Positions 1-64,000 are shown, numbered from the stretch's first letter. The stretch is DNA of 64,000 bases from Candidatus Poribacteria bacterium (GCA_965205015.1 OZ242029.1:2432001-2496000); one strand, 5' to 3'. A program made the numbers and translations. Notes: generated by a model from the letters alone, not told the origin.

Positions 1-1
1 G

Positions 2-478
2 GCACCTTTTACCCTGAATCAATGGTATCACATCGCTTATCAGGCGGAAGGGAGGGAGACAGCAACCATCGTTAACGATTTCGTAGGCATCTTACCGCAA
101 AGAACCAAACTCGCACACGATCTCTCAGGTTTCAAGCGTCCAAAGGATTTTACACTCGGAGGATTTGGAAAGAAAATTGAGTTTCATCCCGGTTACTTTT
201 GGGGACCCTTTGCGGGATATATTGATGAGGTCCGTATCTCGAGCATTGCTCGTTACGATATCAATAAACGAGGTTTTACACCGCGCGGCACGTTCAAAAA
301 AGATCGGCAGACACTCGCGTTGTGGCATTTTGATGAACCGGGTGGAAGACGGATATTTTCGGATGCATCGGGCAATTCACATGATCTGGTCGGCGAAGGT
401 GGCGCGATGACCGGTATCCCACTTGCAGTCGAACCGCATGAAAAACTCACCACCACATGGGGACGGCTTAAGCAGTGA
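2..478 (+). CDS. LamG-like (concanavalin A-like) domain protein, 5'-truncated at window edge, with C-terminal AVEPHEKLTTTWGRLKQ motif
   Basis: Not in ORF track. Frame 2 is open from the window start: ...NQWYHIAY...FAGYIDEVRIS...LALWHFDE...DASGNSHDL...AVEPHEKLTTTWGRLKQ*. TGA at 476-478 overlaps the GTG of the next gene. Confidence 0.8.
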   Translation, partial: APFTLNQWYHIAYQAEGRETATIVNDFVGILPQRTKLAHDLSGFKRPKDFTLGGFGKKIEFHPGYFWGPFAGYIDEVRISSIARYDINKRGFTPRGTFKKDRQTLALWHFDEPGGRRIFSDASGNSHDLVGEGGAMTGIPLAVEPHEKLTTTWGRLKQ

Positions 479-1539
479 AATCTCTCAAAAAAGTTATCGT
501 TATGGGCGTTGTTGTTTTCATTTTTTCGCTTGTGCAAATAGAGTCCTTTGCGGGTCAGGGTTGGGAAGTAATAACGCAGCTCCCCACGAAGAGATACGCC
601 TTTTCTACCGCAGTTGTAGACGATAAAATTTATCTCATCGGTGGCAGCCTCTCTATAAACCGTGGGGGTCCCTTTGGGCTTTCAACCGTTGAGGCGTATG
701 ATCCGCAAACCAACACATGGCAGAAAGTCGCAGATATGCCAATACCACGCAATTATCCTGAAGTCGCAGTTGTTAACGGACTCATCTACGTCTTTGGGGG
801 ATCCAGCGCGAAAGACCGTAAAATTGTGAATATGAAATTGCCGGTTCGCGTAGAGGCGTACGATCCAGCGACGGATACATGGACCCGGAAAAAGGACATG
901 CCCGTTTCTCGTATCAACTTCGAACTCAGTGTAGCTGCCGAAAAAGTCTATCTTATCGGCGGTTCAACGGGCTTCGGTGAGGGGCATGAACAACGGATGG
1001 ACCGCGTTGACATCTATGATCCTGCCACCGATATGTGGGCGAAGGGTCCAAAAATGCCGACGCGACGTGAGCCCAGAGGTGTGGAAGTGGTCAACGATCG
1101 TATTTATGTCATCGGTGGCTTTGGATGGCCACCGCCAGTTGCCGGTATCGGGCGGGTGCTACAGACCATTGAAGAATATGACCCAAGCAGCCGTCAATGG
1201 CGGAAGAAGAAGGATATGTTAGACGTTAGGCGTGGGTTCTCGACGGTTGTTGTTGAGGATGAGATCTATCTAATTGGGGGTATGGACGAATTTCGCCAAT
1301 TTTTAGCGGCGGCGAGTGTATATAATCCACAGAAAGAGACATGGCGCGAGGGTCCCAAACTGCCAACACCCATGTATCCTAATGGAGCAGCAACGATCAA
1401 CGGCAATATTTATGTCTTCGGAGGTTTTGAAGCAGGTAGAGATTCTTCAGACGTTCTGGTATATGACACCGGCTTTCGTGCCGTCACGGCGAGGGATAAA
1501 CTGTCCACAAGTTGGGGTGAACTGAAAAAATCCCAGTAA
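475..1539 (+). CDS. Secreted Kelch-repeat beta-propeller protein with C-terminal WG motif
   Basis: N-terminal signal peptide (KSLKK + hydrophobic + SFA); six repeats of IYxxGG...VExYDPxTxxW; ends AVTARDKLSTSWGELKKSQ. Confidence 0.9.
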   Translation: MKSLKKVIVMGVVVFIFSLVQIESFAGQGWEVITQLPTKRYAFSTAVVDDKIYLIGGSLSINRGGPFGLSTVEAYDPQTNTWQKVADMPIPRNYPEVAVVNGLIYVFGGSSAKDRKIVNMKLPVRVEAYDPATDTWTRKKDMPVSRINFELSVAAEKVYLIGGSTGFGEGHEQRMDRVDIYDPATDMWAKGPKMPTRREPRGVEVVNDRIYVIGGFGWPPPVAGIGRVLQTIEEYDPSSRQWRKKKDMLDVRRGFSTVVVEDEIYLIGGMDEFRQFLAAASVYNPQKETWREGPKLPTPMYPNGAATINGNIYVFGGFEAGRDSSDVLVYDTGFRAVTARDKLSTSWGELKKSQ

Positions 1540-1816
1540 ACTATGTAATTATCGCAAAGTTTGGAAATATGGGAACACTTCAGGATAGGTTGATACCCCT
1601 GTCCTCCGCCGGCTGGGGCTCGTACCTATCCAGTTTATGAAAAAAAAAGAAATGTGATATACTGTTTCAGGTCAAGGAAAACATTATGCAGTAAATTATT
1701 TGTTTTCTTTTCTCACCTACCTCAGTGTGTTGATTCAATTGTTTGTGGGATAACTGATAACTTATGATGGAGATGTGGGGATAACCAAATCTGTTCGTGC
1801 ACCGTGGAGGATCCTG

Positions 1817-3784
1817 ATGGTGGAAAACGATGTTCAACTGATCCGTAGAATTTTGTCGGACGATGACGAGGCATTTAGTATCTTGGTCCAAAAGTACCAA
1901 AAGAGTGTTCATGCCCTTGTGTGGCGGAAAGTTAACGACTTTCACTATGCCGAGGAAATTACGCAAGATACCTTCTTCCAAGCATACAAAAAACTCTCGA
2001 CGCTCAAAAATCCCAACCAATTTGCCGGGTGGCTTTATGTCATTGCGAATCGACTTTGCATTAATTGGCTCCAACGCCACAAACCTGCGATGCAATCGCT
2101 GGAGGACACGCCTGTGGAAGAAATAGAAGAATCCGCTTATAACCATTATGCCGCGGAACAGCGCGAAGTCGAAGGCACCGAATATCGTTATGAAATCGCC
2201 CAAAGGCTGCTGTCCAAGCTCCCAGAGAGCGAACGCACAGTCATGACCCTCTACTACCTCGGGGAAATGACGGCGAAGGAGATTAGCAAATTTTTAGGCG
2301 TCTCAGTAAACACAATTACGAGTCGGCTGCGGCGGGCACGGGAACGCTTGCGGAAGGACCAAGAGCTCTTGGTTCAGGAAACCCTCGGCGGTGTGCAATT
2401 ATCCGCCAACCTCACCGAGAACATCATGCGACAGATCGCCGACGTAAAACCGACGCCGCCACCGGTTGCAAAGCCGCTCCTTCCATGGGGTGCTTTTGGT
2501 ATTGCGACGCTTCTGGTTGTCTTGCTGTTAGGTGCCACCGGTCAATACCTCGTCCGCTTTCAGAGACCCTATAGTTTCGAGGCAGCCTCCGAACCGACGG
2601 TTGAAATTATTGACACTTTTATCGTTCTTGATGTCGATTCAGAACCCGATGTACGGAACCAGATCGGACGAGCGACTTCCGCCGATAAAAACATCGGGAC
2701 AGGACGACAGACTTCTGAGACACCCTTGGTATCCGATACACAGGGAAATTCTCTCAGGTTTTCTGCGGCGCAGTGGGCGCGAAAAGCGGACATGCCAACC
2801 GCCCGGTCTGACTTTTCTACGTGTGTTGTAGATGGAAAGATATTCGTAATAGGGGGCAGTGCACGGCTCACAATACATGAAAGCGGAGACATGTCGCTTT
2901 CAACCGTAGAAATGTACGACCCTGAAACCGATACATGGGAAGAAAAGGCGAATATGCCAACAGTTCGGTCTGGTGTATCTGTATCAGTTGTGGATGGTAA
3001 AATCTACGCCATTGGCGGCTCAGAACAAAAGAAAATTACAGTAAAGATAGATGAGGTTACCCGCGGTTCCAGGATCGAGTCTAAAGAACTTCCAACTGTA
3101 GAAATGTATGATCCGGCTACGGACACATGGACCCAGAAAGCGGACATGCCGACCCCAAGGAAGACGAAGACCTGCGTTGTAGACGGCAAAATCTATGCCG
3201 TTGGTGGGTGGTTAACGGCTCATGAACAGTCGCAGTTAGAAACTGTGGAGATCTATGATCCAGCGGCGGACACATGGACAAAAGCCCAAAGTATGAACCA
3301 TGCGCGTTGCTCTGCAGCAATTAGTGTTGTGAACGGAGAAATCTATGCTATGGGCGGGCTAGGTTGGCCCCCGAATCGGGACCCGTCAGGTCAGTATCTG
3401 TCAAGTCTATATCTTTCCAGTGTTGAGGTGTTCAATCCAAAGACGAATCAATGGCACGAAAGAACAGAGATGTCTGTCCCGAAAGCGGATCACTCGACAA
3501 GCGCAATTGATGGCAAAATCTATGTCATGGGGGGTTACTTGCGGAAAGGTAAGGAATATAAAACCTTCTCAACAATTGAAATCTACGATCCCGCAATCGA
3601 TCGTTGGACCCAAGCGCCGGACATGCTGATTGGAAAATCGGGACATGCCACTGAGGTGATAGATGGGCAAATCTATATTTTTGGGGGAGGACCGCCTACG
3701 AGTGTCGAAGTTTACGATCCAAGAGCGGCTTCCGAGCGTGTCAATTCAGTAGGAAATTTTATGAAAACGGCGCGAACCCAGTAA
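1817..3784 (+). CDS. ECF sigma-70 factor fused to a TM helix and a C-terminal Kelch propeller
   Basis: Region 2 (AEEITQDTF...FAGWLYVIA), region 4 (LPESERTV...EISKFLGVSVNTITSRLRRAR), TM (LLPWGAFGIATLLVVLLLG), then Kelch repeats. Start moved to ATG 1817 after GGAGG RBS. Confidence 0.9.
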   Translation: MVENDVQLIRRILSDDDEAFSILVQKYQKSVHALVWRKVNDFHYAEEITQDTFFQAYKKLSTLKNPNQFAGWLYVIANRLCINWLQRHKPAMQSLEDTPVEEIEESAYNHYAAEQREVEGTEYRYEIAQRLLSKLPESERTVMTLYYLGEMTAKEISKFLGVSVNTITSRLRRARERLRKDQELLVQETLGGVQLSANLTENIMRQIADVKPTPPPVAKPLLPWGAFGIATLLVVLLLGATGQYLVRFQRPYSFEAASEPTVEIIDTFIVLDVDSEPDVRNQIGRATSADKNIGTGRQTSETPLVSDTQGNSLRFSAAQWARKADMPTARSDFSTCVVDGKIFVIGGSARLTIHESGDMSLSTVEMYDPETDTWEEKANMPTVRSGVSVSVVDGKIYAIGGSEQKKITVKIDEVTRGSRIESKELPTVEMYDPATDTWTQKADMPTPRKTKTCVVDGKIYAVGGWLTAHEQSQLETVEIYDPAADTWTKAQSMNHARCSAAISVVNGEIYAMGGLGWPPNRDPSGQYLSSLYLSSVEVFNPKTNQWHERTEMSVPKADHSTSAIDGKIYVMGGYLRKGKEYKTFSTIEIYDPAIDRWTQAPDMLIGKSGHATEVIDGQIYIFGGGPPTSVEVYDPRAASERVNSVGNFMKTARTQ

Positions 3785-3906
3785 AATAGGATTTGCGCAT
3801 TTCCCTTTAAATAAAGTCCCCTGATAAGAGGATTAGGGGTTCCTATTGACAACTGACCGCTATTTTCCAACCTCGCCTTTTTCTCAGCAATCCCCAGTTC
3901 ATTGAA

Positions 3907-4025
3907 TTATAGTAAAGTTTAGAATTAATTAGACACTTTAAAGAGGCGAGGATACAATCCTCGCCAGCGGCGGAGAGGATTGTTTCGCTAAGCAACTGTC
4001 TACATATTTTTCGACTTTACTATAA
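3907..4025. mobile_element. 119-bp MITE-like element, copy 1
   Basis: Perfect 12-bp terminal inverted repeats TTATAGTAAAGT/ACTTTACTATAA; identical to 20297-20415; internal hairpin GGCGAGGA-tacaa-TCCTCGCC. Confidence 0.85.
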
Positions 4026-4057
4026 AATTCAAATTTCTACCACCTTTTTCAAATTAG

Positions 4058-4084
4058 GCAAGTTTTCCCCGAAAAATTGTGTCT
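4058..4084 (+). promoter_or_regulatory. Putative ECF-sigma promoter GCAAG-N17-TGTCT upstream of ABC permease 1
   Basis: Conserved block shared with 6011-6037; spacing resembles the AAC-N17-CGT/GTCT ECF consensus. Confidence 0.5.
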
Positions 4085-4357
4085 TTGGTAATTGAAAGAT
4101 ATCGTGTATGATATTCAGGTGGGTTTACGCTTTGAATGCTACGTGTTACAATTTGAGCGGAAGCACGTAAACAACGCCTCCCTGAAGACCTTGCAGTGAT
4201 GTTACGAGTATAGATGACACCAAGAGCATTTTCAGAGAGCAGGATGGATGGCTACTGGATCCGCTTGGGAACCTTTCAAACACGGCGGTGTGTTAGTGGA
4301 CAGAGAATCGGACGGAAATGGGCACGCTATATCAATCAATTTAACGGAGAGACTTTC

Positions 4358-5800
4358 ATGTTAATAACCTTGATTCAGAAAGAGGCGATGCATCATATCC
4401 TGAGCGCACGATTTGTCGCGCTGCTGTTGATGTGTGTTCTGCTCATCCCGCTCAACTTCCATATCAATTACCGCCGTTATCTCCAACGCCAAGTTGACTA
4501 TCAAGAAACCGTTGAGAAGGAAAACAACAAGGACCTGGCAGAGCAACCTTGGAAACAGAGGAAGACGACAGACCCGAATCTTGAGGTTTCCAAACTGATA
4601 CTTAAGCCGACACCCTTAAGTGTATTTGCGACCGGTTTAGAATCTGCTCTTCCGAATTCCCTCGGTATGACACGCAATGGGATAAAGCGGGGCGAAGCGG
4701 CACTGTCTACCGCACCGATCGCCTTCCTTTTAGGGCATCTCGACTTTGTGTTTGTCGTCAGCACTGTCTTTAGTCTGCTTGCACTCCTGTTTACGTTTGA
4801 TGCAGTCGCGGGCGAAAGAGAAGCGGGAACACTTCGGATAACCCTTGCCAATGCGCTGCCTCGCGATATCTTCTTGTGGGGCAAACTTATCGGTGGATAC
4901 CTCGTCTTCATCCTCCCCTTCTTAACCTCCTTAATCATCGGCTTATTGGTGCTTGTCTGGCAGGGGTTCCCGTTGGCTGAACCCGACATCTTTCCGCGCG
5001 TCCTCTGTCTTGTCCTCGCCTCGTTGCTCTACATTGCGGTCTTTTTTGCGATCGGGGCGGTGATCTCGATCTATTTCGACAGTTCCAAGACCGCCCTCAT
5101 CGTTGCTTTTACCCTCTGGGTGTTCGCGGTCCTCATTTTACCCCGAGTTGGGTTTCTCGCTGCGCAAATCGTCGCGCCGACTTCAACAACAGCGGAGAGC
5201 GTCTATAGGGAAAAGGCAGCGAGACGTGCAGAAATGCGTCTCTCTCTCGAAACGAAAAGAGGCGAAATCATGGGTAGGATGATACAGGAATCTAATGCGA
5301 ATGCCCTACAGGGAGAGAAAACGACCGGCTTTTTTAGGTTAGATGAAGAATTTGTCGACAAAATGAATGAGGAGATGCGTCCTCTTGAGGAGGGAGCCCG
5401 GTTAAAATACAGAGACCTCGCGACGCAACTCGACAGGCGTTATCAACAGGAAAGGAAACATCAAGATGCAATCGGCATAAACTTTTCACGAATCACGCCT
5501 ACGGCTTCCTTCATCTTTCTGGCGACGGATGCCACACAAACCGGTCAGATGAAAAGAAACACCTACTTCCAAACGGGGACTCGTTACTATGAGACACTTG
5601 ATACGGAAATGTTCAGCAAAATGTCAGAGGCGGCTCTTATCCAAGAAGAAATTCCGGACCCGATGCCACCGCCGCTGCTCGCTGAGTTAAACTTAGCGGA
5701 GACACTCCAGCACGCCGCCTTGGACGCGCTGCTCCTCTGTTTTTTTGCAATTGCGCTAACAACCGTGGCGTTTCTGAAATTCTTTAGATTGGATATTTGA
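4358..5800 (+). CDS. ABC-2 type transporter permease
   Basis: FDAVAGEREAGTLRITLANALPR...GKLIG ABC-2 signature; multiple TM segments; start at ATG 4358 after GGAGA, by alignment to the paralogue. Confidence 0.85.
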   Translation: MLITLIQKEAMHHILSARFVALLLMCVLLIPLNFHINYRRYLQRQVDYQETVEKENNKDLAEQPWKQRKTTDPNLEVSKLILKPTPLSVFATGLESALPNSLGMTRNGIKRGEAALSTAPIAFLLGHLDFVFVVSTVFSLLALLFTFDAVAGEREAGTLRITLANALPRDIFLWGKLIGGYLVFILPFLTSLIIGLLVLVWQGFPLAEPDIFPRVLCLVLASLLYIAVFFAIGAVISIYFDSSKTALIVAFTLWVFAVLILPRVGFLAAQIVAPTSTTAESVYREKAARRAEMRLSLETKRGEIMGRMIQESNANALQGEKTTGFFRLDEEFVDKMNEEMRPLEEGARLKYRDLATQLDRRYQQERKHQDAIGINFSRITPTASFIFLATDATQTGQMKRNTYFQTGTRYYETLDTEMFSKMSEAALIQEEIPDPMPPPLLAELNLAETLQHAALDALLLCFFAIALTTVAFLKFFRLDI

Positions 5801-6010
5801 GGAAGAAACGTTACAGGGACGGTTATTCAGTTTTCCATTAGGAACGATCTCTAAATCGCGAGTCCTTTGTCGTCGCGAGCGCCAGCTTGCGACGTATCCT
5901 ATAATCCCACAGCAATCTGAAAACTGAAGGGCACCCTTTTCTTGCCCACGCCCCATGAATTAGTCCCATCCTCCGCAAAATCTAATTTTTTTTATTTTTT
6001 TTCAAATTAT

Positions 6011-6037
6011 GCAAGTTTTCCGAGAAAAATTGTGTCT
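6011..6037 (+). promoter_or_regulatory. Putative ECF-sigma promoter GCAAG-N17-TGTCT upstream of ABC permease 2
   Basis: Same motif and spacing as 4058-4084. Confidence 0.5.
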
Positions 6038-6159
6038 TTAATGACTGAAGGACATCTATACGGTGTTTATAGTAAAGTGGAAAAATATATTTGACCTTTT
6101 AGATAGCAGCCGCCCCGTCGGTCCCGCCCACAACGTCAAAGTAAATGGGAGATACGCTA

Positions 6160-7590
6160 ATGTTAATGACCTTAATTCAGAAAGAGATGATGCATCACAT
6201 TCTGAGCGTCCGATTTGTCGCGCTCCTTTTGATGTGTCTCTTGCTTGTTCCGCTTACCTTGCATATCAATTACGGCAATTATCGCCAGAATTTAGTGGAT
6301 TATCAAGAAGCCGTTAAACGAGCGAACCTTGAAGAGGCAGAAGTGAACCCTATGTCGCCCCCTGAGCCGGAACAGGAAGTTTCCAAACTTTTCCTCAAAC
6401 CGACCCCTTTGAGTGTCTTCGCAAACGGATTGGAGAACGTGCTGCCGAGTTATCTCGGTATGACCCGCAACGGAATTACACAGGGGCCCGACGCTTTAAT
6501 CGCCTCACCCCTTTCCTACCTGCTGGGACATCTCGATTTTCTCTTTATCATAGGTACAGTTTTCAGTCTGCTGGCGTTGCTGTTTACGTTCGATGCCGTT
6601 GCCGGGGAGAGAGAAGCAGGGACGTTGCGGATTACCTTAGCAAACGCTCTCCCGCGCGACTTATTCCTATGGAGCAAGTTGATCGGTGGATACCTTGTGT
6701 TTGTTGTTCCGTTCTTGGTGTCGTTTGTCTTCGGTTTACTCTTAATCGTTTGGCAAGGCTTTCCGCTCGGTGCGTCCGACATCTTTCCACGAGTCCTCAG
6801 TTTAACCCTCGTCTCCTTGCTTTATATTGCTGTGTTCTTCGCGATAGGGACAGTGATTTCCATCTACTTGGATAGCGCCAAGACAGCCCTCATCGTCGCC
6901 TTTACTGTCTGGGTGTTTGCCGTGCTGATTACACCACGCGTTGGGTTTCTGGCAGCCAAACTCATTACGCCAACACGAACGCCGCAGAGCATCTATATGG
7001 AGAAAACAGCCATGCGAGAAGATTTCAACGCAGTGCTCGAAAAGGAAAAAATGAAAATAATGTCCCAGCTCGAATGGGACGAGATGACAGATGAGATGGG
7101 CCGCAGAATTACACTCATAATACCCGGAGGGAAAAATGCGGAAAAAATCAATGCGCACATGGAACCGTTTGAAGAGGAATATCGCTTGAAATTCCAAAAC
7201 CACTCTGATAAACTCGACCGAGATTACAAACGTGAAACAGGACGACAAGAGCAAATCGGTGAGACACTCTCCCGAATGACACCGACATCTTCTTTAATCT
7301 ATCTCGCGACGAACTTGACCCAGACTGGAAAGGCAAAAAGAAGCGACTACTTGCAAGCAGGAAATCGCTACTGGGATAGGCTCGACACGGAGGTGTTCAG
7401 CAAAATTTCAGATCAGACCTATAACAGACATCACCATGAAGGTGTCAAGGTCACACAACCATCCCCTTTAGAGACAATGACCTTAGGCGAGACATTCCGT
7501 CGATCGGTTGTGGATGTGTTACTCCTCTGCTGCTTTGCTGTGGTGCTAACAACCGTGGCGTTTCTGAGATTCTTCCGTACAGATATTTGA
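6160..7590 (+). CDS. ABC-2 type transporter permease (paralogue of 4358-5800)
   Basis: Same ABC-2 signature and near-identical N- and C-termini to the upstream paralogue. Confidence 0.85.
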   Translation: MLMTLIQKEMMHHILSVRFVALLLMCLLLVPLTLHINYGNYRQNLVDYQEAVKRANLEEAEVNPMSPPEPEQEVSKLFLKPTPLSVFANGLENVLPSYLGMTRNGITQGPDALIASPLSYLLGHLDFLFIIGTVFSLLALLFTFDAVAGEREAGTLRITLANALPRDLFLWSKLIGGYLVFVVPFLVSFVFGLLLIVWQGFPLGASDIFPRVLSLTLVSLLYIAVFFAIGTVISIYLDSAKTALIVAFTVWVFAVLITPRVGFLAAKLITPTRTPQSIYMEKTAMREDFNAVLEKEKMKIMSQLEWDEMTDEMGRRITLIIPGGKNAEKINAHMEPFEEEYRLKFQNHSDKLDRDYKRETGRQEQIGETLSRMTPTSSLIYLATNLTQTGKAKRSDYLQAGNRYWDRLDTEVFSKISDQTYNRHHHEGVKVTQPSPLETMTLGETFRRSVVDVLLLCCFAVVLTTVAFLRFFRTDI

Positions 7591-7672
7591 GGAGAAACAG
7601 TGACGTCTTTAACTCACTTTTACGGAGAATGTTAAGATAACCAAACCTCTTCATTAATCACGGAGAATCCTG

Positions 7673-10567
7673 ATGCAAAAAGATGATGTTCACCTGATTC
7701 GCAGCACCTTGTCAGGCAATGACGAGGCATTCAGCACTTTAGTGAAAAAATACCAAAAGGGTATTCACGCCCTTGCCTGGCGGAAAATTGGCGATTTTCA
7801 CTATGCAGAAGAAATTACGCAAGACACCTTCCTTCAGGCATACAAAAAACTCTCAACACTCAAGGATCCCAACCAGTTTGCGGGATGGCTCTACGTCATT
7901 GCAAATAGACTTTGCCTCAATTGGATGCGCAAGAAAAAACCTGTAATGCAATCGCTGGACGGGACATCTACGGGAGAGATAGAGAAATTTTCCTATAGCC
8001 ATTATGTATCGGAGCAGCGCGAGACAGAAGCCTTTGAACGTCGCAATGAAATCGTCAAAAAACTTCTTGCCAGATTGCCAGAGAGCGAACGCACGGTCGT
8101 TACGCTCTACTACCTCGGCGAAATGACAACAAAAGAAATTGGTGAATTCTTAGGTGTATCCGTGAAGACGATTCACAGTCGACTCCATCGGGCACGAAAG
8201 CGTTTGCAAGAGAAAGAGGAACTTTTGGTGAGTGATGTCCTCGGCGGTGTTCAATTACCCACCCGTCTCATTGAGAACATCATGCAGCAAGTTGCTGATC
8301 TGAGACCGACGCCACCTCCAGTCACGAAACCCTTACTTCCATGGATGGCTTTTGGCACGGCTGCCATCTTGGTTATATTGCTGCTGGGCATGAGCAATCA
8401 ATATCTTATCCGTTTTCAAAAGCCTTACAGTTTCGAGGCGCAATCTGAACCGATGATTGAAATCGTTGACACGCTTATTGTGCTTGATGTTGATGCCAAA
8501 CCGGCAGTGCGGAATCAAGTTGGACGTGCCGTTAACCCCGGTAAAAGCGTTAGTACCGGTTTGCCAAGTACTGAGACATTAACGTCCAATGTACAGGACG
8601 ATCTTGCTAAGCTCTCTACTTCGCAGTGGTCCCGAACAAATGGACCGTATGGTGGTACTGTGCAAAATATTTTCGCTACATCCGACAAGACTCTCTATGC
8701 TGCTGCACAATCAGGCATTTATAGACTGGCAGCGGGCGAAACTGCATGGACACTCATCAACAGGGATATACCGACCAATCGGATCCGAACGCCGATGGCA
8801 GCGCATGCCGACACCCTCTATATTGTTTCCACCGATAAAATATTCGCTTCAATCGATAAGGGTGAAACGTGGAATGTGTTCTGCTCCCGACCAAAAGGGC
8901 ATGCTGTTGGACTTATCATAACAAATGAGGCAGCCGGGCATACTTCACATCCACGTCCTATAATGTATCTCGCCCTTCAAATGAAAGGCGTTTTCCGATC
9001 CACAGATGCTGGTGAGCGATGGGATCTCCTGGGAAACGGACTGGCAAACAAAACCGTTTACGCTGTCGCTGCGATTGGAAACACGATGTTTGCTGGCACA
9101 AACGAGGGACTCTATCGCCTCAATTCAGATGTGTGGCAGCGATTATCGGTGCATCCCTTCCAACAAGCCATCCTGTCTCTAACCGTTTTTGAAAATAATC
9201 TCTATGTTGTAACGGGACCTGAGCCATCAGGATGGAAGTTTCGCGAATCAAGTGAAAATGTTACAGTTGAAAGTAGTATAGCAGTACAGATGAGCATCAT
9301 GCACAGCCTAAATTCAGAGAGGGTTTTCCATTCGATTGACTTGGGGGCATCGTGGACTGAGATAGCGGACAGAAATGAATCTCCTTTTAGGGATACAGCA
9401 CTGGAGGCGATATTTCTGATGAATACCGGCGAAATGTTCTTATCGCAAGGGGTTGTCGCGACGGACAAGAATACTTTTTACAGGGGCGGTTCCTTTGGTA
9501 TGGATCGCACAACCGATGGCGGTAAATCATGGCAGCCATTCATGAACGGGATAATGGGAACAACAATACACGATCTTGTCACGGTCAACAATAGACTTTA
9601 TGCACATACCAATAAAGGACTTGTTCAGTCAACTGACGGTGGCGAGGTGTGGAAAACCGTTGGGATTGATTCCGGTAAACATTCGCTTGAAGGGATAGAA
9701 GAAGAGTTTTCTCCGTTTCATTTCTCTCTCAATTCACAGTTAGCAATTGCTGGAGACGTTCTTTATGGAATCGCTCGCGAAAAAGACAATCTACGCCTTG
9801 TGCAATTATCTACAGGTAACAACACACTTGTTCCGGTTCAAAAGGCACCCACTTTTGAACGGGAATACTCGTCTATTGAACTCGCCACATGGACAGAAGG
9901 AATCAAACAGGGTCCTCCTGAAGAAAACGGGAACCCCTCACCAGTCGTAGCGTCCTTGGTTACAGACGATAGCAGGATTGGCGGGTTCGCAGTCAGCCGA
10001 CAAGCGTTCTATATTGAATGGAAGCACCGGCTTTTTAGGTGGAAACTCGGCGACTCGGAATGGACGGATACCGGGTTAATAGATACCAGTGGATCGCTTA
10101 ATGACAGATCTGATAAAGGCTTTAAATTAGCAGTTTCAGGGGAAACTGTCTACGTGGGTAAACGGGACGGCAAGTTGTTTCAATCACTCGATGAGGGGAA
10201 CAGTTGGAAAGATGTCACACCAATCCTGCCGCTCCATTTTACCCGTTTCAAAGAGATAGTCTTTGTGGGGTCAACGGTTTACGTTGCAACGGACGCAGGT
10301 GTCCTCGCTTCACAGAACGGTGAACACTGGCGCGTGCTCACCGATGAAATGGGTGCCCGTCCCGTCATAGATAGATTTGCTGTCGATCATTCCAATCTTT
10401 ATGGTGCGGGTGATGCAGGGATCTATCGTTTGGACGACCATCAGAGATGGCATCAGATTTTCCCAAGTGTTCCAGAGACAGTTGGCTCCCTTGTCATCAG
10501 CAATGACAAACTTTACGTTGCTACTCAGCATGGCAGGATGTTTCATATCCCTCTTGAATCGCGGTGA
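7673..10567 (+). CDS. ECF sigma-70 factor fused to a TM helix and a BNR/Asp-box beta-propeller
   Basis: First ~319 aa are paralogous to 1817-2776 (sigma regions 2/4, TM); then Asp-box repeats SIDKGETW, STDAGERW, TTDGGKSW, STDGGEVW, SLDEGNSW. Confidence 0.9.
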   Translation: MQKDDVHLIRSTLSGNDEAFSTLVKKYQKGIHALAWRKIGDFHYAEEITQDTFLQAYKKLSTLKDPNQFAGWLYVIANRLCLNWMRKKKPVMQSLDGTSTGEIEKFSYSHYVSEQRETEAFERRNEIVKKLLARLPESERTVVTLYYLGEMTTKEIGEFLGVSVKTIHSRLHRARKRLQEKEELLVSDVLGGVQLPTRLIENIMQQVADLRPTPPPVTKPLLPWMAFGTAAILVILLLGMSNQYLIRFQKPYSFEAQSEPMIEIVDTLIVLDVDAKPAVRNQVGRAVNPGKSVSTGLPSTETLTSNVQDDLAKLSTSQWSRTNGPYGGTVQNIFATSDKTLYAAAQSGIYRLAAGETAWTLINRDIPTNRIRTPMAAHADTLYIVSTDKIFASIDKGETWNVFCSRPKGHAVGLIITNEAAGHTSHPRPIMYLALQMKGVFRSTDAGERWDLLGNGLANKTVYAVAAIGNTMFAGTNEGLYRLNSDVWQRLSVHPFQQAILSLTVFENNLYVVTGPEPSGWKFRESSENVTVESSIAVQMSIMHSLNSERVFHSIDLGASWTEIADRNESPFRDTALEAIFLMNTGEMFLSQGVVATDKNTFYRGGSFGMDRTTDGGKSWQPFMNGIMGTTIHDLVTVNNRLYAHTNKGLVQSTDGGEVWKTVGIDSGKHSLEGIEEEFSPFHFSLNSQLAIAGDVLYGIAREKDNLRLVQLSTGNNTLVPVQKAPTFEREYSSIELATWTEGIKQGPPEENGNPSPVVASLVTDDSRIGGFAVSRQAFYIEWKHRLFRWKLGDSEWTDTGLIDTSGSLNDRSDKGFKLAVSGETVYVGKRDGKLFQSLDEGNSWKDVTPILPLHFTRFKEIVFVGSTVYVATDAGVLASQNGEHWRVLTDEMGARPVIDRFAVDHSNLYGAGDAGIYRLDDHQRWHQIFPSVPETVGSLVISNDKLYVATQHGRMFHIPLESR

Positions 10568-10637
10568 TAGGTGTGGTTTCCGAATTCCCGCGAAACCCAA
10601 AATTCACTTTCTAATCATAAACTGAAGGAGACTCATA

Positions 10638-11402
10638 ATGAAATGTATATGTATTGTCACTGTCCTTTTTCTCTTGCCCTTTTCCGGCTGGTCAGGCACA
10701 TTTCTGGAAACCTTTGAGGGTGGAGGTTTGGAAGCGTGGCAAGAACTTATCGCATGGGACATTCAGGGAGATAAAGGACCCGGTTCTTGGAAAGTCGTTG
10801 ACGGTGAACTCCACGCCGTAAATCGTGAAGCGTTTTTTCGTCTACTAACGACCGGAGATGACACATGGAAAGACTACACTCTCGAATTTGATGTCAAGCC
10901 CCTGAAAAAGCACGGTAGGGGCGGGATTTCCATTGCCGTGCGGATTCAGGGAGCTTGGGTAGTTTACTGTAGTCTTCATGATATAAGGGTTATATTTAAG
11001 AATAAACCTCCTATTGAGGAACCTCGGGTAGATTGTGCAGGAGGTAATTTGCACGCTGGAATGTTCGCATCTTTCCATTCTAACCCTCGTGCACTTCCAA
11101 GGTTGAACGAGTGGTTCCATCTAAAGTTGAGTGTTGAAGGCGACACCTTTACCTTCTGGATTAACGGTGAACGGATTATAAACCGTCGGGCACCTCGATT
11201 TAGAGACCTTGAAGATTTTCCTAACTTTTTGACGGGTGGTGTCGGTTTCGGTCTCAGAAATTATACAGCGCGCTTTGATAACATCACTGTCACCGGTGAT
11301 AGCATTCCAGATAGGGTGCCAGATAGGGGTGGATTCGCCGTAACGCCCCACGGAAAACTCACAACAACATGGGGCAACCTAAAACTGACTGCCGACCGCT
11401 AA
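10638..11402 (+). CDS. Secreted DUF1080-like (3-keto-disaccharide hydrolase fold) protein with C-terminal WG motif
   Basis: Signal peptide; WKVVDGEL, WKDYTLEFDV, NEWFHLKL..G..FxxWING, FDNI pattern; ends AVTPHGKLTTTWGNLK. Confidence 0.7.
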   Translation: MKCICIVTVLFLLPFSGWSGTFLETFEGGGLEAWQELIAWDIQGDKGPGSWKVVDGELHAVNREAFFRLLTTGDDTWKDYTLEFDVKPLKKHGRGGISIAVRIQGAWVVYCSLHDIRVIFKNKPPIEEPRVDCAGGNLHAGMFASFHSNPRALPRLNEWFHLKLSVEGDTFTFWINGERIINRRAPRFRDLEDFPNFLTGGVGFGLRNYTARFDNITVTGDSIPDRVPDRGGFAVTPHGKLTTTWGNLKLTADR

Positions 11403-11522
11403 TTGCTATCCTATTTCCATTTTTCCTGCAAAAAATGTAAAGATGTGGTAAAATAGGGATACATGATGGGTACCCATACGACCCGAAGGAGGGGCTAAAA
11501 CCACACCACAACTACTGAAACT

Positions 11523-12602
11523 ATGAAAATCATCGACGTTAAAACTTACAATTTACGCTATCCACTCATCGAACCCTTCGCGAATTCACGCGGCTGGACG
11601 AACACGCGAACCGCCGTCGTTGTCGAAATTTGCACGGATGCCGGCATTACCGGTTGGGGTGAAGGCGTGAGCGTTCCGTCTGCCTCATCGGTTGAAGCGC
11701 ATCTGATCGGACAGTCGCCTTTTGAAACGGAACGGATTTGGGAGGCGATGCGCAGCGACATCGGCGCGCTGAGTGGGATCGACATCGCACTCTGGGACAT
11801 CATGGGCAAAGCGTTGGACATGCCGATCTATCAACTCCTCGGCGGCGCGTTCCGATTGAAGATTCCGGCGTACGCAAGCGGACTCTTCAAGAAAGACAAA
11901 CCTGATATCACCCAAGCCTTGATGGACGAGGCGAAAGGCTACGTCGATGCTGGGTTTCCCGCTGTCAAGATGAAAATCGGTTTCGGTGAGGGTTACGATG
12001 TGAAGAACGTCGCTGCGGTTCGGCGCGCCATTGGAGACGATACGCTCTTCGCCGTCGACGCAAATTGTGGCTACGATGTCGGGACTGCGATCGATGTCGG
12101 GCAGAAACTTTTGGACTACGACCTCTTCTGGTATGAGGAGCCGATTACCAGTGACGATGTGACAGGCTATCGGGAGATTCGACACGCACTGAAGGTGAGA
12201 ATCGCTGGCGGCGAGATGCTAAAAGGACGTTGGGCGTTCCGAGACCTGCTGCAGGCACGCGGATTGGATATTGTACAACCCGATCTGAGCATCGCAGGCG
12301 GTTTCACGGAGTGCCGAAAAATTGCTGCTATGGCGAGTGCGAACTACGTTCGGGTGTTACCCCACATGTGGGGCGGTAGTATCCGCCTCGCTGCGACGTT
12401 GCACTGGCAAGCCACGCTCCCGGATGCACCCCAAGCCCTCAACCCTGTCCCTTCTCTGTTGGAATTCGATATGACCGAAAACCGGCTCCGCACAGCGTTG
12501 GTACAGCAACCGATACGTGCCGTTGATGGACACGTTGATGTTCCACAGGCACCCGGGTTGGGCATTGACATTGACCGAGACGTATTAGAACAGTACGCAT
12601 GA
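11523..12602 (+). CDS. Mandelate racemase/muconate lactonizing enzyme family (sugar-acid dehydratase/cycloisomerase-like)
   Basis: GWGE, IDIALWDIMGK, KMKIG, VDAN, EEP, GGE, PGLG motifs. Confidence 0.9.
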   Translation: MKIIDVKTYNLRYPLIEPFANSRGWTNTRTAVVVEICTDAGITGWGEGVSVPSASSVEAHLIGQSPFETERIWEAMRSDIGALSGIDIALWDIMGKALDMPIYQLLGGAFRLKIPAYASGLFKKDKPDITQALMDEAKGYVDAGFPAVKMKIGFGEGYDVKNVAAVRRAIGDDTLFAVDANCGYDVGTAIDVGQKLLDYDLFWYEEPITSDDVTGYREIRHALKVRIAGGEMLKGRWAFRDLLQARGLDIVQPDLSIAGGFTECRKIAAMASANYVRVLPHMWGGSIRLAATLHWQATLPDAPQALNPVPSLLEFDMTENRLRTALVQQPIRAVDGHVDVPQAPGLGIDIDRDVLEQYA

Positions 12603-12616
12603 AGACATTCCACTTT

Positions 12617-12641
12617 GCTGGCGAGGTTTCCTAACCTCGCC
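12617..12641. repeat. REP-like hairpin
   Basis: GCTGGCGAGGTTTCCTAACCTCGCC is the exact reverse complement of 51105-51129; a variant lies inside the 119-bp MITE. Confidence 0.75.
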
Positions 12642-12674
12642 CTTTTACAACTGAAGACCGACAACCGAAGACTG

Positions 12675-13499
12675 ATGACTATTAAAAAACGTATCCTAAT
12701 TGTATGCCTCTTACTCTTATCCGTATGTAGCGTTATCTTCCTCTACCACTTCCGCGTCGAAGCGGATTCCCGTACCCAGCAACCGATGGAGGATGCTTCA
12801 TTTTCGCATGAACTGTTTGATCAGGTGCTGCGGGAGCATGTCGATGAAAAGGGAGGGGTTAATTACACAAAACTGAAGGCGAATCCTGAAAAGTTGATAG
12901 CGTATTTGGACCTATTGGCTTTTGCGGATCCAGAGGCGTTCTCTTACAATGAACGACTGACGTTCTGGATTAACGCCTACAACGCACTCGTCATTAAAGG
13001 CGTCGTCAACCACTATCCGATAACGAGTGTCCGAAAAGTCAAACTCTTCAACGGTTTCTTCTCTCGATTGAAGTTCCACGTTGCGGGGAAGATGTACACA
13101 CTCAATCAAATTGAACACGGCATTATCCGCACAGAGTTTGTGGACCCACGTGTTCACTTCGTCCTCGTATGCGCTTCGAGAAGTTGTCCGCCTTTATGGA
13201 ACCGTGCTTATGCTGCCGAGACGCTTGAGGAGCGTCTTGAGACTGCAACGTTCAACTTTATTCAGAATCCTGAACAGGTTCGGATTGATCGCGCGAAACG
13301 CCACGTCTACGTCTCGAAAATTTTCAAATGGTACAACAAGGATTTTAAGGAAGGTTACGACGGTGTAGTGGATTTTCTCGCCGATTATTTACCGCCTGAA
13401 GACGCGGAATATTTGGAATCGACAGATGTTAAGGTTCGCTATTTGGACTACGACTGGACCCTAAACGATTTTTCTAATAATTCGCAAGGCGTGAAATGA
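12675..13499 (+). CDS. DUF547 domain-containing protein
   Basis: FWINAYNA, TLNQIEHGIIR, DPRVHFVLVCASRSCPPL, SKIFKWY, YDWTLN; N-terminal hydrophobic segment. Confidence 0.9.
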   Translation: MTIKKRILIVCLLLLSVCSVIFLYHFRVEADSRTQQPMEDASFSHELFDQVLREHVDEKGGVNYTKLKANPEKLIAYLDLLAFADPEAFSYNERLTFWINAYNALVIKGVVNHYPITSVRKVKLFNGFFSRLKFHVAGKMYTLNQIEHGIIRTEFVDPRVHFVLVCASRSCPPLWNRAYAAETLEERLETATFNFIQNPEQVRIDRAKRHVYVSKIFKWYNKDFKEGYDGVVDFLADYLPPEDAEYLESTDVKVRYLDYDWTLNDFSNNSQGVK

Positions 13500-13537
13500 A
13501 GGGTTTGGTTTAACGACGGTTTTTGAGCACTGACCGC

Positions 13538-13582
13538 CTGCGTGTTTTTGCTTGGGTATTTCTGCGTATTGTTGCAGGCTGC
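13538..13582 (-). repeat. REP-like element carrying the AAATACCCAAGCAAAAAC cassette
   Basis: Reverse complement reads GCAGCCTGCAACAATACGCAG-AAATACCCAAGCAAAAAC-ACGCAG; related empty form at 16172-16197. Confidence 0.65.
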
Positions 13583-13626
13583 CGTCTTCGGTAAAATTAA
13601 AAAATAGGAGGCTAATAGTTTAAAAA

Positions 13627-14661
13627 ATGGTGAATACAGCCGTTATTGGCTACGGGTATGCCGGACGCGCGTTTCATACCTATCTCGTCGGTTTGGCAGA
13701 TGGTCTGAATCTTTACGCTGTTGCGACACGAGATGCCGAACGCCGGGAAGCCGCCCGTGAGGCATATCCAAACGTACAGATGTATCAAACGATTGACGAA
13801 GTCATTGCAGATGACTCAGTCGACCTCGTTGTGTTAGCCACACCGCACGACACACACGCCGAACTCTCTATCAAGGCGATGGACGCCGGGAAGCACGTCG
13901 TCACAGACAAAATCATGGCGATGAATACCGCCGAAGCGGACATCATGATTGCAGCGAGTGAGCGGAACAACGTCCTGCTCAGTGTCTTTCATAATCGCCG
14001 ATGGGATTGGGATTACAACACCATCAGAAAGATTATTGACGACGGTTTACTTGGAACGCCTTACCTCTTTCAGGTCGCGATTATGCGATACGGACCGCCT
14101 CGCGGGTGGCGGGGTGTCAAAAGTCAAAGCGGCGGCATCCTTTACGATTGGCCCGCACACTTCGTCGATCAGGCGCTACAACTCGTAACGGCACCCGTTG
14201 AATCTGTGTACTGCGACGTTCACTACAATTCGAGATGGGATATCGACATTGGCAATTACGCCAACCTCATCATTAAGTTTGAAAACGATGTACGGTATCA
14301 AATTGAGATTAGCAATCTCTCCAAAGCGGAGAAACCGCGTTGGTATATCGTCGGGGATTTGGGTGGGTTAATTAAATACGGCTTGGACCCGCAGGAGGGA
14401 CCGATGGTAGCCGGTAATATTGATGCCGCGCAGCAGGACCCCGAAAACTACGCCAAGGTCTGGACAGAGGCGGATGGCGAGAACAGAGAACGCGTCGTTG
14501 AAAGCGTCCAAACGACATGGAAATCCTACTATCAGAACATTGCAGATGTGCTGAACAAGGGTGAGGAATTGGTTGTCAAGCCTGAGGAAATTCGCAAGGT
14601 CATGCAGGTCTATGATGCAGCGATGCAGTCTGCTGAGACGGGAGAAACCGTGCGGCTATAG
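13627..14661 (+). CDS. Gfo/Idh/MocA family oxidoreductase (scyllo-inositol dehydrogenase-like)
   Basis: GYGYAG Rossmann motif, AGKHVVTDK, FHNRRWD, GGILYD. Confidence 0.9.
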   Translation: MVNTAVIGYGYAGRAFHTYLVGLADGLNLYAVATRDAERREAAREAYPNVQMYQTIDEVIADDSVDLVVLATPHDTHAELSIKAMDAGKHVVTDKIMAMNTAEADIMIAASERNNVLLSVFHNRRWDWDYNTIRKIIDDGLLGTPYLFQVAIMRYGPPRGWRGVKSQSGGILYDWPAHFVDQALQLVTAPVESVYCDVHYNSRWDIDIGNYANLIIKFENDVRYQIEISNLSKAEKPRWYIVGDLGGLIKYGLDPQEGPMVAGNIDAAQQDPENYAKVWTEADGENRERVVESVQTTWKSYYQNIADVLNKGEELVVKPEEIRKVMQVYDAAMQSAETGETVRL

Positions 14662-14702
14662 CCGCGATGTCCTCGTTAGTTTCAAACCCGAAGCCTATAA
14701 CG

Positions 14703-14801
14703 ATACGCAGAAATACGCAGAAATACCCAAGCAATACGCAGAAATACGCAGAAATACCCAAGCAAAGACACCAAGCAAAAACACCCCAAGCAAAAACACG
14801 C
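14703..14801 (+). repeat. Stuttered tandem array of ATACGCAGAA / ATACCCAAGCA / CCAAGCAAAAAC units
   Basis: Directly visible irregular tandem repeats in the intergenic region. Confidence 0.85.
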
Positions 14802-15015
14802 GGGCGACTCTTGAGAAAGGCACGTTAAATCCCTGACCCGCGGCCTTTAACCGCAAAGTAAAATTAAAATGTTCAGATTATGGACAGTGGCGTTCAGTTT
14901 TTGACACAATTCTCCGTTGAATTCCGAGAATTTACGAGGAGATAGGTTTTTAGCGTTGGCATCGTATTTGCTAATATCATAACTAACAAACAACTTGTCG
15001 AAAGGGAGACACGGA

Positions 15016-16128
15016 ATGAAAATGAAAACGCAGCGTGGATTCATACTGGTATTGCTCCTTGTGTTTGCTGTTGTGCAAAGCGGTATGACCGCGCATCATG
15101 AGACGGACGCATCGGAATACCACGAATTAAACAAACAGGTCATTGCGAGTATTGACCGAGGATTGGAATGGCTGAAGGGACAACAGGCCGAAGATGGACT
15201 ATTCGCCAATCATCCCGGCATAACGGCTCTCGCACTCACCGCTTTTTTGCGGCATCCTCAGAACAAATATTCGGAGGCAGAGCATCCGTTTATCCAAAAG
15301 GGACTTCAGCGGTTGATTGGGATGCAACAGCCCAACGGTGCGATCTATAATATCGAGATGCAACCCGCACTTCCGAATTACAATACCGCTATCTCAGTAA
15401 TGGCACTCTCCTCAACCGGTAACTCGGAGTATGCGTCTATTATTGAAAGGGCACAAGGTTTCCTGAAAAGTTTACAGGTCACAGATGAGGAGAGCGTCTA
15501 TTACGGTGGGATCGGTTATGGAAGCCGTGAGACCGTGCATGACCTGTCCAACCTGAACCTCGCTATACAAGCGTTGAAAGAGAGCGGCTCCGACGACCAA
15601 GAGGTCTGGGACAAGGCGATTAAGTTTCTGGAACGCACGCAGAATCGGAGTGAGAGCAACGATCAGTCGTGGGCAGGCAATGATGGCGGGTTTATCTATT
15701 CGCCTGACGGTGAAAGCAAAGCCGGCACAGATGCCGCGGGAAGCCCGCGCTCCTATGCCAGCATGACGTATGCCGGATTGTTGAGTTTCATCTACGCCAA
15801 TGTCGACAAGGACGATGAACGTGTACAGTCGGCTTTCAAGTGGATAAAGGAGCATTTCACGCTTGAAGAAAACTACGGCATGGGTGCACAAGGTCTATAC
15901 TATCACTATCACACGATGGCGAAGGCGTTACGGCTTTATGGTGAGTCAACCTTTGTGGACTCGAAAGGCATCTCACACGATTGGTACCGGGAGTTCGCAG
16001 AAAAAATGATCGAGTTGCAGAAGTCCGATGGGTTTTGGGTGAATGATCAAAGCCGTTGGATGGAAGCGGATCCGAGACTCGTAACGGCTTATGTGGTACT
16101 CTCTCTGGACACCGCCTATCCGAAATAG
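15016..16128 (+). CDS. Secreted prenyltransferase/squalene-cyclase-repeat (alpha-alpha toroid) protein
   Basis: Signal peptide; QW-like repeats GLEWLKGQQAEDG, QQPNGAI, DGGFIY, LQKSDGFW. Confidence 0.8.
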   Translation: MKMKTQRGFILVLLLVFAVVQSGMTAHHETDASEYHELNKQVIASIDRGLEWLKGQQAEDGLFANHPGITALALTAFLRHPQNKYSEAEHPFIQKGLQRLIGMQQPNGAIYNIEMQPALPNYNTAISVMALSSTGNSEYASIIERAQGFLKSLQVTDEESVYYGGIGYGSRETVHDLSNLNLAIQALKESGSDDQEVWDKAIKFLERTQNRSESNDQSWAGNDGGFIYSPDGESKAGTDAAGSPRSYASMTYAGLLSFIYANVDKDDERVQSAFKWIKEHFTLEENYGMGAQGLYYHYHTMAKALRLYGESTFVDSKGISHDWYREFAEKMIELQKSDGFWVNDQSRWMEADPRLVTAYVVLSLDTAYPK

Positions 16129-16259
16129 GTTTTTCTAATTACAGGATTGTATGCTTAGTGGTACCAAAAACGTAGCCTGCAACAACGGTGCAGACGGATG
16201 CTGATCAAAAACCGTCAAATGCCTAACCCCGTTGTTCTCCCGCAAGGTATAATTAAAAG

Positions 16260-17087
16260 ATGTATCAGTCGATCAAAGTCTCCGCAATTTCGTTAAAACC
16301 TACCAAGTGGGATAAAGCCTCCAACGCTGAAAAGCTGGAGGCTTTCTTCGTTGAAGCTGCCAAGGACGCGCCACAGTTAATTTTGGCGACGGAGGGTGTC
16401 CTGGAAGGCTATGTCGTGATGGATGTCATCGAAGGCAGCGCCACACCAGAGGCGATGCTCGACATCGCAGAACCGCTTGATGGGGCGTACATCCATCGAT
16501 TCCGTCGGTTGGCACGTCAACTCAAAACCTGTCTCTGTTTCGGTTTCGCTGAACTCCGTGGTTCTACTTCTGTTTACAATTCTGCCGTGTTTATTGATGC
16601 CAACGGAGACATCTGCGGCACCTATCACAAAACGCAGTTTGCCGAGGGGACGCATCCGTCGTGGAACTTCAATTGCATCGGTGAGACAATTCGCGCGTTT
16701 GATACGCCTTTCGGGCGTGCCGGTATCTTAATCTGCAATGACAGATGGAATCCGTTGATAGCGCGCACACTGGTTTTAGATGGCGCGCAGTTCCTCCTGA
16801 TTCCTTCGTATGGTTCAAAGGGCAAATCGCAGAATCGGACTGTGCTCGCCAGAGCGCGGGAAAACGGTGTACCGATCGTAGAGGCGAATGTCGGGATGAA
16901 CCTCATCATCAGCAAAGGTGAGATTGTGGCATATAAATGGGGGAACGACCAGATTAGTACAGCAGACATTGATATCCCGATTCTCCCATCAACCGAGGCG
17001 GCGCGCCGTTCAGAACAGGAATACTTACAGTCTCAAGGACCTGAGATGGAGAGCCGCTATCGGAAGACCATCGCCCGGCTGGAATAA
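16260..17087 (+). CDS. Carbon-nitrogen hydrolase (nitrilase superfamily)
   Basis: Catalytic triad contexts: ATEG, YHKT, ICND. Confidence 0.9.
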   Translation: MYQSIKVSAISLKPTKWDKASNAEKLEAFFVEAAKDAPQLILATEGVLEGYVVMDVIEGSATPEAMLDIAEPLDGAYIHRFRRLARQLKTCLCFGFAELRGSTSVYNSAVFIDANGDICGTYHKTQFAEGTHPSWNFNCIGETIRAFDTPFGRAGILICNDRWNPLIARTLVLDGAQFLLIPSYGSKGKSQNRTVLARARENGVPIVEANVGMNLIISKGEIVAYKWGNDQISTADIDIPILPSTEAARRSEQEYLQSQGPEMESRYRKTIARLE

Positions 17088-17103
17088 CGCGATTGCCTCC
17101 ATT

Positions 17104-17128
17104 GTAGGAGCGACCTCTCGGTCGCGAC
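17104..17128 (+). repeat. GTAG-type REP hairpin
   Basis: GTAGGA-GCGACC-tctc-GGTCGC. Confidence 0.55.
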
Positions 17129-17310
17129 TTTCCACGTGAAACCCAATCTCACGCTATCCATTCGATTCAATCTGTGATCCTCGCGTCAAATTAACTGTTT
17201 TTCCAAACGCAACTTCTATAAACTTATTTTCAATAATTGTGTCCAATACTTTATGAGTGCCTAAAAAGACACAAATCTCTTCAGCTAACGCCCTGCGAAT
17301 TATTAAAAGA

Positions 17311-18210
17311 ATGCTTACACCGCAATTCCTGAAGCAACTTGAACCCTTCCATATCCGATCGAACCGCTCGTTCCGAGGTAAATTCAGAGGTGAACGCCGG
17401 AGTCCGAACCGGGGTGTAGGCATGGAATTCGCCGATTATCGGGTTTATGAACCTGGCGACGACCTACGGCATGTCGATTGGAACATCTACGCCCGTCTGG
17501 GGAAACTCTTTATCAAACTCTTCCACGCTGACGAGGGGCTCCCACTCGCACTCCTCATTGATAACAGTCGTTCTATGGCATTTGGCTCACCCACCAAGTT
17601 AGCGTGTGCCAAACAGATCGCCGCGGCGTTAGGCTATGTCGCTTTGGGACACGCCGATAGCGTTGCTGTCTATACCTGTGCCGAACGGCTCTCCGTGGCA
17701 CTACCCCCTGCATCGAGCACATCACAATTTTCACGTCTCACAAAGATTTTGACCGCAATTGCAGCAGATGGACAAACGCGGCTGACGGAATGTCTCAGGC
17801 AGTTGCCGATGTATCAACGACACCCGTGCGCGGTTGCCATCCTTTCCGATTTTTTGGATCCCAGTGGCTATGAACAGGGCTTCAAATTGCTCACAGGACG
17901 CGGCTTCTCACTCGCAGCTATCCACCTGATGAGTCCGGAGGAGGTGAACCCACAGGTATACTTGGAAAACACGCCTACTGGAGGGGACTGGTTGATAGAG
18001 GATGCCGAAACCGGTGAAACGAGAGCCGTCACAATGAATCCTGAAACGCTCTCACAATACCGGAACCAACAACAGGCGTTTTGTGAAACCTTGCAACGTT
18101 TCTGTACCGACCAAGGTGTTAGTTACGCGCAATTGAAAAGTGATGCGCCTATAGAGCCCTTTATTTTACAGGAATTACACAGCGCCGGTCTTATCCAGAG
18201 AAATCGTTAA
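17311..18210 (+). CDS. DUF58 domain protein (MoxR-associated, vWA-like)
   Basis: EFADYRVYEPGDDLRHVDWN..AR, DNSRSM, LSDF; start at ATG 17311 is inferred. Confidence 0.9.
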   Translation: MLTPQFLKQLEPFHIRSNRSFRGKFRGERRSPNRGVGMEFADYRVYEPGDDLRHVDWNIYARLGKLFIKLFHADEGLPLALLIDNSRSMAFGSPTKLACAKQIAAALGYVALGHADSVAVYTCAERLSVALPPASSTSQFSRLTKILTAIAADGQTRLTECLRQLPMYQRHPCAVAILSDFLDPSGYEQGFKLLTGRGFSLAAIHLMSPEEVNPQVYLENTPTGGDWLIEDAETGETRAVTMNPETLSQYRNQQQAFCETLQRFCTDQGVSYAQLKSDAPIEPFILQELHSAGLIQRNR

Positions 18211-18222
18211 AGGAGGAATGAA

Positions 18223-18759
18223 ATGAAAACGCAGATTGCACAAACCGATGTGGAACTCATCCAAGGGGATATAACCAAAGCCCCCGTTGATGCTATCGTG
18301 AACGCGGCGAACAGTGCCCTTATCGGTGGGGGTGGTGTAGACGGGGCAATACGTCGCGCCGGTGGCGATGCAATCGAGCAAGCGTGTGCCGAGATTCGCG
18401 CCCGTGAGGGGGGCTGTCCTACCGGCAAAGCGGTTATTACGACGGGCGGCAATCTTCACGCAAAATACGTGATTCACACTGTGGGACCCGTCTGGGAGGG
18501 TGGGAATTCCGGTGAGCCGGAACTGCTTGCGAGTTGTTATCAAGAGAGCCTCCGACTTGCTGTGGAAAACGGTGTTCAGAGCGTTGCTTTTCCTTCTATT
18601 AGTACCGGTATTTTTGGCTACCCGACAGAGAAGGCGGCACGTGTTGCGCTGACTGCCGTGAGACGTTTCGTGGAACAAAATAACACCGCACCGGCATCCA
18701 TTCAGTTTGTCCTGTTTGATGAGGCGACGTATACATGTTATACGAACGCACTTTTTTAA
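18223..18759 (+). CDS. ymdB: Macrodomain O-acetyl-ADP-ribose deacetylase
   Basis: GDIT, AIVNAAN, GGGGVDGAI, VIHTVGP, FPSISTGIFGYP. Confidence 0.9.
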   Translation: MKTQIAQTDVELIQGDITKAPVDAIVNAANSALIGGGGVDGAIRRAGGDAIEQACAEIRAREGGCPTGKAVITTGGNLHAKYVIHTVGPVWEGGNSGEPELLASCYQESLRLAVENGVQSVAFPSISTGIFGYPTEKAARVALTAVRRFVEQNNTAPASIQFVLFDEATYTCYTNALF

Positions 18760-18799
18760 CGATGAGTTTCTGGCTCCATAGAGGAACACAAGATCCCAT

Positions 18800-18823
18800 G
18801 TAGGCGGGAACTCCGATTCCCGA
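18800..18823 (+). repeat. GTAG-type REP hairpin
   Basis: GTAGG-CGGGAA-ctccga-TTCCCG. Confidence 0.5.
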
Positions 18824-18874
18824 CGCTTCCGATGAAGCTCTCCGGCGGAGGGTTTCCATGTCTATAGACCCAAA

Positions 18875-20053
18875 TTGAACGACCGCAAATTTAGCCGAAT
18901 CTCACTTATCCTTCCCATCTATATTCCAGCGTTTCTGTTGGCAACAGGCGGAGGCATTGTTTCACCGACGCTTTCGATTTATGTTAAATCGTTTGAGTTA
19001 TCCTATACATTGACGACGGTTGTCCTTGCTGTCGGTGTGCTTGGAAATATTCCCGCTGGCATTTTAGTGGAAAGACTCGGTCGCAAGTTATCGATGTTGC
19101 TCGGTTTGGTCATGATAGGTCTGTCAACGCTGGGTATGGGAACGGCAGGGAATTTCTTCCAACTGATCGGTGCCCAGTTACTTGGGGGCATTGGACACGC
19201 TTTGTGGATGCTTGCGCGGCATGCGTATATGACGGATGTGATCCCGATAGCGAATCGCGGGAGAGCGATTGCCCTGTTCGGGGGCGTGAATCGGATGGGC
19301 ACCTTCGCGGGGCAGTTCTGCTCTATCTTTCTTGGGGTGAATCTCCGTCTTCCCTTCTTCATCTATGCTGGCATTGTGATGCTGAACCTTCTCCTCTGTT
19401 TCTTCTTCATTCCGGGAACGCGGCGCACTGCAACTGAAGTGGCAGAGAAGAAAATGCCTTACCTAAAACATCTCCTTGAGATCTCGCGCCAGCATGCGCG
19501 ACTCCTCGCCACGGCAGGGATGGGGCAGGTATGTGTGCAGACGTTACGCCGCGGGTGCAATATCATTATTCCACTCTATGCGGACGAGGTGGTCGGGCTA
19601 ACAACACAACAGGTTCGCTCCGTCGTCATGATCTCCTCAGCGGTAGATATGTCGATGTTCCCAATTGCGGGATATATGATGGATCGGTTCGGTCGGAGAT
19701 ATGCAACAGTGCCGGGGGTTTTCATTTTTGCCACGGGCATGGTGTTAATGCCGTTTACTGGGACATTTACGGGGTTACTGCTTGCCGCAATCTTCATGCG
19801 GATGGGGAACGGCATCGCTTCAGGGACGATGATGACGCTCGGCGCAGACTTGGCACCCCGCGACGGAACCGGAGAGTTCTTAGGTTTATGGCGACTCACG
19901 GGAGATTTCGGCGGTTCAGCGGGACCCGTTATTGTCGGTAATCTTGCCGATCTGTTCGGGTTGAGCTATTCCGGTTTCGCATTGGGAGGTATCGGTTATC
20001 TCGCGGTGACCATTTTCCTGCGGTGGGTCCCGGAAACGTTGCAAAGAGAGTGA
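18875..20053 (+). CDS. MFS transporter
   Basis: About 12 hydrophobic segments; GILVERLGRK and GYMMDRFGRR motif-A copies. Confidence 0.9.
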   Translation: MNDRKFSRISLILPIYIPAFLLATGGGIVSPTLSIYVKSFELSYTLTTVVLAVGVLGNIPAGILVERLGRKLSMLLGLVMIGLSTLGMGTAGNFFQLIGAQLLGGIGHALWMLARHAYMTDVIPIANRGRAIALFGGVNRMGTFAGQFCSIFLGVNLRLPFFIYAGIVMLNLLLCFFFIPGTRRTATEVAEKKMPYLKHLLEISRQHARLLATAGMGQVCVQTLRRGCNIIIPLYADEVVGLTTQQVRSVVMISSAVDMSMFPIAGYMMDRFGRRYATVPGVFIFATGMVLMPFTGTFTGLLLAAIFMRMGNGIASGTMMTLGADLAPRDGTGEFLGLWRLTGDFGGSAGPVIVGNLADLFGLSYSGFALGGIGYLAVTIFLRWVPETLQRE

Positions 20054-20100
20054 ATCAGAAAGGCGCGCTTTCCAAGCGCGCCTAAACCGTCTTTCGTGAA

Positions 20101-20186
20101 TGCCGGGAAAGGGACTCGAACCCTTACGCGCATAATGCACACTAGACCCTGAACCTAGCCTGTCTACCAAATTTCAGCATCCCGGC
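20101..20186 (-). tRNA. tRNA-Leu(CAG)
   Basis: GCCGGGA acceptor stem, D-loop TGGTAGAC, anticodon loop TTCAGGG, long variable arm, GTTCGAGTC T-loop; CCA not encoded. Confidence 0.95.
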
Positions 20187-20196
20187 ACGCAATTAT

Positions 20197-20225
20197 AGTA
20201 TACCCGAATTTCCATCCTTTGTCAA
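20197..20225 (-). promoter_or_regulatory. Sigma70 promoter of tRNA-Leu
   Basis: TTGACA-N17-TATACT on the minus strand, just upstream of the tRNA. Confidence 0.75.
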
Positions 20226-20296
20226 ATTATATTCCCGGAAACAGGACAACAGGAAATCGGATTAAACTTGTAATATACTTGATCAGTCTAACGTAA

Positions 20297-20415
20297 TTAT
20301 AGTAAAGTTTAGAATTAATTAGACACTTTAAAGAGGCGAGGATACAATCCTCGCCAGCGGCGGAGAGGATTGTTTCGCTAAGCAACTGTCTACATATTTT
20401 TCGACTTTACTATAA
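20297..20415. mobile_element. 119-bp MITE-like element, copy 2
   Basis: Identical to 3907-4025, with the same 12-bp TIRs. Confidence 0.85.
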
Positions 20416-20492
20416 CAAACCGGTTACATTTCAGTTAGTAGCAGTGATTTGGGATCGTGATTCTCTGAACAGCAAAAAAGGAGCGCAAATTC

Positions 20493-21242
20493 ATGAGAAT
20501 AGGAATATTTCTTTGCACAATACTCGCCCTAAGTCTCGTCGTCGGTTATAGTCAAGCCGAGATTGATCCTGATAGGATTGTCGGTATCTGGTTAATGGAC
20601 GAAGGTAAAGGCGATGTCGCTGAAGACGCATCCGAAAATGGACGTAAAGGCACGATTACGCGAGGGGAATGGGCAAAAGGCAAGGTCGATGGTGCTCTTG
20701 AAATCAAAAAAGGTGGGACGGTTACTATCCCCCTCGGTAAAGGTATTATCGAAGATAAAGTGACCTTCACCCTATGGATAAACTTTACCGACATCGGCGG
20801 TCAACAGAACTACTTCTCGATATGGGATCAGAGCAACAACCGCTATGTTCCTTACAAAAACGGTGGCAACCTCCTCCGCAGTTGGACGAATAATTGGGAT
20901 GTCGCCAGTGGTGTGACCGTCAAAGATGGAACTTGGTATCATGTCGCCAACGTCTACGACGGGGATAACTGTACAATCTATATCAACGGCGAAGAGAAAG
21001 TCTCACAAAAGGTCCCGAAGTTCCAACTCCAAGATCAGGATCAAACGGCGTGGCTCGCAACTGACAGAGGCACAGGTTTCCTCTCCGCCACCATTATGGA
21101 CGAGGTCGGTCTCTTCAACGATGGACTCACCGAAGATGAAGTTCAGGGTATTATGAACGACGGTATCTCATTCACGGTTTTTGCTGTGGAGCCGTCAGGT
21201 AAACTCCCTGTGCTGTGGGGAAAACTGAAGTCGCGTTTTTAA
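20493..21242 (+). CDS. Secreted LamG-like domain protein with C-terminal WG motif
   Basis: Signal peptide; WLMDEGKG..AEDASENG, WYHVA..YDG, IYING, MDEVGLFN; ends AVEPSGKLPVLWGKLKSRF. Confidence 0.9.
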   Translation: MRIGIFLCTILALSLVVGYSQAEIDPDRIVGIWLMDEGKGDVAEDASENGRKGTITRGEWAKGKVDGALEIKKGGTVTIPLGKGIIEDKVTFTLWINFTDIGGQQNYFSIWDQSNNRYVPYKNGGNLLRSWTNNWDVASGVTVKDGTWYHVANVYDGDNCTIYINGEEKVSQKVPKFQLQDQDQTAWLATDRGTGFLSATIMDEVGLFNDGLTEDEVQGIMNDGISFTVFAVEPSGKLPVLWGKLKSRF

Positions 21243-21318
21243 TTCTCCCTTGCGGATAAGTATTGGCTGCTTGTATCTGCGTGTTTTTGCTGTTCAAGCA
21301 GCCATAGTTAAAAGGCCT

Positions 21319-21810
21319 ATGATATATTTCGCATACGGGTCCAACATGAACCTCTCTCACATGCAACAGCGGTGCCCGGGTGTCACGCCCATAGAAAAAT
21401 TCCAACTTGAGGGGTTTCGCCTCGTTTTCAAATACCACGCCGATATTCTTCCGACAGAGGGATCTATAGTCCACGGCGGACTCTGGGAGATTACAGAGGC
21501 TCACGAAGAGGCACTTGATACCTATGAAGGGTATCCCGACTATTACGGAAAGTATTACCAAGACGGTGTCATGTTTTACAGGATGCGGGAGGGATATGAG
21601 AAGGATTTTGAAGCCCCTTCAAAATGGTACCTAAAAACTATTATTCAGGGTTACCGTGATTTTGGGTTGACGCAGGAAGAATTTGAAGAGAGCCTCGGTG
21701 CCCAACAGCTTGGGTTAACACAAAAGGACCTCGAAGAGAGTCTTGGTGTGTCAATAAATGAACTCGCCCGTCTATTTTCCCGCGTCGCCACCACTCCTGT
21801 CTACCAGTAA
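21319..21810 (+). CDS. Gamma-glutamylcyclotransferase family protein
   Basis: YFAYGSNM, LDTYEG, PSxxYL..I..G motifs; start at ATG 21319. Confidence 0.85.
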   Translation: MIYFAYGSNMNLSHMQQRCPGVTPIEKFQLEGFRLVFKYHADILPTEGSIVHGGLWEITEAHEEALDTYEGYPDYYGKYYQDGVMFYRMREGYEKDFEAPSKWYLKTIIQGYRDFGLTQEEFEESLGAQQLGLTQKDLEESLGVSINELARLFSRVATTPVYQ

Positions 21811-21820
21811 ACCCCGTATT

Positions 21821-23551
21821 TCAAATCACCCGTTTCACGTACACGTAATACGCCCCGATTGCCAACTCACCCGTTTCGTCGGCGAACTCGGTATGCATGC
21901 GTGTTTGACCAGCGGTGAGATGGAACGTAAACGTTACACCCTTCGCACCTGGTGGAATCACTTTTGTTGCAGCCTTATCCCCGATACGGATTTTCGCTGC
22001 TGTTAATCCCAGAGCCTTGCCGCCGTTATAAAGATCGATGTGTTCCCCCGGAATACCATCCGTTATTGCCCTATCCTCGGCGAGGGGCCACCGACGCAAC
22101 TCGAAACTGTACTCCCCATCTTCGGGGACCTCAATTGCCCAGTAACCGTTGCATTCTAAACCTCGACGAATCATCCCCTGATTCCAAGCGTGCGCTTCTC
22201 CGTGCCAATCGTGGGTCGTGATGCACGTAACGGGTTCATTTTGCGTCCCGATAACGATCGGACAGTCCTCATCAAACCGTTCCGAAACCAGTTTCCACCA
22301 CGCTTCATAATGCTCGCGGAGTTCCGAGACGACTTCCGGATGGTCGTCAGCGATATCGTGTTGTTGTCCGGGATCGGCTTGTATATCGTAAAGTTCGGTT
22401 CCATTGATGAGCCGCCACTGTTGCGACATCGTCGCGCTGTCTTTCCACTTAATCGGGTTTTCAACCCGTTGCGAGTCAGTGACGATAACCCGTTCCTCCC
22501 ACGCTTCCGTTTCGTTTCTCAACAACGGGACGATACTGGTGCCATGGAAGTATGCGTTTGAGGAGACCTCAAGATCGCACAGATCTATCAACGTTGGGAG
22601 TAGGTCGATGTTTGCGGTGAGTTCGTGTACCTCGTGCTTTTCAGTGAAACCGCCGTCGGGCCAATGCATAAACAGTGGCACACGGTGGCCGCCTTCATAC
22701 GGCGACCCTTTTTTACCGCGCATTCCGGCGTTGTAGCCCGCCCTGACAAACTGCTGTGCATCCAGATCGCACCCCATTGCGGACCCGTTATCGGTCATGA
22801 AGATGAGGATGGTGTTTTCCTCAAGTCCCAAGACTCGGAGATGGTGCCGCAGTCGTGCCATGTTGTCGTCGATATTGGTAATCATTCCCCAGAAATTCGC
22901 ACGCTCGCCTTCCACGCCTTTTCGTCGGTAAACCTCACTGTAGGCATTGGGAACGCGGAATGGACCGTGCGGTGCGTTGGTAGAGAGGTAACAAAAGAAC
23001 GGACGGTTCTGACCGCCTTCCGCTTGTCTCTCGATGAATGCCATCGCCTCTTGGAACCAGACATCTGTGCAGTAACCGTCAAAGGGTTGTTCGGAACCGT
23101 TGCGGAAATAGGTGTCGTCGAAATAGTCATTGCCCCAATAGTCCGGCGTTTGACTGATACCGCCACCACCGTGGTAGAGGGCTTCGTCAAAACCTCTGTC
23201 GTGTGGACGGAACGGGTAATTGTCGCCGAGATGCCATTTCCCGAACATACCCGTTTTGTAACCATTGCGTCGGAAGATATCTGCCATCGTGACTTCGTCG
23301 CTGCGCAGGAGTGAGCGTCCACCGATGGTATGCCATACCCCCGTGGAGTTGCAATAATGCCCCGTCATAATTCCTGCGCGTGTCGGTGAACAGGTGGGAC
23401 CGACGTGCAGGTTCTGCAATTGCACACTTTCTCCAGCAAGTGCGTCCAGATTCGGCGTGTTGATAACGGGGTTTCCGGTGCACCCCAAATCGCCGTAACC
23501 TTGGTCATCCGTAATAACAAAAACGAGGTTCGGTGTCGTCTGTTCTGCCAC
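21821..23551 (-). CDS. Arylsulfatase (formylglycine-dependent)
   Basis: PNLVFVITDDQG, CSPTR, GKWHLG, TDNG, GKKGSPYEGGHRVP. Confidence 0.95.
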   Translation of the reverse strand: MAEQTTPNLVFVITDDQGYGDLGCTGNPVINTPNLDALAGESVQLQNLHVGPTCSPTRAGIMTGHYCNSTGVWHTIGGRSLLRSDEVTMADIFRRNGYKTGMFGKWHLGDNYPFRPHDRGFDEALYHGGGGISQTPDYWGNDYFDDTYFRNGSEQPFDGYCTDVWFQEAMAFIERQAEGGQNRPFFCYLSTNAPHGPFRVPNAYSEVYRRKGVEGERANFWGMITNIDDNMARLRHHLRVLGLEENTILIFMTDNGSAMGCDLDAQQFVRAGYNAGMRGKKGSPYEGGHRVPLFMHWPDGGFTEKHEVHELTANIDLLPTLIDLCDLEVSSNAYFHGTSIVPLLRNETEAWEERVIVTDSQRVENPIKWKDSATMSQQWRLINGTELYDIQADPGQQHDIADDHPEVVSELREHYEAWWKLVSERFDEDCPIVIGTQNEPVTCITTHDWHGEAHAWNQGMIRRGLECNGYWAIEVPEDGEYSFELRRWPLAEDRAITDGIPGEHIDLYNGGKALGLTAAKIRIGDKAATKVIPPGAKGVTFTFHLTAGQTRMHTEFADETGELAIGAYYVYVKRVI

Positions 23552-23657
23552 GATAAAATCTCCTATAGCGCCTCAAAAGACACGCCTATTAGTTGTCTGG
23601 CGGCGTGTCTACGAGGTATGCAACGTCAAGGGTGCTGTAAGCCGTACATAAAAATAT

Positions 23658-24845
23658 TTATGCTAACGCCTTTTTGATTCGATCCAATCCGCGATGAATC
23701 TCCTCCGACGAGGTCGCGAAGGAGAGGCGTAAATGATTGTCTGCGCCGAAACCGTCTCCCGGCACAACGCCGACACCTGCTGAATTGAGCAGATAATCGG
23801 TGATGTCCATTGAGTTTTCGATCTTCTGTCCGCCGAGGGTTCTGCCGTAGTGACCAGAGAAATCGGGGAAGATGTAGAACGCGCCCTGCGGTCTGGCATA
23901 ACTGATCCCATCAATCTCGTCAAAACGTTGACAGATTACGTCTCGGCGTTCCTCGAATGCTTTTCGCATCTCTTCGACAGCGTCTTGGGGGTCATTGAGT
24001 GCAACGAGGGCGGCTTTCTGGGCAATGGATGTCGGATTTGAAGTGCTGTGGGATTGGATACGCGACATCGCCGATACGGCGTCTTCGGGACCCGCGGTGT
24101 ATCCAATCCGCCATCCCGTCATTGAGTAGGCTTTGGATACCCCGTTGACAACGAAGGTAATCGCTTTCGTCTCCTCGTTGAACGCAGCCGGACTCTGATG
24201 TGTTGCCCCGTCGTAGAGCAGTGCTTCATAGATTTCATCGGAGATGAGATAGATTTGGTGCTTCACAGCGAGGTCGGCGATTGCCTTGAGCGTATCCACA
24301 TTGTATGTCGTGCCGGTCGGGTTGCTCGGACTGTTAACGAGAATCGCCTTCGTTTTTGGCGTGATGGCTGCTTCGACCTGATCGGGTGCCATGCAGAAAT
24401 TTTGCTTCGGAGTCGTCTCGATGACGCGCGGCACTGCCCCCGCAAGTTTGACCTGCTCTGGGTAGCTGACCCAGTAGGGTGCGGCGAAGATGACCTCGTC
24501 GCCTGGATCACAGATGGCTTGGAAAATGTTATAGATGGTGTGTTTGGCACCGCATGAGACGATAACTTCGGAAGGTTTGTAGCTGAGTCCGTTGTCTCGT
24601 TTGAATTTCTCTGTGATCGCCTCCCGAAGTTCGGGGGTGCCGGGAACAGGGGTGTATTTCGTGAACCCCGCATTGAGTGCGGCGATTGCGGCATCTTTGA
24701 TATAATCGGGTGTGTCAAAATCGGGTTCACCTGCCCCGAATTTGACGACATCTACGCCATCAGCGATCAACGCGTTGATTTTCGCGGTGATCGCCAAAGT
24801 GGACGAAGGTGTTACGTTTTGACTCCGTTCTGATAATGAGATCAT
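23658..24845 (-). CDS. aspC: Aspartate aminotransferase (PLP class I/II)
   Basis: GEPDFDTP, NSPSNPTG, SDEIY, SKAYSMTGWRIGY. Confidence 0.9.
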   Translation of the reverse strand: MISLSERSQNVTPSSTLAITAKINALIADGVDVVKFGAGEPDFDTPDYIKDAAIAALNAGFTKYTPVPGTPELREAITEKFKRDNGLSYKPSEVIVSCGAKHTIYNIFQAICDPGDEVIFAAPYWVSYPEQVKLAGAVPRVIETTPKQNFCMAPDQVEAAITPKTKAILVNSPSNPTGTTYNVDTLKAIADLAVKHQIYLISDEIYEALLYDGATHQSPAAFNEETKAITFVVNGVSKAYSMTGWRIGYTAGPEDAVSAMSRIQSHSTSNPTSIAQKAALVALNDPQDAVEEMRKAFEERRDVICQRFDEIDGISYARPQGAFYIFPDFSGHYGRTLGGQKIENSMDITDYLLNSAGVGVVPGDGFGADNHLRLSFATSSEEIHRGLDRIKKALA

Positions 24846-24966
24846 TCGCTCTCCTTATTTTTAGATGTAACTGGAATTGGGCAAGTTTAAGTCTTATCTC
24901 TATCTTCCAAAAATTCTTATTGCACTTGAAAATTGTCTATGTGTCCAGAATTGAACTTTCTCATTC

Positions 24967-25407
24967 TTATGCAATTATAGTTAAAGCAGCCATTGAAGGG
25001 TATTCACCAAGTGCAGCCAATTCAGCACGCTCAATTAATCGGTCGACATGATTGAAATTGAGAATACGGGCAGTCACCTCACCAATGGGTGTAAGAGCAA
25101 CTATCTTAATGCTATCTAATCTAAAGTGGTCCTTCCACTGGTCAACGCGAGGATTGAAGAAACGGCAAAACCGCTGTGTCTCCCATACAATAGATCCAAT
25201 ATCGCTGCCTTTGTTGCGATTACAGTATGAACACGCATAGGCAAGATTACTTTCTTGAGTGGTCCCTCCATGTTTCTCGCTGATAATGTGATCTACCTGA
25301 CAACCAAAGTAGGTATCCTCTTCGTTAATCAGGCAGTATTCACATAGACTTTTGGCGCGGGTCCTAACCAACTGTCTTAAGGCAACAGAGACATAAGTCT
25401 TACTCAT
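24967..25407 (-). CDS. HNH endonuclease
   Basis: CEYC...VDHII..KHGG...NLAYACSYCNRNK, FFNPR...W..HF. Confidence 0.9.
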   Translation of the reverse strand: MSKTYVSVALRQLVRTRAKSLCEYCLINEEDTYFGCQVDHIISEKHGGTTQESNLAYACSYCNRNKGSDIGSIVWETQRFCRFFNPRVDQWKDHFRLDSIKIVALTPIGEVTARILNFNHVDRLIERAELAALGEYPSMAALTIIA

Positions 25408-25642
25408 TTTTTAAATAATATCGAGCGCGAGATTTAGCGAGACGCATCAGGTGTTCAAGTTGCAAACAGTGATTAAGTTCTACCGTTTCTTCAGAGGTTA
25501 GTCCGGTTGTCTTCTCTCGATGGATAAGATCTGCAATACGCTCCTTTGCATCTTCGGATGGACAAAAGTCTATTAAATTTTGAGGGGTCGTCCCTGCTGC
25601 AATAAAATCAATGATTTCTTGATATGCTGGTGATATGTACAT
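25400..25642 (-). CDS. Small conserved hypothetical protein (HNH-associated, antitoxin-like)
   Basis: MYISPAYQEIIDFIAAG...LEHLMRLAKSRA; GGAG RBS; overlaps the HNH start. Confidence 0.7.
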   Translation of the reverse strand: MYISPAYQEIIDFIAAGTTPQNLIDFCPSEDAKERIADLIHREKTTGLTSEETVELNHCLQLEHLMRLAKSRARYYLKNE

Positions 25643-25847
25643 TGAATTCTCCTTCCTCATTTTTTGCGAGGTAGTAGAGAATAGTTGCGTGTATTTTTTC
25701 AAGACTTAAGGTTGGGTAGCGTAGCAGGATCTCTTCAGGACTCGCACCTTCCAGATAATCTTCTAATACAATCTCAATCCCAATGCGATTCCCATTAATC
25801 CGGATGACGTCCTCTTGAATGAAGTCGAAGTAACTTTCCAGTTCCAT
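25608..25847 (-). CDS. DUF433 family protein, possibly C-terminally truncated
   Basis: IRINGNRIGIEIVL..Y..GASPEEI...YPTLSLEKIHA.I.YY. Confidence 0.75.
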   Translation of the reverse strand: MELESYFDFIQEDVIRINGNRIGIEIVLEDYLEGASPEEILLRYPTLSLEKIHATILYYLAKNEEGEFNVHITSISRNH

Positions 25848-25860
25848 CGTCGAATTCCCC

Positions 25861-26730
25861 TCACAATGTCTTATCTAATTCCTTCAACAAATTCCGCTGT
25901 TTGCGAGATAAAGACTTCGGAATCTCCACAACCAACCGCACCCGTAAGTCGCCTTTTCTGCCGGAGGTGTCTACCCCGCCGCGCCCACGTAAGCGAAACT
26001 GCTGTCCCGGTTGCGATCCAGACGGGATTTTCAGATCCACGTCCCCCGTTAGCGTTTGTACCCGAACGGAACCACCCAACGCCGCTGTCGTCATAGAGAC
26101 GTTCGCATCCGTTAGGAGATCTGCACCTTCGCGGGTCAGTGTTGGATGTGGTTGAACAGAGACCGTCACCAACAAGTCGCCCGAAATACCGCTGCCGAGA
26201 GATTCTCCATGCCCCTGAATACGTAAGGTTTTTCCATCTTGAATACCCGGCGGAATTGTAAGTCTGAGAGGTTTTCCTTGGACATTGACCTCTTTTTTGC
26301 TACCTAACATCGCATCCGCGAAAGGGATACTAACGTTAATACGGATATCGCGTCCGCGAGGTGGAACAGTTGTGCGCCGTTGTCCGAACGCATCACCGAA
26401 TGCCTCGCCAAATCCACCGAACCTACCGAACCCACCGCGTCCGAAGATATCGTCAAGGTTCAGGTTTCTGAAAATATCGTCCATCGTCCGATACCCTTCA
26501 AACCCCATACTTTCGACCCCGGCGTGCCCGCGGATATCATACATACGCCGTTTTTCAGGATCCGAGAGGACCGAATACGCGTTCGATGCCTCCTTGAACT
26601 TCTCCTCCGCCGCTTTGTCACCGGGATTCTTGTCCGGATGGTACTGGACCGCAAGTTTGCGATAGGCTTTTTTGATTTCTTCTGGAGTGGCTCCTCGATT
26701 CACGCCGAGGATTTCGTAGTAGTCTCTCAT
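25861..26730 (-). CDS. DnaJ class B / CbpA-like co-chaperone
   Basis: J domain with HPD, G/F-rich linker, C-terminal domain, no zinc finger. Confidence 0.92.
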
Positions 26731-26762
26731 AGTCCTTTCACAAATGCTGCAACGATTGTCCC

Positions 26763-27899
26763 TTAAAGCATCGAGAGAACCGCTGGCATATCTCGTAGGG
26801 ATTGGTGCTGTTTAACGAGTGTTGTTCCGAATTGGAGTGCTGCCCGTTCTACGCGTAATTTTCTGGGTACATCAGCAATACCCTCTATGTCTTTAACGTG
26901 TGCTGCACCGATAAGGCGACGCAGCATTTCCAGTCCTGCAAACCCTACTGCTTCGTGGAAAATGTGTTGTAACGTCTGTTTTTGCAACGTGGCGTCAACT
27001 GTTCTAAATTCAAGCGTGTAGGTGTGCCACATTTTTGCAATCGCTGTTTTGAGTGCGGATTGTACGTCGACGGTGCCTTGATGTGAAAAATAGGATAAGA
27101 GATAGTTCGCCCAATACAATCCGAGGTCAAATCCTACAGGACCATAAAAGGCAAACTCGGCATCAATCACTTTCGCTGTGTTGTTTTGAACCAGAACGCT
27201 TCCTGTGTGCAGATCACCATGGGTTAGGGCTTGCTGTATTGTTAGAAAAATCCGTTTGAGATCCTTTGTCTGCTGCAGAAAGTCCGTATCTACTTTCAAT
27301 CGCTGGACATCAAGTTCTAAGCCTGGCGTCCAGAAATTCGTTTCATGTTCGGTGTACGGGAAAGTGAACACGTAATCGGCAGTTATCGACTGCATGGTAG
27401 TATTCGCAAATTGCTGTCTATACTGCTGCACAGTTGCGCTATCGAGGTTCTCAACATAGGTGCGGCTATGTACGATGCCCATAAATCGCCCAATCTGTTC
27501 AGCGACACCAGTATCCACGCTACCTGCGATTAGGTCGGCACGCAGGACCTGGGCATCTCGGAGGTCCTCCATCACTATGACAGCGGTTTCAGCATCGAAG
27601 TCGTATAATTCAGGGACGCTCCCGCTTGTGAACCGGTTGTAGATGTCCAGGGCACGGGATTCGTAAGCCAAACGTTCGATGGATAATGGATACTCGGGTC
27701 CTAATATCTTAATGTAAGGTGGCGCGTGTTTCAGGACGACCGAACGCTCCGGTTGCGCTGCGTCCGAGACACGATAGACTGTATTAAGATTACCATCGCC
27801 GATCTCTTCTATACGGAGGTCCGCCTCCGATGCAAACATGCCGATCTCAGCACGGCGTTGACGTAGGTAGTCCGGCAGCGTGGCAAGGTCAAGTTCCAT
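26763..27899 (-). CDS. mtnK: S-methyl-5-thioribose kinase
   Basis: [38 protein letters not shown]. Confidence 0.92.
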
Positions 27900-27914
27900 A
27901 TCTTTCAGACAGCC

Positions 27915-28913
27915 TTACAGCAGATTTTCGGCGATTTGGATAGCGTTCAGCGCAGCGCCTTTGCGGAGGTTATCCGCGACTACCCAGAGATTCAAACCGT
28001 TTTTTATCGAAGCGTCATCGCGAACTCTACCGACATAGACTTCATCTTTCCCAGCAACATCAACGGCGAGTGGATACTGTTGGTTGTCAGGATCGTCCAC
28101 AACTTTTACACCGGGAGCTGTGGCGAGACACTCTCTCGCTTGGGCTGCTGTGAGTTTCTCGTGTGTTTCAAGGTTTATCGATTCAGAATGCGCGAAGAAG
28201 ACGGGGACTCGGACGGTTGTCGCGGAGACACCAATCGTGTCATCTGCGAGTATCTTCCAAGTCTCATTAATCATTTTCACTTCTTCTTCGTTGTCACCGC
28301 TCTCCAAGAAGGGCCAATCGAATGCGACGTTGAATGCCATCTGATGCGGGAATTTATCTAAGGTGATCGGTTTGCCTTCGAGTGCTTCGGTCGTTTGTTG
28401 AACCAGTTCCATAACAGCACGTCCACTTTTGCCGGAGACGCTTTGATAGGTGGAGACAACGATCCGTTTGATGCCGACAAGGTCGTAGATAGGTTTCAGT
28501 GCCACCATCATTTGGATGGTAGAGCAGTTTGGATTGGCGATAAGTCCATTGTGAGTACGGGCAGCATCCATATTAACTTCCGGGACAACGAGAGGGGTGC
28601 CTGGGTCCATGCGGAAGGCGCTCGTGTTGTCAATGACGAGCGCGCCTTTTTTTACGGCTGTAGGAATGAACTCGCGACTGACAGACGCGCCTGCTGATGA
28701 GAACACTACGTCTACATCTTCAAACGAGTTGTGTGTCAGTTCCTCAACAATGATGGGTTCATCTTTAAAGGATAGAATTTCACCGGCAGAACGGTGTGAT
28801 GCTAACAGTTTGAGGGAAGCAACTGGGAATGATCGCTCTTCGAGAATTTGCAACATAGTATTACCGACGGCACCCGTTGCACCGACAACCGCGACACGAT
28901 AACTCTCACGCAT
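27915..28913 (-). CDS. asd: Aspartate-semialdehyde dehydrogenase
   Basis: GATGAVG, PLVVPEVN, ANPNCSTIQ, DNLRKGAALNA. Confidence 0.97.
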   Translation of the reverse strand: MRESYRVAVVGATGAVGNTMLQILEERSFPVASLKLLASHRSAGEILSFKDEPIIVEELTHNSFEDVDVVFSSAGASVSREFIPTAVKKGALVIDNTSAFRMDPGTPLVVPEVNMDAARTHNGLIANPNCSTIQMMVALKPIYDLVGIKRIVVSTYQSVSGKSGRAVMELVQQTTEALEGKPITLDKFPHQMAFNVAFDWPFLESGDNEEEVKMINETWKILADDTIGVSATTVRVPVFFAHSESINLETHEKLTAAQARECLATAPGVKVVDDPDNQQYPLAVDVAGKDEVYVGRVRDDASIKNGLNLWVVADNLRKGAALNAIQIAENLL

Positions 28914-29056
28914 TTCTAATGTTTTCCTCTATTTATTCAAGCAGGATTTTTGTTAAGTTTAATGTATAATTCTACCACAAACATACCCTTTAAGCAAATA
29001 TTTCGGTAAAGAATGCCGTGTTACAACAGAATTCTTCGCCTGCAGGAGAAAAAAAC

Positions 29057-29085
29057 TTGACAAATTGCGCAGTCTGTGGTATTAA
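29057..29085 (+). promoter_or_regulatory. Possible distal sigma70 promoter of hup
   Basis: TTGACA-N17-TATTAA. Confidence 0.5.
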
Positions 29086-29218
29086 AATTAAGACATCTAT
29101 GTATTGTGTCAAGGTAACCGTGTTAGATTCTCTCTGTTTCTAATACGTTTATTTACGGTTAAACGTGGGCTTTTCCCTGGCATTCAGGTTAATTTTTTGG
29201 CGTTAACTCATTTTTATC

Positions 29219-29247
29219 TTGACATATCTATATTTGTATAGTATAAT
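29219..29247 (+). promoter_or_regulatory. Consensus sigma70 promoter of hup
   Basis: Perfect TTGACA-N17-TATAAT. Confidence 0.85.
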
Positions 29248-29369
29248 ATAATTACTATTAGTTTTTGTTAAATCCATTTTAAGTCCGAGGTGTGAGAATC
29301 TCGTTTTCCGAACAGTTCGGGAAGCAGAGCATTTTCTGAATCGGGCTAAAAATTAGAGGAACATTTGAC

Positions 29370-29651
29370 ATGGCAAAATTAATGAAGAGCGATGTGGTCA
29401 ACAGTATCGTTGAACAAACAGGCCTTAGCAAAAAAGATGCGAACGCCGCTGTTGATGCTTTTGCTGCGACTATTAGCGAAGCTTTGAGTAATGGCGACTC
29501 TGTTGGATTAATCGGTTTCGGAACATTTGAAGCCAAAAATCGTCCGGCTCGTACGGGTCGCAACCCGCAGACTGGCGCACCACTTGAGATTCCAGCAAAG
29601 ACAGTCCCTGTCTTTAAAGCTGGTAAGAAACTTCGCGACGCTACTGCCTAA
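29370..29651 (+). CDS. hup: DNA-binding protein HU
   Basis: GFGTFE..RPARTGRNPQTG...IPA..VPVFKAGK. Confidence 0.97.
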   Translation: MAKLMKSDVVNSIVEQTGLSKKDANAAVDAFAATISEALSNGDSVGLIGFGTFEAKNRPARTGRNPQTGAPLEIPAKTVPVFKAGKKLRDATA

Positions 29652-29949
29652 AACTGGCAGTGCTCTCGCTCAGTTTCTGGAAAAGCCGCCGGGTTGTGCC
29701 TCGTTTTTAATGGAGGGATGCCTGCGGCTTTTCCACGTTAAGCCTGTTGACGAAAATCTCTGCGGGATTTTTCAGAACGGGAACCATTTTCAGAACGTAT
29801 TCTAATACTATGCGTATCGCCTGCAGTTATCGACACAACTTTTTCTCTGGTCCATTTGTAGGTACGTTTTCCATGCTTTTGTCCGCATCATTTATAGGAA
29901 CCCCGCTTTTCGGGCGCGTTGGTTAGAATTTGATGTCAGGAGACTCATC

Positions 29950-31008
29950 ATGTTGATCCGAACGAGAGCCCCGGTCCGCATCGACTTTGCTGGTGGATGG
30001 AGCGACGTAGCCCTCTTTACTGAACATTCAAAAGGGCTTGTCGTCAACGGGGCAATTAACCGATACGCTTATGCGACGCTCCGCTGTGAACGCCAAGTGA
30101 CACACGACGATTCTGTTGAGCTCCAGCGCGTCTTGGATAAAAGCATTCGTATCTATTCTGCGGATTTCGACACATTCATTGAAGCGGACGATGTCCGTCA
30201 GCTTGAATACGATGGGAACATTGATTTAGTCAAGGCAGCTGTGCGACGCATGTCGATACAGATTGGCGGTTTCGACCTGATTACGCAGTCCACTGCCCCC
30301 CCCGGAAGTGGATTGGGCACCTCCGCAGCAATGGGAGTCGCACTCGTCGGTGTGCTTGGCGCACTTAAGGAAGTCACCTATCTCCCTTATGAGTATGCGG
30401 ATCTCGCCAGCAATATTGAACGTCATGAACTCGGTATCCTCGGTGGAAAGCAGGATCATTACGCCAGTGCAATCGGCGGAATTCATTTTATGGAGTTTCA
30501 GGGGGAGGAGGTGAAGACCTCACCATTGAAAGTTCCACCCCATATCCGTTGTGAACTTGAAAAGAACCTTGTCCTCTGTTATACCGGAAAGTCTCGCCTC
30601 TCTGGTAATATCCATCAAAATGTGACCGATGCTTATAAAAGCGGGGAACCGAGTGTCCGCGACGCCTTGGAAGTCCTCAAATCCACGGCTGAGGCAACAA
30701 AAACGGCACTCATGCGCGGTCGCCTCACCGAATTCGGCGAGCTTCTCACCCAAAATTGGCAGCATCAGAAGAAGTTACATCCCTCTGTCACGAACGAACA
30801 GATAGAATCCCTCTTTAAAATCGCAATGAGGCATGGTGCGATCGGTGGGAAAGCGTGTGGTGCTGGTGGTGGTGGATGTCTACTATTTTACTGCGAACCT
30901 ACACGTGAACACCGCGTCCGTCAAAAACTTCAAGAAGCAGGCGCAGGGGTCATTGATGTGAACTTTGATTTTGACGGGCTCCAAATGTGGAACGCCTCAA
31001 GTGATTGA
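29950..31008 (+). CDS. GHMP kinase (D-glycero-manno-heptose-7-P kinase HddA-like)
   Basis: RAPVRIDFAGG.SD, PPGSGLGTS, GGKQD.YA, GAGGGG. Confidence 0.85.
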   Translation: MLIRTRAPVRIDFAGGWSDVALFTEHSKGLVVNGAINRYAYATLRCERQVTHDDSVELQRVLDKSIRIYSADFDTFIEADDVRQLEYDGNIDLVKAAVRRMSIQIGGFDLITQSTAPPGSGLGTSAAMGVALVGVLGALKEVTYLPYEYADLASNIERHELGILGGKQDHYASAIGGIHFMEFQGEEVKTSPLKVPPHIRCELEKNLVLCYTGKSRLSGNIHQNVTDAYKSGEPSVRDALEVLKSTAEATKTALMRGRLTEFGELLTQNWQHQKKLHPSVTNEQIESLFKIAMRHGAIGGKACGAGGGGCLLFYCEPTREHRVRQKLQEAGAGVIDVNFDFDGLQMWNASSD

Positions 31009-31013
31009 AAGGA

Positions 31014-31102
31014 ACGGCTTTCGGCTTTCGACCATCAGCAAAAGGGTTTTCTGGTGAAGTTGCGGACCCTTGCTGACCGCTGATAGCTGACGGCTGATGG
31101 CT
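31014..31102. repeat. Heptamer (CTGAYNG) short tandem repeats in an inverted arrangement
   Basis: CTGACCG CTGATAG CTGACGG CTGATGG at 31073-31100, with degenerate complementary heptamers upstream. Confidence 0.65.
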
Positions 31103-31109
31103 ATTTCTT

Positions 31110-32129
31110 ATGAAAAATGACATTTCAGCGACGCAGACCGGAACAGATATAGAAGCCGCCGAAGCCTTGAAGACGGCGAAGGAAAATATTTTAAACCAAC
31201 TCAAAAAGCGAATCATTGGACAAGACGCAGTCATTGAACAGCTGCTTATCGCACTTTTTTCGCAGGGACACTGTTTACTTGTGGGCGTGCCGGGGTTAGC
31301 GAAGACCTTGCTCATCAGCACATTCGCGCGGATCCTGGAACTCCCTTTCAATCGGATTCAATTCACACCGGACCTGATGCCCTCGGATATTATCGGTACC
31401 GATATTATTGAGGAGGGTGAGTCGGGGAAACGCGCGTTTCGCTTTATTAATGGACCCGTCTTTGCTAACGTCGTGCTTGCTGATGAAATTAACCGAACAC
31501 CGCCTAAAACGCAAGCCGCACTTTTACAAGCCATGCAGGAGTATCAGGTCACTGCGGGCGGCAGAACCTATCCATTGGAACTCCCGTTTTTTGTTTTAGC
31601 GACGCAGAATCCGATCGAGCAGGAAGGCACCTATCCGCTACCCGAGGCGCAACTCGATAGATTCATGTTCCATATCACGCTGGATTATCCCGATAAAACT
31701 GCCGAAAAAGAGATTGTAATGACGACAACTGCGGCTTATGAACCGGAGATAGAACCTGTTATTACGGGAGAAGAGGTGTTGCGAATACAACGGGTCGTCC
31801 GGAAGGTGCCGATTGCCGAAGCGATTGTGGATTATGCCGTGGAATTGAATCGGCAGACGCGCCCTGCTTCAGATGCCCTTGATTTCATTCAGGATTGGGT
31901 GCAGTGGGGAGCAGGACCGCGTGCATCGCAGTATCTCGTGCTGGGGGCAAAGGCGCGCGCCATTCTCCACGGGCGTTATCATGTCGCTTATGAGGATATC
32001 AAGGCAGTCGCTGTCCCTGTGCTCCGCCACCGAATTTTGACGAATTTCAACGCTGAGGCTGATGGGATCACAAGCTTGGATATCATCAATAGATTGCTGG
32101 AAAATGTTGAACCACCGGCGGTTCAATAA
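31110..32129 (+). CDS. MoxR family AAA+ ATPase
   Basis: GVPGLAKT, RIQFTPDLMPSD, DEINR, ATQNPIEQEGTYPLPEAQLDRF. Confidence 0.95.
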   Translation: MKNDISATQTGTDIEAAEALKTAKENILNQLKKRIIGQDAVIEQLLIALFSQGHCLLVGVPGLAKTLLISTFARILELPFNRIQFTPDLMPSDIIGTDIIEEGESGKRAFRFINGPVFANVVLADEINRTPPKTQAALLQAMQEYQVTAGGRTYPLELPFFVLATQNPIEQEGTYPLPEAQLDRFMFHITLDYPDKTAEKEIVMTTTAAYEPEIEPVITGEEVLRIQRVVRKVPIAEAIVDYAVELNRQTRPASDALDFIQDWVQWGAGPRASQYLVLGAKARAILHGRYHVAYEDIKAVAVPVLRHRILTNFNAEADGITSLDIINRLLENVEPPAVQ

Positions 32130-32225
32130 CCGGTTGAAATCAACCAAAAACCATCGTGAAATATTGTCCTGCAAGCCTATAGAGGCTTAGACAGGGAACG
32201 ATACCCATATCTGATAGTAAAAAAA

Positions 32226-33623
32226 ATGAAAATTGCGATTATAGGAACGGGATACGTCGGCTTGACCACGGCTGTGGTGCTCGCCTATCTCAATCATGAT
32301 GTCGCCGCGGTCGACAAAGACGAAAGCAAACTCAACCTTTTGCACGCGGGAAAAAGCCCGATCCATGAACCCGGCATCCAAAGTCTTCTTGAAGAGGTGC
32401 AGCACACGATCCGTTTCACGCCGAGTGCGGCTGACGTCGTGCCAGAGGCAGAGTTGATTCTAATCGCTGTAGGGACACCCCCAAAGAAGAACGGTGAAGC
32501 CGATACGCAACATGTGGAACAGGCTGCCAAGGAGATTGCCCACGTCTGTCTGCCCGATAGGCACTATACACTTGTTGTGAAATCGACGGTCCCGATAGGC
32601 ACGAACCAGCGTGTCGCTGAAGTTGTGGAGGCGGTATTCTCAGAACGCGGGATTCGAGGAAACGTCTCTGTCGCTTCAAACCCAGAGTTTTTGCAAGAGG
32701 GATTGGCATTGCAAGGCGCGTTCTATCCGGATCGGATCGTTGTCGGTGCGAACAGTGATGAAGCAATTGATACCCTGCGTCGTCTTTATAAACCGATTCT
32801 CGAACAGACGTTTGATCCACCCAGCGAGTTCCCGCGTCCATCTGCTTACCACTTGCCGCCCATGATGACAACGGATCCGAACAGTGCTGAGATGATTAAA
32901 TACGCTGCGAACACTTTCCTCGCGCTAAAGATTAGTTTTATCAATGAAATTGCGGGGCTTTGTGAGGAGGTCGCGGCAGACGTAACAGAAGTCGCACGTG
33001 GTATCGGACTTGACGCACGTATCGGGAATCAGTTTCTCCGAGCAGGTCTCGGGTGGGGCGGTAGTTGTTATCCCAAAGATACTGCTGCTTTGTTAGGGGT
33101 TGCCGCGCAAACCGGATATAAGATGCCGATTACGGAAGCCGCACGCACCGTCAACTTCCACCAGCGGGAACGTGTCGTTGAAAAGTTGCGTAGCACATTA
33201 GGCACACTTGATGGTAAGACCATTGGTATCCTCGGACTCGCCTTCAAACCAAACACCGATGACATTCGAGAAGCCCCCGCACTTGACATTGTCCGCGAAC
33301 TGATTGCAGCAGGTGCGACGGTTCGTGCCCATGATCCGATTGCGATCGCAAACGCAAGGCGCGCTTTATCGGGGTTACAAACCTCTTCCACAGAGAATCA
33401 GACTCGCAACAACAGATTGTCTTTCACGGAAGATGTATATGAACTTTCCTACGATGCCGATGCCCTCGTCCTCATTACCGAATGGGATTTCTACCACAAG
33501 TTGGAACTGCGTCGACTTGCTAAGCAGATGAAAACGCCAATCCTCATTGATGGACGCAACGTTTACGTCCCGGAAGAAGCCAGAGCGGCAGGTTTCCAAT
33601 ACATCGGGATCGGTAGAATATAG
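32226..33623 (+). CDS. ugd: UDP-glucose/GDP-mannose 6-dehydrogenase
   Basis: GTGYVG, KSTVP, SNPEFL, GGSCYPKD, GLAFKPNTDD. Confidence 0.93.
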   Translation: MKIAIIGTGYVGLTTAVVLAYLNHDVAAVDKDESKLNLLHAGKSPIHEPGIQSLLEEVQHTIRFTPSAADVVPEAELILIAVGTPPKKNGEADTQHVEQAAKEIAHVCLPDRHYTLVVKSTVPIGTNQRVAEVVEAVFSERGIRGNVSVASNPEFLQEGLALQGAFYPDRIVVGANSDEAIDTLRRLYKPILEQTFDPPSEFPRPSAYHLPPMMTTDPNSAEMIKYAANTFLALKISFINEIAGLCEEVAADVTEVARGIGLDARIGNQFLRAGLGWGGSCYPKDTAALLGVAAQTGYKMPITEAARTVNFHQRERVVEKLRSTLGTLDGKTIGILGLAFKPNTDDIREAPALDIVRELIAAGATVRAHDPIAIANARRALSGLQTSSTENQTRNNRLSFTEDVYELSYDADALVLITEWDFYHKLELRRLAKQMKTPILIDGRNVYVPEEARAAGFQYIGIGRI

Positions 33624-33639
33624 CGGTCCCGATAACACT

Positions 33640-34209
33640 ATGGACACTCTTAAGCAACCTGAACCCTTTGACGCAAATTGGGAGCGATATTGTCCGCAAA
33701 AGCCGTTCCCGCCGTATCGACATATACCGGGCGTTACACCGCATCCGATTCGCGACCCGCTTGGACATAGTTACGGGATAGACGAAGATCATGACGTTGA
33801 ACCCTTGTCGCCAAAGATGTGGAGACAAAATGAGGATTACCTATACGGCGTCGATCTTTACAATTTTGCTTATTGGTGGGAGGCACATGAGGCGTGGGAA
33901 GGACTGTGGCACGAAGCAGAAGACACCTATCGTCTGTTCCTTCAAGGACTGATTCAGGTGTCAGCGGCCTTCATCAAGTATCATACACGGATGCTGCGTC
34001 CGCTACGCACGCTTTCCACTGCAGGACGCGATAAATTGCGACAAGTTGTGGTTGAATGTGACGACATATCGGGAAATTATATGGGACTCAACCTGCCAGC
34101 GTTTTTGGACACCGCCGACGCGTTTTTTGCTCCGTTCTTTGAGGATACCGTTACAGAAGCGACCTTTCGTCAGTACTCGGTGAAACCGCTAATATTGCTG
34201 CAAGATTAA
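33640..34209 (+). CDS. DUF309 domain protein
   Basis: GVDLYN..YWWEAHEAWEGLW...LQGLIQV; start at ATG 33640. Confidence 0.85.
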   Translation: MDTLKQPEPFDANWERYCPQKPFPPYRHIPGVTPHPIRDPLGHSYGIDEDHDVEPLSPKMWRQNEDYLYGVDLYNFAYWWEAHEAWEGLWHEAEDTYRLFLQGLIQVSAAFIKYHTRMLRPLRTLSTAGRDKLRQVVVECDDISGNYMGLNLPAFLDTADAFFAPFFEDTVTEATFRQYSVKPLILLQD

Positions 34210-34231
34210 CGCATATTTTGAGGAAAGCAAC

Positions 34232-34528
34232 ATGCCAACACTCTTGCCTTTTCTCATCTTCAGTTTTGTATGTGTTTTTATCGTCGCATTGCTGCTTGTC
34301 CTCTTTAAAATAGGTGCCTATTTTGGCAAAAGCGATGCGGATGAATTTCGTGCTGTTCGGTGCCCACAATGCCAAACTCGGCGGAAACCTGAAAGGACCG
34401 GGACCGTCAGAAACCTCGTTGAACTTGAGATGCGCTGCCCGCGTTGCGGATATATTTCATGGGATATCCCTCCAAAAACGAATCTTTCGACGCGTCCCAC
34501 GGATCAGGATCGAGATACGATGTTATGA
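34232..34528 (+). CDS. Small membrane-anchored zinc-ribbon protein
   Basis: N-terminal TM segment, then CPQC...CPRCG; GAGG RBS. Confidence 0.65.
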   Translation: MPTLLPFLIFSFVCVFIVALLLVLFKIGAYFGKSDADEFRAVRCPQCQTRRKPERTGTVRNLVELEMRCPRCGYISWDIPPKTNLSTRPTDQDRDTML

Positions 34529-34545
34529 GAGGCGAGCCTGCTGTG

Positions 34546-35670
34546 TTAATAATCAGCGAAAGCTCCGTCGTCTGAGTGCCAGAACATTCCACGCAACCGA
34601 AACGTCTCATCTCGAATTGCTTCAATAGCGGCATCGTCCATATCCACACCAAGCCCGGGAGTTGTTGGAAGTTCAATGAACCCGTCTTTGAACACCAAAG
34701 GTGTCGAAAATAGCCCTTCTCCACGCCGGTGTCCGCCCTCACATATCAACAAATTCGGAACCGTCGCCATTACATGTACCGATGCTGCGACGCCGATAGG
34801 ACCAGCGGCGTTGTGCGGAGCGATTGCCATATTGTGAATCTCCGCCATCGCTGAAATCTTTTTCAGTTCCAGTATCCCACCGCAGTGGCGGATATCCGGT
34901 TGCAAAATCGCGCACATCTCGCGTTCAATTATCTCTCGGAAACCCCATCGTGTTAAATGTCGCTCACCAGTCGCTATCGGCACCGTCGTTGATTGAGACA
35001 GCGTCAGCAGAGGTTCGTTGTTTTCTGGATGGCACGGTTCTTCAACGAACAGTAATCGGAAGGGTTCTAATTCTTTCACTAAAATCATCGCCATCGTTGG
35101 ACTTAACCGTCGATGTAAGTCAACAGCGATGTCAACCTCGTCACCCACTGCTGTTCGTACTGCCGCTACCCGCGCCACCATCGTATCAATTGCCTTTGGT
35201 GTATCCACGAACCGAACAGGTTGAGATGAAGCCCCCATCTTCACTGCACGAAATCCCGCTACACCCGCTTTTTTCGCACTCTCTGCACACTCTTCAGGTG
35301 TTGTGCCGCCTATACCCGTATAAACACGGATTCGATTCCGTACTGAACCTCCCAACAGTTTCCATACCGGCATCCCAACGACTTTGCCGAATACATCCCA
35401 CATTGCCATCTCAATGCCGCTCAAAGCACCGATTAGTACCGGCATGCTCCGGCTATAACTCGAGCGGTACATCGCCTGCCAATGATCCTCAATCTGTAGT
35501 GGATCTTTGTCAATAAGGTATTCCGCCATGTCGTCCACGGCTTGGGCGACAACGCGCCAATGCTCATAGTTCATGGGTTCACCGTAACCGATTATCCCCT
35601 TGTCGGTGAACATTTTCAGTACCATTGCACGACCTTGGATCGGTATCGTCTCAAATCCAGTAATCTTCAT
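34546..35670 (-). CDS. Galactonate dehydratase-like (mandelate racemase family)
   Basis: MKIT start, GYGEP, IEMAMWD..GK, VDLH, EEP, TGER, APHN, PGLG. Confidence 0.88.
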   Translation of the reverse strand: MKITGFETIPIQGRAMVLKMFTDKGIIGYGEPMNYEHWRVVAQAVDDMAEYLIDKDPLQIEDHWQAMYRSSYSRSMPVLIGALSGIEMAMWDVFGKVVGMPVWKLLGGSVRNRIRVYTGIGGTTPEECAESAKKAGVAGFRAVKMGASSQPVRFVDTPKAIDTMVARVAAVRTAVGDEVDIAVDLHRRLSPTMAMILVKELEPFRLLFVEEPCHPENNEPLLTLSQSTTVPIATGERHLTRWGFREIIEREMCAILQPDIRHCGGILELKKISAMAEIHNMAIAPHNAAGPIGVAASVHVMATVPNLLICEGGHRRGEGLFSTPLVFKDGFIELPTTPGLGVDMDDAAIEAIRDETFRLRGMFWHSDDGAFADY

Positions 35671-35680
35671 AATATTGGTC

Positions 35681-36745
35681 CTAAACCGGTTGCCACCGGA
35701 TAATACAGAAGTGCGAGTTCCCTGTCGCGTTCTCCCATTTACTGACATCGCCGTAGCAGGAACCGATGAAGGTGAGTATGTCTTCTCCGTCCAAACTGAT
35801 GTGTCGTGGGAAACCGGCGACATGTCCGTGACAGAGGTAATAGACTTCATCGGACCAATTTTCGCCATTGTCGTTGCTTACCATTGCTCTGCCACTGCCG
35901 AGTTCACGGGGATAACGGTGGTCGTATGCCACAACAGCGCGATTGTTAGAAAGCCCAACTGCGGCACCGTGGCATTGCCCATGCACACTGGTCAGTTGGC
36001 GGAGGTTTGACCATGTGGCACCACTGTCCACCGAGTCAGCGAGAAAAACTGTCTTGTTCGTATGGGGTTGATCTGGCGGTCCCGGTTGGTACCGAATAAC
36101 TGCGAGCAGTCTTCTGGGAAAAAGTTCTGCAATGTTGACTTCGTTACCGTAGTCCGATAAGAAGAAGCGGTTCGAGAAGGTATGTCCGTCATTGTCCGAA
36201 ACGAAGACGTACGTTGGGTTCGTCCCTTCGTAGAATGGATCATCCCGTCTTTTAATGGGGAGGAGAAGCATGCCATCATGCAATCGGGTCAAACTTGAAC
36301 CGGCGACGGTTTTCTGAAATGGCGTGACATCTATTTCGCTCGTTTGTTCCCACGTTAGACCTTCATCATCAGACAGCCAAACAGTGATTGGTGATTTTTC
36401 GCCTTGTTGACTCACGTTGATGAGTTGCCCATGACGATTGGCTTGCAACAACCACCCGTTGAAACCGAATGCAGACGGATCTCTGTTGAGATGTTCCCAA
36501 GTTCTGCCGCCATCCGTGGACTTGGAGATGATGGTCTGTTGCACTGCATAGATGGTGTTATCAGGAGCCTTAACGAGGTTCAAGCCTTGGTAGTGCGCTT
36601 GCGGGTCCAAGGGCATGCGGGTTTTCTCCACCGCTACCTTGCTCAGCCCGCCATCGCGGGCGTGTAGAATGTAGTCACTCGCTTGCATCTCGCTTAATTC
36701 GCTTGGGGTGACGACGACGCCTCCCATGTTTTCGGTTGATAGCAT
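35681..36745 (-). CDS. BNR/Asp-box sialidase-family protein
   Basis: STDGGRTW, SDDEGLTW, SDNDGHTF, SVDSGATW, SNDNGENW. Confidence 0.8.
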   Translation of the reverse strand: MLSTENMGGVVVTPSELSEMQASDYILHARDGGLSKVAVEKTRMPLDPQAHYQGLNLVKAPDNTIYAVQQTIISKSTDGGRTWEHLNRDPSAFGFNGWLLQANRHGQLINVSQQGEKSPITVWLSDDEGLTWEQTSEIDVTPFQKTVAGSSLTRLHDGMLLLPIKRRDDPFYEGTNPTYVFVSDNDGHTFSNRFFLSDYGNEVNIAELFPRRLLAVIRYQPGPPDQPHTNKTVFLADSVDSGATWSNLRQLTSVHGQCHGAAVGLSNNRAVVAYDHRYPRELGSGRAMVSNDNGENWSDEVYYLCHGHVAGFPRHISLDGEDILTFIGSCYGDVSKWENATGNSHFCIIRWQPV

Positions 36746-36881
36746 CTGCAGAACTCCCTCTACGGTAGATTTTCTCTTGTCTAACGTAATGAACTATGGC
36801 AAAATGTTTGGTATACCCTATCCAACCAATTTACACTATTGCGTCCTACAACGCAAGCCATATTTGAAGAAAGAGAAATAT

Positions 36882-37562
36882 ATGAACACATTTGATGCGA
36901 TTCGGAAACATTACAATGCGGCGGGTGTCCATCCGACAACCGATCCTGATAACCCAAGATCCCAATTTGCCGTTGAGAGATATGAAGACTATTTGCCTAA
37001 ACTCATAAAACCCGGCATGCGCGCCTTAGACTTGGGCTGCAATGCAGGACGATATACCTTTGCTATGGAAGACATGGGCGCGATAGCAACAGGTATCGAC
37101 TTCGCAGAGATTCCGCTCCGTCACGCAAAAGAGGTCGCACGAAAAAGAAGGAGCAGGTGTCAATTCAATATCGGGAATATAGCTGCGCTACCTTACAAAC
37201 AGAATTCTTTCGATCTTGCGTTGCTTCCACAAAATAATGTTTACTTATCATATCAGACGCTGGAGAGATTAACACTTCAACTTAAAGAGATTCTATCGGA
37301 CAATGGTATCTTTGTTGTCATTATGCACGATGAGTTGGTCAAAAGGGCGGGTGAGGAAAGTCTTCCAGAACGATATGATATCCAGACGGGTTTGGTAGGA
37401 GGAATCAGGGCAATTCCTGACAAAGGTGTATACGCGAATCCAACGTACTTTTGGACAATTGCCTTTGCCAGGTACATCATCGAGAAACATCTTCCTTTAG
37501 AACAGATAGAACAGATAGAAGAAAACAGGTTTATGTTGGTGTTTCGTAATAAAAAGAGATGA
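36882..37562 (+). CDS. Class I SAM-dependent methyltransferase
   Basis: LDLGCNAG, GIDF, LPY...SFDL; start at ATG 36882 is inferred. Confidence 0.85.
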   Translation: MNTFDAIRKHYNAAGVHPTTDPDNPRSQFAVERYEDYLPKLIKPGMRALDLGCNAGRYTFAMEDMGAIATGIDFAEIPLRHAKEVARKRRSRCQFNIGNIAALPYKQNSFDLALLPQNNVYLSYQTLERLTLQLKEILSDNGIFVVIMHDELVKRAGEESLPERYDIQTGLVGGIRAIPDKGVYANPTYFWTIAFARYIIEKHLPLEQIEQIEENRFMLVFRNKKR

Positions 37563-37576
37563 GGGTTGGATAGGAC

Positions 37577-38380
37577 TTAACTAACCTGACCAATGTACAA
37601 GATATGCGCAGCCATATCCACGATAGCAGGTTCTATCGCCGTCTCCAGGACTAACTCGACCCAACGTTCCCACTTTGCTGGGTCTGCTGCCACCGTGTTG
37701 GTAGCTTCCGGTAATCCCGTTGAGAGTCCCTCACACCCCACCATTTCCAGTGTGATTAACCCACACGCTTCAGCGAGCTGCTGAAGTTCAGAAGCCCGAA
37801 AAAAATGCCATAGGCTATCTTGAACGAGGTTGTTTCCTTTTCCTTCTTTTATTAACTTCCAGTACTCGGGCATTATCAGTTCTTGACTTACACGACTGAG
37901 AACCGTCCGCAGCATTGCGAAATAACCTACAACGGCAATACAGACGAGTGCCCCAGGTTTGGCAACCCGAACCAATTCAGAGGTTGCTTGAATTCGCTCG
38001 GTTTCATCACTGATACATGTGAGTGGACCACCCAAGCATAGCACTGCATCAAAATCATTCGTGTTAAAATCTGAAAGGTCCCGTATATCCCCAACAATTG
38101 ACGCGATCAATCGGCTCGAAACGGATTTCGGTTCTAACTTGATTTTTTCTTCAGCAAAAGCCGTGTATGTTGGGTCAATATCTAAAAGGACGACATCATA
38201 GCCTGCCCGACAAAGTTCGAGCGTATAACGCCCTGGTCCGCCGCCTGCATCTAAAATCTTACCTGTTTCAGGAAGGTGTTTCCGAAGGTAATGCATCGTG
38301 ACCAAGAACTCCAGCGAGTTATAAGCATCCTTCACCAGACGATTCCATTCACCCATTTCGACTTCATTTTCTTTTTTCAT
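37577..38380 (-). CDS. Class I SAM-dependent methyltransferase
   Basis: ILDAGGGPGRY, FDAVLCLGGPL, RVAKPG; start uncertain. Confidence 0.85.
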   Translation of the reverse strand: MKKENEVEMGEWNRLVKDAYNSLEFLVTMHYLRKHLPETGKILDAGGGPGRYTLELCRAGYDVVLLDIDPTYTAFAEEKIKLEPKSVSSRLIASIVGDIRDLSDFNTNDFDAVLCLGGPLTCISDETERIQATSELVRVAKPGALVCIAVVGYFAMLRTVLSRVSQELIMPEYWKLIKEGKGNNLVQDSLWHFFRASELQQLAEACGLITLEMVGCEGLSTGLPEATNTVAADPAKWERWVELVLETAIEPAIVDMAAHILYIGQVS

Positions 38381-38621
38381 CAATTCTATCCCCGTCGTTA
38401 GTGTCCAGTGACTCATTTCAGTTAGGGCAAGGATCCTCAGAAACCTGTCCAATAGTTTGAATCCTATATAGTTTTAAAAATTCGTAATTTTTCCGCTTGT
38501 TCTCACACGATAAAGCGTGATAAAATAGCCGATACGTTTTCAGAACCGCCTTCGCATTGAATTACACAATAAGGATACACGAATACCAAAGGACTCTTCA
38601 AAGAGGACAGGAGCCTCACAA

Positions 38622-39374
38622 ATGGCACAACAAGACGCAATAGAACATCTCGAGACATTCGGTTATTGCTTGATTGAGGATGCGATTCCTGTTGCACAAG
38701 CGGATGCGATGGCGGAGAAGTATTTCCAACTCCACCGAGACCCTGCAAATCGCGACACTTTTCAGGATCCCAATGATGAACTGTATCAGACCCTGTTCGG
38801 TGTAGTCAATCTCGATGAGATGTGTTGGGAGTGCATCGCACATCCACAGGTGCTGCAGGTCGTCCGCCATTTTCTCGGTGATACCGTCAGACTCGGTGAG
38901 GCGTGTACGAAATGGGTTAAACCGCGTGCCCCGCAGGGCGGCATCCATTCCGATTCGACGCACGACTTGCCTGCGCGCCTACCTGAAACACCGTGGATGA
39001 TTAATTCAATCTGGATGATAACGGACTTTACCGTTGAGAACGGTGCGACACTCGTTGTGCCATTCAGCCATCGCGCACGGCGTAGACCTTCAGCATCCGA
39101 TATTGCCGAGAGCCATCCAGTGCCTGTCTGCGGACGACGCGGTTCCGTACTATTGTGGCACGGTGGCACGTGGCACGGGCAGGGTCCCAACACAACCGAC
39201 GACCAGCACCGCATGGCGTTGAATATCGCCTACTACCCGCCTTGGTGGAATCTCATGCGTGAGGGCGGTCACCAACCTGTTTTCCCAGAGACGTTTACGC
39301 GTATGCCAGAGGACCTCCAAGCACTCGTCCGCCACAAGGTTGCGAAACGGCGTGCAGATATCTATGAGTTCTAA
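38622..39374 (+). CDS. PhyH-family Fe(II)/2-oxoglutarate dioxygenase
   Basis: HSD...H facial triad, DFTVENGAT..VPFSH. Confidence 0.9.
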   Translation: MAQQDAIEHLETFGYCLIEDAIPVAQADAMAEKYFQLHRDPANRDTFQDPNDELYQTLFGVVNLDEMCWECIAHPQVLQVVRHFLGDTVRLGEACTKWVKPRAPQGGIHSDSTHDLPARLPETPWMINSIWMITDFTVENGATLVVPFSHRARRRPSASDIAESHPVPVCGRRGSVLLWHGGTWHGQGPNTTDDQHRMALNIAYYPPWWNLMREGGHQPVFPETFTRMPEDLQALVRHKVAKRRADIYEF

Positions 39375-39392
39375 TCTAACCAAACGCTCGCG

Positions 39393-39869
39393 TTATTGTT
39401 GCGATGCAGCCCTGAGAATGGCTTTGGTAGCGTCCGAAATGTTAAGCGTTGTGAACGCCGCATCGGACAACGCAACCAAATAGTACGCTTGATGTTCGGT
39501 GGGATTAATTTTGATCTTACCGTCCCCGACCTCAACAATAAAGTTGAAATGTCTCGTTTTTTTACCGGAACTGGATCTGTAATCAAAGGATCCGAGATAT
39601 TCACAGATTGCTGTTACAATAAGTCCCGTCTCTTCTTGCACTTCCCGTGCGAGCGCGGTGAGTAGGTCCTCCCCCATCTCCACGGTACCACTCGGAATTT
39701 CAACGAATCCACCCATGAAATCAGATAGCACTCGTTCTAAAAGCAAGAACTTGTTATTTTTCGAGATTACCGCGCCCACTACCAGTTTTTGCACGCCGTC
39801 TTTTTGAGCATCAGTGAGCAATTGCTGAATAGTCGTATGGTCAATGTTTGACTGCATATTGTGGTTCAT
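39393..39869 (-). CDS. NUDIX hydrolase
   Basis: GTVEMGEDLLTALAREVQEETGL Nudix box. Confidence 0.9.
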   Translation of the reverse strand: MNHNMQSNIDHTTIQQLLTDAQKDGVQKLVVGAVISKNNKFLLLERVLSDFMGGFVEIPSGTVEMGEDLLTALAREVQEETGLIVTAICEYLGSFDYRSSSGKKTRHFNFIVEVGDGKIKINPTEHQAYYLVALSDAAFTTLNISDATKAILRAASQQ

Positions 39870-41119
39870 TTCACGCGTTGTCCGGCTTGGAACACCGCTT
39901 TTACTCGGCTGAACGCATCTACATCGTCTGTCGGATCGCCTTCAAACGCAACGAGATCGGCGATTTTGCCCGGTGCGATCGTCCCAATCTCATCCGCCAT
40001 CCCGATTGCCTCGGCAGAAATACGGGTCGCTGAGATGAGTGCTTCCGCAGGCGTAAACCCGACTTGAACGAGTAGCTGCAAATCGTAGTCGAGATGCCCG
40101 AATGCGAGATTGCCAACCCCTGAATCCGTGCCGGGAACAATCCGCTCACGAAGGTCGTAGTCAAGCATACGTCGCATCACATCAAGGCGTACTTCCGCCC
40201 GCGTTTCAAGTCCTTGCAATTCGGTTACTTCGTCAGGCGAAATGGTATCCGTGTCCCGTTTCGCACGGAGTTCAACAATGCGGGGATAACCCGTCCACGC
40301 TTGAAGAGTCGGGCTAATCCAGATACCAGACTCAACCATCATCTCGGCAATTTTGGGATCGAACCGGAGTTCACCGTCTGGGTCGAGGAATTCCGCATGC
40401 TCCATCAAGTCAATGCCTGCCTCAACTGCCCGCACCATCGATTCCTTTGCGCGGCAATGCGCCACCGTGAGCCGATGGAAGTGGTGTGCCTCGTGAACAG
40501 CGGCGTGCAACTCGGCGACAGAGTAACTGGCGCGTCCCGGAATCGTTCCGGCGGTTCCCCCACCCGATGCCATAATTTTGATGTAATCCGCGCCTTCGTG
40601 AACCAAGCGGCGAACGGAGCGTCGCATCTCGGCTTCGCCGTCTGCTGTTTCGTTACACATGTGGAAGTGCCCGCCTGTGCAAGTGATCGGTCGTCCGCTC
40701 ACCAAGGTGCGAGGACCGGGAATATAACCGCGTTCAAGCCCCTCCTTGAGTGTGAAGCCTACCTTGTTCCTCGCACCGTGTTCGCGAAGAGTCGTAATCC
40801 CTGCGGCGAGATGGCGTTGTAGATTCATCGCACCGGTCAGCACCATCATCTCATCGGTTTCTGAAAACATCTGAACGTAGTTTCGACCATCGCCTGCGAG
40901 ACTCAGATGTGTATGCCCATCAATGAGTCCCGGTGCGAGACACGCATCACCGAGGTCAACGATTTGTGCGTCAGGTGGTGTCCGTTTCGCAATTTCTTCG
41001 TGATGTCCAACGGCATCAATCCGTCCATCGGTCACAAGAATTGCCTGATCGGTTTTAGCGTATGTACTTATCCCATCGACGAGCCGAGCGGCACGGATTT
41101 GAACAGTTTGATTTGGCAT
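39866..41119 (-). CDS. Metal-dependent amidohydrolase (Xaa-Pro dipeptidase-like)
   Basis: PGLIDGHTH, YIKIMASGG, AH, EH, GTDSG, GKIADLV. Confidence 0.9.
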   Translation of the reverse strand: MPNQTVQIRAARLVDGISTYAKTDQAILVTDGRIDAVGHHEEIAKRTPPDAQIVDLGDACLAPGLIDGHTHLSLAGDGRNYVQMFSETDEMMVLTGAMNLQRHLAAGITTLREHGARNKVGFTLKEGLERGYIPGPRTLVSGRPITCTGGHFHMCNETADGEAEMRRSVRRLVHEGADYIKIMASGGGTAGTIPGRASYSVAELHAAVHEAHHFHRLTVAHCRAKESMVRAVEAGIDLMEHAEFLDPDGELRFDPKIAEMMVESGIWISPTLQAWTGYPRIVELRAKRDTDTISPDEVTELQGLETRAEVRLDVMRRMLDYDLRERIVPGTDSGVGNLAFGHLDYDLQLLVQVGFTPAEALISATRISAEAIGMADEIGTIAPGKIADLVAFEGDPTDDVDAFSRVKAVFQAGQRVK

Positions 41120-41150
41120 AAATCCGACTCCTTTAGGTGCTGTGCTGATC

Positions 41151-41993
41151 TCAGACTTTCACAACGAACTCACATCCCTGTTGAAACCATTCCCGCAGGA
41201 TGGTATCTTCGTTACAAGTTCGTTTCGCCTGCGAACCTGTCGCCTGTGAGAGGTCTATTGTTGACGAAACGATGTCATCCCCGAAAAACCCAGCCTCTCT
41301 GATGACGTTGCCATCTGGATGCACGATCTTCGAGTTGCCATGCGATGATCCGGGTGAGCGGATGTCATCAGGGTTTGCGGGTGTATTCGCCATCAGGAGA
41401 TAGATACCGTTTTCCGTCGCACGTGAGATCGGCATAGCGCGGTAGGCGGAGAGTTTATACTCCGATAGTAATCCCGCTTCGCACGAACAGAAGATACAGA
41501 GTTGTGCCCCCATCGCCGCGGGTAGTTTAACCAACTCTGGGTAGCGGACATCGTGGCAGATGATAAAGCAACACGCAACGCCAGCGAGTTCCACAATCGG
41601 TAGCGGACCGCGATTGTTCGTGCACCACTTTTCCCCCGCGAGAAAGGTTTTGCCGTAACGATATTTGAGGGTCCCTTGTTGGTCAAAAATAGCGAGGTCG
41701 TTGTGCCAGTTATCTCCATCGTGATGTGCCGATCCAACGACAACAGCTATCCCGTGCCGACGCGCCGCTTCGGCAATTTTTGCCTCAGCCTCTTTAAAAA
41801 CCTGTGGCGAGATGTGTTCCCAATAATCCGTCCGGCAGCAGTAGCCGAACAGACATCCTTCGGGGAACGCTGCAATCTGAATCTCCAGTTCTGCACACGC
41901 TTCGATCTGCTGAAGCACTTTTGCAGTGTTGGTGGATACGTCTTCGCTTGTGAGCAATTGACACGCCGCGACTTTAATCTGGTTATTAGCCAT
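41151..41993 (-). CDS. Carbon-nitrogen hydrolase
   Basis: FPE, YGK, ICHDVRYPE. Confidence 0.9.
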   Translation of the reverse strand: MANNQIKVAACQLLTSEDVSTNTAKVLQQIEACAELEIQIAAFPEGCLFGYCCRTDYWEHISPQVFKEAEAKIAEAARRHGIAVVVGSAHHDGDNWHNDLAIFDQQGTLKYRYGKTFLAGEKWCTNNRGPLPIVELAGVACCFIICHDVRYPELVKLPAAMGAQLCIFCSCEAGLLSEYKLSAYRAMPISRATENGIYLLMANTPANPDDIRSPGSSHGNSKIVHPDGNVIREAGFFGDDIVSSTIDLSQATGSQAKRTCNEDTILREWFQQGCEFVVKV

Positions 41994-42081
41994 CTGAGTG
42001 CCTCCCTTCTATTTCTGTTATTATAGCATACCTATCTGTTCGATTCAAGCATCGCTGACGTCTACAAAACACGAAAACCAA

Positions 42082-42110
42082 TTGACAGGTACCGATCAAT
42101 TTGATATAAA
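42082..42110 (+). promoter_or_regulatory. Sigma70 promoter
   Basis: TTGACA-N17-TATAAA upstream of 42218. Confidence 0.65.
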
Positions 42111-42217
42111 GAAGCAGTGAGTCATCGGCAATTAGCAAGAAAGATTCCGTCAGCGGGCCCACTAACAGTCATCGGAAACCGAAGGAAACTGATAGCCAAT
42201 ATTAGGAGGAAGGCATT

Positions 42218-43378
42218 ATGAAAATTACTGACATCAAACCGTATCCTGTTTGGGTAGGACACAGAAATCAACACATCGTCAAAGTGGAGACCGATGAAGG
42301 TATCTATGGATGGGGCGAATCTGGACTTTCGAGTCGAGAATTGGCTGTCGCGGGAGCGGTTAAACACTATCGTGAATTTCTGATTGGGCGCGATCCGATG
42401 CGGATCGGGGGACTGTGGCAGGAGATGTACCGGAGCCAGTATTTTGAGGGGGGTCGGGCATTAACAGGCGCGATCTCGGCGATCGACATCGCACTCCACG
42501 ATATTGTTGGGAAGGCGTTGAACGTACCGGTTTATCAACTGCTCGGTGGAAAGCAACGCGACGCTGTCCCGTGCTTTGCAACGACGGGTGCCGCGACAGT
42601 TGAGGAACTCATCGCGAACGCGAATTTATTGCTTGAGAACGGATGGAACGTCATCCGAACAAACGTCCTGCATCGTGCGAAACCAGGCGAGGAAAACATC
42701 TTTGAACCCCGCGAATCCATCAGTCTCGCGGCGGAGTGGTTGACGGCACTCCGAGAAGCCATCGGATCTGAACCCGTCCTCGGTATCGACTATCATCACC
42801 GGCTCAGCGTTGCGGAGGCGGCATCCTTCTGTCAACGTATGCCCTCTGGTACGCTCGATTTTTTGGAGGAGCCGATCCGAGATGAGACCCCCGAGGCGTA
42901 TGAATCACTACGGACGATGGTCGATGTCCCCTTCGCGATTGGCGAGGAATTTTCCAGTAAGTGGCAGTTTCTCCCGTATCTGGAGCGCGGCATCACGAAC
43001 TTCGCCCGACTTGACGTATGCAATGTCGGTGGATTGACGGAATCTGTGAAGGTTGCGGGTTTGGCTGAGGCGCATTATATTGACCTGATGCCTCACAACC
43101 CATTAGGTCCGATATGCACGGCGGCGACGGTTCATCTGGCAGCGGCAGTCCCGAACTTCGCTTGGTTGGAAATCCGAGTCTCTCCCACAGAGAAATCTGG
43201 ACATTATGATGAGGACCTATTTCCTGTGCAACACCAACTCGAAGGGGCAGTTATACCAGTACCCGACGGGCCCGGCTTGGGCGTTGAGGTTGATGAAGCG
43301 CTCGTAACGTCCCAGACCTTCAAATTCGCGGAACCGCCACACCTTCGCCGACGGGACGGATCGCACACCAACTGGTAG
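42218..43378 (+). CDS. Mandelate racemase family sugar-acid dehydratase
   Basis: VETDEGIYGWGE, IDIALHDI.GK, DYH, EEP, GEE, PHNP, PGLG. Confidence 0.9.
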   Translation: MKITDIKPYPVWVGHRNQHIVKVETDEGIYGWGESGLSSRELAVAGAVKHYREFLIGRDPMRIGGLWQEMYRSQYFEGGRALTGAISAIDIALHDIVGKALNVPVYQLLGGKQRDAVPCFATTGAATVEELIANANLLLENGWNVIRTNVLHRAKPGEENIFEPRESISLAAEWLTALREAIGSEPVLGIDYHHRLSVAEAASFCQRMPSGTLDFLEEPIRDETPEAYESLRTMVDVPFAIGEEFSSKWQFLPYLERGITNFARLDVCNVGGLTESVKVAGLAEAHYIDLMPHNPLGPICTAATVHLAAAVPNFAWLEIRVSPTEKSGHYDEDLFPVQHQLEGAVIPVPDGPGLGVEVDEALVTSQTFKFAEPPHLRRRDGSHTNW

Positions 43379-43517
43379 CGGATCAAACCAGACCTATGTC
43401 CTATGTAGCGAGGATAATTTGCAGGGTTAGATTTCTCTTAACTATTCGCATGAAGTATGTTATACTGTACACAATATTTTTAAAAATTAGGACAAGACAC
43501 ACCTCACGCCCGTCGTA

Positions 43518-43796
43518 ATGGAATTTGAATGGGACGAACAGAAAAATCAAGAATGTATCCAAAAACGTGGAATTAGTTTCAAACGCGCTTCGCTCGTTTT
43601 TAATGATCCTGATCGGATAGAGCGCGTAGATGTTCGATACGACTACGGCGAAGAAAGAATCGTTGTCCTTGGTCGAAGCGCGGGTCGTCTCTTGTATGTG
43701 GTTTATACATGGCGCGGCAACACGCGTCGTATTATTTCAGCAAGGAAGGCAACTAAAAATGAAAGACAAATCTACTTTAGTCAAATACACCCGTGA
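43518..43796 (+). CDS. brnT: BrnT-family ribonuclease toxin
   Basis: MEFEWDEQKN...GISF...GEER...RIISARKA. Confidence 0.92.
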   Translation: MEFEWDEQKNQECIQKRGISFKRASLVFNDPDRIERVDVRYDYGEERIVVLGRSAGRLLYVVYTWRGNTRRIISARKATKNERQIYFSQIHP

Positions 43797-44082
43797 AGAA
43801 CTTGGACAGGTTACCGATGAAACGGATTGGGAGAAAGTCGATGCAATGACCGATGAGGAAGTTTATCAGGACGCGCTTAATGATAAAGATGCCCAACCTA
43901 CCGATGAAACTTTTTGGAAAACCGCACCTCTCCCTTCACACTTTACAGGTATCGATCAGGATATCTTAAAGTGGTTCAAAGCCCGGGACGTTGATTACGA
44001 AGCACAAATTAACACCGTGCTCCGGTCATACATGGAAGCAAACAGACAGGGAGACACATCAAATGAAAACACAAACGATTAG
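43759..44082 (+). CDS. brnA: BrnA-family antitoxin
   Basis: TDWEKV..M.DEE...IDQDILKWFK....YEAQINTVLRSYM; overlaps brnT. Confidence 0.85.
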   Translation: MKDKSTLVKYTREELGQVTDETDWEKVDAMTDEEVYQDALNDKDAQPTDETFWKTAPLPSHFTGIDQDILKWFKARDVDYEAQINTVLRSYMEANRQGDTSNENTND

Positions 44083-44992
44083 GTATGGAAAAAACGGTGG
44101 GGTCGAGATCATTGATGTTGATGTATCTGATCCGCAGGGGGGTGAAGTTCAGGTTCAGAGTGCCGCCTGTGGGGTCTGTGCATGGGACTTAGCCACCTTT
44201 CGATATGGTGGCACGGCACCACCCGGTCACGAAGGTGTCGGCTATGTCACAAAAGTTGGACGTGGTGTCCAGGATATTGAGGAAGGGATGCGTGTTACAG
44301 GGCAAGGGTTGGGATTTGACGGTATTAAGAACTGCACAGCCGACCGTATGTATGTCCTCCCAGAATCAGACCTTGCAGACGAGTATTGGATTGTTGAGCC
44401 GGTTTCATGCGTTGTAACAGGGCTGGATACTGCACCTCTGCTACCCGCCGACAACGTTGCAGTGATTGGGTGTGGTTTTATGGGACTTATGTTTGTCCAG
44501 GCACTGAGCCAATTCTACACGAACGATCTTATCGCCATTGATATTGTCGAAGACCGGCTGAAATTGGCGAAATCACTCGGTGCTCAATTCGCATATAATC
44601 CAACGGAAATTGATGCCGCCGAACTGGTGTCAGAATTGAAGGGACGTCCAATTGACGTGGTGTTCGACTGCTCCGGCAAACCGCAAGGGTTGAATCTCTC
44701 AACGAAGATTGTCCGTAGGGGTGGACATATCAATCTTTTCGGTTGGATTCGAGAGGAAGTAACAATCAATGGTTCTGAGTGGCATGGCGGTGGGTTTAAT
44801 TTGGTGAGTTCGTCACCGGGCGCGAAGATACGGGACACGTTTCCACCAGCGATTCGGCTCCTCGAGCGTGGTCACATCGACCTCAGACCGCTTGTAACGC
44901 ACATCGTCCCGCTTGCGGAGTATCCCGCACTCCTTGAAGAAGCAACGGGTGGAGACGGCAGTTACATCAAAGGTGTGGTGAAAGTGACATAA
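44063..44992 (+). CDS. Zinc-binding (MDR) dehydrogenase
   Basis: CGVC..D, GHEG.G, EP, GCGFMG, DVVFDCSG. Confidence 0.9.
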   Translation: MKTQTIRYGKNGGVEIIDVDVSDPQGGEVQVQSAACGVCAWDLATFRYGGTAPPGHEGVGYVTKVGRGVQDIEEGMRVTGQGLGFDGIKNCTADRMYVLPESDLADEYWIVEPVSCVVTGLDTAPLLPADNVAVIGCGFMGLMFVQALSQFYTNDLIAIDIVEDRLKLAKSLGAQFAYNPTEIDAAELVSELKGRPIDVVFDCSGKPQGLNLSTKIVRRGGHINLFGWIREEVTINGSEWHGGGFNLVSSSPGAKIRDTFPPAIRLLERGHIDLRPLVTHIVPLAEYPALLEEATGGDGSYIKGVVKVT

Positions 44993-45114
44993 GAGAACGT
45001 GCGTTCCGTAGCGGGCGCGGTTTTCTTAACAACTCAAAGCACGGGGGTGCCTACACCCAAAACGGCGCGTCGTCGCCCGTGCTTCCCTATAGTTGCCCGA
45101 AGGCGGTATGCTTC

Positions 45115-46242
45115 CTATCCAAACAAATATTTCTCCACAACATCTTCGCGCACCGTGACACCCAGTCCCGGAACATCTCGGATAGCGACATACCCATCCT
45201 CTTGGACCCACGGATCGCTGACCAATTCATGCTGCATCGGGGATTCATGGGGTTTAAAATCCGTACAATCCGCATGCGGTGAACTCGCGAGCATGTGCAG
45301 ACTCGCCGCCGTGTTTAAGGCACTGCTCCATGAATGCGCACTGAACAGTAGGTTCTCCGCCTCAACGAGTTTGATGACGTGCCGACTGCCGGTAAGCCCG
45401 TGGCAACGCCCCGGATCAATTTGGACGATATCGACACCCCCCGACTGGATAAGCCGTTTGTAACTTTCGACATCCCACTCATCTTCACCTGTACCGATAG
45501 GCGTCATAACTGCTGATCGCAGTTGGGCGTAGGCTTCAAAGTTTTGGGGAGGCAGGGGTTGCTCAATCCATTTGAGTCGATAGGGTTCGAGGGCCCGGAA
45601 GCGTTGAATCGCTGTCGGGACATCCCAAATACGGCGGTGACCGGGGGTATCAATGACCAGTTCCAGTTCGTCTCCAATCACTTCACGCACACGACGAATC
45701 ATCTCAATGTCACGTTGGCGGTCGAGACCGAAGACTGCCTCGGGTCGCATCCCCCAACCGCCTTTGACGACGCGGTAGTCTTGCTCTCGCAACCACCGAA
45801 ATTCGTTGAGCGTCCAGTCCAGATCTTCCATATCGAAGATGATGGATGCCATTGCGACGATTTTGTCGTGAAGTTGACCCCCAAGGAGTTGGCAAACAGG
45901 TAAACCGAGTGCCTTGCCCTTTAAGTCCCATAACGCCATATCCACAGCACTAACAGCGAATGCGGCAATGCCTTCAGGACCATACCACCAGATATGGTCG
46001 AGCATTTTATGCCAGTGCCGTTCCACATCCAAAGCATCTTCACCCGTAAGCATCGGTGCAAATCCCTGATCGATAATTATCTGTGTTGCAAGTGTCGCCT
46101 CTCGGAATTGTGAGATACACTCCCCCCAACCCACGAGACCGTCATCGCTTTCCACGCGAGCGAGTGTAATGTAGCGTTCGATACCTTTGTAGTGTGGTTC
46201 CGGGTAAGCAAGCGGAAACGCCTGAATTTTTTGAATTTTCAT
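45115..46242 (-). CDS. Mandelate racemase/muconate lactonizing family enzyme
   Basis: MKI start, GWGE, VDMALWDLKGK, EQP, GED, PGLG. Confidence 0.9.
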   Translation of the reverse strand: MKIQKIQAFPLAYPEPHYKGIERYITLARVESDDGLVGWGECISQFREATLATQIIIDQGFAPMLTGEDALDVERHWHKMLDHIWWYGPEGIAAFAVSAVDMALWDLKGKALGLPVCQLLGGQLHDKIVAMASIIFDMEDLDWTLNEFRWLREQDYRVVKGGWGMRPEAVFGLDRQRDIEMIRRVREVIGDELELVIDTPGHRRIWDVPTAIQRFRALEPYRLKWIEQPLPPQNFEAYAQLRSAVMTPIGTGEDEWDVESYKRLIQSGGVDIVQIDPGRCHGLTGSRHVIKLVEAENLLFSAHSWSSALNTAASLHMLASSPHADCTDFKPHESPMQHELVSDPWVQEDGYVAIRDVPGLGVTVREDVVEKYLFG

Positions 46243-46443
46243 ATTTTTGATTATGTCCTCCTGGACTGCGCGCCAAATGTAAAGCAAAGACAAATTATGC
46301 CGTTTAAGGAAACCTAATTGCATTACGCATAGGTTTCTGGTTAAGTCGTGACCGGAATTGATGATTTGTCCCGTCAGCAAGACAAATAAGATTTTTCAGT
46401 TACCGGAGATACACAGCAAAGGCAACTATATGAATCCAAGTTA

Positions 46444-47133
46444 CTACTTACAAACTCTGGACACTTCCATATTATTTTTTATTGGTTCTAAGTTCAGCAA
46501 CCCAGACACATCTTCAAGAATCGCATAAGCATTGTAACTTTCAAAAGCCGTTCGTGGCGTAACACCCGAAAGCACAGCAACAAACGCAATACCGGCACGT
46601 CGCGCAGTTTCAGCATCCGTTACGCTATCTCCGACGTAAAGGGCGTTCTGGGGATGGCAATTCATTTCCACAATTGCTGTCAGCAGTCCCTTTGGGCTCG
46701 GCTTGTGTTCGGACACATCCTCTCCACCAATGATAACTTTAAACGGCTCCAGCAATCTCTCTCGCTCCAGAATTGCTTGAATCCGGTAGCGGCCCTTCAG
46801 AGATAAGATACCCAGTTGGATATCAAGCTGCTGCAATGCCTCGACGGTCTCTGGAACATTTGTAAGGAGTACCGAGTTATCAACCATAACCTCATCAGCA
46901 CGTTCAACGAACAGTCGTGTGAAAGCCTCAAGGTATTTGATGTATTTCTTCCCAACCAACATTATAAATGTGTCTGGTAAGGATAAACCAATCGTCCGCC
47001 GAATCGTGGCATCAGCAGCGCTGGGCATCCCGAGGTTGCCAAGCGCGAAGTTGATACACTCAATGACACCAGGTGAAGAGTCTGCCAAGGTATAGTCAAA
47101 GTCGAAGATGATCGCTTGAACCCCTGGTTTCAT
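46444..47133 (-). CDS. HAD-family phosphatase (phosphoglycolate phosphatase-like)
   Basis: FDFDYTL.DS, KP.P, YVGDS..D; start uncertain (47133 or 47265). Confidence 0.85.
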   Translation of the reverse strand: MKPGVQAIIFDFDYTLADSSPGVIECINFALGNLGMPSAADATIRRTIGLSLPDTFIMLVGKKYIKYLEAFTRLFVERADEVMVDNSVLLTNVPETVEALQQLDIQLGILSLKGRYRIQAILERERLLEPFKVIIGGEDVSEHKPSPKGLLTAIVEMNCHPQNALYVGDSVTDAETARRAGIAFVAVLSGVTPRTAFESYNAYAILEDVSGLLNLEPIKNNMEVSRVCK

Positions 47134-47439
47134 CAAAGGTGTCAAGTTGGAAACCGGTGCCTTAAGAGGTTTAGGATTCTCGGAATAGTTTTTAATTTTC
47201 AGGCCATTTTCAACCTTTTTCAGAATATCTGTTTTTGATATAGGCTTTAGTGTAGTGAAGTGCATAATTACCTCCAGAGTTGGACCCCCCTAGAATTAAA
47301 AACTATAATTATACACAACTTTCTGGCATAAGTCAAATTTTGTTTGACTTAGCGGTCCTCAAAAGGATTTTTCAAGTGCTTTCCTCACCCCGTAGGCGTG
47401 CTATGTGTATAAATAACTGGCAACTTGCGTTATATTATA

Positions 47440-49362
47440 CTACGGCCAAATTCCATAAGTCGGTATATTAAACACCATTCCCAGTATTGTCCATAGACTC
47501 CCGACGGTAAATTGTCCCAATATCAAGCCGAGAAAGAAGGGCATCGCCTGCCGATGGGCATTTCTCCCACCGTATTTCAGCAGCAGCAATTTCAACACCC
47601 ACACGATCCCCAAACTGAACCAGATATAATTAACTGCCCAGCTCCCACACACGGCGGCATACGCTGCCGGATGAAAAGGGAACCAGAAAAACTTCATGCG
47701 CATCAACATGAGGAACAGCGCGAAGAGTAAACCAATTCCCGTAAATCCCAACGCCCAATAGTCTGGAGCAAGCGGATGTGCTAACCATTTCTGCAGCTGC
47801 GTCCACGGTTCAGACCCGTATATGATTGGCACGCGGGACATCTCGTGTAAAGCACCGAGTCGGTAAGGGATGGATATGAGTGCCCAAAATTGCGAGAGGA
47901 TACCGACGCACAGCGCGATAAGGATTGCAAATAGCATAAAACGACTTCGGATTCCCGACGTTGAGGCAAGTTTGAACCCCTCAAGTTGATGGGGCATCGG
48001 ATGTGAATCGAAGGTGCGTGTAAAGAACCAGAAGAAAGAGAACATCGAAAGATTATTCGGTCCGAGCGGACGCGTGCCTACAGCCGCGACCATGACCCGT
48101 TCGGGTCCTGTATAGTGCAAGTCGTGCATTGGCGATCCGAGTTCGGCGCGCATCCGAGAGACCGCCGTTGAAAATGCAAAATAGAGTCCAAAAAAGACGA
48201 GAATCGCCCAGAGGGACATACCCGCCCTCAAACAAAAAAACGTCAGAAACGCAACACCAGCAACCAGGGCGAGAAGAAGGAGCCTGGGGGACATCGGTTC
48301 ATCCCGCGTAGATGTGGGATGAACGTTCGCGCCCAGTAAATTCTGCAGATATTTTCGGCCCCTCCACATGGCAATAAAAAAGATGCCCATATACGCCCCA
48401 AATCCCTGATAGTTGACGTAAGGATACCCCGTCCCTTCCAAACCCATCATGCTTCCAACGACCTGTTGCCCCTTCCACACCCAAAAGAAAAACCATGTCG
48501 AAAACAACAGATCCAACGGAATCAGGAATCCGATGCCTAACACAAAGGGATAAATTCCCAATCTCAGCCACCCCATCGCAGAGAAGGGTTTCTCTGTGAA
48601 TCTGAAACGGTATGCTTTCTCATATACGGAGGGGATCGCAGGAAAAACGTGGTGGAGACCGTTAGCGACATCGAAAGCCGCGACAAGCCCGAAACCGATC
48701 CACATCAGCCGATTCGTGAAGAAACCCTCGCTCGTCATCCGGGCTGGGAGTTGGATGATCGGGTACGCCAGTTTCTCATCTTCTGTCCACGGTTTCCGCA
48801 CGATGACAGTGATGCAAACCATAACAAACAGCATCGCAAAGAGAAAGGCGAACCAGTTTAGCACAGGCGTTAGCCAACCCAACAGATGTTGCTTTGTGTG
48901 CAGTGTAGAATCTCCCTCGTAGTAGCCCGAAAGAACACCCTTGTCCGACACGGCAAGCCAACGCGGAATATACCGCCAAAACAGGTCTTTCCAATCGTTC
49001 TCCGGCGTTGCGAACCAGAACGCGTGCCCCAATGTGGAAACCAGAATCTCCATCATGCTGTGTCCCGCAGTCGCGGATGCCACGGAGAGCATGACATAAA
49101 TGATCAGGAGTTCACCTTGTGAGAGAGCCAACCGAGGCAGGAATCGCTTGAATACTCGGTTGAATCCGATCAACACAAGAATATTGAAAACAACCGTGAA
49201 AATAAGCGAGACGATGGTGGGCTGTGCGGAATACTGCACCAGTTCAATATACGTAATCCAATAACAATTGAGAGGGATGAGAATAATTCCAATTGCTATA
49301 GACCGCCAGCCGACCGATGAGGGCGGTTTTGATGGAGATAAAGTCGGTTTCGTGTGCGGCAT
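47440..49362 (-). CDS. Polytopic membrane protein, DUF6785/DUF6784-like
   Basis: Many TM helices; ELLIIY.M, RKPW...EKL.YP..QLP, WFPFHP, KYGG, PFFLGLILG; paralogue of 59477-61429. Confidence 0.75.
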   Translation of the reverse strand: MPHTKPTLSPSKPPSSVGWRSIAIGIILIPLNCYWITYIELVQYSAQPTIVSLIFTVVFNILVLIGFNRVFKRFLPRLALSQGELLIIYVMLSVASATAGHSMMEILVSTLGHAFWFATPENDWKDLFWRYIPRWLAVSDKGVLSGYYEGDSTLHTKQHLLGWLTPVLNWFAFLFAMLFVMVCITVIVRKPWTEDEKLAYPIIQLPARMTSEGFFTNRLMWIGFGLVAAFDVANGLHHVFPAIPSVYEKAYRFRFTEKPFSAMGWLRLGIYPFVLGIGFLIPLDLLFSTWFFFWVWKGQQVVGSMMGLEGTGYPYVNYQGFGAYMGIFFIAMWRGRKYLQNLLGANVHPTSTRDEPMSPRLLLLALVAGVAFLTFFCLRAGMSLWAILVFFGLYFAFSTAVSRMRAELGSPMHDLHYTGPERVMVAAVGTRPLGPNNLSMFSFFWFFTRTFDSHPMPHQLEGFKLASTSGIRSRFMLFAILIALCVGILSQFWALISIPYRLGALHEMSRVPIIYGSEPWTQLQKWLAHPLAPDYWALGFTGIGLLFALFLMLMRMKFFWFPFHPAAYAAVCGSWAVNYIWFSLGIVWVLKLLLLKYGGRNAHRQAMPFFLGLILGQFTVGSLWTILGMVFNIPTYGIWP

Positions 49363-50166
49363 TTATTCTTGATATGAGAAAACCAGTGGCAAGTGTTCAT
49401 CATCCGCCAACACATCGCCGGTTTTCAACTTCGCAACCACTTCATTGGGTAACGCGCTTTTTTTTCCGTTGAAGGTGGCATCCTCCGGCATAAAAAGCAT
49501 GGCAAACGCACGGCGCGGGTGCGTCGTCATATTCGGTCCCGCCGCATGCGCAACCATCCCACTGATGAATACACCCGCTCCGGCTTTCATCTCAGCAGCG
49601 TAGGGTTCAATCTCTGCCCATTCTGGATACTCGCGGAACAGTTCGCCGACACCCGCTTGTCCGAGAATCCCGCCGATCTCAAAGTTGCTTGTCTTGTGCG
49701 TCCCGGGCAGAAGATACAAACAGCCGTTCTGAACGGTTGTATCATCAAGTGCCACCCAGAACATGATCGCCTGATGCGAATAGAAGGGGTCATACGGATT
49801 ATCGACATGGAAGTTCGTGGGATTTGCCCACGGTTGCTTCACCATGGCGTGATCGTGATACAACCGCACACCCGAAGTGCCAGCGAGATCTGCCGCCAAC
49901 TTACCCAACTCGGGATCAAGGATCAATCGTTTAACCTTCTCGTTCGTCTTCCACAAATTGACGCATTGAACGAAGACGTTCTTGTAGTAACCGTCTTTTC
50001 CCTTTTGATTGTGGAAGGCGTCAGGACGGCTCACATGCTGCGCGACAGCCTCGTCAACGGCATCCTGCCACACTGACAACTCGGCACCGTTCAGGAAATC
50101 GTCAATAACCAGGAACCCATTTTCACGGTAAAATTCAATCTGATCGTTCGCAACTTGTGTATTCAT
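49363..50166 (-). CDS. PhyH-family dioxygenase
   Basis: YRENGFL, HVD, WVALDD..VQNGCL..LPGTH, H..GPN. Confidence 0.9.
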   Translation of the reverse strand: MNTQVANDQIEFYRENGFLVIDDFLNGAELSVWQDAVDEAVAQHVSRPDAFHNQKGKDGYYKNVFVQCVNLWKTNEKVKRLILDPELGKLAADLAGTSGVRLYHDHAMVKQPWANPTNFHVDNPYDPFYSHQAIMFWVALDDTTVQNGCLYLLPGTHKTSNFEIGGILGQAGVGELFREYPEWAEIEPYAAEMKAGAGVFISGMVAHAAGPNMTTHPRRAFAMLFMPEDATFNGKKSALPNEVVAKLKTGDVLADDEHLPLVFSYQE

Positions 50167-50197
50167 GGCATCTTAGGTGATCGGAGATATGTGCCTC

Positions 50198-51001
50198 TCA
50201 ATCATAATTGCTGGGTCGGTGATCGCCGAGGAGTCGTCTCTGGCGTGGATTCGCTTGGGAGAGAATTGAGGCATCAAACTGAAACTTGTTCAGATAGGGT
50301 GGGTATTTCTGTGTAATCATCCGCTGCGCATAGTGTACCTGTAAAAGGTAGCGGGTTTCGTCACTCGTATTGGCAGAGCCACGATGCCAGACTTCACTAC
50401 GGAAAAGCACCACATCCCCTGCATTGCATAAGATACTCTCTTCCGTCCTGCCTTTCCACTCCGTTGCCCCGTTTGGAGAGCATCCAGAGAAGTGGCTACC
50501 CGGAACAAACTTTGTCGGTCCCAATTCCTCATACATATTGTTGAGATAGTAATGAGCAGTCGTGATGAAGATTGGAACTTTGACGCGTGGATCGGAACGA
50601 ACGTCTGCAGGGAGACCGATTGGCAGCCAATCCGTATGTAAGCCTTGATCCGGACGCCCGGGTCCTGTTATCCACGATTGCATGCCGATGCAATGACAAT
50701 CCTCACCGTGCGTCGCCTCGGCAACCTCAATAATCGGTGATTTGTCAAGGAATTGGAGATACAGTGGGTCGCGATTAAATGAGTTGTTGATGATTTTATT
50801 CAGGAATCCATCGCCATTTTGAGGCGTTTGGTGTCGATCCAAACACTCCGGGATCGTCTCTAATCGATCCATCATGGCTCGCAATTCGGCGACTTCCTCA
50901 GCATCAAGCACGCCGGGGAAATAGACGTAACCATCCCTTTCCAATGCTTCAACTTGGCTTTCTAAATCGTTATGTGCCACGAGGGAGAGAGCTTTCGCCA
51001 T
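50198..51001 (-). CDS. PhyH-family dioxygenase (duplicate A)
   Basis: LHTD...WHRG; near-identical to 51739-52542. Confidence 0.9.
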   Translation of the reverse strand: MAKALSLVAHNDLESQVEALERDGYVYFPGVLDAEEVAELRAMMDRLETIPECLDRHQTPQNGDGFLNKIINNSFNRDPLYLQFLDKSPIIEVAEATHGEDCHCIGMQSWITGPGRPDQGLHTDWLPIGLPADVRSDPRVKVPIFITTAHYYLNNMYEELGPTKFVPGSHFSGCSPNGATEWKGRTEESILCNAGDVVLFRSEVWHRGSANTSDETRYLLQVHYAQRMITQKYPPYLNKFQFDASILSQANPRQRRLLGDHRPSNYD

Positions 51002-51104
51002 TTTCAGTACTCCTTGCGGATTTTAAAATGGTTCAAAGTTCAATAATTCAAGGCGCACTGCTGGCTGTCCAATCGTCCGTATCCAGCGAAGACACTCCTT
51101 GAAA

Positions 51105-51129
51105 GGCGAGGTTAGGAAACCTCGCCAGC
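51105..51129. repeat. REP-like hairpin
   Basis: GGCGAGGTT-aggaa-ACCTCGCCAGC; reverse complement of 12617-12641. Confidence 0.75.
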
Positions 51130-51148
51130 GAAAGTAGGATTATTACAA

Positions 51149-51724
51149 CTATTCTGCCAATACAATGACACCACACCCGATACGCGCGCCTGCAGCACCC
51201 GAAGGTTGCGAGACGAAATCGTCCGCGTCGGCGTGGACAATGATGCCTTTGCCGACAACATCTATGTCGGAACCTGTGCCGATCTCCCAGAGATCTGTCG
51301 TCAATGTAATACGACCTGTTCCATCTGCTCCGACGTTGATATTGCCGATGTCTCCGAGATGAAACTCACCTTCTCCCCATTTTCCGTGCGCGACATCCGT
51401 GGGATTCCAGTGCCCCCCGGCGGATTTACCGTCGGGTGAACTGCAATCCCCGTTTGCGTGGATATGAAAGCCGTGAAGACCCGGGGAGGCACCGTGAATT
51501 TCAGCCGTGAGCGTGATCTGGTCGCCGTTTTGTGTGAAGACTGCCATTCCGGTTACGCCACTGTCGCCCAGTGCGTCGATCATGGCGTGTGCTTGTGCAG
51601 CGGACGCAGTTGAGAGAATCCCTGCTTGTGGGTTCACTCGATCGCAACCCATTGATATGATAGAAATACCGAGCAATAGAAAGAATACAGGTTTTATACC
51701 GATAGACATTAAACGCGTTTTCAT
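51149..51724 (-). CDS. sodC: Cu/Zn superoxide dismutase, lipoprotein
   Basis: Lipobox-like SMGC; HGFHIH, SAGGHWNP, HG, HLGD.GN, IVHADADD, GARIGCGVI. Confidence 0.95.
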   Translation of the reverse strand: MKTRLMSIGIKPVFFLLLGISIISMGCDRVNPQAGILSTASAAQAHAMIDALGDSGVTGMAVFTQNGDQITLTAEIHGASPGLHGFHIHANGDCSSPDGKSAGGHWNPTDVAHGKWGEGEFHLGDIGNINVGADGTGRITLTTDLWEIGTGSDIDVVGKGIIVHADADDFVSQPSGAAGARIGCGVIVLAE

Positions 51725-51738
51725 TGATAACTCCTTTG

Positions 51739-52542
51739 TTAATCGTAATTACTTGGTCGATGGTCTCCCATAAGCCGTCTCTGTTGAGGGGTCGCTTGGG
51801 CGAGAATCGATGCATCAAACTGAAACTTATTCAGATAGGGTGGATATTTCTGTGTAATCATCCGCTGTGCATAGTGGACCTGCATGAGATAACGGACTTC
51901 GTCACTCGTATTGGCAGAACCCCGATGCCAGACTTCACTACGGAAAAGCACCACGTCCCCCGCATTGCATAGGATACTCTCTTCCTCGCGGTTATTCCAC
52001 GCCGTTGCGCCGTTTGGAGAACCTCCAGAGAGATGACTGCCCGGAACAAACTTCGTCGGTCCCAATTCCTCGTACATATCATTGAGATAGTAATGGGCTG
52101 TGGTGATAAAGACCGGGATTTTGACGCGTGGATCGGAACGAATCTCTGCGGGTAGAGAGATCGGCAGCCAATCCGTATGTAACCCCTGATCCGGACGTCC
52201 CGGTCCTGTCAGCCACGAATGCATACCGATGCAATGAAAATCCGCACCGTGTGCCGCCTCGGCAACTTCAAAAACGGGGGATCTGTCCAGGAATTGGAGA
52301 TACAACGGGTCGCGATTAAACGAGTTGCTGATAAGTTTGTGGAGGAATTGATCGCCATTTTCAGGTGTTTCATCCCGATCATGAGACTCAGGGATCGCCT
52401 CTAATCGATCCATAGTGGCACGCAATTCAGCGATTTCATCGGCATCAAGCACACTCGGGAAATAGACATACCCATCCCTTTCCAGTGCCTCAATTTGGCT
52501 TTCCAAGTCGTTGTATGCAACGAGGGAGAGGGCTTTCGCCAT
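51739..52542 (-). CDS. PhyH-family dioxygenase (duplicate B)
   Basis: Same 267-aa frame as duplicate A, starting MAKALSLV after GGAG. Confidence 0.9.
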   Translation of the reverse strand: MAKALSLVAYNDLESQIEALERDGYVYFPSVLDADEIAELRATMDRLEAIPESHDRDETPENGDQFLHKLISNSFNRDPLYLQFLDRSPVFEVAEAAHGADFHCIGMHSWLTGPGRPDQGLHTDWLPISLPAEIRSDPRVKIPVFITTAHYYLNDMYEELGPTKFVPGSHLSGGSPNGATAWNNREEESILCNAGDVVLFRSEVWHRGSANTSDEVRYLMQVHYAQRMITQKYPPYLNKFQFDASILAQATPQQRRLMGDHRPSNYD

Positions 52543-52700
52543 TTTCTGGACTCCTTTCAAACAATAACAACGGTTCAGAGCTTATCCGATATGATATGTT
52601 AACCGCAACGCCGTTGTCAATAAAAATTGTGTCCGAACTGGATTTCAAGCACCGGGATTTCCGCTAAGGTCCACCACAAAGCGATTGCCCGATACATCAA

Positions 52701-54866
52701 CTACACCGCTTTAAGTTTTCGCCATAGGGTTGTCCGACTGATCCCCAAACGTTGTGCAGCGAGTTGTGGCTTTCCATCGGATTCCTCCAAAACGCGTTGC
52801 ACTAATTCACGTTCCAATGCAGCAAGGGGGTTACTTTCCCTGAGTGCCTGCGCAACAATATCGTCTCTTGAGGAAATAAGATCGGGGGGTAGATGTTGCT
52901 TTTCAATGCTGCCCCCCTGACATTTGACGAAGGCGTGCTCTATAATATTCTCTAACTCTCGCACATTGCCGGGGTAGGTATAATCCACTAAGATTTCAAG
53001 GGCATCGGGTGAGGTGCGATGAATGGATTTTTGTGTTTGTTGATTGAATTTTTCGATGAAGTGTTCAATCAGGAGTGGAATGTCATCGCGTCTTTCACGG
53101 AGTGGCGGCGGGGTAATCGGGACGACATTGAGCCTGTAGTATAAATCCTCTCGGAAACGTCCGGCATCGATCTCTGTCTTCAGGATTCGATTGGTCGCTG
53201 CAATGACGCGAACATCTACTTTCTTTGTCGCCGTTGAACCGACCATTTCGTATTCGCCCTCTTGCAAGACGCGGAGCAACTTTGCTTGTGTTCCGAGACT
53301 TAACTCACCGATTTCATCAAGAAAAAGGGTGCCCCCGTCCGCAGCTGCGAATCGTCCTTTCCGCGTAGCGATGGCATCGGTAAACGCACCTTTGACATGT
53401 CCAAAGAGTTCACTCTCTAACAAATTATCAACCAAGCCAGCGCAATTGACGCGGATGAAGGGTTTTTTCGCCCTCTCGCTATTGTCGTGGATTGCATGAG
53501 CAATCGGTTCTTTGCCGGTCCCGCTCTCGCCTTGAATCAGGACGGTCGTTTTCATGGGAGCGACAAGTCGAATTAACTCAAAAATCTCCTGCATTTTCCG
53601 GTTTTTTCCAATGAGATTTCCAAACGAATGGTGCTCCTTCAGTTGGGCACTGAGTGCCTTTACCTCCGAGAGATCACGGGCAAACCCTTGGATGAATTCT
53701 CTCTCGCCATGCGCAATTCGGATGGCGCGAATTTCTAAGGGTAAACGGTTTCTGTTTTTACGCGACAGTTCCGTTTGGAAAGTAATAGGATTCTGTGGGT
53801 CAAGGTCTTTGAGCGTTTCGCTGGCTCTTTGAAATTCAGCGGGAGGCGTTAGGTCACGCAGTGAAAGATTGACGAGTTCTTGGTGTGTGTAACCCAGCCA
53901 TGCACAGAAATTTTCGTTTACGGTAACAAACGCTTCTGTCAGTGATGGACAAATGAAGATTGCGTCGTTTGACATCTCAAAAAGTGTGCGGTATCGTTTG
54001 TTGTTTTCGGCGAGTTTGTCTGTCCAATCCCCTTTTTCAATCAGAATTGAGAGTTGTCCAGCAATCGGCTTTAATCTCCTGATATGCACCTCGGAAAATG
54101 ATCGGGGTTTTTCACTGGTGAAAAAGACGACCCCAATGGGTTTACCCTGCACTTTGAGCGGAAGGGTTAGATTGGAGCGCATCCCCTCTTGGACCATTAA
54201 CCGTGTCCAGTGCGTCGGTCTTCTTGCGAGAATTTCCTTAAAATCGTCAATAATCCGCGCTTCACCTGAATTGAGGATAGGCGCAAGGCTTGATCCCTTA
54301 ATTTTCGCTGAAAACCCGTTGTCCAGCAGAATTTTTCTGTTGGATTTCGTTTTACACTGCACTAAATTACCGGAGGATTCGTCAATAAGTGCGATGCCTA
54401 ACCGGTTATGGGGCACGATGTTCTGAAGTCCAGTGTAAATATTCTCAAAGACTTCATCGAGTGTCTTTCCCAGCTGAATCTGCTCAAGGATCTCATAGAC
54501 CTGATCGGTTTCAATGGCTGCCTTAAAGACGGTATCTTCGAGACTGTTGTTTGCGTGTTCTTCAAGGGTGATTGCAACCTGAAGGGTATCCCCATGGATT
54601 CGGAGCGGATAGGTTCGGAGGTTCGGCGTGGTAATAGGACATCCACTTTTCAGATTGTATTGCCAACCGTGCCACGGACAGGTAACGACTTCACCCGCCA
54701 GTGTTCCCTCATTGAGCGGTCCCCCCTGATGCGGACAGGTGTTATTGATCGCATAAAATTCTGTCCCTGTGTTGAAGATTGCAATGTCTTCATTGTCCAA
54801 TTTGATGACGATATTCTGTCCCGGTTCAATTTCAGATGTTTTAGCGATGTTAATCCACTTCACCAT
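52701..54866 (-). CDS. Sigma54-dependent activator with N-terminal Rieske [2Fe-2S], GAF and PAS domains and a Fis-type HTH
   Basis: Rieske CPH...CPWH; GAF (GMRSNLTLPL..QGKPIG); PAS (YRTLFE..NDAIF...N...LGY); GESGTGKE, ESELFGH.KGAFTDA, LFLDEIG, FREDLYYRL, PGNVRELEN; AAQRLGISRTTLWRK. Confidence 0.92.
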   Translation of the reverse strand: MVKWINIAKTSEIEPGQNIVIKLDNEDIAIFNTGTEFYAINNTCPHQGGPLNEGTLAGEVVTCPWHGWQYNLKSGCPITTPNLRTYPLRIHGDTLQVAITLEEHANNSLEDTVFKAAIETDQVYEILEQIQLGKTLDEVFENIYTGLQNIVPHNRLGIALIDESSGNLVQCKTKSNRKILLDNGFSAKIKGSSLAPILNSGEARIIDDFKEILARRPTHWTRLMVQEGMRSNLTLPLKVQGKPIGVVFFTSEKPRSFSEVHIRRLKPIAGQLSILIEKGDWTDKLAENNKRYRTLFEMSNDAIFICPSLTEAFVTVNENFCAWLGYTHQELVNLSLRDLTPPAEFQRASETLKDLDPQNPITFQTELSRKNRNRLPLEIRAIRIAHGEREFIQGFARDLSEVKALSAQLKEHHSFGNLIGKNRKMQEIFELIRLVAPMKTTVLIQGESGTGKEPIAHAIHDNSERAKKPFIRVNCAGLVDNLLESELFGHVKGAFTDAIATRKGRFAAADGGTLFLDEIGELSLGTQAKLLRVLQEGEYEMVGSTATKKVDVRVIAATNRILKTEIDAGRFREDLYYRLNVVPITPPPLRERRDDIPLLIEHFIEKFNQQTQKSIHRTSPDALEILVDYTYPGNVRELENIIEHAFVKCQGGSIEKQHLPPDLISSRDDIVAQALRESNPLAALERELVQRVLEESDGKPQLAAQRLGISRTTLWRKLKAV

Positions 54867-54943
54867 TTTCCTCCCACGCGTGAACAAAATTTGTTACCTA
54901 TAGGTTACAGAGTAGCACACGGTGAAGCGGATGTCAAGAATTT

Positions 54944-54979
54944 TGTTTCATAAATGAAAATTGTTTCATTTATGAAATA
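54944..54979. promoter_or_regulatory. Two tandem TGTTTCA-N4-TGAAA operator/UAS sites
   Basis: TGTTTCAtaaaTGAAAAT (54944-54961) and TGTTTCAtttaTGAAATA (54962-54979). Confidence 0.7.
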
Positions 54980-54995
54980 ATCTTTATTTTTTAAC

Positions 54996-55230
54996 ACTTA
55001 CGCACGCCACTGGTAGGTGCGGTTTGATGAAGATTAAGAATTTAATTCGGCAATATGTGGGCAGGCACAAGACCTGGGGAAACACCCAAGCAAAAACCCC
55101 CTACAAAGTCTTTTTTGGGATAGGATTACCGAAATATTTATTTAAGCTTCATTAACCGCACCGGACTCGTGATAGTAACCCTTTGTGCTGTCCGAAGATA
55201 GGCGTTTCAGCTCAATTTTGCGTGAGTCCT
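54996..55230. mobile_element. Nested stack of MITE/REP-like repeats
   Basis: Outer ACTTACGCA...TGCGTGAGT; REP halves GGTGCGGTT (55016-24)/AACCGCACC (55154-62); imperfect 28-bp TIR element 55027-55152; inner REP 55059-55104 interrupted by the CCCAAGCAAAAA cassette. Confidence 0.6.
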
Positions 55231-55264
55231 GTTTCTAAAACTTCAAAGCACTTAGTTCAAGTTT

Positions 55265-55282
55265 TGTTTCAGATTTGAAACA
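55265..55282. promoter_or_regulatory. Perfect palindromic UAS TGTTTCA-gatt-TGAAACA
   Basis: Palindrome about 76 bp upstream of the -24 box; matches 54944-54979. Confidence 0.75.
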
Positions 55283-55357
55283 TATCGAAAAAATCTGAAA
55301 TTTCATTTTACCCTGTAAAACCTTGAATTATCTCAATTGTATACGAACCTGAGGGTT

Positions 55358-55372
55358 TGGCACGAAACTTGC
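55358..55372 (+). promoter_or_regulatory. Sigma54 (-24/-12) promoter
   Basis: TGGCAC-gaaac-TTGC, matching the consensus with exact spacing. Confidence 0.88.
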
Positions 55373-55403
55373 GAACCTATTTATTAACGTGAGTTCCGTA
55401 TTT

Positions 55404-55464
55404 GTAGAGCAAACTTTTAGTTTGCGTCTCAACACTACCTACACAAACTGGCAGTTTGTGCTAC
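55404..55464. repeat. Inverted pair of GTAG-type REP hairpins in the 5' UTR
   Basis: GTAGAGCAAACTtttAGTTTGC and CACAAACTggcAGTTTGTGCTAC. Confidence 0.55.
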
Positions 55465-55521
55465 AAATGTCAATATATTTTGAGGCTTTACTATAACCCT
55501 AAATTTCAGGAGGATCTAAAA

Positions 55522-55932
55522 ATGAGCCGTTATCTTGAACATGCTAACATGAGCGTGAATGACCTTGAAAAAGCGATCCATTTTCTAACGACTGCCTTCC
55601 CAGAATTTCGAGTCAGGGGCGGTGGTGATAATGCGAACGGAACGAAATGGTGCCATCTCGGGACTGACGATTTTTATATTGCATTGTCAGATCGCAAGCA
55701 TCCGTTCACAGGTGACCGTGAGGGGACCTATGTGAACCATCTCGGTTTTGCTGTTGATGACGCTGAAGGTATCAGAGAACGCATGTTGGCTGCTGGATAT
55801 AAGGAAGGTTACAAAGTCGAACCCCATCCTTACCGGAAACGCATCTATTTCATTGATGTGGACGGTTTTGAATGGGAGTTCGTCGAATACTTCACGGAGG
55901 ATCCAGCGAAACGGAACGATTATTCACAGTAA
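55522..55932 (+). CDS. VOC/glyoxalase family protein
   Basis: EHANMSV.DL, NHLGF.VDD, IYF.D.DG.EWEFVEY; AGGAGG RBS. Confidence 0.9.
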   Translation: MSRYLEHANMSVNDLEKAIHFLTTAFPEFRVRGGGDNANGTKWCHLGTDDFYIALSDRKHPFTGDREGTYVNHLGFAVDDAEGIRERMLAAGYKEGYKVEPHPYRKRIYFIDVDGFEWEFVEYFTEDPAKRNDYSQ

Positions 55933-55964
55933 AAATAAATTGCGTTCAGGACGCGTGGCATATT

Positions 55965-56009
55965 AAAACTTGTAGGGTTCAGACATAGTGCTTGCCCTAC
56001 AAGTTTTTT
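55965..56009 (+). terminator. Possible bidirectional terminator / REP hairpin
   Basis: AAAACTTGTAGGG...CCCTACAAGTTTTT between convergent genes. Confidence 0.55.
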
Positions 56010-56063
56010 AGTGTCTCGCTGGATATTCCAATGGAATGTGTGGGCAATTTCAGGATTTTGCGG

Positions 56064-57881
56064 TTAGTCTCCGTCAATAGACCAGGTGCAGTTGATATTA
56101 CTGTCCTTGTAAAATTGTTTTAGGGCTGGCTTATCGAACCACAGTTGAACCTCTTTGCCCACAATATGACCGACACTGCTTACCTTGAGGTAAAGACCAC
56201 CCGCTGTCCATCCGGGCATGATGTCATACCGTCCGGTTTGTGCGGCATAGATGCTGAGCAGTGCCAACGGTTCCATGGCGTCGAGATTTGCGATTCTATG
56301 GGTATCCTGGAGAAGTTCAGCCACGGTTTTCCCTTCATGCCCCTCTTGTAACTCCGGTTTATCCATGACCTTGCTGTGGGGGATAAAGTCATCTTCGAGC
56401 GTAAATAGTCCGCTATTGGTATGTTGTCTACCGTGAAGCAGGTTGTCGCCTATTTGCTCCGCCATTGCCAGAAATTCTGCCTTCGGTTCCACCCGATACA
56501 GATCCACCAGTGCGAAGATATAAGCGGGTTCCAAGGCGGTTGTGTCAAAATTCAACGACGGTGGCGAGTTTGTATCGGCGCCTATGTCTCCGATCCCGAA
56601 GGCTTTAAACGTCGTGCGCAGGTAGTCTCTGAACTCGCTTCTGCCTCCGGAAACCCGATAGCCACGGGCGCAAACAGAGGTAAAGAGCGGCGTGATGTTT
56701 TGCGGCAGAAATGCGCCACCCTCTTTCGCACCAAAGTAGAGTTTCTCTGTCTTGAAGGGGCCTTTTATCCGAAAGCCCGTGAGATCTGTTCCATCAATGA
56801 CAATGCTTTTCAGCGTATTGTTTTTCGGATCGTAGGAGGCGTTGAGGAAACCGATAATGTGTTGCTCAACCGCTTCTTTGATGTGTGCCATTTCGCCGAT
56901 GCGTCCGTACTTTTCGGCATTTTCTACGATAGTCAGCATGCCCATCATCTGGGTGATGGTGTGGTTCAACTGATTCCCTACATAGACTCTCGGTTCAGTC
57001 GCCTTCGGATATTTTCTGCCGAATATGTTAAGCCCGCGCCTGGAAATTTGTGGATGCACCAAATTGGGCCAGATATCGGTTTCTGGATCCCGCTGCTGTA
57101 TCATCAGATTTAAGAGGCGTTCCCCCCACATCCGCGGTGCCTCCTCCTGATTTTGGTAGCCTAAACTATAGGCGGCGTAAGCCAGATCCAACGCCACACT
57201 GATAAACGAGAGATCCTCACTGATTTCGGGGGGTTTGTATCCATCCCACGGTCTGTTCCAGGTATTGGCGTGATCGACCTGTTTCTTGAAATCACCGTGC
57301 CGGTTGTAATGTAATGCGTCCCAATCCTTGATATTTGCTTCCCAAATACCTTTCATCAGCATCTCGCCGCGGTCGGGGTCTACGGCTCTCAGCAATTCCC
57401 AGTAGGGATATACGTCCTCTATTTCATGGACAACGCCCTTCATGCCGTACCGATTCCCTGTTACCAAGTCCACATAGCCGTGTCCGCCCCAGTGCAGAAC
57501 GCCACTTTCTGGATACCAGTAGTTATTGAACATGTATTCAGCGGCTTCTCCAGCGGCATGGACATATTTGCCATCTCCAGTGAACTGGCTTAAAGAAGAC
57601 AGTAACCGCATCAGGTTCTGCTGATTCTGAAAGAAACTCCAGACGGCGGGTTTCGGTTCAGTGCCAGTGCGGTGCGATGTCATGGATCTGGGTGCCTTCA
57701 AGTGATCGGTATGAAGGCAGTCGGCAAAGAGTGGCATATCTTTGCCGCTGTATCTATCTCTCCCGTATTGTATCGCTGTATCCGCGAAACGGCTTGCCGC
57801 TTTTAGGAAGCGATTGCCCTCTATTTTGTTAGGACGCAATCGGTCTCTACCAATCCACCGATCTAATCTATTTGCGTTCAT
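56064..57881 (-). CDS. Polysaccharide lyase family 2-like (PelW/PelY-like) protein
   Basis: PLFAD, QQNLMR.L..LS..TGD.KY, SG.L.WGGH, HE....YPY.EL, W......RHG; no signal peptide. Confidence 0.7.
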   Translation of the reverse strand: MNANRLDRWIGRDRLRPNKIEGNRFLKAASRFADTAIQYGRDRYSGKDMPLFADCLHTDHLKAPRSMTSHRTGTEPKPAVWSFFQNQQNLMRLLSSLSQFTGDGKYVHAAGEAAEYMFNNYWYPESGVLHWGGHGYVDLVTGNRYGMKGVVHEIEDVYPYWELLRAVDPDRGEMLMKGIWEANIKDWDALHYNRHGDFKKQVDHANTWNRPWDGYKPPEISEDLSFISVALDLAYAAYSLGYQNQEEAPRMWGERLLNLMIQQRDPETDIWPNLVHPQISRRGLNIFGRKYPKATEPRVYVGNQLNHTITQMMGMLTIVENAEKYGRIGEMAHIKEAVEQHIIGFLNASYDPKNNTLKSIVIDGTDLTGFRIKGPFKTEKLYFGAKEGGAFLPQNITPLFTSVCARGYRVSGGRSEFRDYLRTTFKAFGIGDIGADTNSPPSLNFDTTALEPAYIFALVDLYRVEPKAEFLAMAEQIGDNLLHGRQHTNSGLFTLEDDFIPHSKVMDKPELQEGHEGKTVAELLQDTHRIANLDAMEPLALLSIYAAQTGRYDIMPGWTAGGLYLKVSSVGHIVGKEVQLWFDKPALKQFYKDSNINCTWSIDGD

Positions 57882-59274
57882 ACCCCCTCCGTATTACTTT
57901 TTTTATGCTTCCTTTCCGCCATGTGATAACGGCACATCCTAACACGGCAAAGCCGAAGAAAGTAAAGGGCATCTGCCACAGCAGAAAACTCATGTGCGTG
58001 TGGATAAATGAGTGTGACTTGAAAATGACATGCCATGATAGCGGTGCCAGCATTGAAAACCACGTCGTCCAGATTAATGCGATGTTCCGCTGTTGCGGCT
58101 CTGTCATCATTTTTCGGCTCCGCAAAAACAGCAGCGCAGACATGACGATAAAAAGAACGATTAGATAAGCATAGCGGACTTTCAATAGGAAGTCAGAGAC
58201 GAAAGTGTTCACGTTGGATAAATAGTTATTGAGGTCAAAGAAAATACCGTTCACGTAAGTAACGACCACCCCTACCGTTCCGGCTTCCAAACTGGCAGCG
58301 TATACAGCCGGATAGTCTTGTGCCTCTCCATACGTGCGCTTTCCGAAGGAATAGACCACATGCTCAACACCGTCCATAAACCCGTCCTTGGCGGCACCGA
58401 TCTGGAAACATAACATGATGAGACTGAAAAAAATTGCGATACCCGATCCGCACAGGGCTGCAAGCGTCCACTTCAGGTATTGGTGCCTCCTCCACTTGTC
58501 GAGGACGGCATAATAGATACACGGGGTCCCCATCATTAGCAGAGTGGTCGTAATGTACTCGTAGCCGTTGATGAAACACTTAATGGAAACCGCCATGAAG
58601 ATCAGGATCCCAAACTTGATGAACTGGCGGTTCGCCGGGATTCTGTAGCGTTTAAGGAGGGATATGACGACAATCATCGGTAGGTAGAATGCCCATAGAC
58701 TCCACCAAAGGTTCTTTCCAAAGACAGTCAACCATTGCGAAAGTACCGCCGAACCTATGACGCAGATCGCGACCCACCCGCCAAACTCGTCATAGAACCA
58801 GTTTACAATAAAGGTCAATGCGATTGCCGAGAGTAGAGCCGTTAGCACATAGAATGACCATAACTTGATTTGAGGCGATAGCGGAATGAATCTATCGAGT
58901 AGACTGAAAATTATGCCTTGCCCACCGGGTTGTGACATATAGGGCGAGAATTTATCAAAGGAGCCGCTGTTAAGATAGGTTGCATATTGATTGTCAATCT
59001 GATTTGAAGATATCCATTCCTGCTGAATATTCGTCGTAATTCCTGCCCCTGTCAGTCCACCTGATGAGAAGATACCATCTTGGCGGGATTTGACCATCCT
59101 TCCGATAATGAGACTTTCGGTGTCTCGCTGATGCGTGTCAAACCATTGCTGTTCGGCGACGTGCCATAAGTTAAAGAGAAACCCAAAACATAGGAGTCCG
59201 ATGGAGAGTGCCCATAAGGCTATCTTCCTTGCGCGTGCTGATTGACTGAGGTGTTTAAGCTGCATCGTAAACAT
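57868..59274 (-). CDS. Polytopic membrane hypothetical protein (possibly GT-C-like)
   Basis: Many TM helices, SQPGGQG and GYEYITT motifs; overlaps the start of the PL2-like gene. Confidence 0.7.
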   Translation of the reverse strand: MFTMQLKHLSQSARARKIALWALSIGLLCFGFLFNLWHVAEQQWFDTHQRDTESLIIGRMVKSRQDGIFSSGGLTGAGITTNIQQEWISSNQIDNQYATYLNSGSFDKFSPYMSQPGGQGIIFSLLDRFIPLSPQIKLWSFYVLTALLSAIALTFIVNWFYDEFGGWVAICVIGSAVLSQWLTVFGKNLWWSLWAFYLPMIVVISLLKRYRIPANRQFIKFGILIFMAVSIKCFINGYEYITTTLLMMGTPCIYYAVLDKWRRHQYLKWTLAALCGSGIAIFFSLIMLCFQIGAAKDGFMDGVEHVVYSFGKRTYGEAQDYPAVYAASLEAGTVGVVVTYVNGIFFDLNNYLSNVNTFVSDFLLKVRYAYLIVLFIVMSALLFLRSRKMMTEPQQRNIALIWTTWFSMLAPLSWHVIFKSHSFIHTHMSFLLWQMPFTFFGFAVLGCAVITWRKGSIKKVIRRGYERK

Positions 59275-59476
59275 ATCGTTATGTTTGTTATACGACTCTT
59301 GTTTGTTCCTGCATCAGTTGACACTTGGATTATGCTACCACAACTCTCTCCTTTTCGCAAGCCGAAGAAAGTGGAGAAAAAACAAAAAATCACATCTTAT
59401 CCGATATATGCTATAATCTGGAGAAATCATGTTATCGTTTGCTACTTAACTATAATTGATATGACATGTCTTTATC

Positions 59477-61429
59477 ATGGCACATCACAGAAATTATGAA
59501 AATCATTGGTCAAAAAGGGCATTAATTATCGGCATCGTCTTAGCTGTTTTAGAATGTTTGATCGCGCCCTACAACGATTTTGTCATTCGGAACACCTTTC
59601 TGGCAGGGGGTCATTTCCCGCTTGCCCCGTTTTTTGCCCTAACCGTCTTGGCGCTGGTTGTGAATGCTGTCCTAAGATGCCTACATCCGAAACTCGCGCT
59701 CTCCGCTCAGGAACTCGTCGTTATCTGGTGTATCATGATTGCCGTCGCGGGTATCCCCTCATCGGGAATGATGCGCGACGCATTGTCCGCTTTCGCGGCT
59801 TACAATTATTTCGCAACCCCAGAGAACGAGTGGCGATCCCTTTTCTTCCAATACATCCCCGAATGGCGTGTCGTGCGAGATGAGACCGCGATTGCCTCCT
59901 TCTATGAAGGCGTGTCCGTCGGCGAGCGGATTCCTTGGGGCGCATGGCTGAAACCGCTCTCCGTATGGGCATTGTATATTTTAACCGCCTATTTCGTCAT
60001 GGTGTGCCTCGCTGTGATCCTCCGTAAACAGTGGATTGAGTATGAGAAATGCACGTTTCCGCTCGTTCAACTGCCTGTAGAACTCTCCGTCCATCGGTCA
60101 GGCATTGTCAATTCATTCTTCAGAAGCAGAAAGATGTGGCTCGGCTTCGCGATACCGGCGTTCATCCACACCCTAAACGGGCTGCAAGCGTATTTCCCGA
60201 CCCTCCCACACATCCCCGTCCGATTTTGGCTCGATCCGTTTCTCGTCGGCAGACCCCTCAATGCTCTAAGACCCTTTCAGATTGTCGTGCTGATGTCGAT
60301 GGTTGGATTCAGTTACCTGCTTACACTTGAAGTCGCGTTCAGCCTCTGGTTTTTCTTCCTGTTTTTCAAACTGCAATGTCTCGTCGGCAGTATGCTCGGT
60401 TTCCTCATAACGAAGGGTCCGGGTGTAAAATGGACGGCGTATTCGTTTAGCGCGGCGCAGGAAGCCGGTGCGTGTCTTACGCTTGGAGGATTTGCACTCT
60501 TCAAGGCGCGGCGGCATATCAAGCAACTATTCTTAAGCGGTTTTGGACGCGGTTCCCCGCAGTCGGATGTCCAAGAGGAACCGATGCCCGCTGGACTGAC
60601 AGTCATAGGGCTGATCGGAGGCGTGCTCCTCTTAATATACCTGAGTGTCCTGATGGGAATGTCTATCGGATTTGCCGTCCTCTTTGTGATCTTCTCGGTA
60701 GGTGTGTTTGTCGCCTTGACATGGCAGATTATCAACGGTGGTATCCCTTTTATCAATCCCTCATTTTCACCGCAAAGTTTTTTTCTCACAACCCTTGGAA
60801 CCGCACGGATGACCCCTTCAACAACAACATGGCTGTTCATGCAGCCCACCGGTTTAACCTCCCACCTAAGAGAGTTTATGATGCCGAATGTAATGAATGG
60901 ACTCAAGGCAGCGGATACCGTGAAAGCCAACCGGCGCAAACTCCTCATAGCGATGGGAGTGGCGATGGTGCTCGGATTGCTCGTTTCATATTATTCCGTG
61001 CTGAAAGTTAGTTATCAACACGGGGCGTTACACGTGCATACAGGGGGTAGCGGCGGGGTGCGCTGGCTGAGTGCCGTCCTTAACAGCCCTCCGATGGGAA
61101 CAGACTGGACGCATACCGGTTTTACACTTTTCGGCAGTGCCTTTACAATTGGATTGATGTGGATGCGAAAAGTTTTCGTCTGGTGGCCGATCCATCCGAT
61201 CGGATACACGATGCTGAGCTCGTGGGCATCGTTTAAGTTATGGTTCTCTATCCTCCTCGGTTATCTCCTGAAATACGGGATTGTGAAATACGGCGGACTC
61301 AAAGCCTATAGAGAAGCACGTCCCCTGTTTCTCGGATTAATCCTCGGTGAGATGACCTGCGCCGGACTCTGGTCGATCGTTGGAATGCTAACCGGTGTCC
61401 AAACCGGCTATCGCATCTTATTGGATTGA
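59477..61429 (+). CDS. Polytopic membrane protein, DUF6785/DUF6784-like
   Basis: ELVVIW.M, FATPENEW, RKQW.E.EK..FPL.QLP, WWPIHPIGY, KYGG, PLFLGLILG. Confidence 0.75.
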   Translation: MAHHRNYENHWSKRALIIGIVLAVLECLIAPYNDFVIRNTFLAGGHFPLAPFFALTVLALVVNAVLRCLHPKLALSAQELVVIWCIMIAVAGIPSSGMMRDALSAFAAYNYFATPENEWRSLFFQYIPEWRVVRDETAIASFYEGVSVGERIPWGAWLKPLSVWALYILTAYFVMVCLAVILRKQWIEYEKCTFPLVQLPVELSVHRSGIVNSFFRSRKMWLGFAIPAFIHTLNGLQAYFPTLPHIPVRFWLDPFLVGRPLNALRPFQIVVLMSMVGFSYLLTLEVAFSLWFFFLFFKLQCLVGSMLGFLITKGPGVKWTAYSFSAAQEAGACLTLGGFALFKARRHIKQLFLSGFGRGSPQSDVQEEPMPAGLTVIGLIGGVLLLIYLSVLMGMSIGFAVLFVIFSVGVFVALTWQIINGGIPFINPSFSPQSFFLTTLGTARMTPSTTTWLFMQPTGLTSHLREFMMPNVMNGLKAADTVKANRRKLLIAMGVAMVLGLLVSYYSVLKVSYQHGALHVHTGGSGGVRWLSAVLNSPPMGTDWTHTGFTLFGSAFTIGLMWMRKVFVWWPIHPIGYTMLSSWASFKLWFSILLGYLLKYGIVKYGGLKAYREARPLFLGLILGEMTCAGLWSIVGMLTGVQTGYRILLD

Positions 61430-61479
61430 GATATGAAAGGTTCATAGATGTGTGGAAATCACACGAAGGAAGGTAAACT

Positions 61480-62970
61480 ATGCGCATGTATGACGATTTT
61501 TTGATGGAATCCTATAAAGTCAGGGAAAAGATGGTCGCCGATAAATTGCGACCGAAATACCACTTCTTACCACCACACGGTCGTTGGAACGACATCAACG
61601 GCGCAGTCTTCTTCAACGGTAGATACCATCTCGGCTACCTACAGAAGATTAGAAACGGGCCCGATGAAAGGGATTTTTCGAGTTGGCAACACATTTCAAG
61701 TCGGGATCTGCTGCATTGGACCTATCACACAGCGTCCCTTGACGAGCCACTCGAAGAAAAGAAGGGCGATTATTTCAATAGCGGCGATGTCATGGATGGA
61801 ATGGAAATTCCAACGATTATCACCAACATGCCCAGAAGGGGAATCTGTATCTACCAATGCCACGATGCCGATCTCTCACACTGGACACCACTCGCAGAGA
61901 ATCCAGTGATTCCAATCGATACGGATGAATTCCCCGAATGCGTGATCTTCGATCCAAGTGGCTGGAAAGAGGGGGATACCTACTACGCCCTCATCGGAAA
62001 TAAAAACCATCGTCCCGGCTACGAAGGCGACTCGACAAGCCTCTTTAAGTCGAAAGACCTCAAGCAGTGGACTTACGTCGGTCCCTTCTATAAATCCTCG
62101 CGCAAATGGACAGCAGAGGTTGAAGATTGCGCCTGCTCCGACTTCTTCCGCTTTGGGGAGAAACACATGCTGCTGATGCACACCCATCACCCCTTTAACA
62201 AATGCCAGTATTACATCGGACACTACGAAAATGAGACCTTCACTCCCGAAATCAACGGACAATTGAGCCATCTCGGTAGTATGCTTTCTGGTCCCGAAAC
62301 CCTCATTGACGATAAGGGTAGACGCCTCTTTTGGGGATGGATCGCCGATGCCCGAGATGCAGACGAATATGGCTGGCAGAGCATCATGACGCTGCCGTGG
62401 CACCTGAAACCCACATCGGATAACCGTCTCAATATTGAGCCCGCTTCGGAATTGCAATCTTTGAGATATAATCCGTGCTACGTCGAAAATCTGTTTTTAG
62501 AAGCCGAGCAAGAAATTACCGTTGACGGGCTTGCCTCGGATTGTATGGAGCTAAAACTGACAATAGAACCCCATTCCGCGCAGCGATTTGGGGTAAAACT
62601 GTTCTGTTCGCCAGATCTCGAGGAGGAAACGGTGATATGTTACGATGCCGAGCAGCAAGCCTTTGTCATTGACTTTGAGAATGCGAGCGATGACAAAGCA
62701 CTTTCATACCGGTGTGGACGTGAAGTGCTGAAATCTGGAGAGTTCAAACAGACGGTGCCTTTCGCACTCGGAGGCGACCACGCACTTGAACTGGATATTT
62801 TCGTTGACAGATCCGTAATTGAAATATTCGTCAATTCAGAAGTGTGCCTCGTCCAGCGGGTTTATCCGATGCGACCCGACAGCAAGGAAGTGCGATTTTT
62901 TTCCGAGGATGGACGGATTGCGGTCAGGAATATCGTCAAATGGGAGATGGACGCAACCAACCCGTGGTAG
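61480..62970 (+). CDS. GH32-like glycoside hydrolase with altered catalytic motifs
   Basis: RPKYHF, WNDING, S.DL.HW, FDP, GRRL.WGW, C-terminal LDIFVDRS.IEIFVN beta-sandwich. Confidence 0.85.
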   Translation: MRMYDDFLMESYKVREKMVADKLRPKYHFLPPHGRWNDINGAVFFNGRYHLGYLQKIRNGPDERDFSSWQHISSRDLLHWTYHTASLDEPLEEKKGDYFNSGDVMDGMEIPTIITNMPRRGICIYQCHDADLSHWTPLAENPVIPIDTDEFPECVIFDPSGWKEGDTYYALIGNKNHRPGYEGDSTSLFKSKDLKQWTYVGPFYKSSRKWTAEVEDCACSDFFRFGEKHMLLMHTHHPFNKCQYYIGHYENETFTPEINGQLSHLGSMLSGPETLIDDKGRRLFWGWIADARDADEYGWQSIMTLPWHLKPTSDNRLNIEPASELQSLRYNPCYVENLFLEAEQEITVDGLASDCMELKLTIEPHSAQRFGVKLFCSPDLEEETVICYDAEQQAFVIDFENASDDKALSYRCGREVLKSGEFKQTVPFALGGDHALELDIFVDRSVIEIFVNSEVCLVQRVYPMRPDSKEVRFFSEDGRIAVRNIVKWEMDATNPW

Positions 62971-63011
62971 ATTGTGGCTGCAAACACTATACAAAGATTC
63001 TTGCCGTCAGT

Positions 63012-63773
63012 TCACGCCGATTTAACTGCTGCCACCTTAACGCTCGAGATCTCCACCCGACGCATTTTCGCATAGGCTGATTTACTAAGAACCCGAACGT
63101 TCTCAAACCCAGCCTGGCGAATCGAATCTAAATACTGGTCTTCAGGCAACGCCCCTGAAATACAACGCACCCATACGCTTACCGCGGCTCTCGCCCACTC
63201 GGGCATGTTGTTGGCGACCATGTCGGATACCACCAATTTACCGCCCGGCTTGAGGACGCGGTACGCTTCTTCAAAAACCTTATCCTTATCCGGTGCCAGA
63301 CAGATCACGCAATTGGAGATGATCCAATCCACACTTTCATCTCCAATCGGCATGGATTCGATCTCACCCAAACGGAAATCGACATTCTTCGCGCTGGCTT
63401 CCTCGGCATTCTGTTGTGCTTTCTCGATCATCTCAGGGGTCATGTCAATACCAATTGCTCTGCCGCTTTCACCGACAAGCTGCGAGGCGAGTAACACATC
63501 AATCCCGGCACCAGAGCCGAGATCTACCACAATATCGCCCTCTTGAACGTCCGCATATTCCAGTGGATTCCCGCAGCCGAAGGAGTGTTCAGCGGCATCC
63601 GTGGGGATACTGGAAATCTGTGCTTCGGTGTAGCCATTCTTTTCTGCTGGACTATCTGTATTGGTGTCTGGACAGCAGGTAAGTGATGAACAGCACGACT
63701 CATCCGTTTTTATTCTGTCGGCATAATGTTTACGAACAGATTCTTTAATCTGTTTTTCATCTTGAGACTTCAT
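63012..63773 (-). CDS. arsM: Arsenite methyltransferase
   Basis: VRKHYA..CC, GCGNP, DLGSGAG.D, GIDMT.EM, IISNCVI.L.PDK, CISGAL. Confidence 0.9.
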   Translation of the reverse strand: MKSQDEKQIKESVRKHYADRIKTDESCCSSLTCCPDTNTDSPAEKNGYTEAQISSIPTDAAEHSFGCGNPLEYADVQEGDIVVDLGSGAGIDVLLASQLVGESGRAIGIDMTPEMIEKAQQNAEEASAKNVDFRLGEIESMPIGDESVDWIISNCVICLAPDKDKVFEEAYRVLKPGGKLVVSDMVANNMPEWARAAVSVWVRCISGALPEDQYLDSIRQAGFENVRVLSKSAYAKMRRVEISSVKVAAVKSA

Positions 63774-63845
63774 AGTTTTCCTCAGATAAGAATTGGGGCT
63801 TGTATGGCGAACCATTTCACGGTTTAATTCCAATAGCACAATGTG

Positions 63846-63998
63846 TTACAGTATCCGTCCTTTGGGGATCTGCGAGTTCGGATACCATTGAGACTCGGAA
63901 GGCGGTGCGGGTTCGGGAGGCTGCAGGGACGCAAACTCAGTCAACTTCGGTCGGATCTCGTCTTCCCAAATCCCTTCGACATCATCAAACGTGAGTGG
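63846..63998 (-). CDS. C-terminal fragment of an unknown protein extending beyond the window
   Basis: Open frame ...PLTFDDVEGIWEDEIRPKLTEF...PKGRIL* ending at 63846. Confidence 0.55.
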   Translation of the reverse strand, partial: PLTFDDVEGIWEDEIRPKLTEFASLQPPEPAPPSESQWYPNSQIPKGRIL

Positions 63999-64000
63999 CG

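Follow-up and report, generated by a model that had tools for sequence, protein, structure and literature searches.

A sigma-54 enhancer-binding protein carrying an N-terminal Rieske [2Fe-2S] ferredoxin domain in Candidatus Poribacteria: a candidate redox input to a divergent promoter

The window analysed here is a stretch of 64,000 nucleotides from a Candidatus Poribacteria bacterium (GCA_965205015.1 OZ242029.1:2432001-2496000) and contains, on the minus strand at 52701..54866, a gene for a sigma-54 enhancer-binding protein (bEBP) of 721 aa, P0001, whose reading frame runs from an ATG at 54866 to a stop at 52701 with zero internal stops. The assignment draws on the ORF, NCBIfam and Pfam, the last of which resolves a Rieske domain (residues 3-84, E 1.3e-19), GAF_2 (134-277), PAS_9 (301-401), Sigma54_activat (418-584, E 3e-70), an AAA lid (590-668) and HTH_8 (681-720). 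Following the chain on the minus strand, a Rieske [2Fe-2S] ferredoxin domain of the dioxygenase-ferredoxin type (residues 1-100, 54567..54866) precedes a GAF domain without invariant Cys (residues ~121-280, 54027..54506; Pfam, 36-sequence alignment and structure search), a PAS domain (residues ~291-403, 53658..53996; Pfam), the AAA+ domain (52863..53615; Pfam, structure search and located motifs) and a Fis-type HTH_8 DNA-binding domain (52707..52826; Pfam). The AAA+ domain, which in the AF2 model aligns to FleQ at Z 29.7, carries Walker A GESGTGKE(P) at residues 446-453, Walker B at 514-519, the arginine-finger region at 570-579, sensor II at 633-638 and, at residues 493-498 (53373-53390, minus strand), an L1 loop reading GAFTDA. 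The same in-frame architecture, GAFTDA loop included, had been read in a preliminary description of this DNA, and the ORF, Pfam and motif searches bear it out. Judged from its sequence, the AAA+ part is that of a bEBP, with Walker A/B, arginine finger and sensor II in place, and so is the setting, with a Fis-type HTH, predicted boxes, a nearby -24/-12 promoter and rpoN, found in 5/5 close-relative genomes. No NCBIfam equivalog attains its cut-off against P0001 and every match is confined to the C-terminal half; the NorR equivalog, for instance, scores 345 bits against a cut-off of 476, with the match limited to residues 400-718.

The predicted cluster ligands lie in the motif C44-P-H46-x16-C63-P-W-H66 (54669..54737, minus strand); the preliminary description had the intact ligand set right and the spacer, given as x17, one residue too long. 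Sequence and predicted structure both display the arrangement of Rieske ferredoxins, Cys-x-His-x15-17-Cys-x2-His within a Rieske fold. An alignment of 36 of the 53 fusion proteins, picked for spread at 53-93% identity to the window protein and not including P0011, shows all four ligands to be invariant, unlike any Cys of the GAF or PAS domain; moreover, the motif is retained in 101/104 family proteins, the exceptions being the H66Y allele (P0011), one fragment and one deletion form. Residues 1-100 of the AF2 model superpose on the naphthalene dioxygenase ferredoxin 2qpz (Z 17.7, rmsd 1.3, 100 residues), and the top PDB sequence match is the carbazole dioxygenase ferredoxin CarAc (1vck, E 3.6e-15); sequence and model place the domain among the soluble electron carriers of the dioxygenase-ferredoxin type. 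The AF2 model of the whole protein, built from 36 sequences, has pLDDT 79 and pTM 0.42; the individual domains fold, the linker 101-120 stays below pLDDT 50, and no confident packing of the Rieske domain against the rest is seen. In a comparison whose stand-alone ferredoxin rows had been selected by likeness to the regulator's Rieske domain, this domain clusters with those ferredoxins and apart from the Rieske domain of the predicted target described below; an origin of the sensor as a duplicate of the target's Rieske domain was rejected on this grouping. Both the grouping with free ferredoxins and the unsure packing weigh against reading the domain as a redox input.

A search with residues 1-290 returned 94 proteins, 51 of which have both PF00355 and PF00158, and this recurrence of the architecture among homologue clusters, together with the near-invariant ligands, argues that the fusion is no assembly error; the concern that it might be an artefact or unique, raised in the preliminary description, is thereby removed, contigs from other reads spanning the region as well. 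Specifically, an RNA-library contig from another study (X1 record 4) crosses the Rieske-GAF junction (53983-54836, 27 differences), and a DNA contig is identical to 53603-54696, from a run that may be the source sample. In RNA runs the region is represented only by contigs from relatives at 85-99% identity, intergenic DNA included, which therefore show neither a start site nor expression. Named family members are mostly Candidatus Poribacteria, two bearing Acidobacteria labels, and the window protein belongs to a 181-member 90% cluster labelled Poribacteria. Among 150 sampled Poribacteria-phylum genomes, 36 have the Rieske-GAF fusion in single copy and 2 have a form starting at the GAF domain. 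None of the 401 Acidobacteriota-phylum and 168 Latescibacterota-phylum genomes sampled yielded the fusion, with only 6 or 14 candidates scored per genome, and pattern scans for full-fusion loci returned at least 7 and at least 4. In a 50%-identity library, the best 150 rows contain the full-length fusion as a single cluster, accompanied by fragments, and a protein search with the Rieske domain only found no independent Rieske-regulator fusion among 28 matches. On this distribution, the fusion looks like a single event of narrow spread.

The DNA upstream of the regulator has the layout expected of a divergent sigma-54 target. A pattern search predicts three enhancer boxes of the form GTTTCA-N4-TGAAAC, two with 1 mismatch at 54945..54960 and 54963..54978 and one exact at 55266..55281, 92 nt before the -24 element of a predicted sigma-54 -24/-12 promoter, TGGCACGAAACTTGC, at 55358..55372 on the plus strand. 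Between the third box and the promoter lies a site on the minus strand (55316..55328, 1 mismatch) that we take to be IHF-like from its consensus and that 18/22 relatives share at this register with no more than 1 mismatch. The promoter is the sole exact TGGCAC-N5-TTGC in the window and points away from the regulator; at 1 mismatch, the -24/-12 pattern occurs at 5 sites in the window against 4.2 expected, so that the match alone is weak and conservation carries the promoter claim. Intergenic boxes at no more than 1 mismatch are present in 9 of 11 related loci and the remaining two have a 2-mismatch box, with 2 matches in 1.57 Mb of control loci with stand-alone Rieske genes; a strict -24/-12 promoter is present in 8/11 and was not found in loci L082-L084. 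The joined box-N60-90-promoter pattern occurs in 22/150 Poribacteria-phylum genomes, always beside the regulator, with 0 occurrences of a control pattern. Moreover, in the relative G003 a 3.6-kb contig with no regulator carries a second locus, where a gene of the Rieske-600 type described below is preceded by three boxes and a -24/-12 site, which ties the boxes to the target independently of regulator synteny. From this pattern, the regulator is predicted to bind the three boxes and to fire the divergent promoter. A wider regulon in the window's clade was considered and rejected, the off-locus Rieske-600 copies (L162-L164, L167) being without boxes or promoter.

Behind the promoter, on the plus strand at 55522..55932, lies a VOC/glyoxalase-fold gene of 136 aa, which Pfam and comparison with relatives mark as the predicted target and an operon remnant; its residues H7, H45, H73, H102 and E119 are also present in the 52-53% identical copies of G003. 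The first gene behind the promoter differs by clade in the relatives' loci. All 9 of the GAYTGA loci with upstream DNA carry, after the promoter, one or two genes for Rieske-600, a name used here for ~600-aa proteins, types A and B, with an N-terminal Rieske domain; L219 has Rieske-600 after the promoter with intervening ORFs, and the divergent gene of the metagenome locus L084 is also Rieske-600. L082/L083 face SDR and QueA-like genes instead. L007 and its near-copy L081 have the order Rieske-600 B, FMN reductase, VOC (53% identical to the window's) and TPR, and are the only loci where the FMN reductase was observed. The 28 GAFTDA loci, window included, begin with VOC (17), an M24 peptidase-like gene (5), a cupin (3) or Rieske-600 B (3), and VOC lies within the unit at 27 of them; VOC was not found in 3/3 GAYTGA genomes checked. 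Close relatives carry several further Rieske-600 genes elsewhere, and the four that were checked lack boxes and promoter. These arrangements suggest an ancestral operon of a Rieske-600 oxygenase-like gene, an FMN reductase and the VOC gene, the last for a putative metalloenzyme. The GAYTGA clade would have lost VOC and the window's clade mostly the oxygenase-like gene, the window keeping only VOC; the Rieske-600 of L192/L193 may be a re-insertion by recombination. At 25/28 GAFTDA loci, including the window, the oxygenase-like gene is gone from behind the promoter and the regulator keeps its Rieske domain, an observation that counts against a redox input. On the regulator's side, the window has a SodC gene, an adjacency seen only in its own clade; SodC and PhyH neighbours were considered as parts of the module and excluded because they are clade-restricted.

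The C-terminal 470 residues of Rieske-600 have no Pfam match, and at least 6,069 sequence clusters are related to this domain. The AF2 model is confident (pLDDT 89.8, pTM 0.88), and in a wide structural search residues 140-570 fall on BTG13 (7y3w) with Z 17.5, rmsd 4.2 and 12% identity over 332 aligned positions, and PaD hydroquinone dioxygenase scores Z 14.7; helical models can reach Z ~14 by chance. The model of Rieske-600 is of the all-helical BTG13 fold. Sequence and profile tests gave no link, hhalign against PF14027 reaching a probability of 0.3%, and Foldseek returned solely Rieske matches among the matches listed. BTG13 is reported to hold its iron with four His plus a carboxylated Lys377 (PMC12173810). 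Mapped by eye, H275, H411/T414 and H522/Q525 of Rieske-600 match repeats 2-4 in bacterial PF14027 proteins, repeat 1 is without His, and Gln525 sits where BTG13 has its carboxylated Lys, which gives, again by eye, a metal-site set of three His and Gln in type A and of two His, Asn and Gln in type B. H275, H522 and Q525 recur in 7/7 of the distant full-length homologues listed, and the H411 motif in 5/7. Rieske-600 is thus predicted to be a Rieske-fed non-haem-iron oxygenase, an identity that stays a prediction because the profile tests do not confirm the PF14027 link; the putative ancestral operon as a whole probably attacked or detoxified an aromatic or quinone-like compound. Also set against a redox input are the structure-only character of the BTG13 link, the restriction of the FMN reductase to L007/L081, the missing strict promoter of L082-L084 and the different genes that L082/L083 face.

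The reading that we prefer, and to which we give a little less than an even chance, is that P0001 is a reversible redox sensor, with a Rieske cluster that is tied to the oxygenase's supply of electrons and controls the sigma-54 activator. Specifically, the N-terminal domain would provide a reversible one-electron input, its cluster would equilibrate with whichever reductase or ferredoxin pool also supplies the oxygenase, and in one redox state the domain would restrain the AAA+ domain; the GAF and PAS domains probably bind a small molecule, and the regulator, on its predicted boxes, would fire the divergent -24/-12 promoter of the VOC gene. A regulator wired to an electron-transfer chain was among the possibilities of the preliminary description, and it gains support because the putative ancestral target, an oxygenase-like protein accompanied by an FMN reductase, is predicted to be fed by a Rieske domain too. 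Nothing specific emerged for the O2 or NO sensor proposed beside it, with no NO- or O2-defence gene after the promoter in the loci classified and a clade-restricted SodC.

An unlikely alternative is that the protein gauges the supply of iron or Fe-S clusters, the activator working only when its own cluster can, or cannot, be built, and so adjusting how much Fe-S and non-haem-iron enzyme is made to the cofactor available. The predicted targets are indeed iron or Fe-S enzymes, with sensor and target sharing a cofactor type, and the domain's closest free relatives lie directly downstream of the Fe-S carrier Mrp/ApbC at 37/149 stand-alone Rieske loci examined, a count that is not independent because such loci are enriched in few lineages, e.g. 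Nitrospirota. However, Rieske ferredoxins usually hold their cluster stably, and no Fe-S assembly or iron uptake gene stands after the promoter in the loci classified.

A second alternative, improbable in our judgement, makes the Rieske domain accessory or vestigial, GAF and PAS carrying the signal and the ferredoxin riding along as a passenger or decoupled, above all in the GAFTDA clade. Pooled pairwise comparison gives the Rieske domain a dN/dS of 0.20 [0.14-0.29] in 25 GAFTDA-clade genes and of 0.12 [0.07-0.19] in 10 GAYTGA-clade genes, with overlapping intervals that are codon bootstraps over non-independent pairs, while the values for GAF, PAS, AAA and HTH lie between 0.04 and 0.14. The Rieske domain is, by these ratios, under purifying selection, yet in the window's clade it is the least constrained of the folded domains, and the better conservation of GAF (0.09 against 0.20) suits an accessory role; the values far under 1 in both clades speak against it, as do the four ligands, retained in 35/35 undamaged genes and between proteins whose identity is as low as 53%. 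L221, L222 and P0096 read KWIN-TDQVY, an in-frame loss of residues 7-119 that leaves the three boxes and the promoter in place; L221 and L222 are tree sisters (support 93). These two differ from each other at 39 per 111 synonymous sites in GAF, and their remaining domains have a dN/dS of 0.03-0.13, which indicates that the shortened protein stayed under selection. Such a long-tolerated deletion fits an accessory domain, as do the H66Y allele (P0011) and the frameshifted copy at L208. The clean loss in one sub-lineage also means that dependence of activity on the cluster, whose absence the preliminary description listed as a refutation, is not required throughout the family.

The L1 loop bears on the same question. 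Other clades read GAFTGA, GAYTGA, GSYTGA or GAFSGA, and the GAFTDA of the window's clade is the same change as G266D in NorR, a variant reported to escape GAF repression fully while still activating and forming open complexes, whereas most L1 changes in other bEBPs are described there as harmful (PMC2941729); the likeness can be taken in favour of a decoupled ferredoxin. Considered together with the clean deletion and the selection on the rest, it makes the Rieske domain likely a removable control input, probably inhibitory in sign, although the same facts also fit an accessory domain. A natural deletion agrees with negative control as in OrpR-deltaPAS (PMC8359166) and NorR-deltaGAF (PMC2941729). 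In the window's clade, control has probably been loosened, by the GAFTDA loop and, in one sub-lineage, by loss of the Rieske domain.

The last alternative, a sacrificial sensor of O2, NO or an oxidant in which cluster damage releases the activator of a stress-defence unit, is as improbable as an accessory domain: detoxification is a frequent role of VOC proteins and FMN reductases, and in the window a SodC gene is found on the side of the regulator, but no flavorubredoxin, flavohaemoglobin, catalase, peroxiredoxin or norV-like target was found after the promoter in the loci classified, the SodC neighbour is limited to the clade of the window, and a SoxR link was not seen at 8 target (Rieske-600) loci from two other phyla. 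The redox-responsive precedents OrpR (PMC8359166), NorR (PMC2941729) and PexR (PMC12754779), the latter two also with three enhancer sites, are what this alternative has in its favour among characterised regulators.

Returning to the reversible redox sensor, a fuller version of it, which we hold to be doubtful, would have the activator wired into the electron chain by its own Rieske ferredoxin, with electrons from the oxygenase's reductase and an AND gate formed with a substrate bound by GAF/PAS; it would define a new sigma-54 sensor class together with a new three-His Rieske/BTG13-fold oxygenase class, and the Rieske deletion and GAFTDA would be "unlocked" variants that evolved in lineages associated with sponges. 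The established role of Rieske domains is electron transfer, and they are not known to serve as the sensory module of a transcription factor; a stable, reversible one-electron input, if true, would differ from fragile Fe-S sensors like FNR and OrpR. The system supplies the material for testing it, in the form of predicted boxes, a promoter, and natural Rieske-less and loop-variant alleles. The target family spans >6,000 sequence clusters with a 470-residue domain without Pfam assignment, and identification of the inducer would give a first functional handle on Rieske-600 and on Poribacteria metabolism. What is added here is a natural deletion allele with a selection test, a three-gene ancestral operon that would explain VOC, and the second boxed locus of G003.

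Among the known systems closest to P0001 is OrpR (DVU2106) of Desulfovibrio vulgaris, likewise a sigma-54 bEBP with divergent target operons, whose N-terminal Fe-S domain has been put forward as a sensor of redox potential and which gives constitutive expression once that sensor is removed (PMC8359166). OrpR differs in its labile [4Fe-4S] cluster on three Cys inside the PAS domain (PMC8359166), whereas P0001 has a separate 2-Cys/2-His Rieske ferredoxin ahead of GAF-PAS, another box sequence and other targets; three conserved Cys in an N-terminal PAS, as in an OrpR-type regulator, are not seen in the 36-sequence alignment, and the genes behind the promoter at the related loci differ from the orp targets. 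NorR of E. coli and PexR of Myxococcus xanthus share with P0001 a GAF domain, divergent sigma-54 targets and three enhancer sites, and differ in a mononuclear Fe or Zn held in GAF by His/Asp/Cys ligands (PMC2941729, PMC12754779). P0001 has no invariant GAF Cys and adds the Rieske and PAS domains, and neither the GAF iron site, nor an NO-reductase target, nor a score above the equivalog cut-off of NorR was found for it.

Fe-S sensing by a bEBP is already known from OrpR (PMC8359166) and metal-GAF sensing from NorR and PexR, and among these the Rieske input is new. The statement of the preliminary description that no characterised bEBP has such an input holds among the matches listed by full-text searches of the main texts of open papers, where neither a Rieske-input transcription factor nor a Rieske-questin oxidase fusion was found, and it is to be qualified by the Fe-S sensing of OrpR. 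CarAc (1vck) and the naphthalene dioxygenase ferredoxin (2qpz) have the same fold and ligands as the Rieske domain of P0001, but are free electron carriers. On the target side, Rieske-600 is like the BTG13/PaD questin oxidases (PF14027) in its all-helical fold and, by eye, three corresponding His motifs (PMC12173810), and unlike them in its extra Rieske domain, the absence of a first-repeat His, Gln525 in place of Lys and the absence of a sequence-level PF14027 match. A functional parallel is ThnA3-ThnY-ThnR of Sphingopyxis granuli TFA, where the redox state of a Rieske ferredoxin reports on the electron chain of an oxygenase and sets transcription of the pathway, ThnA3 (-112 mV) handing electrons to the co-regulator ThnY when the dioxygenase is idle (PMC4814904). 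The Thn system distributes these functions over three proteins, a ferredoxin, an Fe-S flavoprotein and a LysR activator, whereas P0001 has its Rieske domain fused to a sigma-54 AAA+ protein; the analogy is one of working only, and under the reversible redox sensor a single chain would do what the Thn proteins do with three.

The sigma-54 activator (hereafter, the regulator) faces predicted enhancer boxes GTTTCA-N4-TGAAAC and a -24/-12 promoter. In L221 (13248-15067) and L222 (12819-14638), the regulator has undergone a natural in-frame loss of its entire Rieske domain, and both the boxes and the promoter are still intact. Two metagenome loci, L082 (1987-3856) and L083 (175-2008), retain the regulator and the boxes, here facing an SDR and QueA-like gene pair, and no strict -24/-12 site was found in either of them. 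The Walker A segment of the window's regulator (53505-53531) reads GESGTGKEP, with Pro replacing Leu after the motif, a change shared by the window's clade of GAFTDA-loop regulators, by P0022 and by the P0049-P0053 group.

In the window, the stretch between boxes 2 and 3 (around 54990-55260) is about 240 nt longer than in the most compact relatives, with a start-to-start distance of 303 nt versus about 58-60 nt. Part of this extra DNA is a high-copy repeat with 31-nt inverted arms, whose read depth in run X14 is 8,735 against about 250, and it is probably a small mobile repeat. A 28-nt inverted repeat (55400-55468) also lies in the leader of the VOC/glyoxalase-fold gene, after the sigma-54 promoter and before the gene's start; it is missing in several relatives having shorter leaders.

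Regarding Rieske proteins, L165 and L170 of Poribacteria harbor a tandem pair of distant paralogues (about 25% identity) of Rieske-600, the putative ancestral target of about 600 aa, and these paralogues lack its His motifs (H275, H411, H522). P0274 (362 aa) consists of three tandem Rieske ferredoxin domains akin to that of the regulator.

The wider window includes ECF sigma factors that carry a long domain fused at the C-terminus (1775-3784, with Kelch repeats in this domain, and 7673-10567), an additional Kelch gene (475-1539), and two DUF6785/DUF6784 membrane proteins, one on each side of the region (47440-49362 and 59477-61429). The genes behind the regulator (49363-52560) run in its direction; three of them encode PhyH-type dioxygenases and one encodes a Cu/Zn superoxide dismutase, a neighborhood exclusive to the window's clade.
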